Shown: positions 1 to 64,000 of the stretch, piece by piece
Numbering within the stretch: position 1 is the stretch's first letter
Layout of the letters: every line of letters starts with the position of its first letter
Source of the DNA: Polyangiales bacterium
GTDB lineage: Bacteria; Myxococcota_A; Polyangia; Polyangiales; Houyiibacteriaceae
Assembly (NCBI GenBank): GCA_041576815.1
Contig: JBFGKE010000007.1
Coordinates: 43,311 to 107,310 of the forward strand
Length of the DNA: 64,000 bases
Direction: 5' to 3'
Made by a program: the position numbers and the translations under genes
The notes under the pieces: model-generated
Told to the model about the DNA's origin: nothing
What the model saw: only the letters and a program-made list of their open reading frames with translations
Database searches by the model: none

Positions 1-1886
1 TCGGAGGCGGCCTCGAGGTCGCCCTCGCCTGCCATGCCCGTGTCGCGAGCGACAGCAACAAGACCAAGCTCGGCCTTCCTGAATCACAGCTCGGCCTTCT
101 GCCGGGCGCGGGTGGCACGCAGCGGCTCCCACGCCTGGTCGGCGTTCAGCCGGCGCTCGACATGATGCTCACCGGAAAGCAAATCCCCGCCAAGAAGGCG
201 AAGAAGATGGGCCTGGTCGACGATGTCGTGCCCCAGCCGATTCTCATCGAGACTGCGGCGGAGCTCGCATTGAAGCGGGTCGCCCGCGAGCCGAAGCGGC
301 CGAGCTTCTTCGAGCAGCTCTTCGACAAAGAAGCGGTGACCGAGTTTGCGCTTGCCGGGAACCCGCTCGGACGCAAGGTCCTCTTCGATCAAGCGCGCAA
401 GCAGCTGCACAAGCAGACCCGCGGGAACTACCCGGCGCAGGACTTGATCCTCGACATCGTGAAAACCGGTCTCGAAGACGGCTTCGAAGCCGGGTTGCAG
501 GCAGAGGCTCGTGGGTTCGGCCGTCTGCTCACGACGCCTGAAGCCGCAAATCTGATGAGCATCTTCTTCGCGACCACCGCGCTCAAAAAAGATACCGGTG
601 TCGACGACACCACGGTGAAGCCGCGGAAGGTCGAACGCGTCGGCATGCTCGGGGCGGGCTTGATGGGCGCCGGCATCGCGTACGTCACCACCGCCGTCGC
701 CAAGATCCCGGTTCGGCTCAAAGACCGCGACTCGGACGGCGTGATGGCCGGCCTTCGCTACATCCGCGAGATCGTCGACAAGCGCGTGAAGCGCAAGCGG
801 ATGACCGAGCGCGAGGCCGAGCAGCTCATGCTTCAAACGACCGGCACCACCAGCTACGACGGTTTCCACGAGGTCGACGTGGTGATCGAAGCGGTATTCG
901 AAGACCTCGCGCTCAAAGAGCGGATGGTTCGCGACATCGAGGAGGTCTGCAAAGACGACGTGATCTTCGCCTCGAACACATCCTCGCTCCCGATCACGAA
1001 GATCGCCGCGGCCAGCAAGCACCCCGAAACGGTGATCGGCATGCACTACTTCTCGCCGGTTCACAAAATGCCCCTGCTCGAGATCATCACCACCGACAAG
1101 ACCGCCGATTGGGTCACGGCCACGTGCGTCGATCTCGGCAAAAAGCAGGGAAAGCACGTCATCGTCGTCAAAGACGGCGTGGGCTTCTACACGAGCCGCG
1201 TCCTCGCCCCGATGATGAACGAGGCAGCGCACCTCGTCGCCGAAGGCGTGCCGATCGAAAAGATCGACAAATCGATGCTCGACTGGGGTTTCCCCGTCGG
1301 CCCGATCAAGCTCACGGACGAGGTGGGCATCGACGTCGGCGCCAAGGTTGGGAAAATCATGCTCGACGCGTTCGGCGAACGCATGAGCGCGCCGGACGGC
1401 ATGAAGAGGCTGATCGAGGACGAGCGCTTTGGGCGCAAGAACGGGCGCGGCTTTTACCTCTATGGCGGCAAGAAGAAGGGCGTCGACGAGACCGTGTACG
1501 ACGTGCTCGGCGTGAAGCCGACCAACAAGAGCATCACCGCAGAGGAGATCGCGTGGCGGTGCGCGCTTCAAATGGTCAACGAAGCGTGCCGCTGCTTTGG
1601 CGAAGGCATCCTGCGGAGCGCTCGCGACGGCGACATCGGGGCCGTCTTCGGGCTCGGCTTCCCGCCGTTTCGCGGCGGACCGTTTCGCTTCGTCGACCAG
1701 GTCGGTGCGAAGGAAATCCTCGGCCGTCTTCGGGAGCTCGAAAAGCAGCTCGGCCCGCGCTTCTCGCCGGCGCCGGTGCTCGAGGAGATCGCCCGAACCG
1801 GGCAGACTTTCCACGGGGAAAACACGGTACAGCCAGGTCAGTCCCGGGGCCGCAACGCCGAAAGCGCCCCCCGCGCCATCGCCTAG
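1..1886 (+). CDS. fadJ: Fatty-acid oxidation complex alpha subunit (enoyl-CoA hydratase / 3-hydroxyacyl-CoA dehydrogenase), 5' end cut by window edge
   Basis: The frame is open from nt 3. It reads GGGLEVALACHARVASD..LGLPESQLGLLPGAGGTQRLPRLVG..MMLTGK (crotonase fold), then GMLGAGLMGAGIA (NAD binding) and HYFSPV dehydrogenase blocks. Stop at 1884-1886. Confidence 0.9.
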   Translation, partial: GGGLEVALACHARVASDSNKTKLGLPESQLGLLPGAGGTQRLPRLVGVQPALDMMLTGKQIPAKKAKKMGLVDDVVPQPILIETAAELALKRVAREPKRPSFFEQLFDKEAVTEFALAGNPLGRKVLFDQARKQLHKQTRGNYPAQDLILDIVKTGLEDGFEAGLQAEARGFGRLLTTPEAANLMSIFFATTALKKDTGVDDTTVKPRKVERVGMLGAGLMGAGIAYVTTAVAKIPVRLKDRDSDGVMAGLRYIREIVDKRVKRKRMTEREAEQLMLQTTGTTSYDGFHEVDVVIEAVFEDLALKERMVRDIEEVCKDDVIFASNTSSLPITKIAAASKHPETVIGMHYFSPVHKMPLLEIITTDKTADWVTATCVDLGKKQGKHVIVVKDGVGFYTSRVLAPMMNEAAHLVAEGVPIEKIDKSMLDWGFPVGPIKLTDEVGIDVGAKVGKIMLDAFGERMSAPDGMKRLIEDERFGRKNGRGFYLYGGKKKGVDETVYDVLGVKPTNKSITAEEIAWRCALQMVNEACRCFGEGILRSARDGDIGAVFGLGFPPFRGGPFRFVDQVGAKEILGRLRELEKQLGPRFSPAPVLEEIARTGQTFHGENTVQPGQSRGRNAESAPRAIA

Positions 1887-2030
1887 GTTGCGGTTTTCGC
1901 GGCCGTCTGAGGCCTCGATTGCAGAGCGCACCGAAGACCTTTATGCTGTCCTCGGTCGGGGATGAAGGAACAACGGACAGACACGAAGTGTTTGTTGGTT
2001 GACGGTGTAAGCAAGCGACTAAGAACCCAC

Positions 2031-2471
2031 ATGGCAAGCGAAAAACGGGAAGGGATGCTGGAACGCGCTGCGAGGACGATCGCAGAAAGCCGACCGCGCC
2101 ACCGAGGCGTGCTGGTGGTCGAGAGCGACCCCGACCTTCAGTGGAGCCTGGCGCGGATGCTCACGGTCGACGGCAATCGCGTCGTCGGCACGAGCTCCGG
2201 CGATGGCGCCATGGCGGTCGTCGACCAGTGGCTCCCCGATCTCGCCTTGGTCGCCTCGAGCTTGCCCGGCGCGACTGGCGTCGAGGTCGCTCGAGCGCTT
2301 CGGCGCAAGAGCCCCAAGCTCTTGGTCATTCTCATGGGCCAGCCGGCCCCCGAGCCGGCAACACCCGGGCGACCGGCGGTCTTCAGTGCCTACCTGCCCA
2401 AGCCATTCGGCTTCGACGCGCTGCGGGCCCTGATCGACTCGCTTCAACTTGGCCCGGCTCCTGCGGAGTAG
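2031..2471 (+). CDS. Stand-alone CheY-like receiver-domain protein with degenerate phospho-acceptor site
   Basis: VLVVESDPDL...LPDLALVASSLPGATGVEV...LPKPF follows the receiver-domain layout. The Asp57-equivalent is Ala (GCC 2253-2255). An in-frame ATG at 1962 is an alternative start. Confidence 0.75.
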   Translation: MASEKREGMLERAARTIAESRPRHRGVLVVESDPDLQWSLARMLTVDGNRVVGTSSGDGAMAVVDQWLPDLALVASSLPGATGVEVARALRRKSPKLLVILMGQPAPEPATPGRPAVFSAYLPKPFGFDALRALIDSLQLGPAPAE

Positions 2472-2491
2472 CCCTGCTAGGCTCTGACGTC

Positions 2492-4354
2492 GTGAAACGA
2501 CTGCTGTCCGGGTTGTGCTTCGTGGTGAGCCTGTCGCTCCTCGGCGCCGCCGTGGGCCAGTCGTCACCGGGCTTCATTCACGTCGACGAGATACACCGGG
2601 GCATGAAGGGGTATGGGCTCTCGGTCTTCGAGGGTACCGAGCCCGAGCGATTCGATGTCGAGGTCATCGACGTGCTGCACAATTTCCGGCCGGATCAGGA
2701 CATGATCCTGATCCGGACGCCGCATCCCCTGCTCAATCGTGCCCGAGGCGTCGCGGGCATGAGCGGGAGCCCGATCTATCTCGACGGCAGGCTTGCGGGC
2801 GCGTATGCGTACGGGTGGAGCCAGGGCACCGACCCGGTCGTTGGCGTGACGCCGATCCGCAACATGCTCGCCGAGCTCGGCCGTCCAGTGCGCCTCGACA
2901 TGTTTCCGGGCGCCAAACCCTTGCCCAGCCGGCCGAGGGCGCATACGCCGAGCCCCCCACCGCGCGAACGACTGGCCGGACTTCCGCCCTTCGTCGGAGA
3001 GGGCGAGGTGACCGCGCTTTCGACCATTCGCGCCCTTCGAGAGCGGCGCGCCACGAGCACGCCGGTCGGCCTTGAGCGCGCGACGACCCCGATCATGCTC
3101 GGCGGCCTGCACGACTCGGTCGCCCACATGCTCGCCAGGGAGCTCGAGCCACTCGGTCTCGTCGCGACCCAAGCCGGAACGGGCGGACGTGCGGCAGCGG
3201 CACCGGCGCGTTTCGAACCGGGCAGCGCGGTCGCCGTGCAGCTGGCGCGCGGCGATATTTCCGTGACTGGCGTCGGCACGATCACGTACGTCGATCGCAG
3301 CGGCCGGACTCTGGCGTTTGGGCACCCCATGATGGAAGCAGGCGCGACCGGTCTTCCGACGGCGACCGCGCGGGTGCTCCACGTTTTGGTGAGCGAATTC
3401 CGCTCCTTCAAGATCGCCGAGGCCGCCCGACCGCTCGGGGCGCTGGTGCAGGACCGACAGCCCGCCATCGTGATCGACCCGGGCATCGAGCCCGCGCGCG
3501 TGCCCGTACGCGTGAAGATCAATGGGGCCGAGGGCGCACCGAAAACCGAATGGAACGTCGAGGTCGCGAGCCATCGCATCCTCACTCCGTCGATCGTCTT
3601 CGCCGTGATCGCCAACGCGGTGAAGTCCACGGCCGGCGACGTCGCCGACGTCATCTTTCGTGCAAAAAGCGAGGTCGGGATCGACGGCCACGGCACCGTC
3701 TCGCTCGACGAGCAGGGTTACTCCCCGCTCGGTGCAGCGAGCCCGGCGGCATTTTCGCAGCTTCGCATGTTCAGCCTCATGGAGGCCGCCTTCGCCAACC
3801 CATTCGAAACCTCTCGGCTCACCTCGGTCGATCTCGAGCTCGATCTGGAGCTGAGCCGGGACGTCTATCAAATCTCCGACGCTTCCGTGGCGTACGACGA
3901 AGTCGATCCGGGCGAGGACGTGACGGTGTACGTGAAGCTCCGTCGCGTCGACCATCCCGACACCACCCGGGCGGTGAAAGTTCACATCCCAATCGCTGCC
4001 GCCGGAAGCACCGTGCGCGTCGCGGTCTCCGCCGGCAACCAGGTTGCGCTCGAGCAGCCGAGGCCGGGATCCTTCGAGGACCTGATCGACCAAACGAAGC
4101 GTCGATACCCGGCGACCTCCCTCGTGGTTGCGCTCCAAATGCCGTCGCGCGGACTTCGCTTCGAAGGCCACGTGGTCGATTCGCTTCCGGCCTCGGCGCT
4201 GAACTCGCTTCAGCTCGTGAGCTCCTCGAAAAACAGCCGGCCGTTCGTGACGCAATCGCGTACGGAGGTCGAGCTCCCGCAGGTGGTCGTGGGCCGGGCA
4301 AATCTCGCGCTTCGCGTCCGCTCGGTCGCCCGCGATCAGCTACTCGGTGAATGA
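2492..4354 (+). CDS. Secreted peptidase S55 (SpoIVB-like) domain protein
   Basis: GTG at 2492 lies 20 nt after the receiver gene stop. The N-terminus VKRLLSGLCFVVSLSLLGAAVG looks like a signal peptide. GVAGMSGSPIYLDGRLAGAYAYGW matches the S55 catalytic-serine block. The track start at 2141 gives an Arg-rich extension overlapping the upstream gene and was rejected. Confidence 0.75.
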   Translation: MKRLLSGLCFVVSLSLLGAAVGQSSPGFIHVDEIHRGMKGYGLSVFEGTEPERFDVEVIDVLHNFRPDQDMILIRTPHPLLNRARGVAGMSGSPIYLDGRLAGAYAYGWSQGTDPVVGVTPIRNMLAELGRPVRLDMFPGAKPLPSRPRAHTPSPPPRERLAGLPPFVGEGEVTALSTIRALRERRATSTPVGLERATTPIMLGGLHDSVAHMLARELEPLGLVATQAGTGGRAAAAPARFEPGSAVAVQLARGDISVTGVGTITYVDRSGRTLAFGHPMMEAGATGLPTATARVLHVLVSEFRSFKIAEAARPLGALVQDRQPAIVIDPGIEPARVPVRVKINGAEGAPKTEWNVEVASHRILTPSIVFAVIANAVKSTAGDVADVIFRAKSEVGIDGHGTVSLDEQGYSPLGAASPAAFSQLRMFSLMEAAFANPFETSRLTSVDLELDLELSRDVYQISDASVAYDEVDPGEDVTVYVKLRRVDHPDTTRAVKVHIPIAAAGSTVRVAVSAGNQVALEQPRPGSFEDLIDQTKRRYPATSLVVALQMPSRGLRFEGHVVDSLPASALNSLQLVSSSKNSRPFVTQSRTEVELPQVVVGRANLALRVRSVARDQLLGE

Positions 4355-4360
4355 CAAAGC

Positions 4361-6388
4361 ATGAAAACGACCAAGATCACTAGTCGATTGGCGCCCGGAG
4401 CTCTCGTGCTCCTCGCAGGCGCCAGCGCAGCCGCGGTGACGACCGAGAGCTTCTTGCTCGACAGCGCCGACGCGTTTTTCGAAGGCGAGCTCGAGGGCAC
4501 CGCGGTTCACTCCGATGGTTCCGTGCGGGCGGGCGCTGCGACCGAGCGAACCGAGCTCACGGATGTGCCTCTCGCGTACAGCATGGCTTCCCGCGGCTCG
4601 GCTACCTTCATCGGTACGGGGACGAGTGGCGTCGTCTATCGCGTCGACGGAAAGAAGGTGAAGGCGTACGCGAACACGGGCGAGCTTCTCGTCTCGTCGC
4701 TCGCGTTTGGCGGCGACGGTGCGCTCTATGCAGGCACGTTGCCGAACGGCCGCATCTATCGCATCGACACCAAGACGGGCAAGGTCAAGCGCTTCAGCGT
4801 GCCCGAAGGCGCGAAACACATCTGGTCGCTCCACTACGATCGGAGGCGCGGCAGACTGATCGCAGGCACGGGCCCGGAGGGCAAAGTGTTCGCGATCGAC
4901 GCGATTGGGCTCGCCACGGAAATCTACGCGGCTGGCGCGGCGCACGTCATGACGCTCGCGGGCGACGGGAAAGGGACCGTGTATGCGGGCACCAGCGACG
5001 ATGCGGTCGTTCTCGCGCTTCAGCCGAACGGCCAGGTCACCGTGGTCCACGACTTCCCCGGAAACGAGGTCACCGCGATCGACCATCGCGACGGGAAGCT
5101 CGCCGTCGCCGTCAACGAGTTCAAGACGGTGCCCGGAAGTCAGTTCAAGCCCACCCCGAGCGGACCCTCGCGAGGTGCGTCGAGCCCGCCCACGCGGCCC
5201 CGCCCGGGGAGCGGCGAGCTGTGGCGCGTCGATGCAGATGGACGAGCCGAGCTGCTCCTCAGCCGCAAAGACACGCATTTTGCCTCGGTGCAGTGGGGCG
5301 CCGACGGGGCGATCTATGCCGGCGGAGGAAACGAGGGGCGGATCTTTCGGGTCGAGGACGACGCAAGCTATTCGATCTGGGTCGACGTGGAGGAGAGACA
5401 GGTGCTCGCGCTCGACGTCCGGACGAAGCAGCCATCGTTCGTCACCGGGGACGGCGCCGCGCTCTATCGCGTGAAGCGTGCCAAGCGGCGGGACGCGATC
5501 TGGACGAGCAAGGCGCTCGACGCACGGTTTTCATCGAGCTGGGGCAGGCTCGATTGGCGAGGCCGCGGGCGCTTCGTGTTTCAGACCCGTTCCGGGAACA
5601 CCAAAGAGCCGGGGGACACGTGGAGCCCGTGGTCGAAGGACATGAAAGCACCGGGGCGCGTGTCGAGCCCGCCCGGGCGCTTCGTGCAGGTTCGCGCGAA
5701 GCTCCCGAAAGACGCCTCCGCGGTTCTCCGCGCGGTCCAGTTGTTCTATCTGCCGCAGAATCAGCGCGCACGCGTGTCGAACGTCCAGGGCGGGCGGCCG
5801 CCGCTCAAGCGCGGCCAGGTTCCGCGCCAGCCGCCGCCGCCGACGACGCTTCTCGACCTGAGCTGGAAGATCGACAATCCCGATCGCGATCGGCTGCGCT
5901 ACCGCGTCGCCTACCGCGAAGAGCGGCAGACCAAGTGGCGCGACATGTTCGGGGAAGATACCGTCGTCACCGAGCCCAAGTACACCTGGAACACTGAAAG
6001 CATTCCCGACGGGTACTACGTCGTCCGCGTGGAGGCGTCGGACGAGACCGCGAACCCCGAGGATCGGACGCTGCGCGCCACGGCCATGTCAGAGCCGATC
6101 CGCGTCGACAATCACCCGCCGCGGATCGAAGCGCTGAAGCTGCGCAGAGGCCGGGTGCAGGCAACGGTCGTCGACACGGTCGGGCCGATCGCGCGCGCGC
6201 AGCTCTCGATCGACGGGGGCGACTGGCGCGACGTGTTCCCCTCCGATTCGCTCCTCGACGGCCCCGAAGAGGCGTTCAGCGTGCCGCTCGGCCCCATCCC
6301 GGCCGGCGACCACATCGTCGCGCTGCGGGCGTACGACGCCGCCGGCAATCAGGCGAACCGGGAAATCGTCGTAAAAACAAGCAGATAA
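4361..6388 (+). CDS. Secreted beta-propeller-repeat protein with C-terminal Ig-like (Y_Y_Y-type) module
   Basis: Signal peptide MKTTKITSRLAPGALVLLAGASAAA. Repeated G(T/D)G..G.(V/I)Y(A/R) blades (ALYAGTLPNGRIYRID, LIAGTGPEGKVFAID, TVYAGTSDDAVV). C-terminal ...PDGYYVVRVEASDETANP... block. Starts 6 nt after the S55 gene. Confidence 0.7.
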   Translation: MKTTKITSRLAPGALVLLAGASAAAVTTESFLLDSADAFFEGELEGTAVHSDGSVRAGAATERTELTDVPLAYSMASRGSATFIGTGTSGVVYRVDGKKVKAYANTGELLVSSLAFGGDGALYAGTLPNGRIYRIDTKTGKVKRFSVPEGAKHIWSLHYDRRRGRLIAGTGPEGKVFAIDAIGLATEIYAAGAAHVMTLAGDGKGTVYAGTSDDAVVLALQPNGQVTVVHDFPGNEVTAIDHRDGKLAVAVNEFKTVPGSQFKPTPSGPSRGASSPPTRPRPGSGELWRVDADGRAELLLSRKDTHFASVQWGADGAIYAGGGNEGRIFRVEDDASYSIWVDVEERQVLALDVRTKQPSFVTGDGAALYRVKRAKRRDAIWTSKALDARFSSSWGRLDWRGRGRFVFQTRSGNTKEPGDTWSPWSKDMKAPGRVSSPPGRFVQVRAKLPKDASAVLRAVQLFYLPQNQRARVSNVQGGRPPLKRGQVPRQPPPPTTLLDLSWKIDNPDRDRLRYRVAYREERQTKWRDMFGEDTVVTEPKYTWNTESIPDGYYVVRVEASDETANPEDRTLRATAMSEPIRVDNHPPRIEALKLRRGRVQATVVDTVGPIARAQLSIDGGDWRDVFPSDSLLDGPEEAFSVPLGPIPAGDHIVALRAYDAAGNQANREIVVKTSR

Positions 6389-6573
6389 GGGATAGCGCGG
6401 GACCCTTGGCACGAGCGGCCCCGTCGGTCGCCTGCCCCGGGCCCCAACGTCTGATAATCTGTTCTCTTTCTTTGATTCACTTGGTTGTCGGACCGGGGGA
6501 ACTCGTGGTAAACGTCCGCTCTCAATAAGGGGCGACACGGTGCCGGATTCCCCGGACCGAAGGAGAAGAACGG

Positions 6574-7560
6574 ATGAACATCAGCAAACTAGCTTTAATC
6601 GCGCTACTCGGTGGCGCACTCATGGCCTTCGGCTGCGGCAGTGATTCGAACGGCGGCAACGGCGGCGCGGGCGGCGACGGCGGCTCTGGCGGCACCGCTG
6701 GTGGCGGCGGCACCGCTGGTGGCGGCGGCATGGCCGTGGCGTGCGAAGCGACCACGGAGACCTGCACTAACGGGGACATCGATCCCACGGACGAAAACTG
6801 CGTCCCTGCACTCGCGACTCCGCCCACCGCGGACGTCTGCGACGGCACGGAGAGCCTCGAGAATCCGGCCAGCTGCACCACGACGGGTGTCGTGGTCACC
6901 CACCAGCTCACGGCGGTTTCGATCTTCCCCGACTGCAACGGAGGCTACGACCTCGACGGCTGCAACGGCAACAGCTGCTCGCTTGGCTCACTCGCCCCCG
7001 ATGAGGGCATGGGCGGCGTCGACAACGCACTTGCGGGTCTTGCGCCAGTCCTCGTGGGCGTGGGCGGCAACCTGAGTGGCGTCAACCAGGCGTTCTACGA
7101 CGCGCTGTGCTCCGGTGTCATCAACATTCAGCTCAACGTCGACGCGAACGTCGACGAGGGCTGCGCGACGGTCGAGCTCGTGGTGGACGACGCCGCGGTC
7201 GGCACTGTGCTCTTGAACGTGGGGCCGCTCGACGTCGAGGCCGGTGCGGTTTGCGCCAGCGGCACGATCGGCGACCTCCCGATCTCGATCGGCGAGCCAG
7301 GCATGGCGGTCGACGGTGCGATTGCGAACAGCGTGATCCGCGTGTCGATCACCCCGACCGAGGGCTTCTCGAACGGCACGCTCGGCGGCACGGTGGACCA
7401 GGCCACCGCAGGCGCCATCGCCGACCTTCTCATCGATGGCGGTAGCGCGGTCGTCTCCCAGGTCCTCGACATCAACGACGCCCTCGTGGGCGACGCCAGC
7501 GCATCTTGTAACGCGCTGTCGCTGACGCTGACCATCGGCGGCGTCGCTCTCGTGCTCTAA
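6574..7560 (+). CDS. Lipoprotein with Gly-rich linker, unknown function
   Basis: AGGAG (6561-6565) precedes ATG 6574. Lipobox LMAFGCGS. Linker GGNGGAGGDGGSGGTAGGGGTAGGGG. G/C-dominated third codon positions. Confidence 0.7.
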   Translation: MNISKLALIALLGGALMAFGCGSDSNGGNGGAGGDGGSGGTAGGGGTAGGGGMAVACEATTETCTNGDIDPTDENCVPALATPPTADVCDGTESLENPASCTTTGVVVTHQLTAVSIFPDCNGGYDLDGCNGNSCSLGSLAPDEGMGGVDNALAGLAPVLVGVGGNLSGVNQAFYDALCSGVINIQLNVDANVDEGCATVELVVDDAAVGTVLLNVGPLDVEAGAVCASGTIGDLPISIGEPGMAVDGAIANSVIRVSITPTEGFSNGTLGGTVDQATAGAIADLLIDGGSAVVSQVLDINDALVGDASASCNALSLTLTIGGVALVL

Positions 7561-7587
7561 TCCGCCCTGCGGATACGACCAAGTCGA

Positions 7588-7620
7588 GGCCGGCACCTTC
7601 GGGTGTCGGCCTTTTCTTTT
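7588..7620 (+). terminator. Rho-independent terminator after the lipoprotein gene
   Basis: GGCCGGCACC (7588-7597), loop TTCG, GGTGTCGGCC (7602-7611). This is a 10-bp stem with one G-U pair, followed by TTTTCTTTT (7612-7620). Confidence 0.75.
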
Positions 7621-7630
7621 GCGCGCCCGC

Positions 7631-8683
7631 TCAGGATTTCGTGAAACGCCCGACTTTGAGCCGGTGCATCACCGCGAGCTTCTGACGCGCCTTGTAGGCG
7701 CGGTGGCTGGCGTCGCCCGCTTCGTTGCTTTCGTCGGTCGCGCGGTCGAGCACCTGGAACTCGGTTTGGACGAATAGGGTCCGGCCGAGGTCCTTGGTTG
7801 CCGGCGACGCGGCCGCGATCACCTCGTCTGGAACCCGCACGGGCACGTCCGCAACGAAGTGCACGATACGGTAGCTTGGCGCAGTGAAGCGGTTGTCGAT
7901 CGTCGAAAGCTCGTCCTCGAGGTCGAGCGGGAGCTGGAGCTTCGGGATCAGCTTCGTCAGCGCCGCGTCGGAACGGCAGTAGTCGTGAAAACGCGCCAGC
8001 GTGTTGGTCGACTGGCCTGGGATGACGAAGTTGAATGGAACGATGCTCCGCTGCACGTAGTTCAACACCGGGAAGATGTCTTCGGGATCCCGCGTGACGA
8101 TCCGGAACCGCACCTTGTCGTAAATTTGCGACGCACTGACTTCGGGCTTCGAAAGGAGCTTGGTGTAAAGCGAGTCCTTGTTCTTGCGCCCGCCGATGAA
8201 CTCGAGGATGGGGAAGTCGTTGGCAAGGGCCGCCGCCATCACACGGTAGACCTTTTGCTCGACCCAGTTGAACACCTCCTCGTCCGCGGTCGGGAGCACG
8301 AAAAAGAGCTCGCGCGCCTCGAGGTGCTGAATGATGTGCATGACCTTGAGAATCGCGCAGGCGCAGATTTGCCGGTGGCCTTTCGACGACGCCAGCATCA
8401 GCAAACCCAGGAGGTCCTTTCGGGCAACTGGTTTCGGCACCGGGAAATCAAAATGCCGCTTGAGGTAGTCGATCGCGGCTTCCTTCACCTGGGCCACGCG
8501 GGCCGCGTCAACCTCGTCGTTGGGATCGATCTCCTGCGCCCGAATGAAGGCCTCGGCCTCAGCCTCGTCGGCAAAGTTCAGCCGGTGCCAGTCGACCACC
8601 GAGCCGCCGCGTAGGAGGACCCGAATTCCCTCGAGATCGGCGAGGGTGAAATCGCTGACTGGGCGCAGCTCCGGTGCAAACAC
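7631..8683 (-). CDS. RelA/SpoT-fold nucleotidyltransferase-like protein (resembles the myxobacterial TIGR04552-type family)
   Basis: The ordered blocks GGRKNKDSLYTKL, DKVRFRIVTRD, SYRIVHF, TEFQV and HRAYKAR parallel the G-R-x-K, D-x-x-x-R-I, Y-R-x-x-H, E-x-Q and H-x-x-Y-K blocks of alarmone-synthetase folds. GTG start at 8683. Confidence 0.7.
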   Translation of the reverse strand: MFAPELRPVSDFTLADLEGIRVLLRGGSVVDWHRLNFADEAEAEAFIRAQEIDPNDEVDAARVAQVKEAAIDYLKRHFDFPVPKPVARKDLLGLLMLASSKGHRQICACAILKVMHIIQHLEARELFFVLPTADEEVFNWVEQKVYRVMAAALANDFPILEFIGGRKNKDSLYTKLLSKPEVSASQIYDKVRFRIVTRDPEDIFPVLNYVQRSIVPFNFVIPGQSTNTLARFHDYCRSDAALTKLIPKLQLPLDLEDELSTIDNRFTAPSYRIVHFVADVPVRVPDEVIAAASPATKDLGRTLFVQTEFQVLDRATDESNEAGDASHRAYKARQKLAVMHRLKVGRFTKS

Positions 8684-8685
8684 GG

Positions 8686-8835
8686 CTAGGGGGACCGTTC
8701 GAGGAGGATCGTGCCTACGAAAATGCCGAGGGACACCAACAAGACGAAGGCGTTGAACGTGAGCCCGCCATGACAGCCGCTAGCTGCCGCAAGACCCACG
8801 AGGCCTCCACCCCATTTGAACCACCGTCCCGCCAT
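8686..8835 (-). CDS. Unlisted 49-aa hydrophobic small ORF (MAGRWFKWGGGLVGLAAASGCHGGLTFNAFVLLVSLGIFVGTILLERSP)
   Basis: Hand translation of the minus strand. ATG at 8835, TAG at 8688-8686, only 2 nt before the GTG start of the downstream RelA/SpoT-fold gene. Two hydrophobic segments and mostly G/C third positions. Below the ORF-track length cut-off. No clear SD. Confidence 0.35.
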   Translation of the reverse strand: MAGRWFKWGGGLVGLAAASGCHGGLTFNAFVLLVSLGIFVGTILLERSP

Positions 8836-8923
8836 CTCGAGCGCCCGATTGATACCAGTCGTCCGGGGTGGGCGCTAGTGGAACCCGCAGGGTCGTTGCT
8901 GGGAGCGTAGATCTCGAATATCG

Positions 8924-11299
8924 TTGGCAAAACCAATGACGGATTCGATTTTTCCCGCTGGCGCCGAACCGATTCTTCCCATTCTGCCGCTTCGAAACTC
9001 CGTGTTGTTTCCCGCGACCGTGGTGCCGGTCAACGTGGGTCGAGCCCGATCGGTACGGCTCATCGAAGAGGCCTGCGGCCGCGAGCGCCCGGCGATTGGG
9101 GTGGTGACCCAGCACAAGCCGGAGGTCGAAGATCCGACGTTCGAGCAGGTTTATCACACTGGCACGATCGCGCGCGTTCTGAAGGTCATTCGCCTGAACT
9201 CCGGCCAGTACAGCGTCGTGCTCCAGGGCGTGAGCCGGATGCGCATCGAAGAGCCGCTCGGCCGACACCCGACTATGCGCGCGCGGGTGCACCGCTATCA
9301 CGAGGCACCCGCGGTCGACGTCGAGATCGAGGCGCTTGCCGCCCACCTGCGCGAGTCGGCGCGCCAGCTTCTTCACGACTTGCCGACCGCTTCGCGCGAA
9401 TCGCTCCACATCCTCGACAACGTCCGCGAGCCCGGCGCCCTCGCAGATCTGATCGAGTCCAACCTGCCGGTCTCGAACGAAGCCAAACAGGAAGTGCTGG
9501 AGACCCTCGACGTTCGCGAGCGCGTGCGCCTCGTGCTCGACCAGGTCAATCGGCAAAATGAGGTCCTTCGCGTCAAGCAAGAGATCTCGAGCATGGTCGA
9601 AGAGGAGATGTCGAGCTCGCAGCGCGAATACTTGCTCCGGCAGCAGGTCAAGGCGATCCGCCGAGAGCTCGGCGAAACCGACGTCGACGAGGACGACCTC
9701 GAGAACCTCCGCGAGCGAATCGCCCTCGGGCGGCTGCCGAGCGAGGCGGAGGCCGCCGCAAAGCGCGAGCTCCGGCGCATGGGCAACATGAACACGGCGA
9801 GCAGCGAGTACCAGGTCGCCCGAACGTACGTCGAGTGGCTCGCCGACCTTCCGTGGGCAAAGAGCACGCCGGACCGCCTCGACGTGCAGCAGGCGCGGCG
9901 GGTCCTCGACGAAGATCACTACGGGCTCGAAAAGCCCAAGCGCCGTATCGTGGAATACATCGCCGTACGCAAGCTACGCCGCGACGGCCGCGCGCCGATT
10001 CTCTGCTTCGTCGGTCCGCCGGGCGTGGGCAAGACCTCGCTCGGCCGTTCGATCGCGCGTGCGTCGGGTCGTGCCTTCGTTCGCGTGTCGCTCGGCGGCG
10101 TATCGGACGAGGCCGAGGTTCGAGGGCACCGGCGCACGTATGTGGGCGCGTTTCCAGGGCGCATCATTTCGGGGCTCAAGAAGGCCGGCGCCAAGAACCC
10201 CGTCATGATCCTCGACGAGATCGACAAGCTCGGCCGCGACCAGCGTGGGGACCCGGCAAGCGCGCTCTTGGAGGTGCTCGACCCGGAGCAGAACCGCCAG
10301 TTCACCGACCACTACATCGACGCGCCCTTCGATCTCAGCAAGGTGATGTTCATCGCCACGGCCAACCAAAAGAGCACGATCCCCAGCCCGCTCCTCGACC
10401 GCATGGAGGTGATCGAGCTTCCCGGGTACACCCCGCGCGAAAAGCGCTCTATCGCCCGCGACTTCTTGATTCCCCGTCAGCTCAGCGAGCACGGGCTTTC
10501 TCCCCAACGACTCGATTTCTCGGACGAGGCGATCGACGTCATGGTCGACTCCTATACGCACGAGGCCGGAGTGCGAAAGCTCGAACAGCAGTCCGCCGCT
10601 GTCTGCCGCGCAATTGCAGTACGGCTTGCCGCCGGCGAGGACGTGTCGATCCTCGCGGACGCGCCTTTCATCGAAAGTGTGCTCGGAGCTGCCAAAGCGC
10701 GCCGGCAGGAGCCCGAGCGAACCGCCAGAGCAGGGGTAGCGACCGGAGTCGCCTGGACGCCGGCCGGCGGCGATCTCCTGTTCGTCGAAGCCACGCGCAT
10801 GCCCGGCACCGGAAAGCTGCACCTCACGGGCAACATGGGCGAGGTGCTGAAGGAGTCCGCTGCCGCCGCGTTCACCTTCGTGCGCGCGCGGGCAGCCGAC
10901 CTCGGGCTCGACGCCGAGTTCGTCAACCATACCGACATTCACGTGCACCTTCCCGCAGGGGCAGTCCCTAAGGATGGTGCGGCGGCCGGGATCCCGCTCT
11001 ACGTGGCCCTCGCCTCGCTGCTCACCGAGCGCAAGGTGCGGCCTGATGTCGCGATGAGCGGGGAGATTACGCTGCGTGGCAACGTGCTCAAGGTCGGCGG
11101 CATCAAGGAAAAGTGCCTGGCGGCCCATCGCGCCGGGGTCTCGCGTATCCTACTCCCGAAGCGAAACGAGCCCGATCTCGAGGAGGTGCCGGAGGAGGTG
11201 CTCCAAGACTTGGAGATCTGCCTGGTCTCGAAGGTCGACGAGGTGCTCGGCCTCGTGGCCGACTCGGGATCCGCGGATTCACCGGCAGCCGCGGAATAG
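8924..11299 (+). CDS. lon: Lon-family AAA+ protein with protease-site Ser->Ala substitution
   Basis: Lon N-domain [23 protein letters not shown]. Walker [10 protein letters not shown], Walker [10 protein letters not shown]. The protease domain reads PKDGAAAG where Lon has PKDGPSAG, and VGGIKEK is retained. Confidence 0.9.
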
Positions 11300-11302
11300 T
11301 CC

Positions 11303-13591
11303 GTGCTCAGGCTATTTACTTTTTGGCTGAGCGCTGCGGTTGCCGCGATCGTGGGTGTCGCCCTCGCGTTCGTCCCCCTACTCGCGGTGCACGGGGTCGA
11401 AAGCGCGCTCGTCTTGGGGGTGCTGCTCCCGCCGTTCGTAGCCGCAACGGCCGCGAGCCTCACCGAGAGGAACTGGGGCGCGCGCGGACTCGACTTGATG
11501 CTGCGCGCGATTGGCGCCGGCTTGGCGATTTGGGCCATCCCGGTCGCACTGCTGGCGCTCGGCTCCTTGCGGGTGAGGCAGTGCGCGCCGGGCGAAGGCC
11601 TCGCGTTCATGATTCTCGGTCCCGGCGTCGGATGCATTCTCGCGGCGTGCGCGGGCGTGTGGACGGCCGGCATCGTGAGCAGGCCGCGTCTTTCGCCGTG
11701 GCTTGCTGCGTCGGTTCCGGTCGCCGCGGCGTTGCTCGGGCTTTGGACCTTTTACGCAACACCAACGGTATACGTGTTCGGCGCGTTTGCCGGCTACTTC
11801 CCGGGCGCGATCTACGACGACCTGGTCCGGATCCCGGACCGCTATCTCACGTATCGTGCTGCGATGCTGATCGCAGCGCTTGCGCTCGCGCTGTCCTTCG
11901 ACGCGCTGTGGGAGCCCACGGAGGGGCGGCTCGCTCCGAAAACCCGCGGGCGCCTCCGAATCGGAACCCTCGTCGTCGCGCTGGCCGCGCTTTGCATCGT
12001 GGGAGCTTCGTATTGGCACGGCGATCACCTCGGCCATTGGGTCACCGATGCAACCTTGATCGAGCGTCTTGGCAAGACCGAGCGCGGGGAACACTGCGTG
12101 ATGCACATGCCCCGCGAAACCCTCCCAGAAGACGCCGCGCGAATCCTCGAAGACTGTGATTTCAACGTGGCGCGCACCCGCGCACTTGCCGGGCTTTCGT
12201 CGACGGAGCCGGTCACGGTCTATTTGTTCCGCAATCAAGACGAGAAAAAAGATCTGATCGGCGTCGGCCGAACGCTGATCGCCAAGCCGTGGCGTGGAGA
12301 GATCTATCTCCAGCGCGCCGGCTGGCCGCACCGTATCTTGAGCCACGAGATCGTACACGCGGTGCTGCAAGAGGTCGGGCGCGGACCGTTTGCGATCTCC
12401 GGGACACTCGGAGGGCTGGTACCGAACCCGGGGCTCATCGAAGGCGCAGCCACCGCGCTCGCTTGGGACGTGCGGGACGACCTCGACCCCGACCAATGGT
12501 CGCGGATCATGCTCGACCGCAGTGAGCTGCCGGAGGCGTCGCGCCTGATGAGCCTCCGCTTCAGCTCGCTCCCCGCGCGACGCGCCTACATGGCCGCGGG
12601 CTCGATCACGCGGTTTCTGATGGCGACGCGTGGAATGGAGGCCTTCCTCGAGGCGTATCGACAGGGCCATATCGATCGGCTTCCCGAGCTCGAGCGCGCC
12701 TGGCACGAGTACCTTCGGGGCATCGACGTCAGCCCGCACGAACGGGGCGTCGCCGAGGTCGCCCTTGCCCAGCCGAGCATCTTCACGGCCGTCTGTCCGC
12801 ATGAGCTGGCAAAGCTCCGGACCGACCTCTTTGGTGACCTCGCCGCACGCGATGACGGCCGCACGATCGAGACCTGCCGCGCGATCCTCGACATCGACCG
12901 CAACGAGGCCCAAGCACGGGCCGCGCTGGTCGGCGCGCTCGCCCGCAACGGAAGCGAGGCGGCCGCGCGGAAGGAGCTCGACTCGCTTCGGGCTGCGATG
13001 AACGCGCCCAAACCGATCGTAGCCGCTGCGCTCGAGCAATACGCCGACGCGCGCTGGACGCTTGGCCACCTGGACGAGGCGGAATTGCTCTACGACGAGC
13101 TGCTCTCGATTCCAAGAACCGACACGCCCGCACGGCAAAGCGAGGTGAAGAAGATCGGCCTCGCCGCGAGTGCCGAAGAGCGTGAGCTGATCTACGAAAT
13201 GCTCCTCGGCCGCTCACCAAGCCCGGTGGTCGTCCACCTCGCCCACGCGCTCAGCGCTCTTCGGGAAGACGGTCTCGGCCCGTATCTCGAGGCGCGCCAG
13301 CTTTTGGGTCAGCACCGCTTTGCGCGCGCCCTTCCCTTGCTCGAAGACGCCGCGGCACGTGGCCTTCCCACCCGGCGGCTCGACCGGGAGCTTGGTCGTC
13401 TGATCGGCGTCGCGCTGTTCGCGCTCGGCCGGTACGAGGACTCGGCCGCAGCGTGGCGGGCCCACGCATCAGGGAGCCGCGCTGCCCAGGCAGAGAGCGA
13501 GCGCTGGCTCGAGCGCATCGAATACGCGGAAACGAGCGGGGTCAGTCCGGCGTTGCCAGGTCCATCGTCGGCTCCCCGAGCTGCGCCTTGA
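11303..13591 (+). CDS. Polytopic membrane protein with HExxH metallopeptidase-like core and C-terminal TPR-like region
   Basis: GTG start 3 nt after the Lon stop. The N-terminal ~330 aa are strongly hydrophobic (multiple TM segments). HEIVH at 12344-12358 is followed by [11 protein letters not shown] (Peptidase_MA-like). The C-terminus is helical-repeat. Confidence 0.7.
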
Positions 13592-14408
13592 CGTGCGCAG
13601 CAATCGAGCAGTCCGCGGTCACGATCGGATCGCCCTCCGCATTCGCGGAATCCGACTTCGGACCGATCTGACTTCGTACGGTGATCAGCCGGCCCCGGTT
13701 TTCGGTGCGCGAGCGGAGCACCAGCGCGTCGGTTGCGAGGTCCCAGAGAAACACATCGACCGGATCGTGAAGCCGACTCTTGCCCTGCACGACGAGGAGC
13801 AGAAAGTAGTCTGCAGGGACGCGCGCCTCGAGCTCGGGAAGCTGACGTTCGATCGCGCGTCGGAGCTGCTCCTCCCGCACGGACAGGCGCCGCATGTCGT
13901 TGGTCTCGTCGGCCCGAGCGAGCCACTTTGCCGTCAGCACCTCGGGCACGTCCGAAAGGGCGTCGAGTGGAATGACCTCGAGCCCGAGGCAGGCGCCGAT
14001 CGCGTCCTCGTCCTCTGCTTGAATGGCCGCTTGGAGCGTCTCTTCGGAGCGGAGGTCGGACGCCGGGACCTTGAGATAGATCACCTTCTCCTCGTGCAGG
14101 GCGGACGGCCGCACCCCGTCTTCCACCAGGCGATTCGCGGCGCCTGATTTCGCGTCGAGCGTCTTTTGCACGAGGTCGCGACGCGTCGTCTCCAGGCTCG
14201 TGAGAACCGGCGCGACCCGCTCGGCGTGGAGAGCCTGGATGCGCGTGCGGAGCTGGTCGGCTCTCACCTTCTGACGCCAGAGGTATCCCCCGACGAGGAG
14301 AGCGGTGACGAGCGCGACCCATCCAATTCGCCGCCACGGCAGTCGCGGGCGGTATCGGTTGCGCGGAGCGCCTTCGAACTCGGCAGGCGTGAGCTCGGAC
14401 GGCTCCAT
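13542..14408 (-). CDS. Single-pass membrane-anchored protein of unknown function, last gene of the exbB-exbD-exbD operon
   Basis: Starts 10 nt downstream of exbD. Basic N-tail plus TM IGWVALVTALLVGGYLW. No Pro-rich spacer or TonB C-terminal motif recognised. Preferred over the overlapping Arg-rich ORF 13309..14337. Confidence 0.55.
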   Translation of the reverse strand: MEPSELTPAEFEGAPRNRYRPRLPWRRIGWVALVTALLVGGYLWRQKVRADQLRTRIQALHAERVAPVLTSLETTRRDLVQKTLDAKSGAANRLVEDGVRPSALHEEKVIYLKVPASDLRSEETLQAAIQAEDEDAIGACLGLEVIPLDALSDVPEVLTAKWLARADETNDMRRLSVREEQLRRAIERQLPELEARVPADYFLLLVVQGKSRLHDPVDVFLWDLATDALVLRSRTENRGRLITVRSQIGPKSDSANAEGDPIVTADCSIAAHVKAQLGEPTMDLATPD

Positions 14409-14418
14409 GGAGCGAAGC

Positions 14419-14958
14419 TTAGCGCTCTTCGCGCTGATTGACCGCGAAGCTGACGTTGCCGTAGCCCGCAGCGGCTGCGGAGAACATCACTTTCTTCACG
14501 ACGCGGAAATCGATGTTGCGGTCGGCCTGGACGATCACCTGACCCGCGAACGGCTCGGAGGGGTGGATCGTCTCCCACTTTCGCTTCTCGGCCTCGAGCC
14601 CCTGAATGAGCGGCTCGATGCGATCGACCTGCGCGGACTGCCCCTGCGTCTGCGTGTCGGCAACGCGGCTGCCGTCGAGCGTGATCACGCGCTCGTCGAC
14701 CGCGACGATCGGCGAGATCTCGATCTGCTCGGTGTGCTTCGCATCAGGCATCGTGATGGTCGGCTGCTGCGCGATGAGCTCGCCGGAGGCGGAGAACGAC
14801 ATCAGGAGGAAGATGACCAAAACGATGAGGAAGTCGATGAACGGAATGAGCGGAATCTGGTGGTCGACGGCTTTGCGGCCGTGCCCAGTTACGCGGTTCC
14901 GGACGAACTTGAGTGGAACGTGATGGAGAAGCTCTGGCTGTGGTCGCTTGATCGCCAT
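14419..14958 (-). CDS. exbD: ExbD/TolR-family biopolymer transport protein
   Basis: KAVDHQIPLIPFIDFLIVLVIFLLMSF is the TolR/ExbD TM segment with its conserved Asp. 8-nt gap to the upstream exbD. Confidence 0.85.
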   Translation of the reverse strand: MAIKRPQPELLHHVPLKFVRNRVTGHGRKAVDHQIPLIPFIDFLIVLVIFLLMSFSASGELIAQQPTITMPDAKHTEQIEISPIVAVDERVITLDGSRVADTQTQGQSAQVDRIEPLIQGLEAEKRKWETIHPSEPFAGQVIVQADRNIDFRVVKKVMFSAAAAGYGNVSFAVNQREER

Positions 14959-14966
14959 ATTCCCCC

Positions 14967-15458
14967 CTACAGGAACGCTGCTCCGTCGGCCATCGACAGA
15001 TTGGTGAAGCCAGCCGCCGCGGCGACATCCATTGCAATGATGACGTCCTCGTAGCGAACGCCGTCCTCGGGCGCGACGATCAGGTCATCGCGCTTGTCCC
15101 AAGCCTGCTTCCATTGGCCGAGCTTGTTTTGCAGCTCGTCGACGTCGAACTCTTTCTGGTCGGCGACGACGCGCTTGGTGATGTCGATGCTCTCCCCCGC
15201 GGAGGACCCGAGCACGTAGCCCGAGTTCCGCACCTGCAGGACGAGCTTCACTTTTTCGTCTTCTGGCGGGGCATCCTCGGTGGACGCCTGCCCCGGGACC
15301 TGCTGATTGGCGTTCATCGCGGCCAGCTGGTTCCAGACCGCGGTTGCCAGGAGGAACATGACGCAGCAAAGCAGCAGGTCGATGAACGGAATCAGGGGGA
15401 TCTCCTGATTGACCGCCTTCTTCCCAGACTCTCCTCCACCAGAATCGATTGCAGCCAT
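14967..15458 (-). CDS. exbD: ExbD/TolR-family biopolymer transport protein
   Basis: AVNQEIPLIPFIDLLLCCVMFLLATAVW TM segment with the conserved Asp. The C-terminal YEDVIIAMDVAAAAG block is typical of ExbD. Confidence 0.85.
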   Translation of the reverse strand: MAAIDSGGGESGKKAVNQEIPLIPFIDLLLCCVMFLLATAVWNQLAAMNANQQVPGQASTEDAPPEDEKVKLVLQVRNSGYVLGSSAGESIDITKRVVADQKEFDVDELQNKLGQWKQAWDKRDDLIVAPEDGVRYEDVIIAMDVAAAAGFTNLSMADGAAFL

Positions 15459-15466
15459 GAGGCTCG

Positions 15467-16117
15467 TTACTCCGCAGGAATGTTCTGGAGATCGACCTTC
15501 GAGCGGTTGCCCACGACCAGGTTCAGGACCTGCACGGTGGCCGCATTGATGTCATCGATGATCTTCTGGGTCTTGCCATTCAGTAGCCCCATCATGAGGA
15601 GCGCGAAGACCGCGGTGATCAGACCGAACGCGGTGCAGTTCATGGCTTCCTCGATACCCTTCGCCAAGCCCGTGGCCTTGCTGGCGGCGTCGGCCTTGGC
15701 CACCTCGCCGAACGCCGTGATCAGACCGACGACCGTGCCGAAGAGACCGCAGAGCATGCCAACGTTGGCCAGCAGACCGAGATACGGCGTGCGGCGCTCG
15801 ATCAGCGGAAGCTCCTTGAGCGCGGCTTCATCCATGGCGGCTTGAACCTCGGCATCAGGGCGGTTCACTTTGAGCAAACCCTGCTTGACGATGCGCGCCA
15901 GCGGGTTGTGCTCGGCTGAGCAAACCTTGATCGCACCGGCGACGTCGCCGGAGGTGATGCACTTCTGCATTTTGGCGATGAACTCGTCCTTATCGATCGA
16001 CGCCTTGTACAGATACATCGCGCGCTCGATCGTGAAGCCGATTGCAAACACCAGACAAACGAGGATGAGCCACATCGCCCATCCGCCTGCTTCAAAGTGG
16101 TATGCCAACTTGGCCAT
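15467..16117 (-). CDS. exbB: MotA/TolQ/ExbB proton-channel protein
   Basis: AGGAGG SD before ATG 16117. WAMWLILVCLVFAIGFTIER first TM, and LANVGMLCGLFGTVVGLITAF...AMNCTAFGLITAV are the TolQ/ExbB channel helices. Confidence 0.9.
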   Translation of the reverse strand: MAKLAYHFEAGGWAMWLILVCLVFAIGFTIERAMYLYKASIDKDEFIAKMQKCITSGDVAGAIKVCSAEHNPLARIVKQGLLKVNRPDAEVQAAMDEAALKELPLIERRTPYLGLLANVGMLCGLFGTVVGLITAFGEVAKADAASKATGLAKGIEEAMNCTAFGLITAVFALLMMGLLNGKTQKIIDDINAATVQVLNLVVGNRSKVDLQNIPAE

Positions 16118-16369
16118 TTTTTCCTGCCTCCTGCGAACTTTACTTTGGCAGTGTTACCGGACCCCGAGTGAGTACGGTGCGATCCCCACCACTGCCTTCT
16201 GACTAAAACTCGCTGCTCCCCCCAGAACAGTAAGCAATTCCAAGGCTTGCTTACTACCTAGGGATGATAACGGTTGGATCCAGCAAGTCAATATCGTGCC
16301 CGATTCAGCTCCTTAGAAACCCGGACTTCCCCGAGCTTGGGTCCGAAGGCGGAAAAAGGTGTAGCCGCG

Positions 16370-16399
16370 TTGACAAGTTTGCTGGGCGTGCGGTAGCTT
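16370..16399 (+). promoter_or_regulatory. Candidate sigma70-type promoter for the plus-strand exbB operon
   Basis: Perfect TTGACA at 16370-16375, then a 17/18-nt spacer and GTAGCT/TAGCTT (16393-16399). About 150 nt upstream of ATG 16548. The -10 element is weak. Confidence 0.25.
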
Positions 16400-16547
16400 G
16401 CCCTCGGTTACGGGGTTCGCCCCGACAGTCCTAATGATTTCAACGGATTCCGGCTCGCTGGGTCCGAATTTCACTAGGGCTGAAGGGTCGCGAAAAAAGA
16501 GGGGTCATCTCGCCAGATTCAGGGGCGAGCCGGAGGGAGCCGCAAGC

Positions 16548-17180
16548 ATGCATGAAATCTGGGAGGCACTGGTCGAGGGTGCTCCGTTTTCGTTCATCAA
16601 TCTCGGGGTTTTAGCGTTTGGGGTGGGCGTGATCATCGACCGCGCCTGGTACATCCGGATGAACTACAGCGTCGACGCCGCCGAATTCATGAATCGGATT
16701 CGAAAGCTCGTGCAGGCCGGGAACATCGATCGCGCGATCCGGCAGTGCGAGGCGAAAGCCGTGCCGCTGCTCGAGGTCGTGAAGTCGGGGCTCACGCAGG
16801 TCAACCGCGGGGAAGAAGCAGTCATCGCCTCGATGGAGGAGAAGATGAGCGAGGTGATACCCGCGCTGGAAAAACGCACCGGGTCGCTCTGGACGCTTGC
16901 GAACATCGCGACGCTGATCGGTCTTCTCGGAACGATCAGCGGTCTCATCCGAGCCTTCAAGGCGGTGGGCACCATCGATGACCCGTCGCAGAAGACGGCG
17001 CTTCTCTCGGCAGGTATCGCAGAGGCCATGTGGAATACGTTCCTCGGTCTTTTGATCGCCGTGATCTTCATGATTGCTCACCTCATCCTTCACGGGCTGA
17101 CCAAGCGTCACAAGCACGAGATGGAAAAGGTCACGATGCAGCTCGAGAACCTGCTCACGCTTCGACGCACGGGTAGCTGA
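16548..17180 (+). CDS. exbB: MotA/TolQ/ExbB proton-channel protein (second copy)
   Basis: GGAGGGAG (16532-16539) precedes ATG 16548. FINLGVLAFGVGVIIDRAWY and LANIATLIGLLGTISGLIRAF...AMWNTFLGLLIAV are paralogous to the divergent exbB. The track start at 16398 was rejected. Confidence 0.9.
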   Translation: MHEIWEALVEGAPFSFINLGVLAFGVGVIIDRAWYIRMNYSVDAAEFMNRIRKLVQAGNIDRAIRQCEAKAVPLLEVVKSGLTQVNRGEEAVIASMEEKMSEVIPALEKRTGSLWTLANIATLIGLLGTISGLIRAFKAVGTIDDPSQKTALLSAGIAEAMWNTFLGLLIAVIFMIAHLILHGLTKRHKHEMEKVTMQLENLLTLRRTGS

Positions 17181-17192
17181 CCGGGCTCGGCC

Positions 17193-17750
17193 ATGCCCGC
17201 GCGACTGACACCCCGCCAACGAGCCTACGTCCGGAAGCGAACGATCATTCCGGACGCCGACCCGTCGGAGCTGAGTGAAGAGCTCAACATCGTGCCGTTC
17301 TTGGACATCGTCGTGAACATCGTCATGTTCCTGCTGATGACCCTGACGACGATCGCCTTCTTTTCCCAGGTCGAGGCGGCCCTTCCCGAGTATCGAAAGG
17401 GGGGCATCGGCAAGCGTGCCGCCGACGATGAGGCGCTCAACCTCAACGTGACCGTGACGCGGGCGGGGGTGATCGTCTCCGGGTCCGGCGGCAAGCTCGC
17501 GCGTGGTTGCACGACGACAGCACCGGGCAAAGTGATCACGGTGCCCGCGGGGATGAACGGCGAGCACGATTGGAAAGGGCTCACGACCTGCGTGAGTCGG
17601 GTCAAGGAGCAGTTCGAGGACGAGACGCGCGTGACGCTGAGCGCCGACCCCGAGGTCGCCTATGAAGAGTTGATCGCAGCGATGGACGCCGTGCGCGGCT
17701 CCGAGAACGAGCTCTTCCCGGATGTGTTGTTGTCGGCGGGGATTCGATAG
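17193..17750 (+). CDS. exbD: ExbD/TolR-family protein
   Basis: ELNIVPFLDIVVNIVMFLLMTL TM segment with the conserved Asp. C-terminal YEELIAAMDAVRG. 12 nt after exbB. Confidence 0.85.
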   Translation: MPARLTPRQRAYVRKRTIIPDADPSELSEELNIVPFLDIVVNIVMFLLMTLTTIAFFSQVEAALPEYRKGGIGKRAADDEALNLNVTVTRAGVIVSGSGGKLARGCTTTAPGKVITVPAGMNGEHDWKGLTTCVSRVKEQFEDETRVTLSADPEVAYEELIAAMDAVRGSENELFPDVLLSAGIR

Positions 17751-18352
17751 TGGCGGACGAGAAGACACCCGTCGTGAGAGATTCGCTGGCGCCGCCGGTG
17801 GCCGAAAAGCCCGTGTCGATGTCGCACGTCAACCGGGTCGTTCGCGCGAAGCTCCGGAGGCGGCCCGAGCCCGAGCACTTCGGGCTGAACATCTACCCCA
17901 TGATGGACATGCTGACGATCTTGCTCGTGTATATGATGGCGATTTTCGCGACGTCGACGGCGGCCGCGGTCCAGGAGAGCAGCGAGCTCCGAATCCCCTA
18001 CTCCACGTCCAAGGTCGAGCTCAGCGATGCGCTCTCGGTGCAGATCTCGCGAAGCGGCGTCGCGGTCGACGGCGAGCCGGTGCTCGAGCTTCGAAACGGC
18101 ATCGTCGACCCGAGCCTCAAGCAGGGCGGCAGCAGCGGCTTCTTGATCACGCCGCTCTACAAGACGCTCGGCGAAATCCGCGACCGCAAGAAGCGGACCG
18201 CCCAACGCTTCACCAATCAGCCTTTCGTGGGCGACGTCCAAATCATCGCTGACAAGCGCACGCCTTATCGAACCTTGAGCGAGGTCATCTACACGCTCGG
18301 ACAAACCGAGTTCAAGAATCTCCGGTTCGTGGTGAATAAGAAGAACGAGTAG
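17750..18352 (+). CDS. exbD: ExbD/TolR-family protein
   Basis: GTG start overlaps the upstream TAG by 1 nt (TAGTG). LNIYPMMDMLTILLVYMMAIF TM segment with Asp. C-terminal YRTLSEVIYTLGQ. Confidence 0.8.
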   Translation: MADEKTPVVRDSLAPPVAEKPVSMSHVNRVVRAKLRRRPEPEHFGLNIYPMMDMLTILLVYMMAIFATSTAAAVQESSELRIPYSTSKVELSDALSVQISRSGVAVDGEPVLELRNGIVDPSLKQGGSSGFLITPLYKTLGEIRDRKKRTAQRFTNQPFVGDVQIIADKRTPYRTLSEVIYTLGQTEFKNLRFVVNKKNE

Positions 18353-18394
18353 TAGGGGCTGCCCAACACGTTCAGCAGTCCACCCGCGGCAGCC

Positions 18395-19684
18395 CTAAAG
18401 CTCGAAGTCGCCGTACTCGAGGATTTCCGCGATGCGGTACAGAAACCCATTGGCGTGTACGCCGTCGACGACGCGGTGGTCGTACGTGAGCGCCATGTGC
18501 ATGACCGGGTGGATCGCCATCACTTCTTCGCCTTCGTGCTCGATGACGACCACGCGCTTCTTGATAGTGCCGAGCCGCAAAATGCCGACGTTGGGCTGGG
18601 ATATGATCGCGCCGCCGACCAGATTGCCGCGCCGACCGGGGTTCGAGATCGTGAATGTCTTCCCGGCCAAGTCGTTCGGCGTGAGATTGCCGGCCCTCGC
18701 CCGCTCGGCCACGTCAGCGACCGCGCGGGCGACGCCGCGAATCGTCAGCTCGTCGGTGTTGCGGATCACGGGCACGACCAGGCCTTCATCGGTATCGACT
18801 GCGATGCCTACGTTGACCTCGGCGAGCTTGACGAACGCATCGTCGAGAACTCGCGAATTCAGCTCTGGGAACTCTCGCAGCGCCCGGGCCGTTGCCGCGA
18901 TCGCAAACGCCAAATACGTGAGATTGACTCCGTCTTTTTTGAACTGCGCCTTGTGCTCGGTGCGGAGCATCGCGGTGCGGTGAAGATCACACTCTGCGAA
19001 CGTGACGACATCAGGCGCCGTCTGCTTCGAGTAGACCATGTGGTCGGCGATGATGCGTCGACGTCGGCTGAAAGGAACGAGCTCGTCCCCCTCCTTTGGA
19101 ACGTAAGGAGGCAGTCGAAACGCGCCTGCCGGACCGGTTTTCCGCGACGGCGATTGTGCCGGCCGCTGCGGCGGCGGTGAGGCATCGGACGTTGCGGGCG
19201 GCGGCGGCGGTGGCGTGGCCATGCGTTCGGGTTGGGAGGAGCTCCCAATCGCGGCCATCACGTCTTCGTGCATGATGCGACCGCCCTGCCCGCTGCCCTG
19301 AACCTCTGCAAGGTCGACGTTTTTCTCGCGCGCGAGCTTTCGCACGGACGGCGACGTCGGCGAGGGCGAGCCCGCTGGCGGCGGGAGCGGCGCCACGTTG
19401 GTGGGCTCGTGCGCGTCGGAAGGCGCTGGCGCTTCTCCGGCCTCGGCGTTCTCGTCGATTTCACAAATCGGATCGCCGACTGCGATGATGTCGTCCTCGG
19501 CCGCCAGCAGCTCCGTCACGACGCCCGCAACCGGCGACGGAAGCTCGCTATCCGCCTTGTCGGTCAGGATTTCGACGATCGGCTCGTCCTTTTCGACGGC
19601 TTGGCCCACCGAGACGAGCCATTTGCCGATCGTGCCTTCCACGACGCTTTCGCCGAGCTGCGGCATGGTCACTTTGGTCGCCAT
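18395..19684 (-). CDS. 2-oxoacid dehydrogenase E2 component (dihydrolipoamide acyltransferase)
   Basis: Lipoyl domain MATKVTMPQLGESVVEGTI..ILTDKADSELPSP. Ala/Pro linkers. E3/E1-binding PSVRKLAREKNVDL. Catalytic LTYDHRVVDGVHANGF. ATG at 19684 chosen over the track start at 19744. Confidence 0.9.
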   Translation of the reverse strand: MATKVTMPQLGESVVEGTIGKWLVSVGQAVEKDEPIVEILTDKADSELPSPVAGVVTELLAAEDDIIAVGDPICEIDENAEAGEAPAPSDAHEPTNVAPLPPPAGSPSPTSPSVRKLAREKNVDLAEVQGSGQGGRIMHEDVMAAIGSSSQPERMATPPPPPPATSDASPPPQRPAQSPSRKTGPAGAFRLPPYVPKEGDELVPFSRRRRIIADHMVYSKQTAPDVVTFAECDLHRTAMLRTEHKAQFKKDGVNLTYLAFAIAATARALREFPELNSRVLDDAFVKLAEVNVGIAVDTDEGLVVPVIRNTDELTIRGVARAVADVAERARAGNLTPNDLAGKTFTISNPGRRGNLVGGAIISQPNVGILRLGTIKKRVVVIEHEGEEVMAIHPVMHMALTYDHRVVDGVHANGFLYRIAEILEYGDFEL

Positions 19685-19980
19685 TGGAGCCGCACCATAG
19701 CCCAAAAAACCGGGTCGTGTAGCTTCTTGCAACGACCGCAACATCGTAGGAGTCTGAACGCATGAGGGGGACCGACGACCGGCCGATCCGAAAGGGCGAC
19801 CGGGGTTTTCTAATGAGGCTCGCGGGCGGGGCCGGGATCGTCATCTTGCTCGGCGTTCTGGTGCTCGGGCTTCTCGACGATTCGCGACTTGGAAGTTGCG
19901 CTGCGCGCGGTTTTTTGCAGATCACCGAAACGCCTTCTTCGGACTAGTGTTGCTACGCCCCTCGGAGTAGAGTCCCGCGC

Positions 19981-20307
19981 ATGCTGGACGCGCTCAACAA
20001 GGAAGACAGGCTGCAGCTCATGCGATTCGTCTGCTCCTTTGCGTGGGCTGACCTCGAGATCACGGAGCGCGAGCGCGAGTTCATCCTCAAGCTCGTGATT
20101 CGCCTCGGCCTCGATGAAGAGGAGCAAGAGCAAGTCGTCGAGTGGCTCGAAGTCCCACCCCGAGCCGATGACCTCGACCCTGCGGACGTTCCGACCGAGC
20201 ACCGCCGGCTTTTTCTCGATGCCGCCAAAGCGATGATCCTCTCGGACGGCACGATCGAAGACGTCGAAGCCGAGAACCTGATCATCCTCGACCAGCTGCT
20301 GCGCTGA
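19981..20307 (+). CDS. TerB-like (tellurite-resistance TerB / DjlA N-domain type) small protein
   Basis: DRLQLMRFVCSFAWADLEITEREREFILKLV and LFLDAAKAMILSDGTIEDVEAENL are two TerB-style helical repeats with acidic pairs. Confidence 0.6.
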   Translation: MLDALNKEDRLQLMRFVCSFAWADLEITEREREFILKLVIRLGLDEEEQEQVVEWLEVPPRADDLDPADVPTEHRRLFLDAAKAMILSDGTIEDVEAENLIILDQLLR

Positions 20308-20375
20308 CGCGTCTAGCGAAACGAACGAGCCGCGGTGCGGCTGCAGTCCGGCGCCACCCGTGGCACACTGCCCTC

Positions 20376-21515
20376 ATGAAAGTCGGGGTGGTGGCACTGA
20401 TCGTGCTCTTGGCGTCGAGTGCATCCGCGCAGGTCGACACGGGCGCCGGCGAGCCCAGCACCGAGCCCGGGCCCCCGGTTCAGGGCGAGGTCCGCAACAA
20501 GACCACCGCCGAGCGCATCGCGTCCCCAGTCCCCACGACCAAAGGCGTCCCCTGGAGCTTCCCGTTCTTTTGGGACCAATCGTTTTCGATTCGGGGCCTG
20601 AATCGGGACTCGCAGCTTTCGCAGAGCCCGAACTACACGTGGTGGCTCACGATCGCGCCGCGCTGGCTCTTCAGCGATCTCCACTCGATCGGGGTCACGT
20701 CTACGGTCAGCATCGAATGGACCGACTCGCCCGCGGCGGATTTCGATCGGCCGGGCTTCGTGAGCCGACAAGCCCTCTGGGAGGACCTGCGTCTCGACTA
20801 CTTGTTCTCGGTGCCGAAACGGCCCGGCGGATTCATGTTTTTCCTCGGCGCCGATCTTCGCCTGCCGACGTCGAAGTTCAGCCGTTCACGAGAGCGCTTC
20901 ATCGCGCCTGGTGTGCGCGCGTCAGTCGTGCGGCCGTTCAACGTGCTCGCCGGCATGCAGCTCGGCTTGGGCGCCGGGTTCTGGGGCTGGTTCGCGGGCT
21001 CCAACGTAGTCCTCGCGCCCGAGGACGTCGGCCCCTGCCGAATCGGAACCATCGGCGCGACCGAAACGCTCGACACGTGCTTCGGGGCGACCTCGTCCGT
21101 CAAACACTGGTCGCGCCTCTCGGTGTTGTGGACGTTCGTCCCGGTCGATCGCCTCGCCATCGGGCTCCGCTATCGTGCACTTTGGGGCCGTGGCTTCGAT
21201 CTCGCGACGGGCTGCGTCGACACGCTGACCGGGCCGGTCTGTATCGGCGACGGCAGCTCGAACAATCACTGGCGCACCTTCTCGAACTTCCGCGCAGTCG
21301 TCGGCTACGACGTGAAACGTTGGCTCACGCTGGCGCTGAGCTACGACGTGTGGGCGGCGCACCCCGACTCCGACGGCGGCCGCGAAAACCCTTTCTACAA
21401 CGAAAACGCCCGCATGATCTTCACCCTCACTTTCCGAGCAGACGGGCTTTATGCGGCCACGCGAGACAAGCGTGCGCTCGCGGAGGGGCTAGGCGAAGGG
21501 GTCGAGGAGCTCTGA
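20376..21515 (+). CDS. Secreted, probable outer-membrane beta-barrel protein, unknown function
   Basis: Signal peptide MKVGVVALIVLLASSASAQV. Alternating aromatic/hydrophobic strands (YTWWLTIAPRWLF, LSVLWTFVPV, LTLALSYDVWAA, MIFTLTFRA). Confidence 0.6.
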   Translation: MKVGVVALIVLLASSASAQVDTGAGEPSTEPGPPVQGEVRNKTTAERIASPVPTTKGVPWSFPFFWDQSFSIRGLNRDSQLSQSPNYTWWLTIAPRWLFSDLHSIGVTSTVSIEWTDSPAADFDRPGFVSRQALWEDLRLDYLFSVPKRPGGFMFFLGADLRLPTSKFSRSRERFIAPGVRASVVRPFNVLAGMQLGLGAGFWGWFAGSNVVLAPEDVGPCRIGTIGATETLDTCFGATSSVKHWSRLSVLWTFVPVDRLAIGLRYRALWGRGFDLATGCVDTLTGPVCIGDGSSNNHWRTFSNFRAVVGYDVKRWLTLALSYDVWAAHPDSDGGRENPFYNENARMIFTLTFRADGLYAATRDKRALAEGLGEGVEEL

Positions 21516-22682
21516 GACGGCCGGGCGCGCAGCCGCCAAGCTGGCACCGAGGCTGACGACCTTCATCGGGTCGAGATCGTAGCGGGGCCGCTTGTCGAAA
21601 TAAGACTCGATGTAGCCGCGGAGCCCGGGGAGCATCGTGCTTCCGCCCGCGAGGAACACGGCCTCCATGTGACGCGCCTTGACGCCGGCCTGCGCCAGCA
21701 CCTCGTCGCAAATCACGAACGTCCGCCGTACGAGATCCAGAGTGAGATCTTGCACCTCTTTGCGACTGATCGGAATCACGCCGCAGCTCTCGGGCGCGGC
21801 CGGGTCGACGGCCGGGATCGCAATCGCCGCCACCTCGGATTCGGTCAGCTCGCACTTCGCGAGCTCGCATGCGTGCACGAGCCGGTCGAACGTGACCGCG
21901 TCGTTCGAGAGGTCCCAACCGTCGCGGGCGAGAGTCCGGTCGGCGACGTAGACCGCAATCGTGCGATCGACGTCGTCACCGCCGAGGTAGGGGTCGCCTC
22001 CATGGCCGATGACGCGAAACGGATAGCTGCTGCAGTCGACGACGGCTGCATCGAAAGTGCCGCCCCCCAAGTCGTACACGAATGCGTACTTCAAGCTGCT
22101 GCGGTGCAGGTACGCGAGCGCGGTTGCGATCGGCTCTTCGACGACGCGCACCGAGGCGAACTTGGCTTTGGCAACTGCGAGAGACGTCGCATCACGGCGT
22201 CGCTTGTCGAACCCCACGGGGGCGGTGACCACCGCGTGGACGTCCTGCACGGGGCAATTCGTCAGCTCGCACAGGGTGCTGACCACAGTGCTTCCGACAT
22301 CGATGGGGGACACGATGCCAGCGCGTGTCCGAAAGGAGGGCGACCCCGAGGCGTCCTTTACCAAGTCGTACGGATAGTGCTCGCGGAACTGTGAAGTGTA
22401 AGAGGAATGCCAGCGCGCTCCGATGATGCGCTTCGCCGAGAGGAGGGTGTTCTTGGGGTCCATGGCTCGACGCCGGCGCGCCGCCTTCCCGAGGAGTCGT
22501 GTCCCACTCGGGGGATAGGCGACTGCAGACGGCATCACCCATCCGTTGCCCTCGATGCGCAACGCTTCGAAGTTGCGGGCAACGACGGTGTTGGTCGTGC
22601 CGAGATCGATGCCGACGGTATTCTTCCTGCGAGAGGGCACCGACCTGCGGGGTGGTGAGGGTCTGCGATGTGTGAGGTCCAT
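21489..22682 (-). CDS. Hsp70-family protein consisting of the nucleotide-binding (actin-like ATPase) domain only
   Basis: VGIDLGTTNTVVA, VVTAPVGFD, VEEPIATALAY, VYDLGGGTFDAAVV, FLAGGSTMLPGL. Ends at the NBD boundary with no substrate-binding domain. Confidence 0.8.
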   Translation of the reverse strand: MDLTHRRPSPPRRSVPSRRKNTVGIDLGTTNTVVARNFEALRIEGNGWVMPSAVAYPPSGTRLLGKAARRRRAMDPKNTLLSAKRIIGARWHSSYTSQFREHYPYDLVKDASGSPSFRTRAGIVSPIDVGSTVVSTLCELTNCPVQDVHAVVTAPVGFDKRRRDATSLAVAKAKFASVRVVEEPIATALAYLHRSSLKYAFVYDLGGGTFDAAVVDCSSYPFRVIGHGGDPYLGGDDVDRTIAVYVADRTLARDGWDLSNDAVTFDRLVHACELAKCELTESEVAAIAIPAVDPAAPESCGVIPISRKEVQDLTLDLVRRTFVICDEVLAQAGVKARHMEAVFLAGGSTMLPGLRGYIESYFDKRPRYDLDPMKVVSLGASLAAARPAVSELLDPFA

Positions 22683-22814
22683 GGGGGAAGTGGCCTCTGG
22701 GAAACAACCAAGCTACGTGATTCCGCCACCGGCTGCCACACCGATGGCCGTCGACTGGACCCAAGGGGGTGGGTGCCCTAAAGTGAAACACGTTCTAGTT
22801 GGAGGCCCCAGGGG

Positions 22815-23870
22815 ATGCCAGCGGACTTTCACGAGCTTCAAGTTGCAGGAATCGTTCAGGAAACCCATGACGCCCGATCGTTCGTCTTCGCGGTGCCCGA
22901 ATCCTTGCGCGAGGCCTTCCGCTACCGAGCCGGGCAGTTCCTGACCTTCGAAATTCCCTGGCACGGCATGCGGCTTCGCCGCTGCTACTCGCTTTCGAGC
23001 GCCCCAGAGACCGACGCGTGGCCCAAAGTCACCGTGAAGCGGGTCGACGACGGCCGCGTTTCGAACTGGTTCAACGACAACCTGCACGTCGGGGATTCCA
23101 TTCTCGTCCAGCCCCCGGAGGGCCGTTTCTTGCTCCGCGCCCACGAGGACGACCACGACGTCGTGCTCTTCGGCGGGGGTAGCGGAATCACGCCCGTCAT
23201 CTCGATCTTGAAGTCCGCGCTTCGCACGACCAACCGCAAAGTGAAGCTGGTCTATGCGAACCGCGACGCGCGCTCGGTGATCTTCAAAGACGAGCTCGAC
23301 CTCTGGCGCGCCGAGCTTCCCGATCGCCTGGAGGTCGTTCACCATCTCGACAGCGATCGCGGTTTCATGACCGTCGCCGACATCCAGGCGCAGCTCCGCG
23401 GCTGCGAGGATGCCGAGTTCTTCGTGTGCGGCCCGACCGGCTACATGGATGCGGTGGAAGCGGCGTTCAAAGCGTCGAACATCGACCCCAAGCAAACGAA
23501 ATTCGAGCGCTTCATCTCGCCGGTCGATCCCGATCGCAAAGACCCGTTGGCAGAGGTCGTCCCCGAGCAATCGGCAGACGAAATCCCGACGTCCTTTGCC
23601 ATCACGCTCGAAGGGGAGTCGCACGACGTGCCGTACGAGAAAGGTCTGACCCTGCTCGAATCCGCAGTGAAAGCAGGCTACAAGCCCCCATCGTCCTGTG
23701 AGGACGGCTATTGCGGTTGCTGCATGGCGCTCCTCAAGGCGGGCACGGTCAAGATGGCATGCCACGATGCGCTCGAGCCGAGCGACATCGAGCGTGGCTG
23801 GGTTCTCGCGTGTCAGTCGCGCCCAGCGAGCCAGGAGCCGATCGAAATCGACTTCGACGCCGAGTACTAG
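22815..23870 (+). CDS. FNR-type oxidoreductase with C-terminal plant-type 2Fe-2S ferredoxin (KshB/PaaE-like oxygenase reductase)
   Basis: RCYSLSS (RxYS FAD motif), VVLFGGGSGITP (NAD(P) binding), and C-terminal CEDGYCGCC...ACQS Cys ligands. Confidence 0.85.
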   Translation: MPADFHELQVAGIVQETHDARSFVFAVPESLREAFRYRAGQFLTFEIPWHGMRLRRCYSLSSAPETDAWPKVTVKRVDDGRVSNWFNDNLHVGDSILVQPPEGRFLLRAHEDDHDVVLFGGGSGITPVISILKSALRTTNRKVKLVYANRDARSVIFKDELDLWRAELPDRLEVVHHLDSDRGFMTVADIQAQLRGCEDAEFFVCGPTGYMDAVEAAFKASNIDPKQTKFERFISPVDPDRKDPLAEVVPEQSADEIPTSFAITLEGESHDVPYEKGLTLLESAVKAGYKPPSSCEDGYCGCCMALLKAGTVKMACHDALEPSDIERGWVLACQSRPASQEPIEIDFDAEY

Positions 23871-24397
23871 GGGCCGTTCCGATCGGGCCAGTCCCAGTAC
23901 GAAGCTTTTCCGATCGTCCACGCGGGGCCGTCACCCCAGTGAAGGCGCGTACGTTTCCGACGGTGGTCCGGATCGTGCTCGGCGAGGGCTTTCTCGTAGG
24001 CCTGCCACTGCTCTTTACCGAGCGCTTCAGCCCAGTAGTCTTCCTCGCGTGACCACCGATTGTCGCCAGCGTACTGCAAGACCGTGATGCCGGGGAAGTC
24101 TAGGAAGCCGTCGCCACTCGGGTGGTCGCGACGGTTCGACATTCGGAACACGACGCGCCCGCTCGGGTGGGCCAAGTGCCAATCGTACACGCCGTAGATC
24201 TCGCCATATTGCTCCATTAGCGGGACGATCCATCGTCGAATCGTTTCTCGGCCATGCATCGTTCCGAGCACGCGCTCCTCGTAGACGACGTCTTCGGTGA
24301 AGAGGTCTGCCCAAGCGTTCCAATCCTCGCGGATCATCCCGGTATGCCAGAACTGGCGGAAGGCGCGCTCGATCTCGTCGAGGTCGAATGCGGCCAC
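23867..24397 (-). CDS. SnoaL-like / NTF2-fold protein
   Basis: GTG at 24397 overlaps the Rieske stop (TAGTG). IERAFRQFWHTGMIREDWNAWADLFTEDVVYEE is a typical SnoaL N-terminus. The longer track ORF to 24916 lies antisense-out-of-frame over the Rieske gene and was rejected. Confidence 0.65.
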   Translation of the reverse strand: MAAFDLDEIERAFRQFWHTGMIREDWNAWADLFTEDVVYEERVLGTMHGRETIRRWIVPLMEQYGEIYGVYDWHLAHPSGRVVFRMSNRRDHPSGDGFLDFPGITVLQYAGDNRWSREEDYWAEALGKEQWQAYEKALAEHDPDHRRKRTRLHWGDGPAWTIGKASYWDWPDRNGP

Positions 24398-25362
24398 TAT
24401 TCGGCAGCCTGCGACTCGTCGGGCCACGAGTAGAACTGCGTACACCAGCGACGGAAGATCCCGATCGGCCCATCGCCATCGCAGAGGAGCGGCTTTTCGT
24501 GCTGGATCTTGTTTTCCCAGATCGGGATGTCCTGTTCGAGCTGCCGGGTGACCTCTGCAACGAAGGCTTTGCCGACGCCCCGCGCCATCTCGGCGCCCCC
24601 GGTCTTTTTCACGGTGAAATGGAAACGGAGGTGGACGTGGTCTCCGTCGATCGGGGTCTGCGAGGCCACGTTGAGCGTCTCTACGATGCCTTTGAATCGA
24701 ACCACGGAGAGCCCGAAACCGTAGTTGAGACTTTCGATCGAGCCGTCCACCGTGCCGCGCGGCGTCTCCATGCCCGCGCCGGAGTAGACGCGCAGAATCG
24801 CTCCATCGGTCGTGGCCTCGGACTTCGGCATGTTGGTCGTGCCGTGCAGATAGTGGAAGTGCGCCGAATCGACGGCGTTCTCGGCCATCTCTTGGTTGCG
24901 CGTGCGAATCGTCCACTCGCGCGTGATGAACTCAGTCCAGTCGTCGTGGCCCCACTCGGGGATCTCGTCCGGAATCTCGAACGTCGGTGGCTTTCCCTCG
25001 GCGTGATGCCAACACATCACCATGTTGGCGATCTCTTTGAAGTGCCAGGTCGAGAGCTTGGCTTTTCGCGGAATGTGCTCCGCGTACGGCACTGCGGTGC
25101 ACCGTCCGTCCGTCCCGAACTGCCACGCGTGAAAAGGGCACTCGATGGAGCTGCCCTTGACCTTGCCCCCGTGGCCGAGGTGCGCGCCGAGGTGCGGACA
25201 GAACGCATCGAGGACACTGAGCTCGCCCTCTTCCGAGCGCCAAATGACCAAGTCCTTGCCGAAATACCTCAACGGCTTGACCTCGCCCGGCGCGATTTCG
25301 TTCGCGGCGGCGATCTGAAACCAGCCATTGGGAATCGGCGGGGTGAAGAAGCGGTCGCCCAT
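24397..25362 (-). CDS. Rieske [2Fe-2S] non-heme-iron oxygenase, KshA / Neverland-like family
   Basis: CPHLGAHLGHGG..CPFHAWQF (Rieske CxH..CxxH). AVPYAEHIPRKAKL..CWHHAEGKPP..IPEWGHDDWTEF parallels KshA. ENAVDSAHFHYLH is the mononuclear-iron motif. Confidence 0.85.
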   Translation of the reverse strand: MGDRFFTPPIPNGWFQIAAANEIAPGEVKPLRYFGKDLVIWRSEEGELSVLDAFCPHLGAHLGHGGKVKGSSIECPFHAWQFGTDGRCTAVPYAEHIPRKAKLSTWHFKEIANMVMCWHHAEGKPPTFEIPDEIPEWGHDDWTEFITREWTIRTRNQEMAENAVDSAHFHYLHGTTNMPKSEATTDGAILRVYSGAGMETPRGTVDGSIESLNYGFGLSVVRFKGIVETLNVASQTPIDGDHVHLRFHFTVKKTGGAEMARGVGKAFVAEVTRQLEQDIPIWENKIQHEKPLLCDGDGPIGIFRRWCTQFYSWPDESQAAE

Positions 25363-25469
25363 GCCCGAAAAATAGAACGTGTTTCACTTTTTTCAAGGGG
25401 AAAGGGGACGGCCGGGTGGAGGCCCCCGACGCCGGCCTCGAATGCTAGGGTTCCGGCCGGAGGATCGAC

Positions 25470-25931
25470 ATGGCGACCATCGGCGTGGGCGCGACCGCCC
25501 CAGACTTCACCAAGACCACACAGAACGGCGACACGATCGCGCTGTCGCAGTTCCGGGGCCAAAAGACGGTGGTCCTCTACTTCTACCCGAAGGACGAGAC
25601 GCCGGGCTGCACCGCAGAGGCCTGCTCCTTTCGAGACAACTTCGAGGACTTCGTCGAGGCCGGTGCGGTGGTGATCGGCGTCAGCCAGGACAGCGACGAT
25701 AGCCACAAGCGCTTTGCGTCTCATCATCGCCTCCCGTTTCTGTTGGTGAGCGATCCCGACAAGGCGCTGCAAAAAGCCTACGGCGTCCCCAAGACGATGG
25801 GCCTGCTTCCCGGACGCGTCACGTTCGTCATCGATCGCGACGGGACGGTGCAACACGTGTTCAACTCACAGCTGAACGCCAAGAAGCACGTCAAGGAGGC
25901 GCTCGGGGTCGTCAAACGCTTGGCCGCCTGA
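25470..25931 (+). CDS. bcp: Thioredoxin-dependent thiol peroxidase (Bcp-type peroxiredoxin)
   Basis: VVLYFYPKDETPGCTAEACSFRD contains the peroxidatic Cys in the PxxxTxxC context. Length 153 aa. Confidence 0.9.
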   Translation: MATIGVGATAPDFTKTTQNGDTIALSQFRGQKTVVLYFYPKDETPGCTAEACSFRDNFEDFVEAGAVVIGVSQDSDDSHKRFASHHRLPFLLVSDPDKALQKAYGVPKTMGLLPGRVTFVIDRDGTVQHVFNSQLNAKKHVKEALGVVKRLAA

Positions 25932-27051
25932 GCCGCCGTACGAGCACGAAGCAAAGCAGCCCGAGTAAACCGAGCGCTGGAGACGAAGTCGCGGACGCGC
26001 CCATGCTGCAGCCCCTGCCACCGCCAGTCACGACGCCCGGACCACTCGGCGGCGTCGGCTGCGACGGCGCACCGCACGGAATGCCGCCGCAGGCGTTTGG
26101 ACCACAGAGGTCCTCCGAGTCCCATCCACTGCGACAGAGCGCATCGACGATCGGCGCGACGTTGTGGACGACCTCCCCGGCCTCTTCGTCGCCGTACACG
26201 GAAACCCGGAAGCAGGTTTGATCGGTGTTTGGCTCGTAGTCGGGCTCTCGGCCGGCAATGAGAATGCCCGCGAGGCGGTTCAGCGAATCGAAGGTGGCGC
26301 TGCCGGAATGGCCTTGAAACGCATCGACGTTGGCGATGAAGAAATCGCGCTCCTCCGCGCGGGGATCGGCTACCGCGCCACCAGAGTCGATCTTAGCGGG
26401 AAGCCCGCTTCCAAATCCGATCATCGTCAGCTCCTCGGAGTCAGGAAGAGGAGTCGCAGGTCGAATCTTCGCCGGGGACTGAGCCCCCTCGACTGGACGG
26501 TCGAGTTGCACGATGGCGAAGTCGGGTGTGAAGCTGCTGGTGCTGCCCTCCTGGGTGACGACCCTCTCGCACGAGTAGACGTCTTCGTCGCGAATGACGG
26601 CCAGCCGATCGGTGTCCGCGAGGTGGTAGTTGAATACGTACGAGTAGAAGCCACATGGCGTCTGCGAGTCGATGCAGTGCCCGGCGGTGAGCACGAGGTC
26701 GTCGTCGATGAGAACGCCCGAGCACGATGCAGCAGCGGGCTGGTTGCCGAACTGCTCTCCCGGACAAAGCTGTTGAAGCTCGCCAAGCGACTCGGTGAAC
26801 AAGCTGTACGTGCCGTTGGGCTCGCGGTTCACCCGGAACGACGGGATCAAAGCCACGATGGACCGCTCGGCGAGGCTGCGAAGCGACGGATCGGGATGAT
26901 TGAACACCTCGAGACGGTCGTCGATCCCGTACACGACCGGTGCCGTCAGCTCGCCCACCGGCGAATCACCGCTCGGGCCACAGCCGATGGCGAGACCCAA
27001 GGCCAAAGCCAAGCCAACGCGGAAACTCATCCCCTTCATTGTTAAGGCCAA
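25912..27051 (-). CDS. Trypsin-like (Trypsin_2/V8-type) serine protease lipoprotein with MYXO-CTERM-like tail
   Basis: Lipobox LGLAIGCGPS. LVLTAGHC (His) and FQGHSGSATF (Ser). C-terminus GGGRGCSMGASATSSPALGLLGLLCFVLVRRLRRPSV. The exact Met start (27051, 27036 or 27030) is unresolved. Confidence 0.75.
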   Translation of the reverse strand: MALTMKGMSFRVGLALALGLAIGCGPSGDSPVGELTAPVVYGIDDRLEVFNHPDPSLRSLAERSIVALIPSFRVNREPNGTYSLFTESLGELQQLCPGEQFGNQPAAASCSGVLIDDDLVLTAGHCIDSQTPCGFYSYVFNYHLADTDRLAVIRDEDVYSCERVVTQEGSTSSFTPDFAIVQLDRPVEGAQSPAKIRPATPLPDSEELTMIGFGSGLPAKIDSGGAVADPRAEERDFFIANVDAFQGHSGSATFDSLNRLAGILIAGREPDYEPNTDQTCFRVSVYGDEEAGEVVHNVAPIVDALCRSGWDSEDLCGPNACGGIPCGAPSQPTPPSGPGVVTGGGRGCSMGASATSSPALGLLGLLCFVLVRRLRRPSV

Positions 27052-27064
27052 ATCTGCCAGATGG

Positions 27065-28498
27065 CTACTCGGAGACCCTCACCTGGATACTGGTCACCAA
27101 ATCCCCAGTGGCGGTGGCGACGTCGGATACGACGACCACGGGCTGCCCGGCCTCTAGAACTTTTCGCTCACGGAGCTTCGCGAGTGCGTTCACTATCGTC
27201 TTTTCGGGGTCTTTCGAGAGGTTCATCCGAAACGGGACCACCGAGCGACTCAGCCACAGCTTGCGGCGCGTCGTGCTCATGTTGGTGAACGCGTAGATGA
27301 TCGCGTGTTGCGGCCGGTAGCTCGCGACGAGCTGGCCGAAGTAGCCGCGGCGAGTCATCACGACGATCGCTTTGGCCCCAAGCGAGTCCGCCAAACGGCA
27401 GGCCCCTTGCGCGACGTGTGCGCGCTGCGTCGCAGGCGGCGGACGCTCTTTGTAGAAATCGAGCCCTGGACCCATCTCGATGCGACGCGCAATCGTGTCG
27501 AGCACTTCGACACAGCGAATCGGGTGCCTGCCGGCGGCGGTTTCACCGCTCAGCATGATCGCGTCGGCCTGCTCGTAGACGGCGTTGGCGACGTCGGTGA
27601 CTTCGGCACGCGTCGGAAGTGGATTCTCGATCATCGATTCCAGGAGGTGGGTGGCCACGATGATCGGTTTGCCGGCAATCGCGCATCGCCGAACCATTTC
27701 CCGCTGAAGCACGGGGAGGTCTTCAAATGCGACTTCGACGCCGAGGTCACCGCGAGCGACCATGATGCCGTCCGCCGCCTCGAGAATCGCGTCGAAGTTG
27801 TCGACGCCCTCTTGGTTCTCGATTTTGGCGATGAGCCGCTGATGCCCGCCGGCTTCATCGATGATGTCCCGTACCTCTTGCACGTCCTCGACGCCTCGAA
27901 CGAAAGACAGGGCGATGAAGTCGACGTCTTGCTCGATGGCAAACGTGATGTCTTCGCGGTCCTTCTTCGTGATCGAGGGCAGGTTCACGCGAACTCCGGG
28001 CAAATTGACGTGCTTTCGCGAGCCGAGCGTGCCGCCATCGAGCACGCGGCACTTGAGTCGGTGCTGGGAGACCTCGAGCACCTCTAGGTTGATGAGACCG
28101 TTGTCGACCGTGACGCGCTCGCCGACGCGAAGGTCGCTCACGAGATCCTGGTAGTTCACGTGAACGCTACGCTCTTCTGCGTCGTCGGCGAGCACGGTGA
28201 AGTAGAAGACGTCGCCGGTTTTGAGGTCGAGGCTTTCGGCAAGCTCGCCCGTACGGATCTCCGGCCCCTGAAGGTCCATCAAGATCGACACGGGGTGCGG
28301 TAGCTTCTTGCTGAGGCTCTTGAGGTTGCGAATGACCTGAAGGTGCGATGCGTGGTCACCGTGGGACATGTTGAGACGCGCGAGATTCATGCCCGCACGG
28401 GCCAGGCCGGCGAGCGAATCCCACGAGCTCGTCGAAGGACCAATGGTGCAGACGATCTTCGTGAGCCGGGTCTGTAACGCTTGCGGCGGCAGCTTCAT
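27065..28498 (-). CDS. pyk: Pyruvate kinase
   Basis: TKIVCTIGPSTSS, NLARLNMSHGDH, MVARGDLGVE and IVATHLLESM are full-length canonical PK blocks. Confidence 0.95.
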   Translation of the reverse strand: MKLPPQALQTRLTKIVCTIGPSTSSWDSLAGLARAGMNLARLNMSHGDHASHLQVIRNLKSLSKKLPHPVSILMDLQGPEIRTGELAESLDLKTGDVFYFTVLADDAEERSVHVNYQDLVSDLRVGERVTVDNGLINLEVLEVSQHRLKCRVLDGGTLGSRKHVNLPGVRVNLPSITKKDREDITFAIEQDVDFIALSFVRGVEDVQEVRDIIDEAGGHQRLIAKIENQEGVDNFDAILEAADGIMVARGDLGVEVAFEDLPVLQREMVRRCAIAGKPIIVATHLLESMIENPLPTRAEVTDVANAVYEQADAIMLSGETAAGRHPIRCVEVLDTIARRIEMGPGLDFYKERPPPATQRAHVAQGACRLADSLGAKAIVVMTRRGYFGQLVASYRPQHAIIYAFTNMSTTRRKLWLSRSVVPFRMNLSKDPEKTIVNALAKLRERKVLEAGQPVVVVSDVATATGDLVTSIQVRVSE

Positions 28499-28522
28499 CG
28501 CTGCGCGGAGCGTAGGCCAGGC

Positions 28523-29596
28523 CTATACGGGAGACAATCGGCGGCGGACCGAGAAAAGGAGTAGCAAGACGCCTTCCACGAGGGCAGTGGAGCGGTCGTC
28601 GGGCGTTCGCGACGAAGCGGCGCACGTGACGGCGCCGTCGAGCGAGCCACCTTTGGGCACGTGAATCGGATCCGCACCGGCCGCCAAGAACGAGCGGCTT
28701 TCATCGGTTTGCGGCACGGCAGGCTCGAATTCATCTCCTGCGACGTCCTCGATCCAAGGAAGGTACGCGGAAAGCAAGGTGTACACGCCACCGTCACCGC
28801 AGTCCCGTTTGACGTCGGAGCGGCCCCGCGACACCAACCCAACGAGGTAGTCACCCTCTTCAGTGGGCACGTAGAGCGGACCGCCCGAATCTCCGAAGCA
28901 GGAGTCACCGAGCTGATCGAGCCGCCGAGTCAACAGCTCACGTTGGCCCAGGATGTCGATCACCGCGTCCGAAATGTACAGCTGCCCCGAGAGGTCAGCG
29001 TCGAGATCGTAGACACCGTAGCCAGCGACGAACGCGAGGTCGCCGTGATGGACGAGCTCGGACTCGCGCTCCCGACGGAGCATGGGCGCTTTCGGCACGT
29101 GATCGAAAGGCTCGGCGAGGAAGAGCAGCGCGATGTCGTTCGGCGAGCCCATGCCGCCCTGCCCCGCACCGGTTCGGCTTCGACCCATGATGAAATCGTG
29201 GTCGTACCCTTCGTGGACGCGCGCGTACTCGACCGATCGGATCATGTTCGGCGCGACCTCTTGGTGGTCGAGGTGTCCGGCCACCACCTCGAACGCGCCG
29301 GGTGCGATTGGCTGTACGAGGCCTCGATCAGGCTCGATGACGGCACAGTGCGCTGCGGTGACGACGAGCGCCGCGGAGATCAGCGTCCCGGAGCAAAAGC
29401 CAGCGCTCGCGCCGGGGCGCCGAATTTCGACGGTTGCGAAGATCTGGCTCGTCGTCGCCCTCCAACCGCCGACGACGTAGCCGTGCGCGGCTGCGATCTC
29501 GGAGTTGTCGTCGAGGTGGCTCCCCGGGTCACCGCAGCCTAGGGTTATGCCCAAAAGGGTTACAGACAGGGCTTTGTATGCCTTTGGGGGATGCAT
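28523..29596 (-). CDS. Chymotrypsin-family (S1) serine protease lipoprotein with MYXO-CTERM-like tail
   Basis: Lipobox LGITLGCGDP. VVGG..FCSGTLISAALVVTAAHC, NDIALL and GDSGGPLY form the catalytic triad. C-terminus VTCAASSRTPDDRSTALVEGVLLLLFSVRRRLSPV. Confidence 0.85.
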   Translation of the reverse strand: MHPPKAYKALSVTLLGITLGCGDPGSHLDDNSEIAAAHGYVVGGWRATTSQIFATVEIRRPGASAGFCSGTLISAALVVTAAHCAVIEPDRGLVQPIAPGAFEVVAGHLDHQEVAPNMIRSVEYARVHEGYDHDFIMGRSRTGAGQGGMGSPNDIALLFLAEPFDHVPKAPMLRRERESELVHHGDLAFVAGYGVYDLDADLSGQLYISDAVIDILGQRELLTRRLDQLGDSCFGDSGGPLYVPTEEGDYLVGLVSRGRSDVKRDCGDGGVYTLLSAYLPWIEDVAGDEFEPAVPQTDESRSFLAAGADPIHVPKGGSLDGAVTCAASSRTPDDRSTALVEGVLLLLFSVRRRLSPV

Positions 29597-29754
29597 GGGG
29601 CAAGGTAGGTGGAAGTATCATGCGTGCGATCCTCTTCCTAGAGTGAACGTTTGTGAACCGATCATTGTGTGAGGTCCCCCACGTTTGAGGTCTGCGCGCG
29701 TTCGACGCATGCGGAAAACTTGGTGCTCTACGCCCGCGGACTCAGAGTCACGGC

Positions 29755-30369
29755 GTGGAGAGAACGAGCCGCCGCGCGCGACGGAAATCCGAAACGCTGC
29801 GCCGCATCGAGGCGGCGGGGTGGGAGCTCTTCCGAACGCGCGGGTATGAGGCGACGTCGACCCGCGAGATAGCGGAAGCAGCCGATATCGCGGCGGGCAC
29901 GTTGTTCAACTACTTCGCGGAAAAGCGGAGCCTGCTGATCCACCTCATGCAGCGCTACATCGATGCAGCCGCTGCCGAGGCATTCGAAAGATTTCGGCCG
30001 TCGACGCTCGAGCGCGACCTCACCGCCGTCTTCGACGCACTGACGGACGCGTACGCTCGGGAGAGGCGACTCAGCCGCGTATTCGTGAAGGAGCTGTTGT
30101 TCACGGATGGCCGTGGTCGTGCGGGCTCTGCGGCTTGGACGTTCGATCTCGTGAAGCGCATCTCCTCGGTGGTGCGGGAAGCGCAGAAACGTGGGGAGCT
30201 CGATCCGTCGGTCGACCCGATGGAGGTGGGACAGCAGATCTTCAGCGCACACTACTTTGGGCTCGTGACCTGGCTGGGCGGCACGATCCCGTCCCGCAGG
30301 GCGCACGAGGAGCAGTTTCGGGCTTCGTTACGCCTGCTTTTGCGTGGCCTGCGCAGACGCGCGGCTTAG
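29755..30369 (+). CDS. TetR-family transcriptional regulator
   Basis: RIEAAGWELFRTRGYEATSTREIAEAADIAAGTLFNYF is the TetR HTH. GTG start. Confidence 0.85.
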   Translation: MERTSRRARRKSETLRRIEAAGWELFRTRGYEATSTREIAEAADIAAGTLFNYFAEKRSLLIHLMQRYIDAAAAEAFERFRPSTLERDLTAVFDALTDAYARERRLSRVFVKELLFTDGRGRAGSAAWTFDLVKRISSVVREAQKRGELDPSVDPMEVGQQIFSAHYFGLVTWLGGTIPSRRAHEEQFRASLRLLLRGLRRRAA

Positions 30370-31263
30370 CCTGGCGTTGACGTCGAGGACGGCCGCCGCG
30401 ATTTCCTCGGGCACCTCTTCTTGGAGGAAATGTCCCGCCTGGGTTTCGGTCACGGGGGGGTCGCCGAGGAGCGCCTTCGTGCGTTTGAGGGCGCGGGCGA
30501 GAACCGGATCGCGACGTCCCCACACCATCGCCTTCGGACCCTCGAACGAGCGGACGAACGCCGCGCACTCTTCGAGCGCCGGGATCGAAGGGTGCCCCAT
30601 GCGGTCGACCGCCATCCGCGCGGTCGCGAGGGGTGCGACACGGTCGCGGAAGCGTCGAAGCGGGTAGCGGTACGCGCGCGCGACGTGTCCTCGAATCGTC
30701 GATTTGTCACCCTGCGCGAGGTGTAGGGCCGCTTGGGGCAAGGGGAGCACCCGAAACGCGAAGCCGCTGATGAGAGGCATGTGCGAAAAGCGATGGAATG
30801 CGGTCGGTTTGAAGCCCGGCGACGGCGCGTCGAGCACCGTGTTCAAGACCACCATGCCGCCGAGGCGATCCGGTCGCGTCGTGAAAGGATGCGTCCCGAT
30901 CGCGCCGCCCCAGTCCTGACAGACCAGGATCACTTCGCGGAGATCGAGCTGGTCGATCAGGGACCCGAGCCACCTGCTGTGATTGCGCAGGGTGTGGACC
31001 GAGAAATCGCGCGGCTTGTCGCTAAACCCAAAGCCGATCAAGTCCGGCATGATCAGGCGAAGACCCTGGCCCTGGAGCCCCATGGCAACATGACGGTAGA
31101 GAAAACCCCAGGTCGGGTTGCCGTGTACCATCAGCACGGGCCGTCCGCGCCCCGTCTCCATCACGTGCATGCGCAGGCCGTCGCCCACCGCCACGCGGTA
31201 GCGCGTAAACGGAACCTCTTTGGCGATCCACGGAGGAAGCTCGGGCGCCGCAAGTCTCTCCAC
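30328..31263 (-). CDS. Alpha/beta hydrolase, haloalkane-dehalogenase-like
   Basis: VLMVHGNPTWGFLYRHV, DLIGFGFSDKP and LVCQDWGG (nucleophile Asp elbow). GTG start at 31263. Confidence 0.8.
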   Translation of the reverse strand: MERLAAPELPPWIAKEVPFTRYRVAVGDGLRMHVMETGRGRPVLMVHGNPTWGFLYRHVAMGLQGQGLRLIMPDLIGFGFSDKPRDFSVHTLRNHSRWLGSLIDQLDLREVILVCQDWGGAIGTHPFTTRPDRLGGMVVLNTVLDAPSPGFKPTAFHRFSHMPLISGFAFRVLPLPQAALHLAQGDKSTIRGHVARAYRYPLRRFRDRVAPLATARMAVDRMGHPSIPALEECAAFVRSFEGPKAMVWGRRDPVLARALKRTKALLGDPPVTETQAGHFLQEEVPEEIAAAVLDVNARLSRASAQATQKQA

Positions 31264-31294
31264 GGTTCGAGCCTACCCCCGAACCCAGCCAAAC

Positions 31295-31332
31295 GGCACC
31301 GAAAAAGGGGACTGTCCCCTTTTTTCGGTGCC
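31295..31332. repeat. Palindromic element copy (GGCACCGAAAAAGGGGAC-T-GTCCCCTTTTTTCGGTGCC)
   Basis: 18-bp arms with one extra T. Core GGGGACTGTCCCC at 31307-31319. Lies in the 71-nt gap between two minus-strand genes. Same core as at 39.7 kb and 58.1 kb. Confidence 0.85.
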
Positions 31333-31334
31333 GA

Positions 31335-32012
31335 TTACTCCACGGCCGTCCTTCGCCATTTGCGGAATACGAGCACGCCGCCTGCGACGATCGCGACGGT
31401 GGCCATGATGATGATCGGCCAAAGACGTTCCCAGGGCCAACTCGAGAGAGGGTGTTTTTCGAGCCAAGCGGCAACGCGGACGCCGACGAGCGTCATGAGC
31501 AGCGTGAACGGCGCGACGCCGAGCACCGTGCCCGTGAGAAACGGTCCGACGTGGACTCGTGACACGCCGAGGGCCCACTGGACGGTTGGCGTCGTATAAA
31601 AAATGAGGCGGAGCAAGAGGACCGTGCGAAATCCGCGCGACTCGAGCCGATCGTCGAAGCGGCGAATTCTCTGCGGCAGTCGCTGCTGGATCCAGTCGCG
31701 GGCGATGAAGCGTGCGCCGGCGAACGCGAAGAGGCCGGTTCCAACCGTCCCAGCCCAGTTGAGGAGAAACGCCTCCGTGGGGCTCCAGATCAACGGCGCG
31801 CTCAATAAGAACACCAAGCCATTGACGCCAAACGGTTGCAGCACCGAATACGCGGCGATGAACAGCACGCCACCCCACGTGCCCGCTTCACGAAACCAAA
31901 CGCGCATCGTCGCAGGGTCGAAGCGTTCGTACGCCCCGCTCGTATAGATCCAGGCTACGAGCCCCGCCACGGCTGCGGCAAGCGCGATTTTCAGCCACGA
32001 CGTCCGGTCCAC
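31335..32012 (-). CDS. TVP38/TMEM64 (DedA-related) family membrane protein
   Basis: GTVGTGLFAFAGARFIARDWIQ...VLLLRLIFYTTPTVQWALGVSRV..FLTGTVLGVAP matches the TVP38/DedA core. Confidence 0.75.
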   Translation of the reverse strand: MDRTSWLKIALAAAVAGLVAWIYTSGAYERFDPATMRVWFREAGTWGGVLFIAAYSVLQPFGVNGLVFLLSAPLIWSPTEAFLLNWAGTVGTGLFAFAGARFIARDWIQQRLPQRIRRFDDRLESRGFRTVLLLRLIFYTTPTVQWALGVSRVHVGPFLTGTVLGVAPFTLLMTLVGVRVAAWLEKHPLSSWPWERLWPIIIMATVAIVAGGVLVFRKWRRTAVE

Positions 32013-32097
32013 GCCGGCATCCTAGCGCAGGGCGAGGGGCACTCTAGACTTCGCCTCGCACTCCGGTATAGAACGGTGCCGAACTCAGGAGGGAGCT

Positions 32098-33474
32098 TTG
32101 CAAGACGCAGTGAAACCGGCGCTGCCGGCCGCCGCAGCAGCGCGAGCATCCAAAAAAGGCGACGAGCAGGTACGCGAGTTTGGCGGCACGTTCGGCGTGA
32201 CGTTCATCATCACCCTGTCGCACGCCTTGATGCTGTACCTCTGGATCGCGTGGCGGTTCTATGAGGGCGCGCTTTTCTATCCGGCCAGCTTGTCCGACGT
32301 CGGTCCGTTCTTCGAGCGTCTGTGGGCCCAAATCGTCGCGCACGGGACGCCCACCTGGGAGATCTTCGCAATCTACGGGTCTTTCCTCGTCGTGCAGGGG
32401 CTGATGGCGGCGTATCTGCCCGGTCTCCGCATCAAGGGCCTCCCGATCCCATCGAGAGGCGGAGAGCGGCTCGAGTATCGATGCAACGCGGTCACGGCGT
32501 GGTGGCTCACGCTTGCGATCGTCGGCGTGCTGCACTTCACGGGGATCTTTCCACTGCAGCGAATCTACGATCACTTCGGCCAGTTCATGATCGCCGCGAT
32601 GATCACCGGAAACCTCGTGGCCATCGCGGTGTACTTCGGAGCAAAGGCCACGGGCAATGCCGAGCGCATGTCGGGAAGCTTCCTGTACGACTTCTTCATG
32701 GGCGCGTGGCTCAACCCGCGTATCGGCCCGCTCGATCTCAAGATGTGGGCCGAGGTCCGCGTGTCTTGGCTCACCCTCTTCCTGCTCACCCTCAGTGGGG
32801 CCGCCCACCAATACGCCACCTACGGCACGGTGAGCACGCCGATGATCTTCATGATTGTCGCACACTTCCTATACGCCAACGCCTGCATGAAAGGCGAAGA
32901 ATGCATCCCGACGACTTGGGACATCTTTTACGAGAAGTGGGGATGGATGCTGGTGTTCTGGAACCTCGCCGGGGTGCCCTTCGTGTACTGCTTCAACTCG
33001 ATGTACATCGCGTCCCGGCCTCCCTTCGAGCACTCGGTCGGCTACACGGTGTTCTGTTTCGTGCTCTTGATCGGCGCGTACTACGTGTGGGACACGGCGC
33101 AGAGCCAACGCAATCGCTTCCGCATGCAGCTCAACGGATCTTACGTGAAGCGCAAGGCGTTTCCGCAACTCCCTTGGGGCACCCTGAAGAACCCGCGCTA
33201 CCTCGAGACCAAAGCCGGCTCGAAGCTGCTAGTCGACGGATGGTGGCGGTACGCGCGCAAGATCCACTACACCACGGACATCCTGATGGCGCTCTCATGG
33301 GGCTTGATCTGCGGTTTCGACCATTTTCTTCCGTACCTCTACGTCACGTTCTTCGTGCTCATGATCCTCCATCGAGCGGGCCGAGACATCGCACGGTGCA
33401 GGAAGAAATACGGCGACGACTGGGACCGGTATTGCGAGGAGGTCCCGTATCTCTTCATTCCGTACGTGTTTTGA
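32098..33474 (+). CDS. ERG4/ERG24-family sterol reductase (7-dehydrocholesterol-reductase-like)
   Basis: TTG start 5 nt after AGGAGG (32087-32092). The polytopic C-terminal signature LLVDGWWRYARKIHYTTDILMALSWGL..YLYVTFFVLMILHRAGRDIARCRKKYGDDWDRYCEEVPYLFIPYVF parallels DHCR7/ERG24. Confidence 0.85.
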   Translation: MQDAVKPALPAAAAARASKKGDEQVREFGGTFGVTFIITLSHALMLYLWIAWRFYEGALFYPASLSDVGPFFERLWAQIVAHGTPTWEIFAIYGSFLVVQGLMAAYLPGLRIKGLPIPSRGGERLEYRCNAVTAWWLTLAIVGVLHFTGIFPLQRIYDHFGQFMIAAMITGNLVAIAVYFGAKATGNAERMSGSFLYDFFMGAWLNPRIGPLDLKMWAEVRVSWLTLFLLTLSGAAHQYATYGTVSTPMIFMIVAHFLYANACMKGEECIPTTWDIFYEKWGWMLVFWNLAGVPFVYCFNSMYIASRPPFEHSVGYTVFCFVLLIGAYYVWDTAQSQRNRFRMQLNGSYVKRKAFPQLPWGTLKNPRYLETKAGSKLLVDGWWRYARKIHYTTDILMALSWGLICGFDHFLPYLYVTFFVLMILHRAGRDIARCRKKYGDDWDRYCEEVPYLFIPYVF

Positions 33475-33486
33475 GGAGGCTTTGAC

Positions 33487-35040
33487 ATGAACGTTACGCG
33501 CATCGATGACTGCCTGAGCAATCGGGATGGCGTTCTCTTCATCGATGACGTGTCGAGCGTCGATCTCGTCGCGCGCTTCGGCTCGCCGCTCTTCGTCTTC
33601 TCGGAAGACCAAATACGCCGGAACGTTCGCCGTTTTCAGCGTGCCTTCGAACGCGGCTGGACGGCAGGCCCGATCAAAGTGATGCCCGCCGCCAAGGCGA
33701 ACTGGCTCTACGCGGTGCAGCGGGTGCTCGCCGACGAGGGTTGCGGTGCAGACATCTACTCGCCGGGGGAGCTGGACGTCGCGCTTCGGGCCGGCGTGGA
33801 TCCGAGCTTCATTTCCGTGAACGGGGTTCCAAAGAGCAAAGCGCACATCGCGCACGCCATCGACGTCGGCGCGAGGCTGACGATCGACAGCCTTCAAGAC
33901 GTCGCATTTCTCGAAGAGCTGGCCCCCAGCCTCCCGAAGACAGCGCGCGTCCGGCTGCGGATCCGGCCCGCCATCTCGGAGTTCGTCAAAAAGAGCGACT
34001 TCGCCCCCGACGGCATGGTGCCGACCGACCTCGTGGCGCTGGTCTACAAGGGTGGCCTGTCGATCGATGAAGTCATCGAAGCGGGCCGGCGCGTCATGGA
34101 CCTCCCGAATGTCGAGGTCGTCGGCTTTCACGCTCACCATGGACGGCACCATCGCTCCACTCGCTACTGGGAAGCGCAAATGCACGCATATGCGCGCGAC
34201 ATCGGCCGGGTGTGCCGCGCGCTTGGCGGCTACCGGCCGCAAGAGATCAGCATCGGCGGTGGTTTTGCGATCCCGCGCGACCCGCACAACGCGGCCACCG
34301 ACTACGCGGATCCCGTGTTGTTTGGCTCGCTACACCTGCTGTCACTGGGACTGAAGCACCTGGGCGCGAAGGTTCGATACAAAGTCGTCGACAAGCTTCT
34401 CGGGCTCGTGCAAGGGAGTCCCAATACCGTTCCTGCGCCCAGCATCGAAGAGTACGGCGCCGCGACCACGGCCGCGCTTCTCGACGCGCTCCCAAAGCAC
34501 GGCATCGATGCCAAGGACGTGATGCTGCAGCTCGAGCCGGGCCGCGCGATCCACGGGAACGCCGGCGTTCATCTCACGACGGTGGAAGCGACCAAGAAGA
34601 TGACCTCGCCGATTCGGTGGAACCTCGTGACGGTCGACACTTCGGAGTTCTGGATGACCGGCGGGCGCTTCGAACACCACCTCCATGAGCACTGCGTCGC
34701 AACCCGCCTCGGGGCGCCGAAGACGATGAAAGCCGACGTCGTCGGCCGGAGCTGTTACGGCGACAGGCTGCTCGGCGCAGTGAAGCTTCCCGAGGTCGAG
34801 GTAGGCGACCTCTTCGCCTTCCTCGACACCGGCGCTTACCAGGAGGTCTCGGCGAGCAATTTCAACGCAATGCCTCGGCCCGCTGCGATCCTGGTCACCG
34901 GTGACCGTGCGTCGGTCGTCCGGCGCGCTGAAAACCTCGAGGACGTCTTTCGCCGCGACGAGCTGCCGGCGCACCTCGCGACCGAAACAGACACAGCCGA
35001 CGCACCGCGCGATGGGCGGGCGTCTCGGAACCGAGCGTAG
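33487..35040 (+). CDS. PLP-dependent decarboxylase, Orn/DAP/Arg decarboxylase (fold-type III) family
   Basis: MPAAKANW (PLP Lys), DIYSPGELDVALRAGV, LEPGRAIHGNAG, VVGRSCYGDRL. Longer than typical LysA because of internal insertions. Confidence 0.8.
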   Translation: MNVTRIDDCLSNRDGVLFIDDVSSVDLVARFGSPLFVFSEDQIRRNVRRFQRAFERGWTAGPIKVMPAAKANWLYAVQRVLADEGCGADIYSPGELDVALRAGVDPSFISVNGVPKSKAHIAHAIDVGARLTIDSLQDVAFLEELAPSLPKTARVRLRIRPAISEFVKKSDFAPDGMVPTDLVALVYKGGLSIDEVIEAGRRVMDLPNVEVVGFHAHHGRHHRSTRYWEAQMHAYARDIGRVCRALGGYRPQEISIGGGFAIPRDPHNAATDYADPVLFGSLHLLSLGLKHLGAKVRYKVVDKLLGLVQGSPNTVPAPSIEEYGAATTAALLDALPKHGIDAKDVMLQLEPGRAIHGNAGVHLTTVEATKKMTSPIRWNLVTVDTSEFWMTGGRFEHHLHEHCVATRLGAPKTMKADVVGRSCYGDRLLGAVKLPEVEVGDLFAFLDTGAYQEVSASNFNAMPRPAAILVTGDRASVVRRAENLEDVFRRDELPAHLATETDTADAPRDGRASRNRA

Positions 35041-35174
35041 CGCAGGCGCGCGGAAACCCAGGCCTTCGCGGCGCAAATGTTTCGCTTTCAGCGGTGGAAA
35101 AGCCGGGTGTACCTTTGCGTTTCGGCGCCCGCGCCACCCGAGCGGCGGCCACCCACGGCGCAGGAAGGATCACC

Positions 35175-36926
35175 ATGGCCCAGATGGTTGGAGGAGAGGC
35201 GCTGGCTCGCATGTTGGCCGCTGAAGGCGTCGAGGTCGTGTTCGGAATCGTCGACGGCACGTACATGGGTTTTTTCGGGAGCTTCGACAAACACGGGATT
35301 CGACTCGTCTCGCCGCGGCACGAAACCAGCGCGGCACACATGGCGGGCGCATACTCTCGCCTCACTGGGAAGCTCGGCGTTTGCATGGCTTCGAACGGAC
35401 CGGGGGTTGCGAACATCTTGCCGGGCGTGGCGGTCGAAAACGGCGAAGGCAATCGCGTGCTCTTGATCACCTCGAGCCGTCGAACGCCGATCGCCTATCC
35501 CGACCGCGGCGGCACGTATCAGTACTTCAACCAAACCGGAGTCACGCGTGCGATGACCAAATGGAGCGGGGCGGTGCCCTCGTTCGAGAGGCTCCCGGAG
35601 ATGTTTCGGCGCGCAGCGCGGATCAGCTGGACCGGCCGACCCGGAGTCGTTCATCTGGACGTTCCTGAGACCGTGATGAACGGCATCTTCGAAACCGACG
35701 CCATCGACCTTCGGCCGCCGCAGGCCTACCGCCGGACTCAACCGATCGAGCCAGCCAGGAAACAGGTCGAGCAGGCCGCCGAGCTCCTTCGAAACGCAGA
35801 GCGTCCGCACGTGCATGCCGGCAGCGGCGTTCTTCACGCCCAGGCATCGGCAGCGCTGAAGACCGTGGCAGAGGCGCTCGGCTGTCCCATCACGACGAGC
35901 TGGGCCGGGCGCGGCGCCCTCCCGGACAAGCACGAGCAACTCCTCCCGATTTGGGCAATGGACCCGATCAACGAGGCGCGCAGCACGGCGGACGCGGTGC
36001 TGGTGGTCGGCTCGCGTCTCGGCGAGACAGACTGGTGGGGCAAGCCCCCGTACTGGGGTAAACCGGACGAGCAGAAGCTCATTCAAGTCGACATCGACGA
36101 CGAGATCCTCGGCTTGAACAAGGCCACCGAGCTCGCCATCGCCGGAGATGCCAACGCGTTTCTCTCGGCGCTCGGAAGTGAGCTCGCCAACTCCCCGCTG
36201 GACGAAGAAAGGCTTCGAGCGAACCGCGCTCGCACGGCAAGTCTGGTCGAAGGCCAAACCAAAGTGCGCGGTCAGCTCGACATGGCGCTTCAGAACGCCG
36301 CGAGCCCGATGCACAGCGCACACGTGCCGACGACCTGCCAACGCGTGTTTGGCGACGACGCCGTCTATGTCTTCGACGGCGGCAACGCGACGGTGTGGGC
36401 GAGCTTCTTCTCCGAGATCAACCGGCCGGACGCGTTGCTGTCGACGTTCAAATTCGGAATGCTCGGGGCCGGCGTGTCACAGGCCTTGGCGGGCCAAATC
36501 GCGCGGCCGGACGCCAAGGTAGTCTGCATCATCGGCGACGGCGCGATGGCCTTCCACGTGCAGGAGCTGGAATCCGCGCTGCGGCACGAGCTGCCGGTCA
36601 TCTATCTCGTCCTCTGCGACAAGCAGTGGGGGATGGTGAAGCTGACGCAGTCGATCGGGCTCGGCATGCTGCGGCCGGTGATCGGCACCGAGCAGCAGGG
36701 CACGATCAACGCCGACTTCGAGGAGATCGCCTTCGACAAAGTCGCCGAGGCGATGGGCTGCCACGGCGAGCGTGTTTCGGACCCAGCGGACCTCGAGGCG
36801 GCGCTTCAAAGATGCGTGGAATCTGGGAAGCCCGCGGTCGTGCACGTGGACGTCGATCCAAACATGCACCTGTTCGCCCCCGGGCTTCAGGAGTTCAAGG
36901 CGATGCATCAGGAGCCCGGCGGCTGA
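35175..36926 (+). CDS. Thiamine-diphosphate-dependent enzyme (acetolactate-synthase-like family)
   Basis: AGGAAGGA precedes ATG 35175. GEALARMLAAEGVEVVFGI, ETSAAHMAGAYSRLTGKLGVCMASNGPGVANILPGV, and IIGDGAMAF (ThDP-binding GDG). Confidence 0.85.
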   Translation: MAQMVGGEALARMLAAEGVEVVFGIVDGTYMGFFGSFDKHGIRLVSPRHETSAAHMAGAYSRLTGKLGVCMASNGPGVANILPGVAVENGEGNRVLLITSSRRTPIAYPDRGGTYQYFNQTGVTRAMTKWSGAVPSFERLPEMFRRAARISWTGRPGVVHLDVPETVMNGIFETDAIDLRPPQAYRRTQPIEPARKQVEQAAELLRNAERPHVHAGSGVLHAQASAALKTVAEALGCPITTSWAGRGALPDKHEQLLPIWAMDPINEARSTADAVLVVGSRLGETDWWGKPPYWGKPDEQKLIQVDIDDEILGLNKATELAIAGDANAFLSALGSELANSPLDEERLRANRARTASLVEGQTKVRGQLDMALQNAASPMHSAHVPTTCQRVFGDDAVYVFDGGNATVWASFFSEINRPDALLSTFKFGMLGAGVSQALAGQIARPDAKVVCIIGDGAMAFHVQELESALRHELPVIYLVLCDKQWGMVKLTQSIGLGMLRPVIGTEQQGTINADFEEIAFDKVAEAMGCHGERVSDPADLEAALQRCVESGKPAVVHVDVDPNMHLFAPGLQEFKAMHQEPGG

Positions 36927-37900
36927 TGGGCGGGAGCCCCGCGGTCTTGGTGACCGGGGCGGCCGGCTACGTGGGTCGCCTCTGCATCAACGCGCTGGCC
37001 GAGCGGAGGGACGAGCTGTCCGCGCTCGTCGCGCTCGACTGGACGGCGGTCGATGCTGCCGACCGGCTCGATGGAGTCGCGTACGAGCAGGCGGACATCT
37101 GCGACCCCGCCCTCGGCGAGCTGTTCGGGAAACACGGCATCGACACGGTGATTCATCTGGCTTCGATCGTGCGGGCGCCGAAGGGAGCGCCAAAGGACCT
37201 GGCCTATCGCGTCGACGTGCTCGGTACGAAGAACGTCCTCGGAGCCTGCGAAGCTGCACACGCCAAGCGTCTCATCGTGACCTCGAGCGGCGCGGCGTAC
37301 GGATATCACCCGGACAACCCCGAGTGGCTCGACGAGAGCGATCCGCTTCGCGGCAACGAGGAATTCGAGTACTCGAAGAACAAACGTCTGGTGGAAGCCA
37401 TGCTGGCCCGCTGGCGCGAGGAACGGCCGGAGCTTCGGCAGATCGTTTTTCGGCCGGGCACCGTCGTAGGGGCGGGCGTGCATAGCCCCGTAACCGATCT
37501 TTTCGAGAAGCCGGTCGTGCTCGGCATCGCAGGATCGGATTCGCCGTTCGTCTTCATCTGGGATCAGGATCTGGTCGCGTGTCTGGTCGACGCCGTTTTC
37601 TCGGAAAAAGTCGGAATCTACAATCAAGCCGGCGACGGCGCGCTGACGCCACGCGAGATCGCGGAAATGCTCGGGAAGCCCTACGTTCCACTTCCCGCGA
37701 CCGCCGTGAAGGCGATCCTCTGGGCGTTGAAGGGGCTCGGCATCACGGAGAACGGACCGGAGCGCGTTGCGTTTCTTCGGTACCGCCCGGTGCTGTCGAA
37801 CCGGCGCCTCAAAGAGGAGTACGGTTACACACCTAAGCTCACCAGCCGCGAGGCGTTCGAGCTCTACGCACGAGCACGAGGTCTTCTTGGCGCGCCGTGA
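36926..37900 (+). CDS. NAD-dependent epimerase/dehydratase (extended SDR; 3-beta-HSD-like fold)
   Basis: ATG overlaps the upstream TGA (TGATG). VLVTGAAGYVG Rossmann motif and YSKNK (YxxxK). Confidence 0.8.
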   Translation: MGGSPAVLVTGAAGYVGRLCINALAERRDELSALVALDWTAVDAADRLDGVAYEQADICDPALGELFGKHGIDTVIHLASIVRAPKGAPKDLAYRVDVLGTKNVLGACEAAHAKRLIVTSSGAAYGYHPDNPEWLDESDPLRGNEEFEYSKNKRLVEAMLARWREERPELRQIVFRPGTVVGAGVHSPVTDLFEKPVVLGIAGSDSPFVFIWDQDLVACLVDAVFSEKVGIYNQAGDGALTPREIAEMLGKPYVPLPATAVKAILWALKGLGITENGPERVAFLRYRPVLSNRRLKEEYGYTPKLTSREAFELYARARGLLGAP

Positions 37901-38702
37901 GCTTCGCGGGCGCACGGTGGTCATCACCGGAGGCGCGGGCGGCATCGGGCGCGCGCTCGGCCGACGATTTGGTGCGGAAGGCGCGCGGATCGCCCTTCTC
38001 GACCTTCCATCGAGCCCACTGGACGCTGCGCAACGAGAGCTCGAGCTCGCTGGAATTCGAGCCACGGCGGTGCTTTGTGACATCACGGACGTCGAGCAGG
38101 TCAACCAAGCGATGACAGCAGTGCGCAACGCGTTCGGCAGCATCGACGTGCTGATCAACAACGCCGGAATCGTGCACCGAAGCGCATTCGAGCAAACGAA
38201 GCCCGAGGTGTTCCGCCGCGTGATGGAGGTCAACTTTTTCGGAGCGCTGCACTGCACCAAGGCGTGTTTGCCGGATCTCGTCGCTTGCAAAGGCTTGATC
38301 ATCGCGATCTCGAGCATCGCGGGGCTCGCGCCGCTCTACGGTCGCAGTGGGTATTCGGCCTCGAAGCACGCGATGCACGGGCTGTTCGAAAGCCTCGGGT
38401 CGGAGATGGCGACCCGCGGCGTCGGCGTGCTGATGGTTTGTCCCTCGTTCGTCGATTCCGGCTTGGAAGCCTCGACCCTCGGCGGTGACGGCGAACGCAT
38501 CGAGAGGCCGCGGTCGAAGGTCGGGCGGCTCGGCGACCCGGCCGACGTGGCCGACGCGGTCGTGAAGGCCGCACAAACCGGACGGCGGCGCCTCGTGTTG
38601 ACGCCCGTCGGGAAGACGAGCGCGCTCTTGTCGCGGCTCGCGCCGGGGCTTTACGAACGGCTGATGATTCGAAGCCTCCGCTCTGAGCTCGAAGACACCT
38701 GA
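37887..38702 (+). CDS. Classical short-chain dehydrogenase/reductase
   Basis: TVVITGGAGGIGRA, NNAG and YSASKHAM. TTG at 37887 was chosen (14-nt overlap with the upstream gene). ATG at 37767 would overlap by 134 nt. Confidence 0.75.
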   Translation: MARRELRGRTVVITGGAGGIGRALGRRFGAEGARIALLDLPSSPLDAAQRELELAGIRATAVLCDITDVEQVNQAMTAVRNAFGSIDVLINNAGIVHRSAFEQTKPEVFRRVMEVNFFGALHCTKACLPDLVACKGLIIAISSIAGLAPLYGRSGYSASKHAMHGLFESLGSEMATRGVGVLMVCPSFVDSGLEASTLGGDGERIERPRSKVGRLGDPADVADAVVKAAQTGRRRLVLTPVGKTSALLSRLAPGLYERLMIRSLRSELEDT

Positions 38703-38712
38703 GCGGGTACGT

Positions 38713-39705
38713 TTAGCTTCGCGGTGCAGCCAGGCCTCGTACGGGATGTGCGCGGTACGGCGCTTCCAACATCGCGATCTCTTCTTCGCCGAGCTCGATG
38801 TCGGCGGCTGCGATCGCGTCGTCGAGGTGCCTCAGCTTGGTGGCGCCCACGATTGGAGCGGTGACGACGGGGTTCGAAAGCAGCCAAGCGAGCGCAATGC
38901 GGGCGGGCGGCTCACCCCGCTTCTCGGCGACTCGTTTGACGGCCTCGACCACTTCCCAATCCGACGGCTGATCGTAGAGGATCTGGTCGAGCCCGTCGCT
39001 CGAAGACCGGCTCGTGGAGCCATCGCCGAGCTTGCTCCGTGTCCCGGCAAGCATGCCGCGTGCGAGCGGTGACCACGGAATCACTGCAACATTCTCCGCT
39101 TCGCAAAGCGGTAGCATCTCGCGCTCCTCTTCGCGGTAGACGAGGTTGTAGTGGTTCTGCATGGACACGAAGCGTGCCAAGCCCCTTGCATCCGACATCG
39201 AAAGAAGCTTTTGGAACTGCCACGCGTACATGGAGCTCGCGCCGATGTATCGCACCTTACCCTGCGTGACGAGGTGATCGAGGGCAGCCAGCATCTCGTC
39301 GAAGGGCGTGTCCGGATCGAGGCGGTGAATCTGGTAGAGATCGATCGTCTCGACGCCGAGGCGCCGCAGGCTGTCCTCGCAGGCCTGCTGGATGTGCTTT
39401 CGTGAAAGCCCGCCCATGTTCGGGCGATCGCTCATGGGGAAGAACACCTTGGTCGCAACGACAATCTCGTCGAGGTTGCCGTACTCGCGAAGCCAGCGCC
39501 CGGTGACCTCTTCGCTGACCCCGAGCGAATACATGTCCGCGGTGTCGAAGAAGTTGATTCCCGCCTCGATGGCCCGCCGGAAGAACGGAGCCGACGCCTC
39601 CGCATCGAGCACCCAGGGCCGCCAGTCGGGCGTCCCGTAGCTCATGCATCCGAGACAAATACGCGACACCGACACCCCGGTTCGACCCAACTGCGTATAC
39701 CTCAT
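38713..39705 (-). CDS. Aldo/keto reductase
   Basis: MRYTQLGRTGVSVSRICLGCMSYG..., DTADMYS, and VIPWSPLARGML. ATG at 39705 chosen. The track start at 39840 only adds the translated 33-bp repeats. Confidence 0.85.
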   Translation of the reverse strand: MRYTQLGRTGVSVSRICLGCMSYGTPDWRPWVLDAEASAPFFRRAIEAGINFFDTADMYSLGVSEEVTGRWLREYGNLDEIVVATKVFFPMSDRPNMGGLSRKHIQQACEDSLRRLGVETIDLYQIHRLDPDTPFDEMLAALDHLVTQGKVRYIGASSMYAWQFQKLLSMSDARGLARFVSMQNHYNLVYREEEREMLPLCEAENVAVIPWSPLARGMLAGTRSKLGDGSTSRSSSDGLDQILYDQPSDWEVVEAVKRVAEKRGEPPARIALAWLLSNPVVTAPIVGATKLRHLDDAIAAADIELGEEEIAMLEAPYRAHPVRGLAAPRS

Positions 39706-39720
39706 CGCGCCGATACTACC

Positions 39721-39820
39721 CGAATTCATATAGGGGACAGTCCCCTTTTCGCGCGAACTTATATAGGGGACAGTCCCCTTTTCGCGCGAACTTATATAGG
39801 GGACAGTCCCCTTTTCGCGT
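39721..39820. repeat. 33-bp tandem array (~2.9 copies), each unit carrying GGGGACAGTCCCC and TTCGCGCGAA palindromes
   Basis: Units start at 39726, 39759 and 39792 (TTATATAGGGGACAGTCCCCTTTTCGCGCGAAC). There is 1 mismatch between units 1 and 2, and unit 3 diverges in its last 5 nt. Cores at 39733-45, 39766-78 and 39799-811. Located in the divergent AKR/sulfotransferase intergenic region. Confidence 0.9.
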
Positions 39821-39851
39821 GCGGTGGGGGTCGCGTGCATACTGCGGCGGC

Positions 39852-40766
39852 ATGCCGAAAGTGATCTACATCATCGGGTCGGGGCGGAACGGCAGCACCC
39901 TGCTCTCGCGGCTCATGGGGCAGGTGCCGGGTTGCTGGGCCGTCGGCGAAATTCGAAGCATCTGGACGCGGATGATGGACGACAACTACTGCGGCTGCGG
40001 CGAGCCGTTCTCCCACTGCGCCTTTTGGTCGCGCGTCGTCGAGCGCGCCTTTCAAGACGAGCCAGGGTTCGATGCGGCACGTGTGCGCCAGCTTGCGCTC
40101 CGGCTCGATCGCATTCGGAGGCTGCCCACGGTAATGCGCACCGACGGCCCCGCCGAGCTCGCCGAGCTTCGCCGTCTGATCGCTCGGCTCTACCGCGCCG
40201 TGGCAGCCGAGTCAGGGTGCAGCGTGGTCGTGGACTCCTCGAAGACGTTTGGGCATCTCGCGATCCTCCAAGGCATTCCCGAGCTCGAAATCACGCCGGT
40301 CCACCTCCTTCGCGACCCTCGCGGCGTCGCCTATTCATGGGCCAAGAGCAAGACGCGGCCCGATCACCACCACGGCGCGGAGTACATGCCACGTTACAGC
40401 CCCACGAGGACCGCGGTCATGGGCTATCTCAATCTGCTCGCAGAGGTGGTGCCGGCCTCGAGGCCCCTGACCATACGATACGAGGACCTCGTCGAGTCGC
40501 CCCGTCCGGTGCTCGAGTCGATTCTCGACGCCGCCGGCGTTCGTCCGACCCCGCGCCTCGACTTTCTCCACGGACACACGGCGGAGCTTCGCCCGGTCCA
40601 CACGGTCGCCGGAAACCCCAGCCGCATGGCGTCCGGCCCGACGGAGCTCAAGCTCGACGAGGAGTGGCGGCGTTCGATGAAAACCTCGGAGCGCGTCGCG
40701 GTCACGTGCCTCTCGGCGCCGCTCCTGCTTCGGTACGGCTACTGGCGCCGCAGGCCATCCGGCTAG
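39852..40766 (+). CDS. Sulfotransferase-family protein
   Basis: KVIYIIGSGRNGSTLLSRLMG is a PAPS 5'-phosphosulfate-binding-loop-like motif. VHLLRDPRGVAYS is a 3'-phosphate-binding-like block. Confidence 0.7.
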   Translation: MPKVIYIIGSGRNGSTLLSRLMGQVPGCWAVGEIRSIWTRMMDDNYCGCGEPFSHCAFWSRVVERAFQDEPGFDAARVRQLALRLDRIRRLPTVMRTDGPAELAELRRLIARLYRAVAAESGCSVVVDSSKTFGHLAILQGIPELEITPVHLLRDPRGVAYSWAKSKTRPDHHHGAEYMPRYSPTRTAVMGYLNLLAEVVPASRPLTIRYEDLVESPRPVLESILDAAGVRPTPRLDFLHGHTAELRPVHTVAGNPSRMASGPTELKLDEEWRRSMKTSERVAVTCLSAPLLLRYGYWRRRPSG

Positions 40767-41455
40767 CTCTTGCCATAGACGGGGACCAAAGCCCCGCGCG
40801 TGACGGTGTTCCGGGGCGAAGCCAGGAAGGCAATGGTGTCGGCGATCTGTTCGGGCTTGGGCCACGCGGCGAAATCCGCGGAAGGCATTGCCGAGCGGTT
40901 GACCTCCGTGTCGATGATGCTCGGCACGACGGCGTTGACCCAAATCGCCGACCCCGCAAGCTCTTCGGAAAGCGAAAGAGTGATCGCCGCAACTGCAGCC
41001 TTCGAAGCCGAATACGCTGTCATCTCGCCCGCCGGCACCAGAGCTGGCTTCGCAGCGACGTTGACGATCCGCCCCTCGCGCCCGCCCATCGCCTTCACCG
41101 CTTCACGGCACGAGAGAAAGCAAGTCGTCGCGTTCATCCGCATCAAGCGGTCCCACGCATCGAGGCTCGTCGACGCGATCGGTCCCATCGCAAAGCCGCC
41201 TGCGACGTGGACGCTCGAATAGAGAGAGGTCGTGGCGTCGAAGAGCCGCTGGGCGTCCGTCTCGCGCGTGAGATCGAGTCCCTCGTGGAGCTTCACCGCG
41301 GCGTGGTCCTTGTAAGGAAAGCGTCGGAGCTCCTCGTCCGAAAAACAGGGAACGTGCACGACGGCACCCGCCTCGACGAGGCAGCGCACGACCGCCGTGC
41401 CGAGCGCGCCGGTGCCACCGGTCACGACTGCCTCACGGCCCGAGAAGTCCTCCAT
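40763..41455 (-). CDS. Short-chain dehydrogenase/reductase
   Basis: AVVTGGTGALGTAV, YSASKAAV (YxxxK), and IWVNAVVPSIIDT. Confidence 0.85.
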   Translation of the reverse strand: MEDFSGREAVVTGGTGALGTAVVRCLVEAGAVVHVPCFSDEELRRFPYKDHAAVKLHEGLDLTRETDAQRLFDATTSLYSSVHVAGGFAMGPIASTSLDAWDRLMRMNATTCFLSCREAVKAMGGREGRIVNVAAKPALVPAGEMTAYSASKAAVAAITLSLSEELAGSAIWVNAVVPSIIDTEVNRSAMPSADFAAWPKPEQIADTIAFLASPRNTVTRGALVPVYGKS

Positions 41456-41531
41456 GGCCGAGAGCTTAGTCCACTAAGCCGCTTACCTCACGCGTCCGAT
41501 TGCCGGAACGAGTCCGCTCGGCCGATCGGCT

Positions 41532-42275
41532 TCAAAGTGTGAGCCGGAGTCCGTCTTGGGCGGTTGGCAGCTCCACTTCGTCCTTCCTTCTCAGCACGTC
41601 CTCGCTCATGTGTGTCAGGATGATGCGCTTGCACGTGAGACGCGAACGATGCTTCATGATCGTCCGATAGCTGTTGTGGAGCGGGACCTCACCGTCGAAC
41701 ACGTAGGATTCACAAACGAAGAGATCCGCCTCGTGTGACGCTTCGACGAGGGTGTCGGTCCATTGGGTATCGCCCGAATACACGAAGACTTTCTCTTCGA
41801 CCTTCACGCGCAGGCTATAGGAGGGCGCCCCGCTGAAGTGTGCGGCGGGGTACGCCGTCACCTCGACCTGGTCCACCTGGGTCGGTGTTCGGGGCTTGAG
41901 CTCGAGGAATCGCACGTCGAAGTTGGGCTCGACGCGGGAAGAACCCGGGAACAGCACTTCCATCGCGCGCATGAGGCGGTCCTCGAAGCCCGGCGGACCG
42001 ACGAGCGTGAGAGGCGCCGTTCGCTTGGAGACGAGCTGCGCGTCGAGCAAGAAGAAGGGAAGCCCACCGAAGTGATCGCCGTGCAGATGCGTGATCAACA
42101 CCTTGCTCACATCACGCGGATCGATCTGCTGCTGGCGCATCGCGATCAAGGACGAGGTACCGCAGTCGACCAAAAACAGATCGTCCGCCGTCCGTAGCGC
42201 GATACAGGTCTGAAAACGGCCGCCGCTGCCGAATGCATCGCCGCTTCCTACGAATTGAGCCTCGACCGTTCTCAT
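41532..42275 (-). CDS. Metallo-beta-lactamase-fold hydrolase (RNase Z-like subgroup)
   Basis: LITHLHGDHFGGLPFFLLD (HxHxDH) and later ILTHMS. Confidence 0.8.
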   Translation of the reverse strand: MRTVEAQFVGSGDAFGSGGRFQTCIALRTADDLFLVDCGTSSLIAMRQQQIDPRDVSKVLITHLHGDHFGGLPFFLLDAQLVSKRTAPLTLVGPPGFEDRLMRAMEVLFPGSSRVEPNFDVRFLELKPRTPTQVDQVEVTAYPAAHFSGAPSYSLRVKVEEKVFVYSGDTQWTDTLVEASHEADLFVCESYVFDGEVPLHNSYRTIMKHRSRLTCKRIILTHMSEDVLRRKDEVELPTAQDGLRLTL

Positions 42276-42427
42276 GGCTCCGCGGCTCGTGCCGCTCCTC
42301 TGAGGCCCAGTTCAAACCCGGACGCCTGGCCAGTCAAGGGGTTCCGGGCGCACGGCACGAGATTGGCGCTGACCGCTCGCGGGCAAACGTGTATGCTCCG
42401 AGGCCCGATTTGAGGACAGGAGTAACC

Positions 42428-44095
42428 ATGGCTGAACTTTCGCTCGCACTCGATGATGCCTACGGATGGGAAAAGGTCGCCCCCAATCGCCTTTGGATGA
42501 CCCAGCCAATCGGCAACGGCGAGGTGAAGACGTACACCTGGGCCGAGGCGATGGACGAGGTGCGCCGCATGGCCGCTCATCTGAAGTCGCTCGGGCTTCC
42601 GCCGGGCAGCCACATCGCGCAGATCTCGAAGAACTGCGCGCACTTCATCATGGCCGACCTCGCGATTTGGATGGCCGGCTACGTGAGCGTCGCCCTTTAT
42701 CCGACGCTCAATGCCGACACGATCGACTACATCCTCAAGCACAGCGAGTCGAAGCTCTTGTTCGTCGGCAAGCTCGACGGCTGGGACGAAATCAAAAAAG
42801 GCATTCCCGCCGACATGCCCTGCATCTCGTTCCCGCTCGCGCCCCCGAACGACTACCCGAAGTGGGACTCGATCATCGCGAAGACCGAGCCGATTCAGGG
42901 CAATCCGCGTCGCACGGCCGACGAGTTAGCGATCATCGTCTACACGTCGGGCAGTACCGGCAGGCCGAAGGGCGTCATGCACAGCTTTGGCGCGATTGCA
43001 GCCTCGGTGCAGGGCGCGGAGGAGGTCTTCGGAGCGACGCCGGAGGATCGCATGCTTTCCTATCTCCCGCTGGCGCACGTCTTCGAGCGTTTTTGCGTCG
43101 AGACGCAGGGGCTCAACACGGGGATGCAAATCTTCTTCGCGGAGTCGCTCGACACATTTGTGCAGGACCTCAACCGCGCGCAGCCGACCATCTTCGTATC
43201 GGTGCCGCGGCTCTGGCTGAAGTTCCAGCTCGGGGTGTTTCAAAAGCTGCCGCCCGAAAAGCTGAATCGACTCCTCAAGATCCCAATCCTGAATCGGGTG
43301 GTGAAAAAGAAGATCCTCACCAACCTCGGCCTGCAAGACGTACGACTCGCGGCCAGCGGCTCGGCGCCGATCCCGCCCGACCTCATCCAGTGGTACCGCA
43401 ACCTCGGGCTCGAGCTCCTCGAGGGCTATGGAATGAGCGAGGATTTCGCCTACTCGCACGCGAGCTTTCCGGGCAAAGGGCGAGTCGGATATGTCGGTAA
43501 CCCGATGCCGGGCGTCGACGTCAAGATCAGCGACGAGGGCGAGGTGCTGATCAAGTCCCCGGGCAACATGATGGGCTACTACAAGCAGCCCGAGCTGACG
43601 GCGGAGTGCTACACCGAGGATGGGTACTTCAAAACCGGCGATCGCGGTGAGCGAGACGAAGAAGGGCGCCTCAGAATCACGGGCCGCGTGAAAGAGCTCT
43701 TCAAGACCAGCAAGGGCAAGTACGTCGCCCCGGTACCGATCGAAAACCTCATCAACAACAGCGAGCACGTCGAGATGTCTTGCGTGAGCGGCTCGGGTCA
43801 TCCGCAGCCGTTCGCGCTGGTGCTGCCAGCCGAGGAGCTTCGGCACAAGCTGAAAGACGATAGCATTCGCTCGCGGATCGAAGCCGACCTCGAAGCTCTC
43901 CTCGAGGAGGTCAACAAAGAAGTCGAAGCCTTCGAGCGCCTGCAGTTCCTCGCGGTGGTGAAAGACCCGTGGCTGATCGAAAACGGCTTCCTGACTCCCA
44001 CGATGAAGATGAAACGAGGCCAGCTCGAGGACACCTACGCTCCGAAGGTCGACCAGTGGTACAGCGCCGGCCAGCGCGTCGTCTGGGAAGCCTAG
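42428..44095 (+). CDS. AMP-dependent acyl-CoA synthetase (long-chain fatty-acid--CoA ligase type)
   Basis: AGGAG precedes ATG 42428. IVYTSGSTGRPKGV (AMP-binding motif), EGYGMSE, YFKTGDRGERDEEG, and KGKYVAP. Confidence 0.9.
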   Translation: MAELSLALDDAYGWEKVAPNRLWMTQPIGNGEVKTYTWAEAMDEVRRMAAHLKSLGLPPGSHIAQISKNCAHFIMADLAIWMAGYVSVALYPTLNADTIDYILKHSESKLLFVGKLDGWDEIKKGIPADMPCISFPLAPPNDYPKWDSIIAKTEPIQGNPRRTADELAIIVYTSGSTGRPKGVMHSFGAIAASVQGAEEVFGATPEDRMLSYLPLAHVFERFCVETQGLNTGMQIFFAESLDTFVQDLNRAQPTIFVSVPRLWLKFQLGVFQKLPPEKLNRLLKIPILNRVVKKKILTNLGLQDVRLAASGSAPIPPDLIQWYRNLGLELLEGYGMSEDFAYSHASFPGKGRVGYVGNPMPGVDVKISDEGEVLIKSPGNMMGYYKQPELTAECYTEDGYFKTGDRGERDEEGRLRITGRVKELFKTSKGKYVAPVPIENLINNSEHVEMSCVSGSGHPQPFALVLPAEELRHKLKDDSIRSRIEADLEALLEEVNKEVEAFERLQFLAVVKDPWLIENGFLTPTMKMKRGQLEDTYAPKVDQWYSAGQRVVWEA

Positions 44096-44106
44096 AGCCC
44101 GGCTCG

Positions 44107-45240
44107 ATGAAAGGCTGTTTGACTCGCCTCCTGGTCGCGCTGCTCGGCCTCGTCGCCGGCCTCGCGGTCGTACTCTACGCGCGCTACGGCGGGGGCGAGC
44201 CTTATCCCAACCTCAGCGGCACACCGACGTTCGACGAGAGCGCTCTCGAGGTCGTGGTCACGAGCCCGGAGCCGATTGGCAACCTCGCCGTCTCAGCGGA
44301 CGACCGCGTCTTTTACACGATCCATCCGGAGAGCCGGCCGGACGGCGCAAAGCTGCTCGAGTGGGTCGACGGCGCGCCGAAGCCCTTTCCAGACGAGGAC
44401 GCGCAGTCGCTCTTCGAAACACCCCTCGGTGTGGCCATCGATCGGCAGAATCGGCTCTGGACGATCGACCACGGAAACCACGGGACAGGAGCAGCTCGAC
44501 TTCTGGCATTCGATTTGGGGAGCGGCGAGGTCGTCCACGATCACGTGTTCAGCTCGGCAGTCGCTGAGCTCGGCTCATTTCTTCAAGACCTCCAGGTCGA
44601 TTCCACCGGCAAGCACGTTTTCATCGCAGACGTCAGCTTTTGGCGAAAGAATCCCGGCCTCGTGGTCTACGACGTCGAGCAGGAACGCGCGCGGCGCGTG
44701 CTCGAGAGCGATCCGTCGGTGGTGGCGCAGGACTGGCTGATCCGGAACCCCACCAAAGACATGAAGTTCTTTGGCGGGCTCGTCGTGCTCAAGCCCGGTG
44801 TCGACGGCATCGCGATCAGCCGCGACGATCGGTGGATTTGGTACGGCGCGATGACGCACGACACGATGTACCGCGTCAAAGTCCAAGACCTTCTCGACGA
44901 GTCGCTCAGTGCGGGCGCGCTCTCGGCCCGCGTGCAAGCCGTCGGCCAAAAGCCACTCAACGATGGCCTGAGCACCGACGCCGAGGGAAGTGTGCTCATC
45001 ACCGATGTCGAACACGGGTCCGTACTTCGAATGACGCCAGAGGGCGAGCTCGCGACTTTGGTGCGCAGCCCCCGAATCCGCTGGGCCGACGCCCTGAGCT
45101 ATGGCCCAGGCGGCTGGCTCTACGTCGCCGACAGCGCGATCCCCGATCAATTGCTGCGGTCGAAGTCACACATCGAAGCGAACGCCCCGTACCACATCTT
45201 CCGTTTCAAGCCGACTGTCGGCGGCGTCCCGGGGCAATAG
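44107..45240 (+). CDS. Membrane-anchored/secreted beta-propeller protein, major-royal-jelly/yellow-like (tentative)
   Basis: N-terminal TM MKGCLTRLLVALLGLVAGLAVVLY. RLWTIDHGNHG..ARLLAFDL, FLQDLQVD..HVFIADVS..LVVYDV, and GVDGIAISRD resemble the MRJP/yellow repeat logic. The family call is from memory only. Confidence 0.5.
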   Translation: MKGCLTRLLVALLGLVAGLAVVLYARYGGGEPYPNLSGTPTFDESALEVVVTSPEPIGNLAVSADDRVFYTIHPESRPDGAKLLEWVDGAPKPFPDEDAQSLFETPLGVAIDRQNRLWTIDHGNHGTGAARLLAFDLGSGEVVHDHVFSSAVAELGSFLQDLQVDSTGKHVFIADVSFWRKNPGLVVYDVEQERARRVLESDPSVVAQDWLIRNPTKDMKFFGGLVVLKPGVDGIAISRDDRWIWYGAMTHDTMYRVKVQDLLDESLSAGALSARVQAVGQKPLNDGLSTDAEGSVLITDVEHGSVLRMTPEGELATLVRSPRIRWADALSYGPGGWLYVADSAIPDQLLRSKSHIEANAPYHIFRFKPTVGGVPGQ

Positions 45241-45244
45241 AACA

Positions 45245-46213
45245 CTAGCCTCTGTCCGCCTTGAACGGCGTGTACACGATGCTGAAGATCGTCGTCGTGT
45301 CGGTCTTGAAAAGGCCCGCCGGACGGCTGTCGTAAAGCAGCAGGAACCGCGCCTCGAAAGCGAACTTGTCGGCGAACTGCGAGAGCAGCGCGACGTTGAA
45401 ATAGATACGGTTGTCTTGGAACGCCTTGGCATTCATTTGTGCAGGAATCTCGTTCAGATTGCCGATGTAGGTGAGGCCCCACAGAAAACCGACGTGCTCG
45501 TTGATCCGGTTTTCGTAGTCGAGGGCCAGCAGCAAGCCGTGGATGTTGGACGTCTCGGTGAGCACCGTCCCCGCGCCGACCGCTGAATCGGTGTAGTTCT
45601 CGTACGTGTAGCTGTAACCGATGCGGCCGGTGAAGAGATGGTTTTCCTCTTTGACGAACGCGCGCAGGTAGCCGGCGTTCGCCAGAAGCTGGAGATCGAA
45701 GCCTGCCAGCGGGTCCCAGCGAAGACCGAGCGACGCCCAAATCGCATCCATGTCGGTGAAATAGTAGTCGTAGCGCGCGTTGAAAAACCACTGCTTGGCG
45801 ACGGTGCCTATCGAGGAACCGGGCAACGTCACGTCTGGGTTCGCGCGACCGAAGTTGAAAAGCGAGTCGATGGTGAGCCGGTGGTCGTCCTTCGTGAGAA
45901 GCACGGTGGTCCCGGCGTTGAGGTTCCAGGACGAGGTATTGCCGGTGTTGACCGCGCCGCCGGCGCTGAGGGCCCAGTCGACGAGTGGCTTCGTCTTCAT
46001 GGGCGTCACCTCGGCTTCTTCGTCGGGAAGATCGGTCACGTCGGGTGCCTCGGCGAACGCCGCCTCTGATGCCGCTTCGGTCGTCGTGGCTGCGACGTCG
46101 ACGGCGACGCTGTCCGGCATCTCGGCGTCCTGCGCCGCGGCGCGAGTACCCCAGCCCGCAACAGCCAGCGCGGCAGCGACCGGAATGCACCACTGGTTTT
46201 TCGTTCTGCTCAT
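45245..46213 (-). CDS. DUF481-type outer-membrane beta-barrel protein
   Basis: Signal peptide ...AVAGWGTRAAAQD. NTGNTSSWNLNAG, WFFNARYDYYF, and terminal aromatic-rich strands ending IVYTPFKADRG. Confidence 0.65.
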   Translation of the reverse strand: MSRTKNQWCIPVAAALAVAGWGTRAAAQDAEMPDSVAVDVAATTTEAASEAAFAEAPDVTDLPDEEAEVTPMKTKPLVDWALSAGGAVNTGNTSSWNLNAGTTVLLTKDDHRLTIDSLFNFGRANPDVTLPGSSIGTVAKQWFFNARYDYYFTDMDAIWASLGLRWDPLAGFDLQLLANAGYLRAFVKEENHLFTGRIGYSYTYENYTDSAVGAGTVLTETSNIHGLLLALDYENRINEHVGFLWGLTYIGNLNEIPAQMNAKAFQDNRIYFNVALLSQFADKFAFEARFLLLYDSRPAGLFKTDTTTIFSIVYTPFKADRG

Positions 46214-46277
46214 GGTCTCCCCCTTGCAAGTTCACGGAATGCTCACGGTTCGCGTGAGCGTGAGCAAGTTTCCGGCG

Positions 46278-47570
46278 ATGCGTTACCATGCCGCACCCCG
46301 GATGCCGGCACCGACACGACTCGAGCGCGCGGCCTTCATGGCCTGTCTGATTGTCGCCGGAGAAGCGATCTTCAGCCTACCATTTCACTTGGCACGTTTT
46401 TTTCGTCCGACGGTGCTTCGGGTGTTCGAGCTGAGCAATACCGAGCTTGGCACGGCGCAAGCGGTATACGGCGTCGTCGCCATGCTGGCGTACTTCCCCG
46501 GCGGGCTGCTCGCCGATCGCTTTGCAGCAAGACGACTGCTCGTCGGTTCTCTCGCCGCCACGAGCTTCGGAGGAATGTTTCTTGCTACGTTTCCGGCGTA
46601 TCGTGATCTACGCGTGCTCTTCGGCTTCTGGGGGCTGACGACCATCTTGCTGTTTTGGGCTGCGCTGATTCGCGTGACCCGCGAATGGGGCGGTGAGCAC
46701 GAGCAGGGGCGGGCCTATGGGATCCTCGACGGCGGCCGCGGACTTTTTGCGGCTCTACTTGCCGCCGCTGCGCTCGTGCTCTTTCAAACGCTCCTCCCCG
46801 ACGACCCGACTACGGCGACCGAGCTCGCGCGCGAAAGGGCCCTGCGCGGGGTCATCTATGCCTACACGGCCGCGACGGCCACAGCGGCCTTGTTGTGTTG
46901 GTTCTTCGTTCCGGATGCCAACGCGCGCACCGAGAAGGAGCGCGGTGAGGTTTGGGAGCACGTTCGCACCGTCGTGCGTCGCCCGACCGTTTGGCTCCAG
47001 GCGCTGATCGTCGTGTGCGCCTACGTCGGTTACAAGGGTATCGACAACTACGCCGTGTTCGCGGTCGATGGATACGGTATGAACGAGGTGCAGGGGGCGC
47101 GCGTATCGACGATGAGCTCTTGGGTGCGTCCCGTGGCGGCGATTGGCGCAGGTTGGCTCGCCGACCGATTCACGGCCTCACGCATCGCTGCGTTCTGCTT
47201 TGCCACGATGGTCGGTTCGTACGGCTGGCTCGCGCTCACCCCGGCCGGTGCTTCGCAGGCCTGGGTCTTGTACGCCAACGTGCTGATCACCTCGGCCGCG
47301 ATCTTCGGTCTGCGGGGTGTCTATTTCGCATTGTTTCAAGAGGGCGGTCTGGCGCTCGGCGCGACCGGGACGGCCGTCGGGCTCGTTTCATTCATCGGCT
47401 ACACGCCAGATGTGTTCGTTCACCTGGTCGGCGGCTGGCTGCTCGATCGGTCGCCGGGTGTGGCCGGCCACCGACACTTCCTGATGTTTCTCGGAGTGTT
47501 TGCGCTGACTGGCTGGGTCGCGTCGATCGCCTTCCGGCGCACGAGCACCGAGACGCGAAACGCCGAATAG
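46278..47570 (+). CDS. MFS transporter
   Basis: About 12 hydrophobic segments. The YFPGGLLADRFAARRLL loop resembles the MFS D-R/K-x-G-R-R/K motif. ATG at 46278 (46302 also possible). The track start at 45780 overlaps the divergent gene. Confidence 0.8.
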   Translation: MRYHAAPRMPAPTRLERAAFMACLIVAGEAIFSLPFHLARFFRPTVLRVFELSNTELGTAQAVYGVVAMLAYFPGGLLADRFAARRLLVGSLAATSFGGMFLATFPAYRDLRVLFGFWGLTTILLFWAALIRVTREWGGEHEQGRAYGILDGGRGLFAALLAAAALVLFQTLLPDDPTTATELARERALRGVIYAYTAATATAALLCWFFVPDANARTEKERGEVWEHVRTVVRRPTVWLQALIVVCAYVGYKGIDNYAVFAVDGYGMNEVQGARVSTMSSWVRPVAAIGAGWLADRFTASRIAAFCFATMVGSYGWLALTPAGASQAWVLYANVLITSAAIFGLRGVYFALFQEGGLALGATGTAVGLVSFIGYTPDVFVHLVGGWLLDRSPGVAGHRHFLMFLGVFALTGWVASIAFRRTSTETRNAE

Positions 47571-47573
47571 ACC

Positions 47574-48212
47574 CTACTTGTTGGGCTGCGGCGTCATCCG
47601 CAGGTAAGGCCGGAGCTCGGTGTGGCCCTTGGGGAACTTTTTCGCGATCTCGTCGGGGTCGGTAATCGACGGCACGATGACGACATCATCGCCATCTTTC
47701 CAATTTCCCGGCGTCGCGACTTGATGGCTATCGGTGAGCTGAAGGGCGTCGAGCACGCGAAGCACCTCGTCGAAGTTCCTGCCCGTCGCGGGCGGATAGG
47801 TGATCGTCGCGCGCACCTTTCGGTTGGGGTCGATGAAGAACACGGAGCGGACGGTCACCTTCGCATCGGCTTCGGGGTGAATCATGTCGTACAGGTTGGC
47901 AACCTCTTGGTCGGGATCGGCCACGATTGGAAAGTTCATTCGCACGTCCTGCGTGTCCTCGATGTCCTTGATCCATTCGTGGTGGGAGTCGACGGGGTCG
48001 ACGCTGATGGCGAGCGCCTTGGCGCCGCGTTGGGCCAGCTGGTCTTTCAGCTTGGCAGCGAGGCCCAGCTCGGTCGTGCAGACCGGTGTGAAGTCCGCGG
48101 GGTGGGAAAAAAAGATCACCCAGTCGTCGCCCGCCCACTCGTGAAAGCGGATCGGACCTTCGGTGGTGTCCGCCTGGAAATCGGGAGCGATGGTTCCTAG
48201 CCGTAGGCTCAT
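47574..48212 (-). CDS. 1-Cys peroxiredoxin (Prx6-type)
   Basis: GGAGGAAGG SD before ATG 48212. MSLRLGTIAPDF..WVIFFSHPADFTPVCTTELG. Confidence 0.9.
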   Translation of the reverse strand: MSLRLGTIAPDFQADTTEGPIRFHEWAGDDWVIFFSHPADFTPVCTTELGLAAKLKDQLAQRGAKALAISVDPVDSHHEWIKDIEDTQDVRMNFPIVADPDQEVANLYDMIHPEADAKVTVRSVFFIDPNRKVRATITYPPATGRNFDEVLRVLDALQLTDSHQVATPGNWKDGDDVVIVPSITDPDEIAKKFPKGHTELRPYLRMTPQPNK

Positions 48213-48284
48213 TGCCTTCCTCCTTTGGCTTGGGGGGGTTCTCAAGAGACGATAGCGCCGCGCGCCGCGTTTGTAAGCTGGCGG

Positions 48285-49541
48285 CTACGGGTCACGCTCG
48301 AGAATCATGGCCTGGGCCATTGCACCCGCAGCGCAGATGCTGATCAGGCCATACTGGGACCCGCGGCGCTTCATTTCGTTGGCTAGCGTGGTGGCGATCC
48401 GAACGCCGGTCGCCGAAAACGGATGGCCGACGGCGATCGAGCTTCCGAGCTGATTGAGCCTCGACCGGTCGACCGTCCCGATGGGGCTTCGCTTCCAGCC
48501 GAGCTCCCAGGACGCGATGTTGGTCAGGACCTGGCCGGCAAAAGCCTCGTGCATTTCGATGAGATCCATGTCGTCGAGCGACAGGTCAGTCTCGGCAAGC
48601 AGATCCGGCACGGCCAGGCCGGGGCCCATCAAGAGGCCGTCCTTCGGGTCGATCGCGACTTTCTTATAGCCCCGGATGAACGCGAGTGGCTCGCGCCCTT
48701 CCCTCGCGGCCCGGTCCTCGCTCATCAAGACGATCGACGCCGCACCATCGGTGAGCGGGCTCGAATTTCCTGCCGTCAGGGTCCCGCGGGGAGACCTATC
48801 GAACACCGGTTTGAGCTTCGCGAGCTGCTCGAGAGTCGTGTCGGGACGGATCAGGGTGTCGTGATCGATGCCATCGATGGGGACGATTTCGTCCTTGAGC
48901 CGGCCGTCTTCCGTCGCTGCGGCCGCGTTTCGATGACTCGCGAATGCAAGCTCGTCCTGCGACTCGCGGTCGATGTCCCATTCCTTGACGGTGATCTCGG
49001 TGTGCTCGCCCATCGAGAGGCCGGTCGAAGGCTCCACGACGCCGGGGGCATCTGGCTTGAGGTCGCGCGGCCGAAGCGCCGAGAGCGCGTCGATGCGATC
49101 TTTCACCGACCGGGCGTTGGCGAGGTCGACGAAGACCCGGCTGGCCGCCGGCGTGAACAACACCGCTGGGTTGGACATCGATTCGACGCCGCCCGCGATC
49201 CCGATCTCGGCACGCCCTCGGCGAATCGAGTCCGCGATGGCCATGATCGCGGTGGTGCCGGTGATGCAGTTGTCGGTGACCGTCCAAGCCGGCGTCGCCG
49301 AGGGAAGCCGGCTCGCGAACGCCACCTCGCGCGCGAACTGGGGACGACGCGGATCGAGCACCACGATGCCATAGACCATTTCGTCGATCGTCGCTGGAGC
49401 CAAGTCGTGCTTGGAAAGCAGCCCGTCCACCGAGTGGCGCGCCAACTCGAGCGCACCGTAGTCCTTCAGCTTCGTGCCAGCTTTGGCGAACGGGGTTCGG
49501 GCACCTGCAACGATGGCGACGCGAGGGACAGAGTCAGCCAT
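48285..49541 (-). CDS. Acetyl-CoA C-acyltransferase (thiolase, FadA/FadI-like)
   Basis: RVAIVAGARTPFAK, the NCITGTTAI region, NSSPLTDGAA, VGHPFSATG, and ICAAGAMAQAMILE. Confidence 0.9.
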   Translation of the reverse strand: MADSVPRVAIVAGARTPFAKAGTKLKDYGALELARHSVDGLLSKHDLAPATIDEMVYGIVVLDPRRPQFAREVAFASRLPSATPAWTVTDNCITGTTAIMAIADSIRRGRAEIGIAGGVESMSNPAVLFTPAASRVFVDLANARSVKDRIDALSALRPRDLKPDAPGVVEPSTGLSMGEHTEITVKEWDIDRESQDELAFASHRNAAAATEDGRLKDEIVPIDGIDHDTLIRPDTTLEQLAKLKPVFDRSPRGTLTAGNSSPLTDGAASIVLMSEDRAAREGREPLAFIRGYKKVAIDPKDGLLMGPGLAVPDLLAETDLSLDDMDLIEMHEAFAGQVLTNIASWELGWKRSPIGTVDRSRLNQLGSSIAVGHPFSATGVRIATTLANEMKRRGSQYGLISICAAGAMAQAMILERDP

Positions 49542-49672
49542 GGGTCACCTCCAGAGTCGATCCATAGTTTTCCCGCCGGACGATCGCAACCACTTGTGAG
49601 AGACCATACCTTTCGTCACGACGTCACCGCGCGACCTTTGCCGACTTCGTGCCGCATCGTTAAATTGTTTCG

Positions 49673-51121
49673 ATGGTCTTGGGGGATTGGAAACGGACTT
49701 TCGCCGCGCTGCTGGCGGCGTGCTCACTGGGGCTCGCGCAACCACCGACGGCCGCTGCCGAGGTGTTCGCCGGCGGTCCGAATGACGACGTCGAGTCGAT
49801 GATCAACGCGCTCGTGCCAGGAGACGAGCTCGTGCTCTCGGGCGGAACCTACACGTTGAACGAACGTTTTTCTTTCGCGATCGCGGGCACGGAAGAAGCT
49901 CCGATCGTGATTCGCGCGGCGGACGGCGAAACACCGCACTTCCACCGGCCGAACGCGAGCCAGAACATCATCGACATCGACGACGCGGAGCACGTCACGA
50001 TTCGCGGGATCGAGCTCTCGGGTGGGTCGGCCGGGATTCGCATCAGTGGGGCTCGGTTCCTCACGATCGAGGACTGCGAGGTGCACGACACCGGGGACGT
50101 GGCCGTGCGTGCAAACGACTCGGGCGTGACCTACGAATCGCTTCGAATCCTTCGCAACCACATCCACCACACCAACAACACGGGCGAGGGAATGTATCTC
50201 GGTTGCAACAACGGCGGATGCGAGGTCGTCAACAGCCTCGTCGAAGGCAACTACGTCCATCACACGAACCAGCCCTCCGTCAGCCAAGGCGACGGCATCG
50301 AGCTCAAAGAGGGAAGCTTTGGCAACGTAATCCGGGACAATGTGATTCACGACACGAACTACCCCTGCATTCTCACCTACGCCTCGAACGGGCCGCAAAA
50401 CGTGATCGAGCGCAACGTCATGTGGAACTGCGGCGACCACGGCATTCAATCCGCGGCCGATGCAGTGATCCGAAACAACGTCATTTTGAGCGCAGACGTC
50501 GACGGAATCGCCATGCAGCCCCACCAGTCGGGCAGCCCGTCCAATCTCGAGGTCCTTCACAACACGATTCTCGAGGCGGACGGTGATGCGATCAGCCTGC
50601 GGGGCATCTCCGGCCCGGTCGTCGTTGCAAACACCGCGCTGTATGCGCAGTCGGGGAACGCGTTTTACGTGAACGGCGGCATGTCAGGCCTCGTCTTCGA
50701 AGGCAACGTTGGCGTGGGTGGAGTGAGCAACTCGCTTCCGTTCGGCGGCGGCGAGCTCGGCAGCGACCTCGTGAATGCGAGCTATGCTGGAGCACCGCCG
50801 ATGGATGTGTTTCCTGCGGTCGGCAGCGCGCTCGAAGGCGCTGGAAGCGCCGCGCACGTGGTGGTCGACGATTTCAACGGCACTGCTCGGGGCGGAGCGG
50901 CCGACACGGGCGCATATGCGTTCTCCTCGACGGGGAATCCGGGCTGGGCTCTCGCTCCGGGATTCAAAGCATCGACACCGGTTCCGGATCCGGATCCCGG
51001 AACGGGCGGAACCGGCTCGTCGGGATGTAGCGTTGGAAGCCACTCCGGCTGTACTTCCGCCCTTGCGCTCGCTGTGATCCTCGTGACCTTGGTCCGCAGA
51101 CGCCTCGATTACCAACCATAA
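49673..51121 (+). CDS. Secreted right-handed parallel beta-helix protein with MYXO-CTERM-like tail
   Basis: Signal peptide ...AACSLGLAQPPTAAAE. Repeated I(R/E)GxxxxG / NxVxxN rungs (VTIRGIELSGG, LTIEDCEVHDTG, LRNHIHHTNNTG, IRDNVIHDTN, IRNNVILSADVDG). C-terminus SSGCSVGSHSGCTSALALAVILVTLVRRRLDYQP. Confidence 0.8.
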   Translation: MVLGDWKRTFAALLAACSLGLAQPPTAAAEVFAGGPNDDVESMINALVPGDELVLSGGTYTLNERFSFAIAGTEEAPIVIRAADGETPHFHRPNASQNIIDIDDAEHVTIRGIELSGGSAGIRISGARFLTIEDCEVHDTGDVAVRANDSGVTYESLRILRNHIHHTNNTGEGMYLGCNNGGCEVVNSLVEGNYVHHTNQPSVSQGDGIELKEGSFGNVIRDNVIHDTNYPCILTYASNGPQNVIERNVMWNCGDHGIQSAADAVIRNNVILSADVDGIAMQPHQSGSPSNLEVLHNTILEADGDAISLRGISGPVVVANTALYAQSGNAFYVNGGMSGLVFEGNVGVGGVSNSLPFGGGELGSDLVNASYAGAPPMDVFPAVGSALEGAGSAAHVVVDDFNGTARGGAADTGAYAFSSTGNPGWALAPGFKASTPVPDPDPGTGGTGSSGCSVGSHSGCTSALALAVILVTLVRRRLDYQP

Positions 51122-51150
51122 CGAAGCGTCCTTCCGCTACTATCCCGCCC

Positions 51151-52407
51151 GTGGACTCGACGACGATCTTCTGGATCGCCCTGTTCGTGCTGATGTACGG
51201 ACTGGTATCGAAGCGTCTCGAGCGGACGGTCATCACGCCACCGATGGTCTTTGTCACACTCGGGTTGATCTTCGGAGGTAGCGCGTTGAGCGAGCTCGGG
51301 ATGCACGCGGATCGAGGAGCCGTCCACGTGCTTGCGCAGCTCACCCTGGTGCTCGTGCTTTTCGGCGACGCCGCGCGAATCGATCTTCGTGCCCTACGAA
51401 ACGAGCTCGGATTGCCGGTCCGCCTTCTCGCAGTGGGAATGCCTCTGACGATCGTGTCGGGGGTGGCGGTCGCGAAGCTCTTGTTCCCGCAGCTCACCTG
51501 GTTCGAGTGCGCTGCACTCGGCGCGATCCTCGCCCCCACCGATGCCGCCCTCGGGCAAGCGGTCGTCAGGGCGCCCTCGGTGCCTCTTCGGATCCGGCAA
51601 GCGCTCAACGTCGAGAGCGGTCTGAACGATGGAATCGCCCTGCCCATCGTCCTGATCTTCGCAGCGCTCGCCAGCATGGGCGGAGGGGAGGCGCACACCG
51701 CAGCGGAGTGGGTCCGGTTCGCAGCCCTGCAAGTGACGCTTGGACCGATTGCGGGCCTCGTAGTGGCGTGGGTAGGCGGGAGTCTCATCGCCGGGGCCGA
51801 CAGCCGCGGTTGGATGGACGGACGCTTCACCAGACTTACCGGAATCGCGATCGCCCTACTTTCGTTTGCGGGCGCCGAGCTGATCGGCGGTAACGGCTTC
51901 ATCGCGGCGTTCGTCGCGGGCATGACGCTCGGGAATTCTCAGCGCGGTAAGTGCGAGTACCTCTACAACTTTCTCGAAGCCGAAGGCGCGCTGCTCGCGC
52001 TCCTGGTCTTCTTGCTGCTCGGGCTCTTGCTCGCCTGGCCGGCGATTGCCGAAAGCGACGCCCGCATGTGGCTCTACGCGGCGCTGAGCCTCACTGTCAT
52101 CCGCGTCGTCCCCGTCGCGATCTCGTTGGTGGGGAGCGGGCTTCGGCGTCCGAGCATGGTCTTCCTCGGCTGGTTCGGGCCGCGCGGGCTTGCTTCGCTC
52201 TTGTTCGCGATTCTGATCCTCGAGGAAGCAGCGCTCCCCCACGAAGGGCTGGTCTTCAACGTCGTCGTCCTCACGGTGCTGAGCAGCGTATTCGCGCACG
52301 GCATGAGCGCGGCGCCCGCAGCGCGGAAGTACGGCGAGCGAGCGAGCGATGCTCAGGCATGCCCTGCCGAAAACGAAAACGTCATGCCCCACCCGTTGCG
52401 CCGTTGA
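51151..52407 (+). CDS. Cation:proton antiporter (CPA1, Na+/H+ exchanger type)
   Basis: Polytopic. ALGAILAPTDAALGQAVV (the PTD motif of NhaP-type exchangers) and ESGLNDGIALPIV. Confidence 0.85.
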   Translation: MDSTTIFWIALFVLMYGLVSKRLERTVITPPMVFVTLGLIFGGSALSELGMHADRGAVHVLAQLTLVLVLFGDAARIDLRALRNELGLPVRLLAVGMPLTIVSGVAVAKLLFPQLTWFECAALGAILAPTDAALGQAVVRAPSVPLRIRQALNVESGLNDGIALPIVLIFAALASMGGGEAHTAAEWVRFAALQVTLGPIAGLVVAWVGGSLIAGADSRGWMDGRFTRLTGIAIALLSFAGAELIGGNGFIAAFVAGMTLGNSQRGKCEYLYNFLEAEGALLALLVFLLLGLLLAWPAIAESDARMWLYAALSLTVIRVVPVAISLVGSGLRRPSMVFLGWFGPRGLASLLFAILILEEAALPHEGLVFNVVVLTVLSSVFAHGMSAAPAARKYGERASDAQACPAENENVMPHPLRR

Positions 52408-52421
52408 CGGACCCGCACCTG

Positions 52422-53648
52422 CTAGACGTCGAAGCGCGCGCGATACGACGCAAACGTGTCCTCTACGCGGGTTTCGGTGAGACCGTAGTCGGCGATGTCG
52501 TAATCGTGCTCGCCTAGCTGCGCCTTGGGTTCCTCGGCGATCCGCGCGCTGAACCGGTCGGCCAGTGCTCGGTCGAAAGGCAGCCCGAAATGAGTGTAGA
52601 TGTCTTCGACCACGGCGAGCGGGCTCGCATGAAGATCGGGCAGGCGCACGTCGTAAATCTGCGACGATGGCAGCTTGGCTCTTGCGGCCAAACCGCGCTC
52701 GGTGCCGACAAGGGAATACTCGAGCCAGAAGTCGCCAACGTCATGAAGCTCGAGGCTTCGGCGGAACTTGGAGGCTATGCGCGCAGTGAGACTGCACTGC
52801 GACCCGATCGTCTCGACGAGCTCCCGATGCGTCTGAATCACGCGCGCATCCGGATAGACGGTCAGCAGCGCTTGGAGGTTCCACAGATGCCATGGGCACT
52901 TCAGGAGCCAACGTTTCGCAGACCGCTGTGCCCACAAGATCTGAAGCTGGCGGCGGTGCCACTCGTAGGGCTCGATCATGTCCCAGCCCAGCATGTGCGT
53001 CGCGTATTGAAAGTCGCCGAGCCCCACGAATAATTTCATCACCGCCATGTCGTTTTCCAACAAGAAGAAGTCTTCCTCGTACGCGTCGACGGTGACCTGA
53101 TGCGCCTCGGCTTGCTCGGGAATGATGATCTCGTCCATCGCGACCTCGTGGCCGGCACGCCACTTCCGCCAATTTTCGTCGCCCATGAGGTCTGCGACGC
53201 GGCCGACCGGATGCGCAAGCTCCCACATCCGCGCCACGCGGTGGCTGGGATCGGCGGCCAACACGTTGTGCAGATACGTGGTCCCGGTCCGAAACAGACC
53301 AGTGATGACGAGAGGGCGCTCGATTTCGATGCCCGCGATGTTCGGCTGCCGCTTTCGTAGCTCGACGATACGAAGCCGGTTCGAGAGGTGCCAATGAAGG
53401 ACGTACCGAACTCCGAAACGGCCTAGGGTGTTCCAGTCGGTCCGAAGCACGACGTGTACCGTTTCGTCGAGGCGTTGGAGGAGCCCCGCGGCGCTCTCAC
53501 CGTAGTCGTCGAGTCCCGTCATGCGCTCCGCAAGCTTCATCGCCCGACGCGCATCGATCGGAAGGATCACCGTTCGCACGGGATCACCGAGGGCATTCAC
53601 CATCGAAAGAGGAAACGAAGGGCGCATCCATTTGGGTGGTGGGCGCAT
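52422..53648 (-). CDS. Sulfotransferase-family protein (second copy)
   Basis: PLVITGLFRTGTTYLHNVLAAD (5'-PSB loop) and VIQTHRELVETIGS (3'-PB-like). The N-terminal Met choice is uncertain. Confidence 0.7.
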   Translation of the reverse strand: MRPPPKWMRPSFPLSMVNALGDPVRTVILPIDARRAMKLAERMTGLDDYGESAAGLLQRLDETVHVVLRTDWNTLGRFGVRYVLHWHLSNRLRIVELRKRQPNIAGIEIERPLVITGLFRTGTTYLHNVLAADPSHRVARMWELAHPVGRVADLMGDENWRKWRAGHEVAMDEIIIPEQAEAHQVTVDAYEEDFFLLENDMAVMKLFVGLGDFQYATHMLGWDMIEPYEWHRRQLQILWAQRSAKRWLLKCPWHLWNLQALLTVYPDARVIQTHRELVETIGSQCSLTARIASKFRRSLELHDVGDFWLEYSLVGTERGLAARAKLPSSQIYDVRLPDLHASPLAVVEDIYTHFGLPFDRALADRFSARIAEEPKAQLGEHDYDIADYGLTETRVEDTFASYRARFDV

Positions 53649-53695
53649 GTCGGGTCGTCGTAGGAGCGTGCGTGAAAGTGATCTATGCTCGCGGC

Positions 53696-54103
53696 ATGTC
53701 GGTCAAGTTCCCGGTGTGGACGCTTTGGCTCTGTGCGGGCGCCTTTCTAATCACCGGCCTGCTCTTCACCGTGATGCCGCAGAGTATGTTCACCGCAGTT
53801 GCACTCGACGTGCCCGACGGATCGCCGCTGACGGAGCTTCGCGCGGTATACGGCGGCCTGGAGGTGGGTGCCGGTATCTTCCTCGCGCTCTGCGCACGTC
53901 GCGGCGGCGAAGCCATCGAGCTCGGGCTGCTACTCGCCTTTCTGATGCTCGGTGGCCTTGCCGCGTATCGGGCGATCGGCATGGGCATCGACGCCCCGCA
54001 AGTGCCGTTGATGTCCGTGCTTCTCGTTCTCGAATCGGCCGGTGCAGTGCTTGCCGTGTTCGCATTGCTCGCGCTCGGCCGACATGCTCCCGACCGCCCT
54101 TGA
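53696..54103 (+). CDS. Small four-TM integral membrane protein (DUF4345-like, tentative)
   Basis: Four hydrophobic segments (WTLWLCAGAFLITGLLF, GLEVGAGIFLALCA, LGLLLAFLMLGGLAAY, LMSVLLVLESAGAVLAVFALLAL). ATG at 53696 chosen. Confidence 0.55.
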   Translation: MSVKFPVWTLWLCAGAFLITGLLFTVMPQSMFTAVALDVPDGSPLTELRAVYGGLEVGAGIFLALCARRGGEAIELGLLLAFLMLGGLAAYRAIGMGIDAPQVPLMSVLLVLESAGAVLAVFALLALGRHAPDRP

Positions 54104-54147
54104 TCGGCTCGGTTGGAACCGAAGTCTAGTTCCGTCCATGATCGTTC

Positions 54148-54612
54148 ATGCGGTTCATCAAAGAGAGCCTGATTCATGCAACAGCCGAAACGGTGTTCGC
54201 ATTCCACGAGGCCCCCGACGCATTCGAGCGGCTCCAGCCGCCCTGGCAGACGAGCAAAGTCGTGCAGCCGCCTACGTCACTCGAGGTCGGAACGCGTGTG
54301 ATTCTCAAGATCAAGGTCGGCCCATTCTGGCAAACCATCGTGGCCGAGCACGTCGCCTACGAGCCTGGCAAGATGTTTGCCGACGAAATGATCGAGGGCC
54401 CATTCGCAAAGTGGCTTCACAAGCACATCGTCACACCCCGGGGTGAAAACCAATGCATCCTCACCGACGACATCGAATACGAGCTACCCCTCGGTGCGCT
54501 CGGCCGGACGCTTGGAGGCTGGTTTGCGCGTAAGAATCTCGAGCGGCTATTCGAGTTTCGTCACGAGGTGACCCGCAAATCGTGCGAGCAGGCCGGTACG
54601 AATCGGCAGTAG
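54148..54612 (+). CDS. SRPBCC (START/cyclase-dehydrase fold) family protein
   Basis: IHATAETVFAFHEAPDAFERLQPPW...GPFWQTIVAEHVAYEP..EGPFAKWLHKH is typical of the SRPBCC ligand-binding family. Confidence 0.75.
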   Translation: MRFIKESLIHATAETVFAFHEAPDAFERLQPPWQTSKVVQPPTSLEVGTRVILKIKVGPFWQTIVAEHVAYEPGKMFADEMIEGPFAKWLHKHIVTPRGENQCILTDDIEYELPLGALGRTLGGWFARKNLERLFEFRHEVTRKSCEQAGTNRQ

Positions 54613-54723
54613 GGAAGCCAGCCGAGATGATGTGCCGATGCAGGCACCCAAAACGCAGGAAGAGGCCGAAAAGATGCGCGGCGAGTGGATGCGGAAAATG
54701 AAGGAGATGCAGGAGCAGCAGCG

Positions 54724-55503
54724 CTAGCGCACGGCCGGCACGAGTCGAATCAGATGGGAAAAAGCCCCCCATCGATCTGCAAAATGCGCACGCCCCTTGG
54801 GCACGGCTTTGGCTTCGGCGTGCCAGCAGCGCGAAAGCACTAGGTGGACGTCTTGTCGTGGATAGGATTGCCCCGTGCGCGAGCGCATGTCCTTCGGAAG
54901 CTCCCACGCGCGAAGCCCGGCGAGGTCGGCCATTGCGCCTGCCTGAATGTAAAATCCCAAGGGGCTGCTTTCATATCGCAGGCCTGGGGTGATGTGAGAG
55001 CCGATCCCGGTCATCATTTGCAGCGCTTTGTCGCGGTCGAGGCGCGACCGCTCGGCGGCGGCCCGCGCTGATTCGCCGCTCTTCTTGGTGAAGCACACGT
55101 TCGGCTCGATGTGCTCGAGGCCGACGTCGTGAAGGAGAGACGCAGCGTGCAGGAGCTCGGGGTCGACCTGGGCACCGTCAATCTTCGCAAGCGCCGAGCC
55201 GAATACCCAGGTTCGATAACCATGGTTGAGAACGGGAAGCGACTGCAGCTCACGCGCCTCTTCGAGCGCGTGGCGGCAGAGCTGCGTGTCGGGTGGAGCC
55301 GGCCAGAGGTCATCCACGCTCAAAGAATGCCGAGGCGCGGCTCGGAGCGCGAGGCGCAACCGATCGACCACGAACTGGCCGAACGTCTTCATGAGTCCGG
55401 GTACGAGTGAAGCGCGCTCCGCCGCGCTGAGGTTGCCGTTCGTCTGAGCCAGCCAATCCCAGCTTCCGATGGCCGGCTTTACAGAAGAAATCGGCGCGCC
55501 CAT
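54724..55503 (-). CDS. HD-domain protein
   Basis: NHGYRTWVFGSALA...LHAASLLHDVGL (H...HD metal motif). Confidence 0.6.
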   Translation of the reverse strand: MGAPISSVKPAIGSWDWLAQTNGNLSAAERASLVPGLMKTFGQFVVDRLRLALRAAPRHSLSVDDLWPAPPDTQLCRHALEEARELQSLPVLNHGYRTWVFGSALAKIDGAQVDPELLHAASLLHDVGLEHIEPNVCFTKKSGESARAAAERSRLDRDKALQMMTGIGSHITPGLRYESSPLGFYIQAGAMADLAGLRAWELPKDMRSRTGQSYPRQDVHLVLSRCWHAEAKAVPKGRAHFADRWGAFSHLIRLVPAVR

Positions 55504-55552
55504 GTCGAGGTGATAGTGCGAAGACCATCCGGTTGCCAGGCTCTGACGAGGC

Positions 55553-56365
55553 TCAGTACGACCAGCCCACGATGACGTGGAAGTTGAGTGCGCGGTCGGC
55601 GCCGCTCCGTCCTTGCGCCGCGGCGGGCAACGCCGGCAGCGTGCCGCCAGGAAACCCGGAAAAATTCGACTTGAAGAAGTCGACAGAGAACCGCAACGCG
55701 TAGGCGAAACCGAGATCGAGTCGGCCGCCGAGCATCAGTCCCGCATCGAGCCCGAAGCCCTTCGTGCTCCCGAACGCTTCCTCGAGCTGACCGTACGAAA
55801 CCGGGAGCCGAAGCCCTGCGTCGACACGGAGGTAGAGCAACTTCGGGACGAAGTGCACCCGATAGACTGGACCAAGACGGAAGAACGAATAGCGGATCGA
55901 TGGAAGCGTCGCGTTTGCCTGGAGCTCCAGACGATCGAACCCGAATCCCACCAGCCCGCCCACCTCGTGCTTGGCGATGCGTCGTAGATAGCCGAGCTGG
56001 CCGAGCACTCGCCATGCTTTCGTGTCGAGCTTGATGTTCGAGCCTCGCGTTTCCGTATCGAGGTTTATTGCGAAGTCACCGTCCGCTTCGAGCGTTAAAC
56101 CGCGAAGTCCTTTGGTCGCGCTCGGGGCCCATGGACGGAGCTCCAGTCGAAACACGATGTCGAGGTAGACACCGGAGTCGTACGTGCGCGATGCAACACC
56201 GCCGGTGCCATCGTCGATCTCGATCTCGATGGTGCGAGCGCGGCCGCCAACCCCGGCGAAGAGCACGAAGATCGGCGCGTCTTGGGCCTCGGCCTTCTGT
56301 GCAAGCGCGCTCGTTGCGGTCAGCGAGAGACCCACGCACACGATCACGACCGCCGAAGCACGCAC
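55553..56365 (-). CDS. Outer-membrane beta-barrel protein (OmpA-N/porin-like small barrel)
   Basis: Signal peptide ...LTATSALAQKAEA. Alternating strands. C-terminal NFHVIVGWSY ends with an aromatic residue. Confidence 0.65.
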   Translation of the reverse strand: MRASAVVIVCVGLSLTATSALAQKAEAQDAPIFVLFAGVGGRARTIEIEIDDGTGGVASRTYDSGVYLDIVFRLELRPWAPSATKGLRGLTLEADGDFAINLDTETRGSNIKLDTKAWRVLGQLGYLRRIAKHEVGGLVGFGFDRLELQANATLPSIRYSFFRLGPVYRVHFVPKLLYLRVDAGLRLPVSYGQLEEAFGSTKGFGLDAGLMLGGRLDLGFAYALRFSVDFFKSNFSGFPGGTLPALPAAAQGRSGADRALNFHVIVGWSY

Positions 56366-56484
56366 CGCTTCAGACTACGGGACCGAATCACGCACCGCCA
56401 AAAAGGCTTTCATGATGTCGCCTTGCGCCGGACGCGTTGCCAGGGGCTGGAGACGCCCTATAGCCAGCGCGAGGAGGCGCGGTC

Positions 56485-57492
56485 ATGAAGGCAATGGTGG
56501 TGCGAGAAGCAGGTGGCCCCTTCGAGCTCGACGAGCGCGAGATCCCGAACCCGGGGCCCGGCGAGATTCGAATCAAGATCGAGGCGTGCGGCATTTGTCA
56601 CAGTGACGCATTCGTGAAGTTCGGACGATTTCCCGGCCTTCGGCTTCCACGGGCACCAGGGCATGAAGTGGCCGGCGTCGTCGACGGGCTCGGCGAGGGT
56701 GTCGACAACTTCAGCAAAGGAGAACGCGTCGGTGTCGGTTGGCACGGCGGCCATTGCTATCGCTGCGAGCCCTGCCGGCGGGGCGACTTCATCAACTGCC
56801 AGAGCCAAAAGGTTTGCGGGATCAGTTACGACGGCGGCTATCAAGAGTACATGGTGTGCCCATGGGAGGCAGCAGCGCGCATTCCCGATGAGCTCAGCGC
56901 CGTCGATGCCGCGCCCCTCCTCTGTGCCGGAATCACGACCTTCAACTCGCTACGCAATAGCGGTGCTCGACCGGGCGACGTCGTCGCCGTGCAGGGCATC
57001 GGTGGGCTTGGTCATCTCGCAGTTCAGTACGCGAGCCGCATGGGCTTTCACACGGTGGCGCTCTCGCGCGGCAAAGACAAAGAGGCTCTTGCGCGAAAGC
57101 TGGGCGCCCACGAGTACATCGACTCGAGCGCGCAAGACGAAGTCGAAGAGCTTCGAAAGCTGGGTGGCGCCGACTTGATCCTCGCGACCGCGCCCAGTGG
57201 CAAAGCGATCGAAAGCGTCATCAACGGCCTGAGCGGCCGGGGCAAGCTGATGGTCGTGGCAGCAGCGCCGGATCCGTTTTCGGTGAATGCCTTCGGCCTG
57301 CTGTCAGGCAAGATGATCCACGGCTGGCCGAGCGGCACTGCCGTCGAAAGCGAGGACACGATGCGTTTTTCGGCCTTGGCCGACGTGCGGCCCCAGATCG
57401 AACGCTTCCCGCTCGAAGGCGCGAACGAGGCGTTTGCCAAGGTGATGGAAAACACCATCCGCTTCCGCGCGGTCCTCGACATTGCCGGCTGA
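56485..57492 (+). CDS. Zinc-dependent alcohol dehydrogenase (MDR family)
   Basis: EACGICHSD (catalytic Zn), GHEVAGVV, the CYRCEPCRRGDFINC structural Zn loop, and VQGIGGLGH Rossmann motif. Confidence 0.9.
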   Translation: MKAMVVREAGGPFELDEREIPNPGPGEIRIKIEACGICHSDAFVKFGRFPGLRLPRAPGHEVAGVVDGLGEGVDNFSKGERVGVGWHGGHCYRCEPCRRGDFINCQSQKVCGISYDGGYQEYMVCPWEAAARIPDELSAVDAAPLLCAGITTFNSLRNSGARPGDVVAVQGIGGLGHLAVQYASRMGFHTVALSRGKDKEALARKLGAHEYIDSSAQDEVEELRKLGGADLILATAPSGKAIESVINGLSGRGKLMVVAAAPDPFSVNAFGLLSGKMIHGWPSGTAVESEDTMRFSALADVRPQIERFPLEGANEAFAKVMENTIRFRAVLDIAG

Positions 57493-57506
57493 GGCGCCGT
57501 GAGCGA

Positions 57507-58223
57507 TCACTGCTCGACGCAATAAAGCCGGAGGAACGTCGAGCACCGTGGCGTGATGTTCTCCGTCCAGGTGAGGGTCGTCGATGCGCTGGCGCCGCAC
57601 AGCCCGATATTCGCCGCATTTTCCGTAGTGAAGCCCGCGCAGTCGTCGGTCAGAAACGATGCACCCGTGGCGAGCGTACCCGTCCAGACGTCTCCGGTGC
57701 GGCTGACCCCATTCGCGTCCAAGTCGATGGGCGCCATGATCGAGCCGTCGACCAAGTCATCCCAGTCGTTGGCCACCGTCGTACCGTCCACGAGGATATA
57801 GGGCTCTGCCGAACGCGCGAGCCGGTCGGCGACGGCAGACGTGCTCGTCGAAAGCCACGCACGGAACTCGCCGTCGAGACCGGCGGCCGTCGCCTGCGCG
57901 GCGCAAAGCGCATCTGCTCCGTCGATGCCACCCAAGTCGGCGGTCTGCACCGTATCCGTGATGAACATCCGGCGTGCCGACGCTCCCCCCATACCGCCAA
58001 CGCCACCCATACCGCCAACGCCGCCGTTGCCCCCAACGCCGCCCGCACCAGCACCACCGCTCCCGCCACCTTGTCCGCCAATACCGGAGTCCACCCCCGC
58101 ATCGACTCCAGCGTCAGAACCCGAACATGCCAAAACCAGCGCGAAAAAAAAGGGGACCGTCCCCTTTGTCCAGGAACGGTTCTGGAAAAGGGGACGGTCC
58201 CCTTTTTTTAGTCTGTTTCGCAT
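57507..58223 (-). CDS. Lipoprotein with Gly-rich linker and Cys-containing C-terminal domain ending LYCVEQ (DUF1554-like, tentative)
   Basis: ATG at 58223 gives MRNRLKKGDRPLFQNRSWTKGTVPFFFALVLACSG (lipobox LVLAC). There is no start codon between the repeats and the lipobox. G/C-rich third positions. Confidence 0.6.
   Translation of the reverse strand: MRNRLKKGDRPLFQNRSWTKGTVPFFFALVLACSGSDAGVDAGVDSGIGGQGGGSGGAGAGGVGGNGGVGGMGGVGGMGGASARRMFITDTVQTADLGGIDGADALCAAQATAAGLDGEFRAWLSTSTSAVADRLARSAEPYILVDGTTVANDWDDLVDGSIMAPIDLDANGVSRTGDVWTGTLATGASFLTDDCAGFTTENAANIGLCGASASTTLTWTENITPRCSTFLRLYCVEQ
58144..58209. repeat. Composite 66-nt palindrome containing two copies of the GGGGAC-N-GTCCCC element
   Basis: A8-GGGGACCGTCCCC (58152-58164)-TTTGTCCAGGAACGGTTCTGGAAAA-GGGGACGGTCCCC (58190-58202)-T7. 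The two halves are reverse complements apart from two 1-nt indels. Confidence 0.9.
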
Positions 58224-58260
58224 GCGGGGGGCTTCGCATGGATTGGGGGGTTGAACAAGG

Positions 58261-59025
58261 TTAGTGGGCGTTTTCAAAGGCGCTGCGGACGTCGAACTCG
58301 AGGCCTAGGGTTTCGAGCACGTCGTATAAGCAGACCAAATAGATGCCGAGGGCCAGAAAATTTCGGTGGAGGGCCACGCCCTGATCGCGGCAGGCCACGA
58401 ACGTGTCGTGGAAGCTCGCGTGAAAGGCGCTCGTCTCGAAGCGAACGCTTCTCTGGTCGCCGCTGCCGAGATGATTTCGGAGCGCATCACCGGAATCCTG
58501 GAGATTCAGCTGTTCCAATCCGTGCGCGAAGCGGGCGTCGTCGTCGAGATAGAACCCCGCGTATAGGTTACGAACCCCGTCGAGGAACTCGGGTTGCCAT
58601 TGCACGTAAAAAGCGCGCGGTTGCCACGCGAGCGTATTCCCGTCGGTCAGGCCAAAAGCCTCGGTGCGAAGGTCCAAGAGCGCGACGTCGCCCGCGAAGA
58701 TCTGCGCGAAGTAGATCTCTAGAATGCGGTGGCCTGCCTGCCGCTTTTCCCCGTCGGTGAGATCGGGCGCAGAGAGGCGTCGATTCGACTGTTCCGCCTC
58801 GAGGTCGACCTCGACACCGCGTGCCTGAAGCGAGCTCGCGATTTGGTCGCGTACGGCAGCAAACCGATCCGAGCTCGAGCCGTTGGCGATGAACTCCTTG
58901 CCCTGCGCGATGAGCGCCCGCATCGGCATGACGTCGAAGAGCGCGGGCGACGCGTAGTCGATGAACTGCGACCAGGAGGTCCCTTTCGCAGCGCGGCGGA
59001 TCATGTGGCGAACGCCTTTGGCCAT
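58261..59025 (-). CDS. Hypothetical protein
   Basis: 254-aa ORF with non-shadow composition (balanced D/E/K, G/C third positions). No motif recognised. Confidence 0.5.
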   Translation of the reverse strand: MAKGVRHMIRRAAKGTSWSQFIDYASPALFDVMPMRALIAQGKEFIANGSSSDRFAAVRDQIASSLQARGVEVDLEAEQSNRRLSAPDLTDGEKRQAGHRILEIYFAQIFAGDVALLDLRTEAFGLTDGNTLAWQPRAFYVQWQPEFLDGVRNLYAGFYLDDDARFAHGLEQLNLQDSGDALRNHLGSGDQRSVRFETSAFHASFHDTFVACRDQGVALHRNFLALGIYLVCLYDVLETLGLEFDVRSAFENAH

Positions 59026-59407
59026 TGCGAAGGAATAGGGCTCAGGCCGAAACCCGCCAGGCGGGCCGAGGATGCAAGGTCTGGCGGGCGCGGCTGTCCA
59101 GGACAGTCGCTGCGCAAGAAAGCCCGTGATTGTTCACTTTTCCAGGGGTTCGGGCGAACCTTTTCGACCGACACCCTCGTCCCTTGCAGCTTCGCGTACC
59201 GCGCCTCGAAGATCCCGAGCCCCGCAAACGTCGTCCTCGGGCTCTCGCGCCAGCTCGAAAGGTGCTCGCGACCTGATCGCGCAATCTACTGCCGATCGCC
59301 GTAGGGCTAGCGGCCTACGCGCTGTTCCTCTACTACCATCACTCACTTTTCGGCTGCTCGGTGCTTCCCTACTGGAACGCGCTTTGGGCCTAGCGCTGGA
59401 GCGACAG

Positions 59408-60379
59408 ATGAAAGCAATTCAAGTTCGAGAGTTCGGCGACCCTTCGGCGCTCACCGTGAGCGACGTCGATGATCGGGCGCCCGGCCCGCATGAGGTCAAG
59501 CTTCGTGTCCACGGCGTCGGCGTCGGTTACTTCGACGGCCTGCTCATCAAAGGCGAGTACCAGATCAAGCCACCACTTCCCTTCACGCCCGGAAGCTCAC
59601 TTTCGGGGGTGGTCGACGCGGTCGGCAGTCAGGTCACGCACGTGAGCCCCGGCGATCACGTCGCGGGCTTTTCTCTGCTCGGTGGCCTCGCCGAGTACGC
59701 GTGCCTGCCGGGCAACTTCATCTTCAAGATCCCTGAATCAATTCCACTCGATCATGCCGCCAACTTCTTCATCGCATACTCCACGGCGGTCCTGGGCTTG
59801 AAGGAGCTTGCCGGCCTCGAGGAAGGACAAAGCGTGCTGGTCCTCGGGGCAGCCGGAACCACGGGCACCACCGCCATCGAAGTCGCACGCGCACTCGGCG
59901 CGAGAGTCATCGCCTGCGCCTCCACCGAAGAGAAACGCGCGCACTGCCTCTCGATGGGCGCCGAGGCAGCCATCGACTACACCGAGCCCGACTGGCGCAA
60001 AGCGGCGAAAGCCGCGGCAGGCGGGCAAGGGATCGACGTGGTCTACGATCCCATCGGTGGGGACTTCGCCGAGCCGGCGCTCCGAACACTCGCCCCCTAC
60101 GGCCGCTACTTGGTCGTCGGTTTCGTCGCAGGGATCGCTCGCGTGCCGCTCAACCTGCCGCTCATCAAGCGGTGCTCGATCCACGGCGTCAACTGGGGCG
60201 GCGAGGTCTTCGCAAATCCCGCCATCGTTCAACCCGTGATCGACCAAATCGTGGCGTGGGCCGAGAGCGGAGCACTGCAATCGGAGCCCGACGCGGTCTA
60301 TCCCCTGGAGCGCGCCGGCGAGGCGTTCGCGACCCTCTTCGGCAGAAGCTCGACGGGTAAGATCCTCATCCGGTGCTGA
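59408..60379 (+). CDS. NADPH:quinone oxidoreductase (zeta-crystallin-like MDR)
   Basis: MKAIQVREFGDPSALTV, PFTPGSSLSGVV, and VLVLGAAGTTGTTAIEVA Rossmann motif. ATG at 59408 chosen over the track start at 59072. Confidence 0.85.
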   Translation: MKAIQVREFGDPSALTVSDVDDRAPGPHEVKLRVHGVGVGYFDGLLIKGEYQIKPPLPFTPGSSLSGVVDAVGSQVTHVSPGDHVAGFSLLGGLAEYACLPGNFIFKIPESIPLDHAANFFIAYSTAVLGLKELAGLEEGQSVLVLGAAGTTGTTAIEVARALGARVIACASTEEKRAHCLSMGAEAAIDYTEPDWRKAAKAAAGGQGIDVVYDPIGGDFAEPALRTLAPYGRYLVVGFVAGIARVPLNLPLIKRCSIHGVNWGGEVFANPAIVQPVIDQIVAWAESGALQSEPDAVYPLERAGEAFATLFGRSSTGKILIRC

Positions 60380-60385
60380 GCCTCG

Positions 60386-60814
60386 CTAGTCGTCGCCGCG
60401 AACCGGAGCGCGCCTTTTCTTTTTCTCGCTCTGGCGACGTTTCGCATCGAGCCGCCGGCGCCTTTGCCCCTTGCTGGGTTTCGTCGCCACACGCCGTTTC
60501 GGTTCGACGAGCGACTTGAGAATCAAACGGCGTAGAGAGGCGCGCGCACGCTCGAGGTTCTGACTCTGCGAACGCTCCGCCTGCGCAGTGACGCGTAGCC
60601 CTCCATCGGCATCGAGGCGGTTTCCGGCCAACTTGCGGAGGCGTCGCTTCTGAGTCGCCGTCAGAGCGCGCGTTCCATCGAGGTCGAATCGGATCACGAC
60701 CTTGGTCGCGGTCTTGTTGACGTGTTGACCGCCCGGCCCGGACGAACGAACGGCGCTCCACGAAAGATCTCGACCCGGAATGGTCACCCGGTCGTTGATC
60801 GGTAGCATCTTCAT
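60386..60814 (-). CDS. arfB: Alternative ribosome-rescue factor ArfB (peptidyl-tRNA hydrolase, GGQ class)
   Basis: RSSGPGGQHVNKTATKV GGQ motif, ~140 aa, and a basic C-terminal tail KPSKGQRRRRLDAKRRQSEKKKRR. Confidence 0.9.
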   Translation of the reverse strand: MKMLPINDRVTIPGRDLSWSAVRSSGPGGQHVNKTATKVVIRFDLDGTRALTATQKRRLRKLAGNRLDADGGLRVTAQAERSQSQNLERARASLRRLILKSLVEPKRRVATKPSKGQRRRRLDAKRRQSEKKKRRAPVRGDD

Positions 60815-60829
60815 CGATTCACGCTCTGC

Positions 60830-61282
60830 TCAACCGAGCGACTCGATCCGAAGCCGCGTGAGCTTCAGCTTGCTGATGCGCCACCGGCCGTCCTCCTTGC
60901 GGTACTCCTCGTGATAGTGGCCGTAGCCGCGAATGCCGGTCGATGGTTTGAACTCGACGATGTCGAACATCGCCCAGGTCCCACTGGCCTCGGTTGGGCT
61001 TTGAAGCTCGATCTCGGGCATGTGCCCGTGGTGCACCGTCACCGCTTTACCGACGGCTTTGCGAATGAAGTCGACCACGTTCGCACGGCCTCGAATCGAG
61101 CTTCCAGGTGCGTTCGCGTCGTGCGAGACGTCGACGACGACGTCGTCGGTGAACACCCGCGAGAACGGAAGCCACTGCTTGGTGTCCATCAGCCGGAAGT
61201 AGCGCGCCTTGAGCTGTTTGATCGCCTCGATTTCGAGGAGCTGCTCGGCAGGAGAAAGCTCGTGCTCCGCTGAATCGCCCAT
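60830..61282 (-). CDS. SnoaL-like / NTF2-fold protein
   Basis: LEIEAIKQLKARYFRLMDTKQW..FSRVFTDDVVVD...YHEEYRKEDGRWRISKLKLTRL is the typical SnoaL_4 layout. ATG at 61282 is preferred, 61321 is possible. Confidence 0.7.
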   Translation of the reverse strand: MGDSAEHELSPAEQLLEIEAIKQLKARYFRLMDTKQWLPFSRVFTDDVVVDVSHDANAPGSSIRGRANVVDFIRKAVGKAVTVHHGHMPEIELQSPTEASGTWAMFDIVEFKPSTGIRGYGHYHEEYRKEDGRWRISKLKLTRLRIESLG

Positions 61283-61578
61283 GGACCCAAGAATATCCGA
61301 GCACGCCGATTCTGTGCGCATGTCCGCCGAATGGGTGAATCATGGGCAACGCACGACACCAAGGGCAGCGCGCTAGCACCTCGAAATTGCAGCTCGATTC
61401 CGGGAAGCGCGCGCAATGGCAAATCGCGATGAACAAATCGCCCGCTCCGCCGTCTACCACCGCGTCGGGAACCCGCCGCGGGTGCATCGCTGCGCACGCC
61501 GTGTTCCGCGACAGCCCGCGATCGTGTTATAGGACCGGGCTTTTCTCTGCAACCTCTGCGAAGTCGAAGGAGAAAAAC

Positions 61579-61986
61579 ATGGGATACAAGATCGATGTCA
61601 TCGAAGGTGTGGGTCCGAGCTTTGCCGAAAAGCTCGCTGCAACCGGGATCAAGACCACGGACGACCTTCTCGCGAAGTGCGCTGGCGCGACCGGGAGGAA
61701 AGCCGTCGCCGCGGCGACGGGAATTGGCGAGTCGAACATTTTGAAGTGGTCCAACCACGCCGACCTGATGCGCATCAAAGGTATTGGAGGCGAGTACGCC
61801 GAATTGTTGGAGGCGAGCGGGGTCGATACCGTCAAGGAGCTTCGTACTCGCAGCGCAGAAAACCTCGCTGCGAAGATGTCGGAAGTCAACCGAGTCGAAA
61901 AACGAACGCGAAGCGTGCCCGGCCCACTGGTCGTCGCGAAGTGGATCGACCAGGCCAAGAGGCTAGACCCGGTGATCAGTCACTGA
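61579..61986 (+). CDS. DUF4332 (helix-hairpin-helix repeat) protein
   Basis: AAGGAG precedes ATG 61579. IDVIEGVGPSFAEKLAATGIKTTDDLL and MRIKGIGGEYAELLEASGVDTVKEL repeats. Confidence 0.75.
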   Translation: MGYKIDVIEGVGPSFAEKLAATGIKTTDDLLAKCAGATGRKAVAAATGIGESNILKWSNHADLMRIKGIGGEYAELLEASGVDTVKELRTRSAENLAAKMSEVNRVEKRTRSVPGPLVVAKWIDQAKRLDPVISH

Positions 61987-62045
61987 CGCTGCGCGTGAAC
62001 GAGCGCCAAGCGTCTGGATAGCGGCATTCGAAAGGAGAGGGTGCG

Positions 62046-63224
62046 ATGAAGGAGCTCACAGACAAACTCACGGAATGGTTCGGCCCGGCGTGGTCGAGCG
62101 GCCTCGGCCATGCGCTGATCGGGTTGGCGATACTCATCGTCGGCCTTTTCGTCGTACGGCTGGCGACGGACCTGCTCAAGAAGCTGCTCACCAGGGTCCC
62201 GGCGCTGCACCGAACGGAGGACGACGGCACGGTGACGGACTTCGTCACGCCGATCGCGTCGCTGGTCAAGGCAGTGCTCACGATCCTCGTGCTGATCGCG
62301 GTGCTGGAGCACTTCGGGCTGACGAACGTTCTCGAGCCGCTGAACTCGATGATGAGCGAGTTCGCCGCCGCGGTGCCGAACATCATCGGCGCGGGTGTCA
62401 TCGCCTATGCTGGATGGATCATCGCCAAGGTGCTGTCCCAGCTTGCAGGCGTCGCCCTGAAAAAAGTCGATGAGAGGCTGGTGGAGCGCACCGGGAACGA
62501 GCAGCTGAGCATCGCCGGGTTCGGTCAGGCACTGATCTTCGCGGTCATTTTGCTCCCGATCATCGTGTCCGCGCTCGGTGTGTTGGACATCCCCGCAATT
62601 TCGGTGCCGGCCTCGGCCATGATCGCGAAGCTCATGGACGCCGTCCCGAACATCGTGGGCGCGGCGATCATCTTGCTGGTGGTCTACGTGGCGGCGAGGT
62701 TCGTTATCTACGTCTTGAATGGGCTCTTGGAAGGCATGAGCTTCGACGCCCTGCCAGAGAAGCTCGGGATCGACGCACTCTTCAGCGAGTCGTTTACGCC
62801 AACGAAGCTCGTCGGCATTGCGATCATGTTCTTCTCGATGCTCGCAGCCGCGGTGGCAGCGGTCGACGTGCTCAACATCGACGTCGTCTCTAGCGTTTTT
62901 GCCAACGTTCTCGAGTTTGGAGCCGGGCTGCTCGTCGGCGGCTTGATCCTGATCATCGGCAACTTCCTCGGCAACTTGGCGTACACGAAGCTGACGGATC
63001 ACGGCAGCGCAGGCCTCGCCAACATCGCGCGCATCGCGATCCTCGGCCTGGTGCTCGCGATGGGTCTCAAGGCGATGGGTCTGGCGGACAACATCGTCAG
63101 CATGGCCTTCGGCTTCACCCTCGGTAGCGTGGCGGTCGCCGCAGCGCTTGCGTTCGGGCTCGGCGGTCGCGATGCAGCCAAGTCAATCGCGGACGACTGG
63201 GCGAGGAAAATCAAACAGCCGTAG
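62046..63224 (+). CDS. Membrane protein with repeated conserved-TM-helix modules (mechanosensitive-channel-associated TM_helix type)
   Basis: Repeated units of the form ...VPNI(I/V)GA.II....(W/Y)I.AK/R (AAVPNIIGAGVIAYAGWIIAKVL, DAVPNIVGAAIILLVVYVAARFV, LLVGGLILIIGNFLGNLAY). Confidence 0.65.
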   Translation: MKELTDKLTEWFGPAWSSGLGHALIGLAILIVGLFVVRLATDLLKKLLTRVPALHRTEDDGTVTDFVTPIASLVKAVLTILVLIAVLEHFGLTNVLEPLNSMMSEFAAAVPNIIGAGVIAYAGWIIAKVLSQLAGVALKKVDERLVERTGNEQLSIAGFGQALIFAVILLPIIVSALGVLDIPAISVPASAMIAKLMDAVPNIVGAAIILLVVYVAARFVIYVLNGLLEGMSFDALPEKLGIDALFSESFTPTKLVGIAIMFFSMLAAAVAAVDVLNIDVVSSVFANVLEFGAGLLVGGLILIIGNFLGNLAYTKLTDHGSAGLANIARIAILGLVLAMGLKAMGLADNIVSMAFGFTLGSVAVAAALAFGLGGRDAAKSIADDWARKIKQP

Positions 63225-63242
63225 GCGTGGTCGTCCGGCGCC

Positions 63243-64000
63243 TCAGTCGTTTGGGGCGCCGGCGTCGATCCACTGCTCGATGATTTCGATCACCGGGGTG
63301 GGAATCGTTTGCGTCCCGCCGCCGAGAGGCATTTCGCCGCCGCAGGTCTGAACCGCGCGCATCTTTTGGATCATCAACGAACCCGCGGCGTCGTTTGGCA
63401 CGACGTTCACACCTTCCCCAAAGCACTCCCCCGCCATCGACGCGGGCACGCCGACCAGAGCCGAATGAGCCTCGAATGCCCAGTTGGACGTATCGGTGGT
63501 GTCCGCACCAGTGAGGTTGAGGGCAGCCAGCCCCTGCGGGCTCGCGCCGCCGGGAATACGACCGTCTTCGTTCGGGTTGTCGGGATTTTGGTCGATGTTG
63601 CCGTTGGCGGGCCCGTGGCAGAGCACACAGGTCGGGAACATGACGGTCCAGTAAATCGAGCTCCAAGTCGGGTCTGGCAGCGCCCCCTGAGGACCGGAGT
63701 AAATGCAGATCTCGCCGTCGAGCGATTCGCATGGCGTCAGCTCCAAGTTGGCACTCGGGGCAAGCTCGGTCCGCGCCACCACCGGAGCACCGCAGGCGAG
63801 CCAGTTGCGCACCACGTTCTTCCCCTGCGACGTGTCGAGGCGCGGAAGCTCCGTGCTGTCCTCGCGAATGAACGAGGTGTCATCCTGCACGCGTCTTCCC
63901 GCCGCGCCGGGCGGCATGGTGCCTTCCGAGATCTGGAAATGGATCTCCTCGGCCCATGCTTCGACGCTGCCGCGGTTTTGGTCGAGGCGGCGCAATCGCT
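63243..64000 (-). CDS. Secreted c-type cytochrome-domain protein (PSCyt1-like), 5' end beyond window
   Basis: Single CxxCH heme motif CVLCH (63615-63629). C-terminal ..GGEMPLGG...IEIIEQWIDAGAP. The frame stays open to nt 64000. Confidence 0.6.
   Translation of the reverse strand, partial: RLRRLDQNRGSVEAWAEEIHFQISEGTMPPGAAGRRVQDDTSFIREDSTELPRLDTSQGKNVVRNWLACGAPVVARTELAPSANLELTPCESLDGEICIYSGPQGALPDPTWSSIYWTVMFPTCVLCHGPANGNIDQNPDNPNEDGRIPGGASPQGLAALNLTGADTTDTSNWAFEAHSALVGVPASMAGECFGEGVNVVPNDAAGSLMIQKMRAVQTCGGEMPLGGGTQTIPTPVIEIIEQWIDAGAPND

Follow-up and report, generated by a model that had tools for sequence, protein, structure and literature searches.

A predicted exported membrane micro-protein and a divergent RelA/SpoT-fold enzyme, encoded by adjacent genes on the minus strand of the window (the whole 64,000-nucleotide stretch of Polyangiales DNA analysed here), probably constitute, at somewhat better than even chances, a conserved Polyangia-type two-gene module, in which the small protein would serve a divergent pyrophosphokinase as its membrane partner, whether as tether or as regulator. 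The linkage of the two genes is reciprocal, and the fold and catalytic residues of the enzyme are conserved. The features of the locus are as follows.

7586..7613, no strand assigned: GC-rich hairpin that separates the enzyme gene, at its 3' end, from a convergent 328-aa lipoprotein gene
7631..8683, minus strand: TIGR04552-family enzyme gene, 350 aa, GTG start, with a modelled divergent RelA/SpoT-synthetase fold
8681..8688, minus strand: putative coupling junction, TAG + cc + GTG, no Shine-Dalgarno sequence 5-10 nt upstream
8686..8835, minus strand: small-protein gene, 49 aa, ATG 8835..8833, TAG 8688..8686, encoding a predicted micro-lipoprotein/transmembrane protein
8701..8763, minus strand: predicted membrane-spanning helix of the small protein (LTFNAFVLLVSLGIFVGTILL, about residues 25-45), with E-R-S-P after it
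8773..8835, minus strand: predicted signal peptide of the small protein, residues 1-21, with the Cys21 codon at 8775..8773
8849..8858, minus strand: invariant CTGGTATCAA element, 13 nt 5' of the ATG of the small gene

The hairpin, located by a scan for terminator-like sites, consists of 12 pairs, 8 of which are G-C, and is probably the terminator that closes the two-gene transcription unit. An Rfam scan of 7000..9500 gave just sub-threshold matches, overlapping the terminator hairpin, so no riboswitch or leader RNA is indicated in this interval. Upstream of the small gene lies the element TGGTATCAA (CTGGTATCAA), which 26 of the 27 close-clade intergenic regions that were aligned carry unchanged between variable flanks. 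The element resembles an extended -10 promoter (TGnTATCAA), and its distance of 13 nt from the ATG would imply a very short leader without a Shine-Dalgarno sequence. A generic sigma-70 scan of the intergenic region detected no full promoter, so the candidate promoter function of 8849..8858 is suggested by the invariance of the element itself.

Domains, fold and catalytic residues of the large protein

The preliminary description reported a 350-residue minus-strand protein with ordered alarmone-synthetase blocks, and all of them are located in the translation of 7631..8683(-): GGRKNKDSLYTKL at residues 164-176, DKVRFRIVT at 189-197, YRIVHF at 271-276, TEFQV at 307-311 and HRAYKAR at 327-333. 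The protein is a full-length, high-scoring member of the family of MXAN_4858 and DOE51_RS08710 (TIGR04552/TIGR04562): residues 14-342 match positions 2-350 of the 352 in the NCBIfam TIGR04552 profile (E 5.5e-99, 331.8 bits against a cut-off of 125), and TIGR04562 scores 317.3 bits. The Pfam RelA_SpoT profile PF04607 aligns residues 167-334 with positions 4-112 of 113, at a score (25.8 bits, E 1.3e-5) under the gathering threshold of 27; a precomputed PF04607 match is present in many close homologues. As had been described, no hydrolase or further regulatory domain was found by Pfam or NCBIfam scans.

In the AF2 model (pLDDT 81.7, pTM 0.82), an extra helical N-domain (about residues 1-100) precedes a synthetase-like core (about 103-341), in which residues 168-188 form a flexible loop and residues ~214-273 an insert specific to the family. 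The top 50 matches of the model in a Foldseek search of the PDB are all RelP, RelQ, Rel or RelA, the top matches having probabilities of 0.8-1.0, E-values of 5.6e-5 to 1e-3 and TM(target) values of 0.4-0.5, with 6fgk, 6fgj, 6ex0, 5dec, 1vj7 and 8acu as the best. A single-sequence search of the PDB returned no match, and a profile search returned RelSeq as its sole match (E 0.054). Alignment to RelSeq pairs S171 with S247, K175 with K251, D189 with D264, R194 with R269, E308 with E323 and Q310 with Q325, and H327, Y330 and K331 correspond to H342, Y345 and K346. With RelSeq D264 and E323 taken as the reference catalytic/Mg-binding acidic residues, both these residues and the phosphate-binding Lys/Ser of synthetases are present in the enzyme. 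In enzyme alignments that reach down to 30% identity, K167, S171, D189, R192, E308 and D313 do not vary, and position 175 is occupied mostly by Lys. The RelA/SpoT synthetase fold proposed earlier is thus supported by the modelled structure and by the aligned catalytic Asp and Glu; the preliminary description had allowed that catalytic residues might be lacking, and D189 and E308 are both retained.

The order of the motifs is shared with RelP, RelQ and the synthetase domain (PF04607) of long Rel/RelA/SpoT proteins. Compared with RelP, RelQ and Rel, the window enzyme adds the helical N-domain of ~100 residues and the insert of ~60 residues, and unlike long Rel it is without hydrolase, TGS and ACT domains. 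The RxK of RelSeq is reduced to RK, of which the Lys alone is invariant, and EIQIRT is replaced by EFQVLD, with an invariant Asp. Because the Pfam threshold is missed, R166 and H275 vary family-wide and the Arg of EIQIRT is replaced, the substrate could differ from those of the known alarmone synthetases; the most likely reaction is a pyrophosphate transfer with ATP as donor and a nucleotide-type acceptor. DsRel (SAS-TPR), which includes Treponema denticola Tde-SAS, is a RelA/SpoT-fold SAS family reported from spirochetes and Deltaproteobacteria (PMC10434055). Membership of the window enzyme in it was considered and rejected, since DsRel consists of a catalytic domain plus TPR, whereas the window enzyme has an N-terminal helical extension, a C-terminal core and no TPR.

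The TIGR04552 family comprises ~780 clusters at 50% identity, and its named members belong to Myxococcota (Anaeromyxobacter, Sorangium and several metagenome-assembled genomes), with one member listed for Bdellovibrio sp. NC01 (DOE51_RS08710). The sole functional hint for the family comes from the transposon-fitness pattern in M. xanthus, in which mutants of MXAN_4858 (TIGR04552) resemble those of the glt gliding machinery (bioRxiv 10.64898/2026.08.28.747804). In Anaeromyxobacter, which represented Myxococcia in the locus inspection, the orthologue is located after GltI/GltJ-like genes, named on the basis of the GltJ domain architecture (PMC11135422). The glt gene context and the M. xanthus mutants suggest a membrane-proximal role of the family in other myxobacteria, which is counted in favour of the membrane-linked module. 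For the TIGR04552 family, no account of a small membrane partner that is conserved was found.

Conservation and predicted topology of the small protein

The unlisted 49-residue frame of the preliminary description, at 8686..8835(-), translates exactly as MAGRWFKWGGGLVGLAAASGCHGGLTFNAFVLLVSLGIFVGTILLERSP, and this exact sequence is already a called gene in a public protein collection. Its relatives are annotated solely as 'hypothetical protein'; routine annotation often skips the small gene or covers it by over-extended enzyme calls. A search with tblastn and a peptide HMM, the check proposed earlier, covered 86 genome loci, taken from a scan of genome contigs that was limited to its best loci. 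In 80 of the 86, a homologue (29-85 aa) that starts with ATG and is intact adjoins the TIGR04552 gene. The other six comprise two without upstream sequence (L008, L024) and four that truly have no small gene beside the enzyme gene (L038, 74% identical, and L081, L083 and L085).

Over a 27-codon core, all 75 copies are distinct in DNA. The entropy by codon position is 0.82/0.48/1.39, so variation is highest at the third position, and pN/pS is 0.42, or 0.23 in the close clade; the two shifted frames of the core, which are interrupted by stop codons, have ratios of 1.0 and 1.8. Within the close clade, pN/pS is 0.20 for the mature part (residues 21-49), 0.58 for the signal part and 0.18 for the enzyme gene, the relaxed value of the signal part being that expected of a signal peptide. 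A missing synonymous-site pattern had been named beforehand as an argument against the gene, and the pattern is present. The small ORF is a genuine gene under purifying selection, as is the enzyme gene.

The window protein begins with a basic n-region (R4, K7), followed by a short h-region, GLVGLAAA, and a lipobox, A-S-G-C21. Of the 81 homologues, 79 (all but L076 and L086) have a lipobox-context Cys after a K/R-containing n-region, with H, N, S or Q as the +2 residue; separately, the Cys is missing in a soil clade (L113-L127). The small protein therefore has the basic n-region, the h-region and the lipobox Cys within the first ~40 residues that define a lipoprotein signal, and the mature product would be a lipidated single-span peptide of ~29 residues. 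The two hydrophobic segments described earlier do belong to a conserved membrane protein; the first of them, however, is a lipoprotein-type signal peptide and not a second span. In a Pfam/NCBIfam scan of 25 diverse members, no family was matched by more than four of them and all E-values were weak; the weak matches were to lipoprotein-signal models only, including entericidin A, LptM and YgdI/YgdR.

The helix follows the family consensus GN..VL..TVGIF.GTL.LGR, with hydropathy peaks of 2-3 over this stretch. F39 and T42 are invariant, and conservation reaches at least 90% at G20, C21, I38, L45 and R47. The window helix contains the conserved Asn28 together with G37-I-F-x-G41-T42, and a basic residue comes after it; across the 81 copies, a small-xxx-small pattern is present in 79, a polar N/Q/H in 78 and the basic residue in all. 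Polar Asn and GxxxG-like motifs are typical for helix-helix contacts. The 29-aa ORF of L086 retains the transmembrane helix alone, and since this ORF and the Cys-less L076 and L113-L127 keep the helix and its basic C-terminal side, they should share the N-out/C-in topology predicted for the small protein. With this predicted topology, the cytoplasmic tail measures ~4 residues (ERSP) in the window's clade and 14-25 Ser/Thr/Ala/Arg-rich residues in other clades. Tail length correlates with the C-terminal extension of the enzyme (rho 0.58), mostly by one phylogenetic split and with exceptions both ways; this co-variation was dropped as evidence because the one clade split dominates it.

Small single-span membrane partners of larger proteins include KdpF, MgrB and AcrZ, and small lipoproteins include the entericidins EcnA/B. 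The small protein resembles them in its size class (30-70 aa), in having one helix or lipid anchor and in a gene near to or co-regulated with that of the partner, but has no sequence relationship to them beyond the lipobox. In Pfam and NCBIfam scans, no described arrangement was found that combines a lipobox Cys, a transmembrane helix a few residues on and a RelA/SpoT-fold partner.

Linkage of the two genes and alternative readings

In a reciprocal metagenome search seeded with the small protein alone, using 8 closer sequences, the enzyme gene is adjacent in 36 of 38 informative loci. In the genome loci, the pair is divergent from Lon in 73 of 80, and this synteny is kept in dozens of Polyangiales/Sandaracinaceae genomes, with enzyme orthologues 60-93% identical. 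The two genes might therefore be mere neighbours, linked by inherited synteny, with the small protein serving the divergent Lon protease or another membrane complex. The small gene is still beside Lon in L052/L106, whose enzyme gene has the inverted orientation, so that co-transcription is not obligatory, and in L102, where the adjacent enzyme gene is absent; moreover, the very short tail in the window's clade offers little surface for the binding of a soluble enzyme, which counts against the module, as do the loci that have one of the two genes without the other (the enzyme gene in L038, L081, L083 and L085, the small gene in L102). This reading is nevertheless unlikely, and a Lon partnership was rejected as the chief explanation, since the pair is also kept in loci without Lon. 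The pair lies amid OmpA, cytochrome c, DUF507, YicC and Gmk genes in Sorangium So ce1014 (L082) and in L084; in L086, it is located after a Toluene_X gene; and in the soil clade L113-L125, the small gene is directly 5' of the enzyme gene. The small gene stays 5' of the enzyme gene in all of these loci with Lon not nearby, and the pair is found in three unrelated neighbourhoods, its linkage having outlived at least three changes of neighbourhood, down to 43% enzyme identity. As the linkage outlasts the change of neighbourhood, the partner of the small gene appears to be the enzyme and not Lon.

The translational juxtaposition of the two genes in the window's clade likewise argues against mere neighbourhood. 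As read earlier, a gap of 2 nt, here cc, separates the TAG (8688..8686) from the GTG (8683..8681). The enzyme gene is in a different frame, and there is no Shine-Dalgarno sequence 5-10 nt upstream of the GTG. In the close clade, stop + 2 nt + GTG recurs in 30 of 32 loci, one further locus has the ATG version (L037) and another a gap of 3 nt (L003). An SD-less junction of this form in 31 of 32 loci, together with a probably very short mRNA leader, is what would be seen if the small ORF were mainly a coupling or leader ORF that sets translation of the enzyme, its peptide being functionless. Such a role is improbable: the constraint on the mature part matches that on the enzyme; the peptide motif is common to more than 1,200 database clusters; and the 2-nt coupling is limited to the window's clade, the peptide being kept elsewhere with a gap of 9-310 nt, with the enzyme gene inverted, or with the helix alone.

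The preliminary description compared the pair to toxSAS-type toxin-antitoxin systems, in which the enzyme would be a growth-arresting toxin and the small upstream protein its antitoxin. In toxSAS modules, two genes form an operon and the partner is small (PMC7229694), and the window pair shares with FaRel, FaRel2, CapRel and PhRel a stand-alone RelA/SpoT-fold gene with a small gene tightly juxtaposed to it. The comparison does not extend further, and a toxin-antitoxin function is very improbable. Lon-divergent synteny across an order denotes vertical inheritance instead of a patchy, mobile or defence-island distribution; neither protein matches a PADLOC defence model at E <= 1; and the pN/pS of the enzyme is housekeeping-like. 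In L038, L085 and L081, the small gene is missing and the enzyme gene is nonetheless intact; in L052/L106, the enzyme gene is inverted away from the small gene. No toxSAS, CapRel or Tas1 entries are present among the top-50 structural neighbours, and an exported lipoprotein/helix with almost no cytoplasmic part would be an improbable neutraliser of a cytoplasmic toxin. The vertical syntenic inheritance, the strong purifying selection and the exported membrane-peptide partner set the pair apart from toxSAS modules, and the conserved small gene immediately 5' of the enzyme gene in many myxobacterial genomes points to a membrane-linked signalling pair rather than a toxin-antitoxin pair. Lastly, the abundance of spurious ORFs in a genome of 64% GC and the lack of a Shine-Dalgarno sequence before the 49-aa ORF might suggest an open frame that arose by chance in GC-rich intergenic sequence. 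This idea is refuted by more than 110 independent loci in which the frame, its start and stop codons and the peptide are conserved, by third-position variation and by the stops in other frames.

Proposed mechanism and significance

In the proposed module, the 49-aa pre-protein would be exported via its lipoprotein signal peptide, lipidated at Cys21 and cleaved to a ~29-residue peptide, whose acylated N-terminus would lie in the periplasmic leaflet of the inner membrane. The single helix (Asn28, G37xxxG41, T42) would cross the membrane, leaving a few residues protruding into the cytoplasm. The product of the second gene would be the cytoplasmic TIGR04552 enzyme, with Asp189 and Glu308 as predicted metal-binding/catalytic residues and with the putative phosphate-binding K167/S171/K175 kept. 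In the window's clade, ribosomes may end the small gene and restart 2 nt on at the SD-less GTG, by which the enzyme would be produced only along with the membrane peptide, at a fixed low ratio to it. Through a physical interaction, the small protein would act as a membrane-embedded partner, by which the enzyme would be positioned or controlled at the inner membrane or at some machine of the envelope. Membrane tethering or regulation, the idea preferred in the preliminary description, is the best hypothesis for the pair.

A more specific version of the module is doubtful: the micro-lipoprotein may be the membrane-embedded sensor/activator subunit of an unrecognised RelA/SpoT-fold class, converting envelope state into a nucleotide messenger as product or into pyrophosphorylation of a target. 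A link to an envelope machine is hinted at by the glt-cluster location of the Myxococcia orthologue, and in the long-tail clades the small protein's own Ser/Thr-rich tail might conceivably serve as this target.

RelA/SpoT-fold enzymes play a central part in stress signalling, and each known stand-alone member is either a soluble housekeeping synthetase or a toxin paired with an antitoxin. In the probable two-gene module, a dedicated membrane micro-protein under high constraint is the partner, within one large lineage, of an orphan RelA/SpoT-fold family; this provides a concrete handle on the function of TIGR04552. The small gene is also a clean case of a conserved bacterial micro-protein, shorter than 50 aa, that evolutionary evidence clearly supports. 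Should the peptide control the enzyme, the pair would represent a new wiring of envelope state to nucleotide signalling.

The small gene and its surroundings

The small ORF and the enzyme gene, which encodes a RelA/SpoT-synthetase-like protein of the TIGR04552 family, lie between Lon and a convergent lipoprotein gene.

Features of the locus (window positions)
8683..7631, minus strand: enzyme ORF, 350 codons, GTG start
8835..8686, minus strand: small ORF, 49 codons, ATG start
8924..11299, plus strand: Lon protease gene, divergent from the small ORF across a spacer of about 100 nt
7586..7613: hairpin between the enzyme gene and the convergent lipoprotein gene

Two nucleotides (cc) separate the small ORF's TAG from the enzyme GTG, which is in a different frame. 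The peptide sequence and all five motif blocks of the preliminary description are found exactly as quoted there. Because GC-rich DNA yields many spurious ORFs and the window has 64% GC, the small ORF required an evolutionary test. A scan of one genome per species provided the best 80 loci, with enzyme relatives at 60-88% identity. By tblastn and a peptide HMM, a small-protein homologue adjoins the enzyme gene in every sufficiently flanked locus but one (L038), and all homologues found there are intact and ATG-started. The 75 copies of a 27-codon core are all distinct in DNA and vary mainly at the third codon position (entropy 0.82/0.48/1.39); pN/pS is 0.42 overall and 0.23 among the window's closest relatives, against 1.0 and 1.8, with stops, in the shifted frames. 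For codons 21-49, the mature part, pN/pS in the window's clade is 0.20, practically equal to the 0.18 of the enzyme in the same genomes, and the signal part is more relaxed (0.58). Conservation of the 49-aa ORF upstream of orthologues is thus borne out, with a coding-type substitution pattern.

In the protein collection the small-protein family forms at least 1,271 clusters, each of them unnamed or labelled 'hypothetical protein', and no Pfam or NCBIfam model covers it; the window's exact sequence is already on record as a called gene. Five database enzymes of 399-423 aa (P0014, P0059, P0060, P0070 and P0073) carry N-termini extended by 50-73 residues. These calls translate the small-gene DNA in another frame, their common 'WYQSGARD' being the translation of the conserved TGGTATCAATCGGGCGC element (window 8836..8860), and look like mis-annotations hiding the small gene.

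Further out, a Gly-rich 328-aa putative lipoprotein (6574..7560, plus strand), poorly conserved and matching elsewhere solely in its signal region, separates the enzyme gene from a 675-aa secreted repeat protein (4361..6388, plus strand; weak DUF6923 match), whose gene is kept downstream of the enzyme in 39 loci. On the other side, a few kb past Lon and the gene for a 762-aa membrane/TPR protein, a cluster at 13542..16117 (minus strand) combines an ExbB/MotA-type gene with two of the ExbD/TolR type and an adjoining 288-aa ORF without a Pfam match; another ExbD gene follows at a distance of about 1 kb (17193..17750, plus strand). Together they may form a motor set of the TonB or Agl kind.

Linkage of the two genes

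The small gene is present in 80 of the 86 loci found through the enzyme. In the reverse scan of metagenomes, with the small protein alone as query, 42 loci were recovered, 38 of them with at least 400 nt downstream; a TIGR04552 gene adjoins the small gene in 36 of these 38 and is co-directional downstream in 35. The exceptions are L102, with a Ser/Thr kinase gene downstream, and L112, an odd low-GC contig. The pair is divergent from Lon in 73/80 loci. In three other settings no Lon is nearby: in Sorangium So ce1014 (L082) and in L084 the pair has OmpA/cytochrome c genes on one side and DUF507-YicC-Gmk on the other, in L086 it comes after a Toluene_X gene, and the third setting is a soil clade (L113-L125). 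These loci reach down to 43-53% enzyme identity. Since the pair persists in Lon-less neighbourhoods, the enzyme gene is the conserved partner of the small gene. That the two are merely neighbours is the remaining alternative, but their linkage is reciprocal and holds in at least three neighbourhoods, which favours functional partnership.

L038, L083, L085 and Anaeromyxobacter (L081) have the enzyme but lack the small gene, and in L052/L106 the enzyme gene is inverted with the small gene in its unchanged place. L038 offers a clean natural case of the small gene having been deleted or moved: no more than about 85-100 nt (3893..3989) separate its enzyme gene (74% identical) from the divergent Lon, and no trace of the small ORF was found within the 9 kb examined.

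In the Sorangium-type loci (L082 5001..11092; L084 4001..7370), the DUF507, YicC-like and guanylate kinase genes follow the pair. In E. coli, yicC-gmk is near spoT, and (p)ppGpp is known to act on guanylate kinase in some bacteria. Several lineages carry a large Ser/Thr protein kinase gene, in some cases with TPR or PEGA domains, right beside TIGR04552 or the small gene.

Ser/Thr kinase neighbours
L085, 5497..8355
L086, 5399..8110
L102, 2754..5042
P0455 locus

Anatomy and expression of the small protein

The consensus consists of a basic n-region, a short hydrophobic h-region, a lipobox with an almost invariant Gly-Cys and a helix segment, reading [H/N/Q/S]-G-[G/A]-x-x-x-N-x-x-V-L-x-x-T-V-G-I-F-x-G-T-L-x-L-G-R after the Gly-Cys. 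The Cys stands in a lipobox context in 79/81 copies, and the helix bears a conserved polar Asn, a GxxxG-like G-I-F-x-G-T motif and always a terminal basic residue. From this sequence pattern we infer an Lgt/LspA-processed lipoprotein, the mature form of which would be a lipid-anchored single-span peptide, N-out/C-in. The tail past the basic residue is a 2-residue extension in the window's clade (...ERSP) and 14-25 Ser/Thr/Ala/Arg-rich residues, often with an EATRS-like motif, in more distant clades. The L086 small ORF is the helix alone (29 aa, ending RRRR), and L076 and soil loci L113-L127 have lost the Cys and kept the helix; the helix, retained in all these variants, is therefore the part that matters.

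The junction described earlier, TAG, 2 nt and GTG, is confirmed, and stop, 2 nt and start recur in 31/32 loci of the window's clade (GTG in 30, ATG in 1), with no Shine-Dalgarno sequence at the usual distance from the enzyme start. The arrangement is as expected for termination-reinitiation coupling, which we infer would join the two genes. In other clades the gap is 9-310 nt, so tight coupling is a derived feature of the window's clade. A role purely as a leader ORF does not hold up: selection constrains the peptide sequence as such, which is also retained where coupling is impossible.

In the window's clade, CTGGTATCAA (8858..8849) is invariant 13 nt before the small-gene ATG, in a spacer that varies elsewhere. 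As an extended -10 element, which its sequence fits, it would give a near-leaderless mRNA; because a generic promoter scan did not call it, its promoter role is putative. On the Lon strand (8880..8935), an invariant TTGCTG, about 17 nt and TATCGT precede a short leader and the probable Lon ATG (~8936). TTGCTG-17-TATCGT is likely the Lon promoter, placed in the same ~100-nt spacer as the small-gene element, and the TTG listed as the Lon start (8924) probably lies too far upstream.

The enzyme and the role of the pair

The enzyme belongs to NCBIfam TIGR04552 as a full-length match (331.8 bits, cut-off 125), and the sister model TIGR04562 scores it at 317 bits. Pfam RelA_SpoT matches residues 167-334 (E 1.3e-5) at 25.8 bits, just below the 27-bit gathering score. 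No domain beyond these was found, in agreement with the earlier claim that hydrolase and regulatory domains are lacking. With 70 homologues as input, AlphaFold2 gave a confident model (pLDDT 81.7, pTM 0.82), the top 50 PDB neighbours of which are all RelP, RelQ or Rel/RelA synthetase halves (E down to 5.6e-5, probability 0.8-1.0, TM-score 0.4-0.5 on target). Aligned with the Rel enzyme RelSeq, the family profile equates S171 with S247, K175 with K251, D189 with D264, R194 with R269, E308 with E323, Q310 with Q325, and H327/Y330/K331 with H342/Y345/K346. Down to 30% identity, the invariant residues are K167, S171, D189, R192, E308, D313 and N320, but not R166 or H275, and EIQIRT has become EFQVLD. 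The enzyme has an additional helical N-domain of about 100 residues, a flexible loop (168-188) and a ~60-residue insert (214-273) with its own invariant P216, N218 and N227. The fold matches and residue alignment therefore uphold the proposed RelA/SpoT synthetase fold, with the catalytic acidic pair intact, yet in a distinct lineage. At 50% identity the family counts about 780 cluster representatives, its named members being from Myxococcota, plus one listed in Bdellovibrio sp. NC01. Identity with DsRel (SAS-TPR), a catalytic domain plus TPR, was rejected.

A toxin-antitoxin pair, suggested by analogy with toxSAS, fails wherever it can be tested: inheritance is vertical and syntenic, purifying selection on the pair is strong, defence models give zero matches, the small partner is an exported membrane peptide, and the enzyme persists in loci without it.

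In other myxobacteria, the TIGR04552 family is connected to envelope machinery. In Anaeromyxobacter oryzae (L081; AP025591.1, 1..6292), the orthologue directly follows genes for a 4125-aa TPR and a 603-aa Zn-ribbon+GYF protein, which are like the gliding genes GltI/GltJ (GltJ architecture from PMC11135422), but the small lipoprotein gene is missing upstream of it. A 60-aa CxxC...CxxC ORF (6110..6292) overlaps the orthologue's stop by 4 nt. In a pooled M. xanthus fitness screen, MXAN_4858 insertions mimic glt mutants (bioRxiv 10.64898/2026.08.28.747804). The family is absent from the described Agl-Glt components.

Reciprocal linkage and these envelope ties lead us to propose that the micro-lipoprotein may partner a divergent RelA/SpoT-type pyrophosphokinase from within the membrane, either placing the enzyme at the inner membrane or regulating it there. 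Our confidence is slightly better than even, limited by the tiny cytoplasmic tail in the window's clade. The enzyme family is already catalogued, though uncharacterised, and the small-protein family is uncatalogued; no description of their pairing was found in the literature and databases searched. In conclusion, the evolutionary evidence for the pair is solid and the partner hypothesis readily testable; the new element is a membrane micro-protein that would serve a stand-alone RelA/SpoT-fold enzyme as its dedicated partner, by a mechanism that is still putative.

Follow-up and report, generated by a model that had tools for sequence, protein, structure and literature searches.

REP/BIME-type repeats, such as REP of E. 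coli and SMAG of Stenotrophomonas, are imperfect palindromes of 35–40 nt with a GTAG-type head and a link to RAYT transposases. In contingency loci with promoter-proximal variable repeats, for example the TAAA tract of Neisseria nadA and the TA repeats of Haemophilus hif, the repeated units are 1–7 bp long. Mycobacterial MIRU-VNTRs are intergenic repeats within operons, placed between co-directional genes. The array of 33-bp units described here touches on each of these systems; it is a non-coding repeat which, though real, is of a fairly ordinary sort. The account that we favour, and hold to be somewhat probable as a whole, is that it is a non-coding, copy-variable tandem duplication of a 33-bp module that contains the genome's stereotyped terminator-type hairpin, stranded between divergent promoters and amplified by slippage.

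Tandem Repeats Finder (TRF) placed the array at positions 39721–39819 of the window (the whole 64-kb stretch of DNA analysed), with a period of 33 bp, 3.0 copies, 96% matches and a score of 184, by far the strongest tandem repeat of the window. It lies within the 146 nt that separate the start codon of an aldo/keto reductase gene (AKR; ATG at 39705, minus strand) from that of a sulfotransferase gene (ATG at 39852, plus strand). A preliminary description, made from the letters alone, had already reported a 33-bp array of three units in this divergent gap, upstream of both genes, and TRF and the sequence agree with it. Units 2 and 3 are identical (CGAACTTATATAGGGGACAGTCCCCTTTTCGCG), and unit 1 differs from them at two bases, 39725 and 39727. 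The earlier unit sequence was right about the repeats, which are real, and wrong about the start of unit 1, which reads TCATATA rather than TTATATA. The elements of the array are as follows.

39721–39753, 39754–39786 and 39787–39819, no strand: array units in the TRF register (TRF and sequence)
39733–39745, no strand: hairpin core GGGGACAGTCCCC of unit 1, closest of the three to AKR, ending 14 nt from the AKR −10-like box (exact match)
39766–39778, no strand: hairpin core GGGGACAGTCCCC of unit 2 (exact match)
39799–39811, no strand: hairpin core GGGGACAGTCCCC of unit 3 (exact match)
39748–39757, no strand: junction palindrome TTCGCGCGAA of units 1/2 (unit end TTCGCG plus next unit start CGAA)
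39781–39790, no strand: junction palindrome TTCGCGCGAA of units 2/3 (unit end TTCGCG plus next unit start CGAA)

Two perfect palindromes had been assigned to each unit. The first, GGGGACAGTCCCC, stands, with a 6+1+6 geometry in which the central base is unpaired; the second, TTCGCGCGAA, is a mere by-product of the unit junction and is missing in a single-copy allele of the locus (assembly L001, below). Allowing up to two mismatches, GGGGACAGTCCCC gave 13 strand-matches in the window, where 2.1 were expected, a count reached by none of 100 shuffles. The fold of an array unit is weak (−8.5 kcal/mol), with a stem of 6 bp and a loop of 3 nt; on the plus strand the stem is followed by TTTT only, and on the minus strand the flank reads TATATAA. 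Folds of the whole array as RNA were strongly negative (z = −5.2 and −4.5) and were dropped as trivial, because tandem palindromes pair with one another. Rfam gave no match in the whole window at gathering thresholds, and assignment of the array to a known RNA family was rejected, the matches to it being at chance level (E 0.65 to 7).

The array is crossed by an open reading frame. On the minus strand, the longest ORF of the region (38713–39840, 375 aa) reads REKGTVPYISS three times and then MRYTQLG, the methionine of which is residue 46 (M46). This ORF was divided into two parts.

38713–39705, minus strand: aldo/keto reductase CDS of 330 aa with its true start at MRYTQLG (Pfam PF00248, E = 1e-77; invariant M46)
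39706–39840, minus strand: spurious in-frame ORF extension of 45 codons through the array (codon-position GC; absent from homologues called at the conserved Met)

An open frame with a period of 11 codons is what would be seen if the repeat were translated as a genuine N-terminal extension of AKR, REKGTVPYISS × n. Several observations make this reading vanishingly improbable. Within the 375-aa ORF, the Pfam AKR domain does not start until residue 60, 14 residues past M46. M46 itself was invariant in 15 aligned sequences (14 homologues and the window AKR); nine of the 14 homologues were called from it, with lengths of 330–333 aa and without the extension, which was common to two conspecific calls only within the aligned set. 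Most of the best 120 AKR homologues are 330 aa long. GC by codon position was 0.49/0.58/0.62 in the extension versus 0.65/0.46/0.79 in the AKR gene, so that the extension lacks coding bias, and a second minus-strand frame is likewise open across the array, from which it follows that an open frame there means little. The conserved −10-like box of AKR (below) also falls within the putative coding extension. A coding extension is effectively excluded by the starts of the orthologues, the boundary of the Pfam domain and GC by codon position: REKGTVPYISS × 3 is an annotation artefact and the array is non-coding. This is what the preliminary description had claimed, and the proposed look at whether AKR orthologues start at MRYTQLG (nine do by their own calls) and the third-position GC (0.62 vs 0.79) bear it out.

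It had also been foreseen that automated annotation would fall into the same error. The extension is called as coding in three conspecific public assemblies, L001, L002 and L003, with AKR products of 353, 364 and 375 aa, the 11-residue steps arising because the assemblies hold one, two and three units. The locus is an annotation trap in which an in-frame intergenic VNTR lengthens the AKR protein by 23, 34 or 45 residues. In protein databases, a single AKR orthologue is consequently split into entries of 353, 364 and 375 aa, next to an under-call of 310 aa at a gene with a GTG start (see L174, below). Copy numbers in the conspecific assemblies were as follows.

L001 (GCA_041615295.1): 1 unit, 99.93–100% identity to the window
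L002 (GCA_041607995.1): 2 units, 97.9% identity to the window
L003 (GCA_041638475.1): 3 units, 99.85% identity to the window
Window: 3 units, reference

Comparison of repeat copy number across assemblies, suggested earlier as a check, thus returned one, two and three units in conspecifics. A scan of metagenomes with a flank-plus-unit pattern matched a sole contig, L006, which is the same as L005 (a related species, below). The copy numbers come from four MAG assemblies made from short reads, in which tandem repeats may be collapsed, and by this comparison the array is a probable VNTR unless the assembler collapsed copies. It could be argued that the true state is fixed, for example at three units, and that the short alleles are collapsed de Bruijn loops: every source is a short-read metagenome assembly, and, reasoning from the sequence, about 92 bp are perfectly periodic, so that a k of 55 could lose one unit. 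Collapse from three units to one would require k below about 27, however, and L001 differs from the window by a clean, in-register deletion of 66 bp. L002 is a distinct strain, and at a related locus, L174, duplication at the AKR site is seen as a real evolutionary event. For these reasons we regard assembly artefact as a rather unlikely explanation of the copy differences as a whole; assembly collapse could explain part of the polymorphism. The names attached to its close AKR homologues place the uncultured lineage in Myxococcota (Polyangiales-like), and the array could be of use as a marker of strains within it.

The edges of the first and last units are preserved across the 1-, 2- and 3-copy alleles, and the −10-like boxes of both genes are identical in these alleles together with their proximal upstream sequence. 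Since the outer unit edges are preserved, copy changes spare both core promoters, and the variation is probably close to neutral. The two boxes are the following.

39713–39718, minus strand: −10-like TAGTAT, 7 nt upstream of the AKR ATG (conserved across relatives; predicted leaderless promoter)
39838–39843, plus strand: −10-like CATACT, 8 nt upstream of the sulfotransferase ATG (conserved in L005; weaker than the AKR box)

The pattern TAGTAT-N6/7-start is kept in the window and in the related loci L004, L005, L122, L126 and L174 despite diverged flanks. No Shine-Dalgarno sequence was found upstream of the AKR ATG or the sulfotransferase ATG, and TAnnnT occurs 6–8 nt before plausible starts seven times in the window vs 0–2 times at other spacings. 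From these two observations we infer leaderless promoters for both genes, TAGTAT-N7-ATG of AKR being a probable one, and the spacing enrichment suggests that leaderless mRNAs are common in the lineage, a pointer that may be of wider use. TAnnnT-type starts without a Shine-Dalgarno sequence were noted at 14408(−), 25362(−), 31263(−), 32012(−), 41455(−), 49673(+) and 56365(−), and also at 39705(−). A consensus scan found no sigma-70 consensus promoters in the AKR/sulfotransferase gap, and the −35 positions that go with the two inferred −10 boxes match the consensus poorly. A literature search on leaderless transcription in Myxococcus returned nothing usable.

The position of the array immediately upstream of both inferred promoters, and the presence of one, two or three units in assemblies with flanks up to 99.9–100% identical, would suit a contingency locus in which slippage tunes one or both divergent genes, for example by altering how far apart the promoters are, how many weak terminators are present or the A-runs upstream. 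Neither inferred promoter has repeats in its −10/−35 spacer, however, so that classical spacer-length phase variation is inapplicable, and both proximal contexts are unchanged by copy number. The sample holds four assemblies only, and similar hairpin arrays are present at gene 3′ ends elsewhere, which suggests passive duplication. A contingency locus is accordingly an unlikely reading. The slippage idea of the preliminary description survives as far as the copy difference is concerned (1, 2 and 3 units) and fails with respect to promoter switching of the spacer type. Were copy number to affect expression, the array would be a rare long-unit promoter VNTR outside pathogens.

The hairpin of the array has relatives in the window. 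A script requiring a perfect stem of at least 5 bp with at least 4 G–C pairs, a loop of 3–8 nt and then at least 4 T found hairpin plus T-run sites at only five loci in the 64 kb, all with the GGGGACAGTCCCC stem, and those outside the array are at gene 3′ ends (31307, 58152 and 58190).

31295–31332, no strand: family copy, 38-nt palindrome GGCACCGAAAAAGGGGACTGTCCCCTTTTTTCGGTGCC, 16 nt past the stop of gene 31335–32012 (minus strand); −28.1 kcal/mol, z = −7.1
58149–58167, no strand: family copy AAAGGGGACCGTCCCCTTT, in the gap downstream of gene 58261–59025 (minus strand); terminator-like in the consensus scan
58187–58205, no strand: family copy AAAGGGGACGGTCCCCTTT, 38 bp from the 58149 copy; terminator-like on both strands in the consensus scan

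The script-detected part of the 38-nt palindrome is 31304–31322. Family copies fold at −10.9 to −28.1 kcal/mol, and those at 58149–58211 have a U-rich tract (at least 5 of 8) after the stem. A copy is also present in L006 (at 12851) at the position orthologous to 31295–31332. Made up of an A-run, GGGGAC-W-GTCCCC and a T-run, the core of the module is, by its placement here and in other phyla (below), a predicted terminator-type 3′-end hairpin and not a promoter motif.

Some further features of these regions were recorded. In the L005/L006 species, the hairpin that lies at the orthologous site, past the VTT-domain gene, is followed by TATATAATTT where the window has a T-run. This flank at L006 12851 is the variant flank of the AKR locus of that species, and the hairpin-plus-TATAAT variant occurs at two loci in one genome. 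The hairpin pair 58149–58205 is adjoined by an 18-bp × 3.2 tandem repeat at 57988–58044 (CCCATACCGCCAACGCCG), held in a gap of about 770 bp (57500–58260) without a convincing coding frame. At 6651–6730, GGC-rich 9/18-bp repeats are translated into a Gly-rich linker, GGNGGAGGDGGSGGTAGGGGTAGGGG, near the N-terminus of ORF 6574–7560, a probable secreted or lipoprotein-like protein.

The hairpin was also found far outside the lineage. A collection of species-representative genomes was scanned with GGGGACNGTCCCCTTTT and yielded at least 115 loci (L007–L121), and the matches listed include Planctomycetota, Acidobacteriota, Aminicenantes, Omnitrophota, Coriobacteriia, Bacteroidota, Nitrospira and Myxococcota. 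The consensus there is symmetric, A4–5 GGGGAC W GTCCCC T4–5, the A-run not having been demanded by the search pattern. Among the matches listed, the stem is present in 152 of 184 hairpin plus T-run sites. With a crude gene model, and with clusters within 120 bp counted as one, 67 sites had clear flanking genes among the matches listed: 34 between tandem genes, mostly at most 30 nt past the upstream stop, 25 between convergent and 8 between divergent genes. The count was restricted to these 67 because a further 36 sites that the crude model put inside ORFs probably reflect ORF over-extension of the kind seen at the array, and they were set aside. Tandem hairpin arrays of 2–5 copies with a period of 14–92 bp were present in 14 of the 115 loci among the matches listed; these, together with L174, indicate that hairpin modules duplicate readily.

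As side observations, A4-GGGGACWGTCCCC-T4 appears in many phyla, often several times per 8 kb, with outer flanks that are variable yet complementary, and examples of its repetition are L026 6344–6484, L074 7908–8000 and L050 2248–2345. In Myxococcota-type MAGs a recurrent C-N-AGGGGTTAA follows the hairpin (L016, L036, L062, L065, L075, L094, L102, L108, L116 and L118); in some cases two hairpins enclose an inverted pair of it, GGGTTAA…TTAACCC.

Such a distribution might be taken for a special cross-phylum element with a shared factor. This idea was weakened by viral contigs, in which two control palindromes of the same architecture were commoner (27 and 15 stretches vs 3 for A4-GGGGACWGTCCCC-T4). 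The controls matched the GGGGACWGTCCCC hairpin in central A/T bias and in multiplicity within single genomes. They point to short bidirectional terminators as a generic class, in which the stereotypy is specific to each genome. One of them, AAAGGGGTCNGACCCCTTT, has six or more copies in a single 37-kb viral contig (L159–L173, e.g. IMGVR_UViG_2596583602_000001). Such multiplicity shows reuse of one stereotyped putative terminator hairpin per genome to be a general habit, and the simplest reading is that the GGGGACWGTCCCC hairpin would be an instance of generic short bidirectional terminators, of which genomes tend to reuse one stem. The wider pointer is that this genome and many others appear to reuse one short bidirectional-terminator hairpin, often tandem-duplicated. 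A literature search on palindrome strings and a conserved terminator hairpin returned irrelevant primer matches only.

Orthologous loci were retrieved via AKR homologues and compared in the AKR-sense orientation. In L122, the AKR of which is 85% identical, a short-chain dehydrogenase/reductase-type gene (SDR) and AKR are in tandem and the intervening sequence reads TAG…AAAAAGGGGACTGTCCCCTTTTT-14 nt-TAGTAT-N7-ATG; this orthologous hairpin has the make-up of a canonical bidirectional terminator and is predicted to be one. The element follows the SDR stop codon in both L122 and L174, and the spacing from hairpin to TAGTAT is 14 nt in the window, L005, L122 and L174 and 13 nt in L004. On the AKR side, the T-run has become TATACAAT in L004, TATATAAT in L005, TATGTAAT in L174 and TATATGAAT in the window; the T-run of the opposite strand is retained in all four. 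The gene on the other side of the array is the following.

39852–40766, plus strand: sulfotransferase CDS of 304 aa (Pfam PF13469; same start called in L001, L002 and L005)

This gene is present in the species of the window and in L005 only, and its stop overlaps the stop of the convergent SDR by 4 nt (40763–40766). As it is absent from five related loci (L004, L122, L123, L126 and L174), where the SDR is directly followed by AKR, it represents a lineage-specific inverted insertion between the SDR and the hairpin. In L174, two diverged tandem hairpin units with a 35-bp offset lie upstream of AKR (2860–2935), which means that duplication at the AKR-upstream site occurred more than once. The AKR of L174 starts with GTG, and the gene caller took an internal Met (310 aa), an annotation error in the reverse direction. 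The single copy of L005 is closer to units 2 and 3 of the window than to unit 1, a pattern consistent with an early duplication and with expansion and contraction in more recent times.

The following history may be proposed. In the ancestor, the hairpin would have stood between co-oriented SDR and AKR genes as a bidirectional terminator, 14 nt upstream of the AKR −10 box. Insertion of the sulfotransferase in the opposite orientation would have left it between two divergent promoters, where the AKR-sense T-run presumably decayed to TATATAA and the plus-strand T-run survived. One, two or three copies could then have arisen as hairpin-containing units slipped or recombined unequally, and the hairpin itself may have promoted the slipped-strand mispairing or unequal recombination. 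The locus would be an example of a terminator hairpin stranded by gene insertion and then amplified.

What the units may still do depends on the transcripts that reach them. The plus-strand SDR at the end of the upstream operon stops at 38702 and the minus-strand AKR at 38713, the two being convergent with their stops 10 nt apart. Between 38702 and the array, the script detected no hairpin on the plus strand and the consensus scan no convincing terminator-like site. Mutual antisense read-through between this SDR and AKR is likely on this layout: as the operon ending at 38702 is without a terminator of its own, its transcripts probably read antisense through AKR, and with no earlier plus-strand hairpin the array would be the first hairpin with a T-run that they meet. 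At most, the units may serve as a weak plus-strand terminator or insulator that stops read-through before the sulfotransferase; more hairpin copies could terminate more efficiently, and the units may act besides as variable spacer DNA upstream of both promoters. Against termination stand the four T after a 6-bp stem of −8.5 kcal/mol and the 5′ divergent location, which is atypical for a terminator. The consensus terminator scan found none at 39400–40100, and the array units are without a U-rich tract (at least 5 of 8) after the stem, so that the terminator or insulator role is tentative.

Loci that are only about 76–81% identical to the window overall still have the 13-nt palindrome, at a conserved distance from the AKR −10 box, even though the AKR-side T-run is lost. 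Such conservation could reflect a promoter-linked function, for instance protein binding or an UP-like A-run, and not termination. The preliminary description had suggested cooperative binding by a dimeric regulator. On this reading the array is an operator, GGGGACAGTCCCC being a candidate site for a dimeric transcription factor and the 33-bp period (about 3.1 helical turns) allowing cooperative control of AKR and sulfotransferase. The perfect 6+1+6 palindrome would agree with this, as would its overlap with the inferred AKR −35 region at a spacing conserved in five species and its persistence although the AKR-side T-run is gone. The same palindrome, however, is present at the 3′ ends of unrelated genes of the window and, across many phyla, mostly just past stop codons or between convergent genes. 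The six flanking ORFs (Pfam) and the L003 gene calls next to the locus contain no regulator gene. Moreover, the spacing to the sulfotransferase −10 box varies (17 nt in L005 vs 26 nt in the window), and at 31307 the −10-like box of the next gene is about 31 nt away, not 14. The idea of a dimeric regulator is not supported, in view of the copies at unrelated 3′ ends and of the lack of a regulator gene among these ORFs and calls, and an operator array seems improbable to us.

A combined possibility is that the array works as a tunable switch, in which one to three hairpins alter antisense insulation or recruit a palindrome-binding factor at the divergent leaderless promoters; we give it little credence. 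If it were true, AKR and sulfotransferase would be under contingency-type control in uncultured marine Myxococcota by means of a recycled terminator.

The favoured account of a stranded and amplified terminator-type module can be set against the known systems. With intrinsic bidirectional terminators the array shares a short G+C-rich hairpin between an A-run and a T-run, and the family copies at 31295–31332 and 58149–58205 and the L122 orthologue lie directly past stop codons, as such terminators do. The array units, in contrast, are without one T-run and have 4 T on the other side, and they form tandem, near-identical units in a divergent 5′ region. The likeness to REP/BIME elements consists in one stereotyped palindrome at several intergenic sites, singly, in pairs or in small clusters and for the most part past gene ends, whereas the hairpin copies of the window are without the GTAG head, have the look of a minimal terminator and occupy four loci in 64 kb. 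Contingency loci also have a tract upstream of the promoter or promoters and a copy number that differs between close strains, but the unit here is 33 bp long, is outside the −10/−35 spacer and ranges only from one to three copies. MIRU-VNTRs resemble the array in being intergenic repeats of tens of bases that are strain-variable, have a unit that is a multiple of three and are read through by ORF callers; they belong to another phylum and have no sequence relation to the array, which is flanked by divergent genes and contains a terminator-type hairpin. The array is best classed as an intergenic VNTR that has a terminator-type palindromic repeat as its building block.
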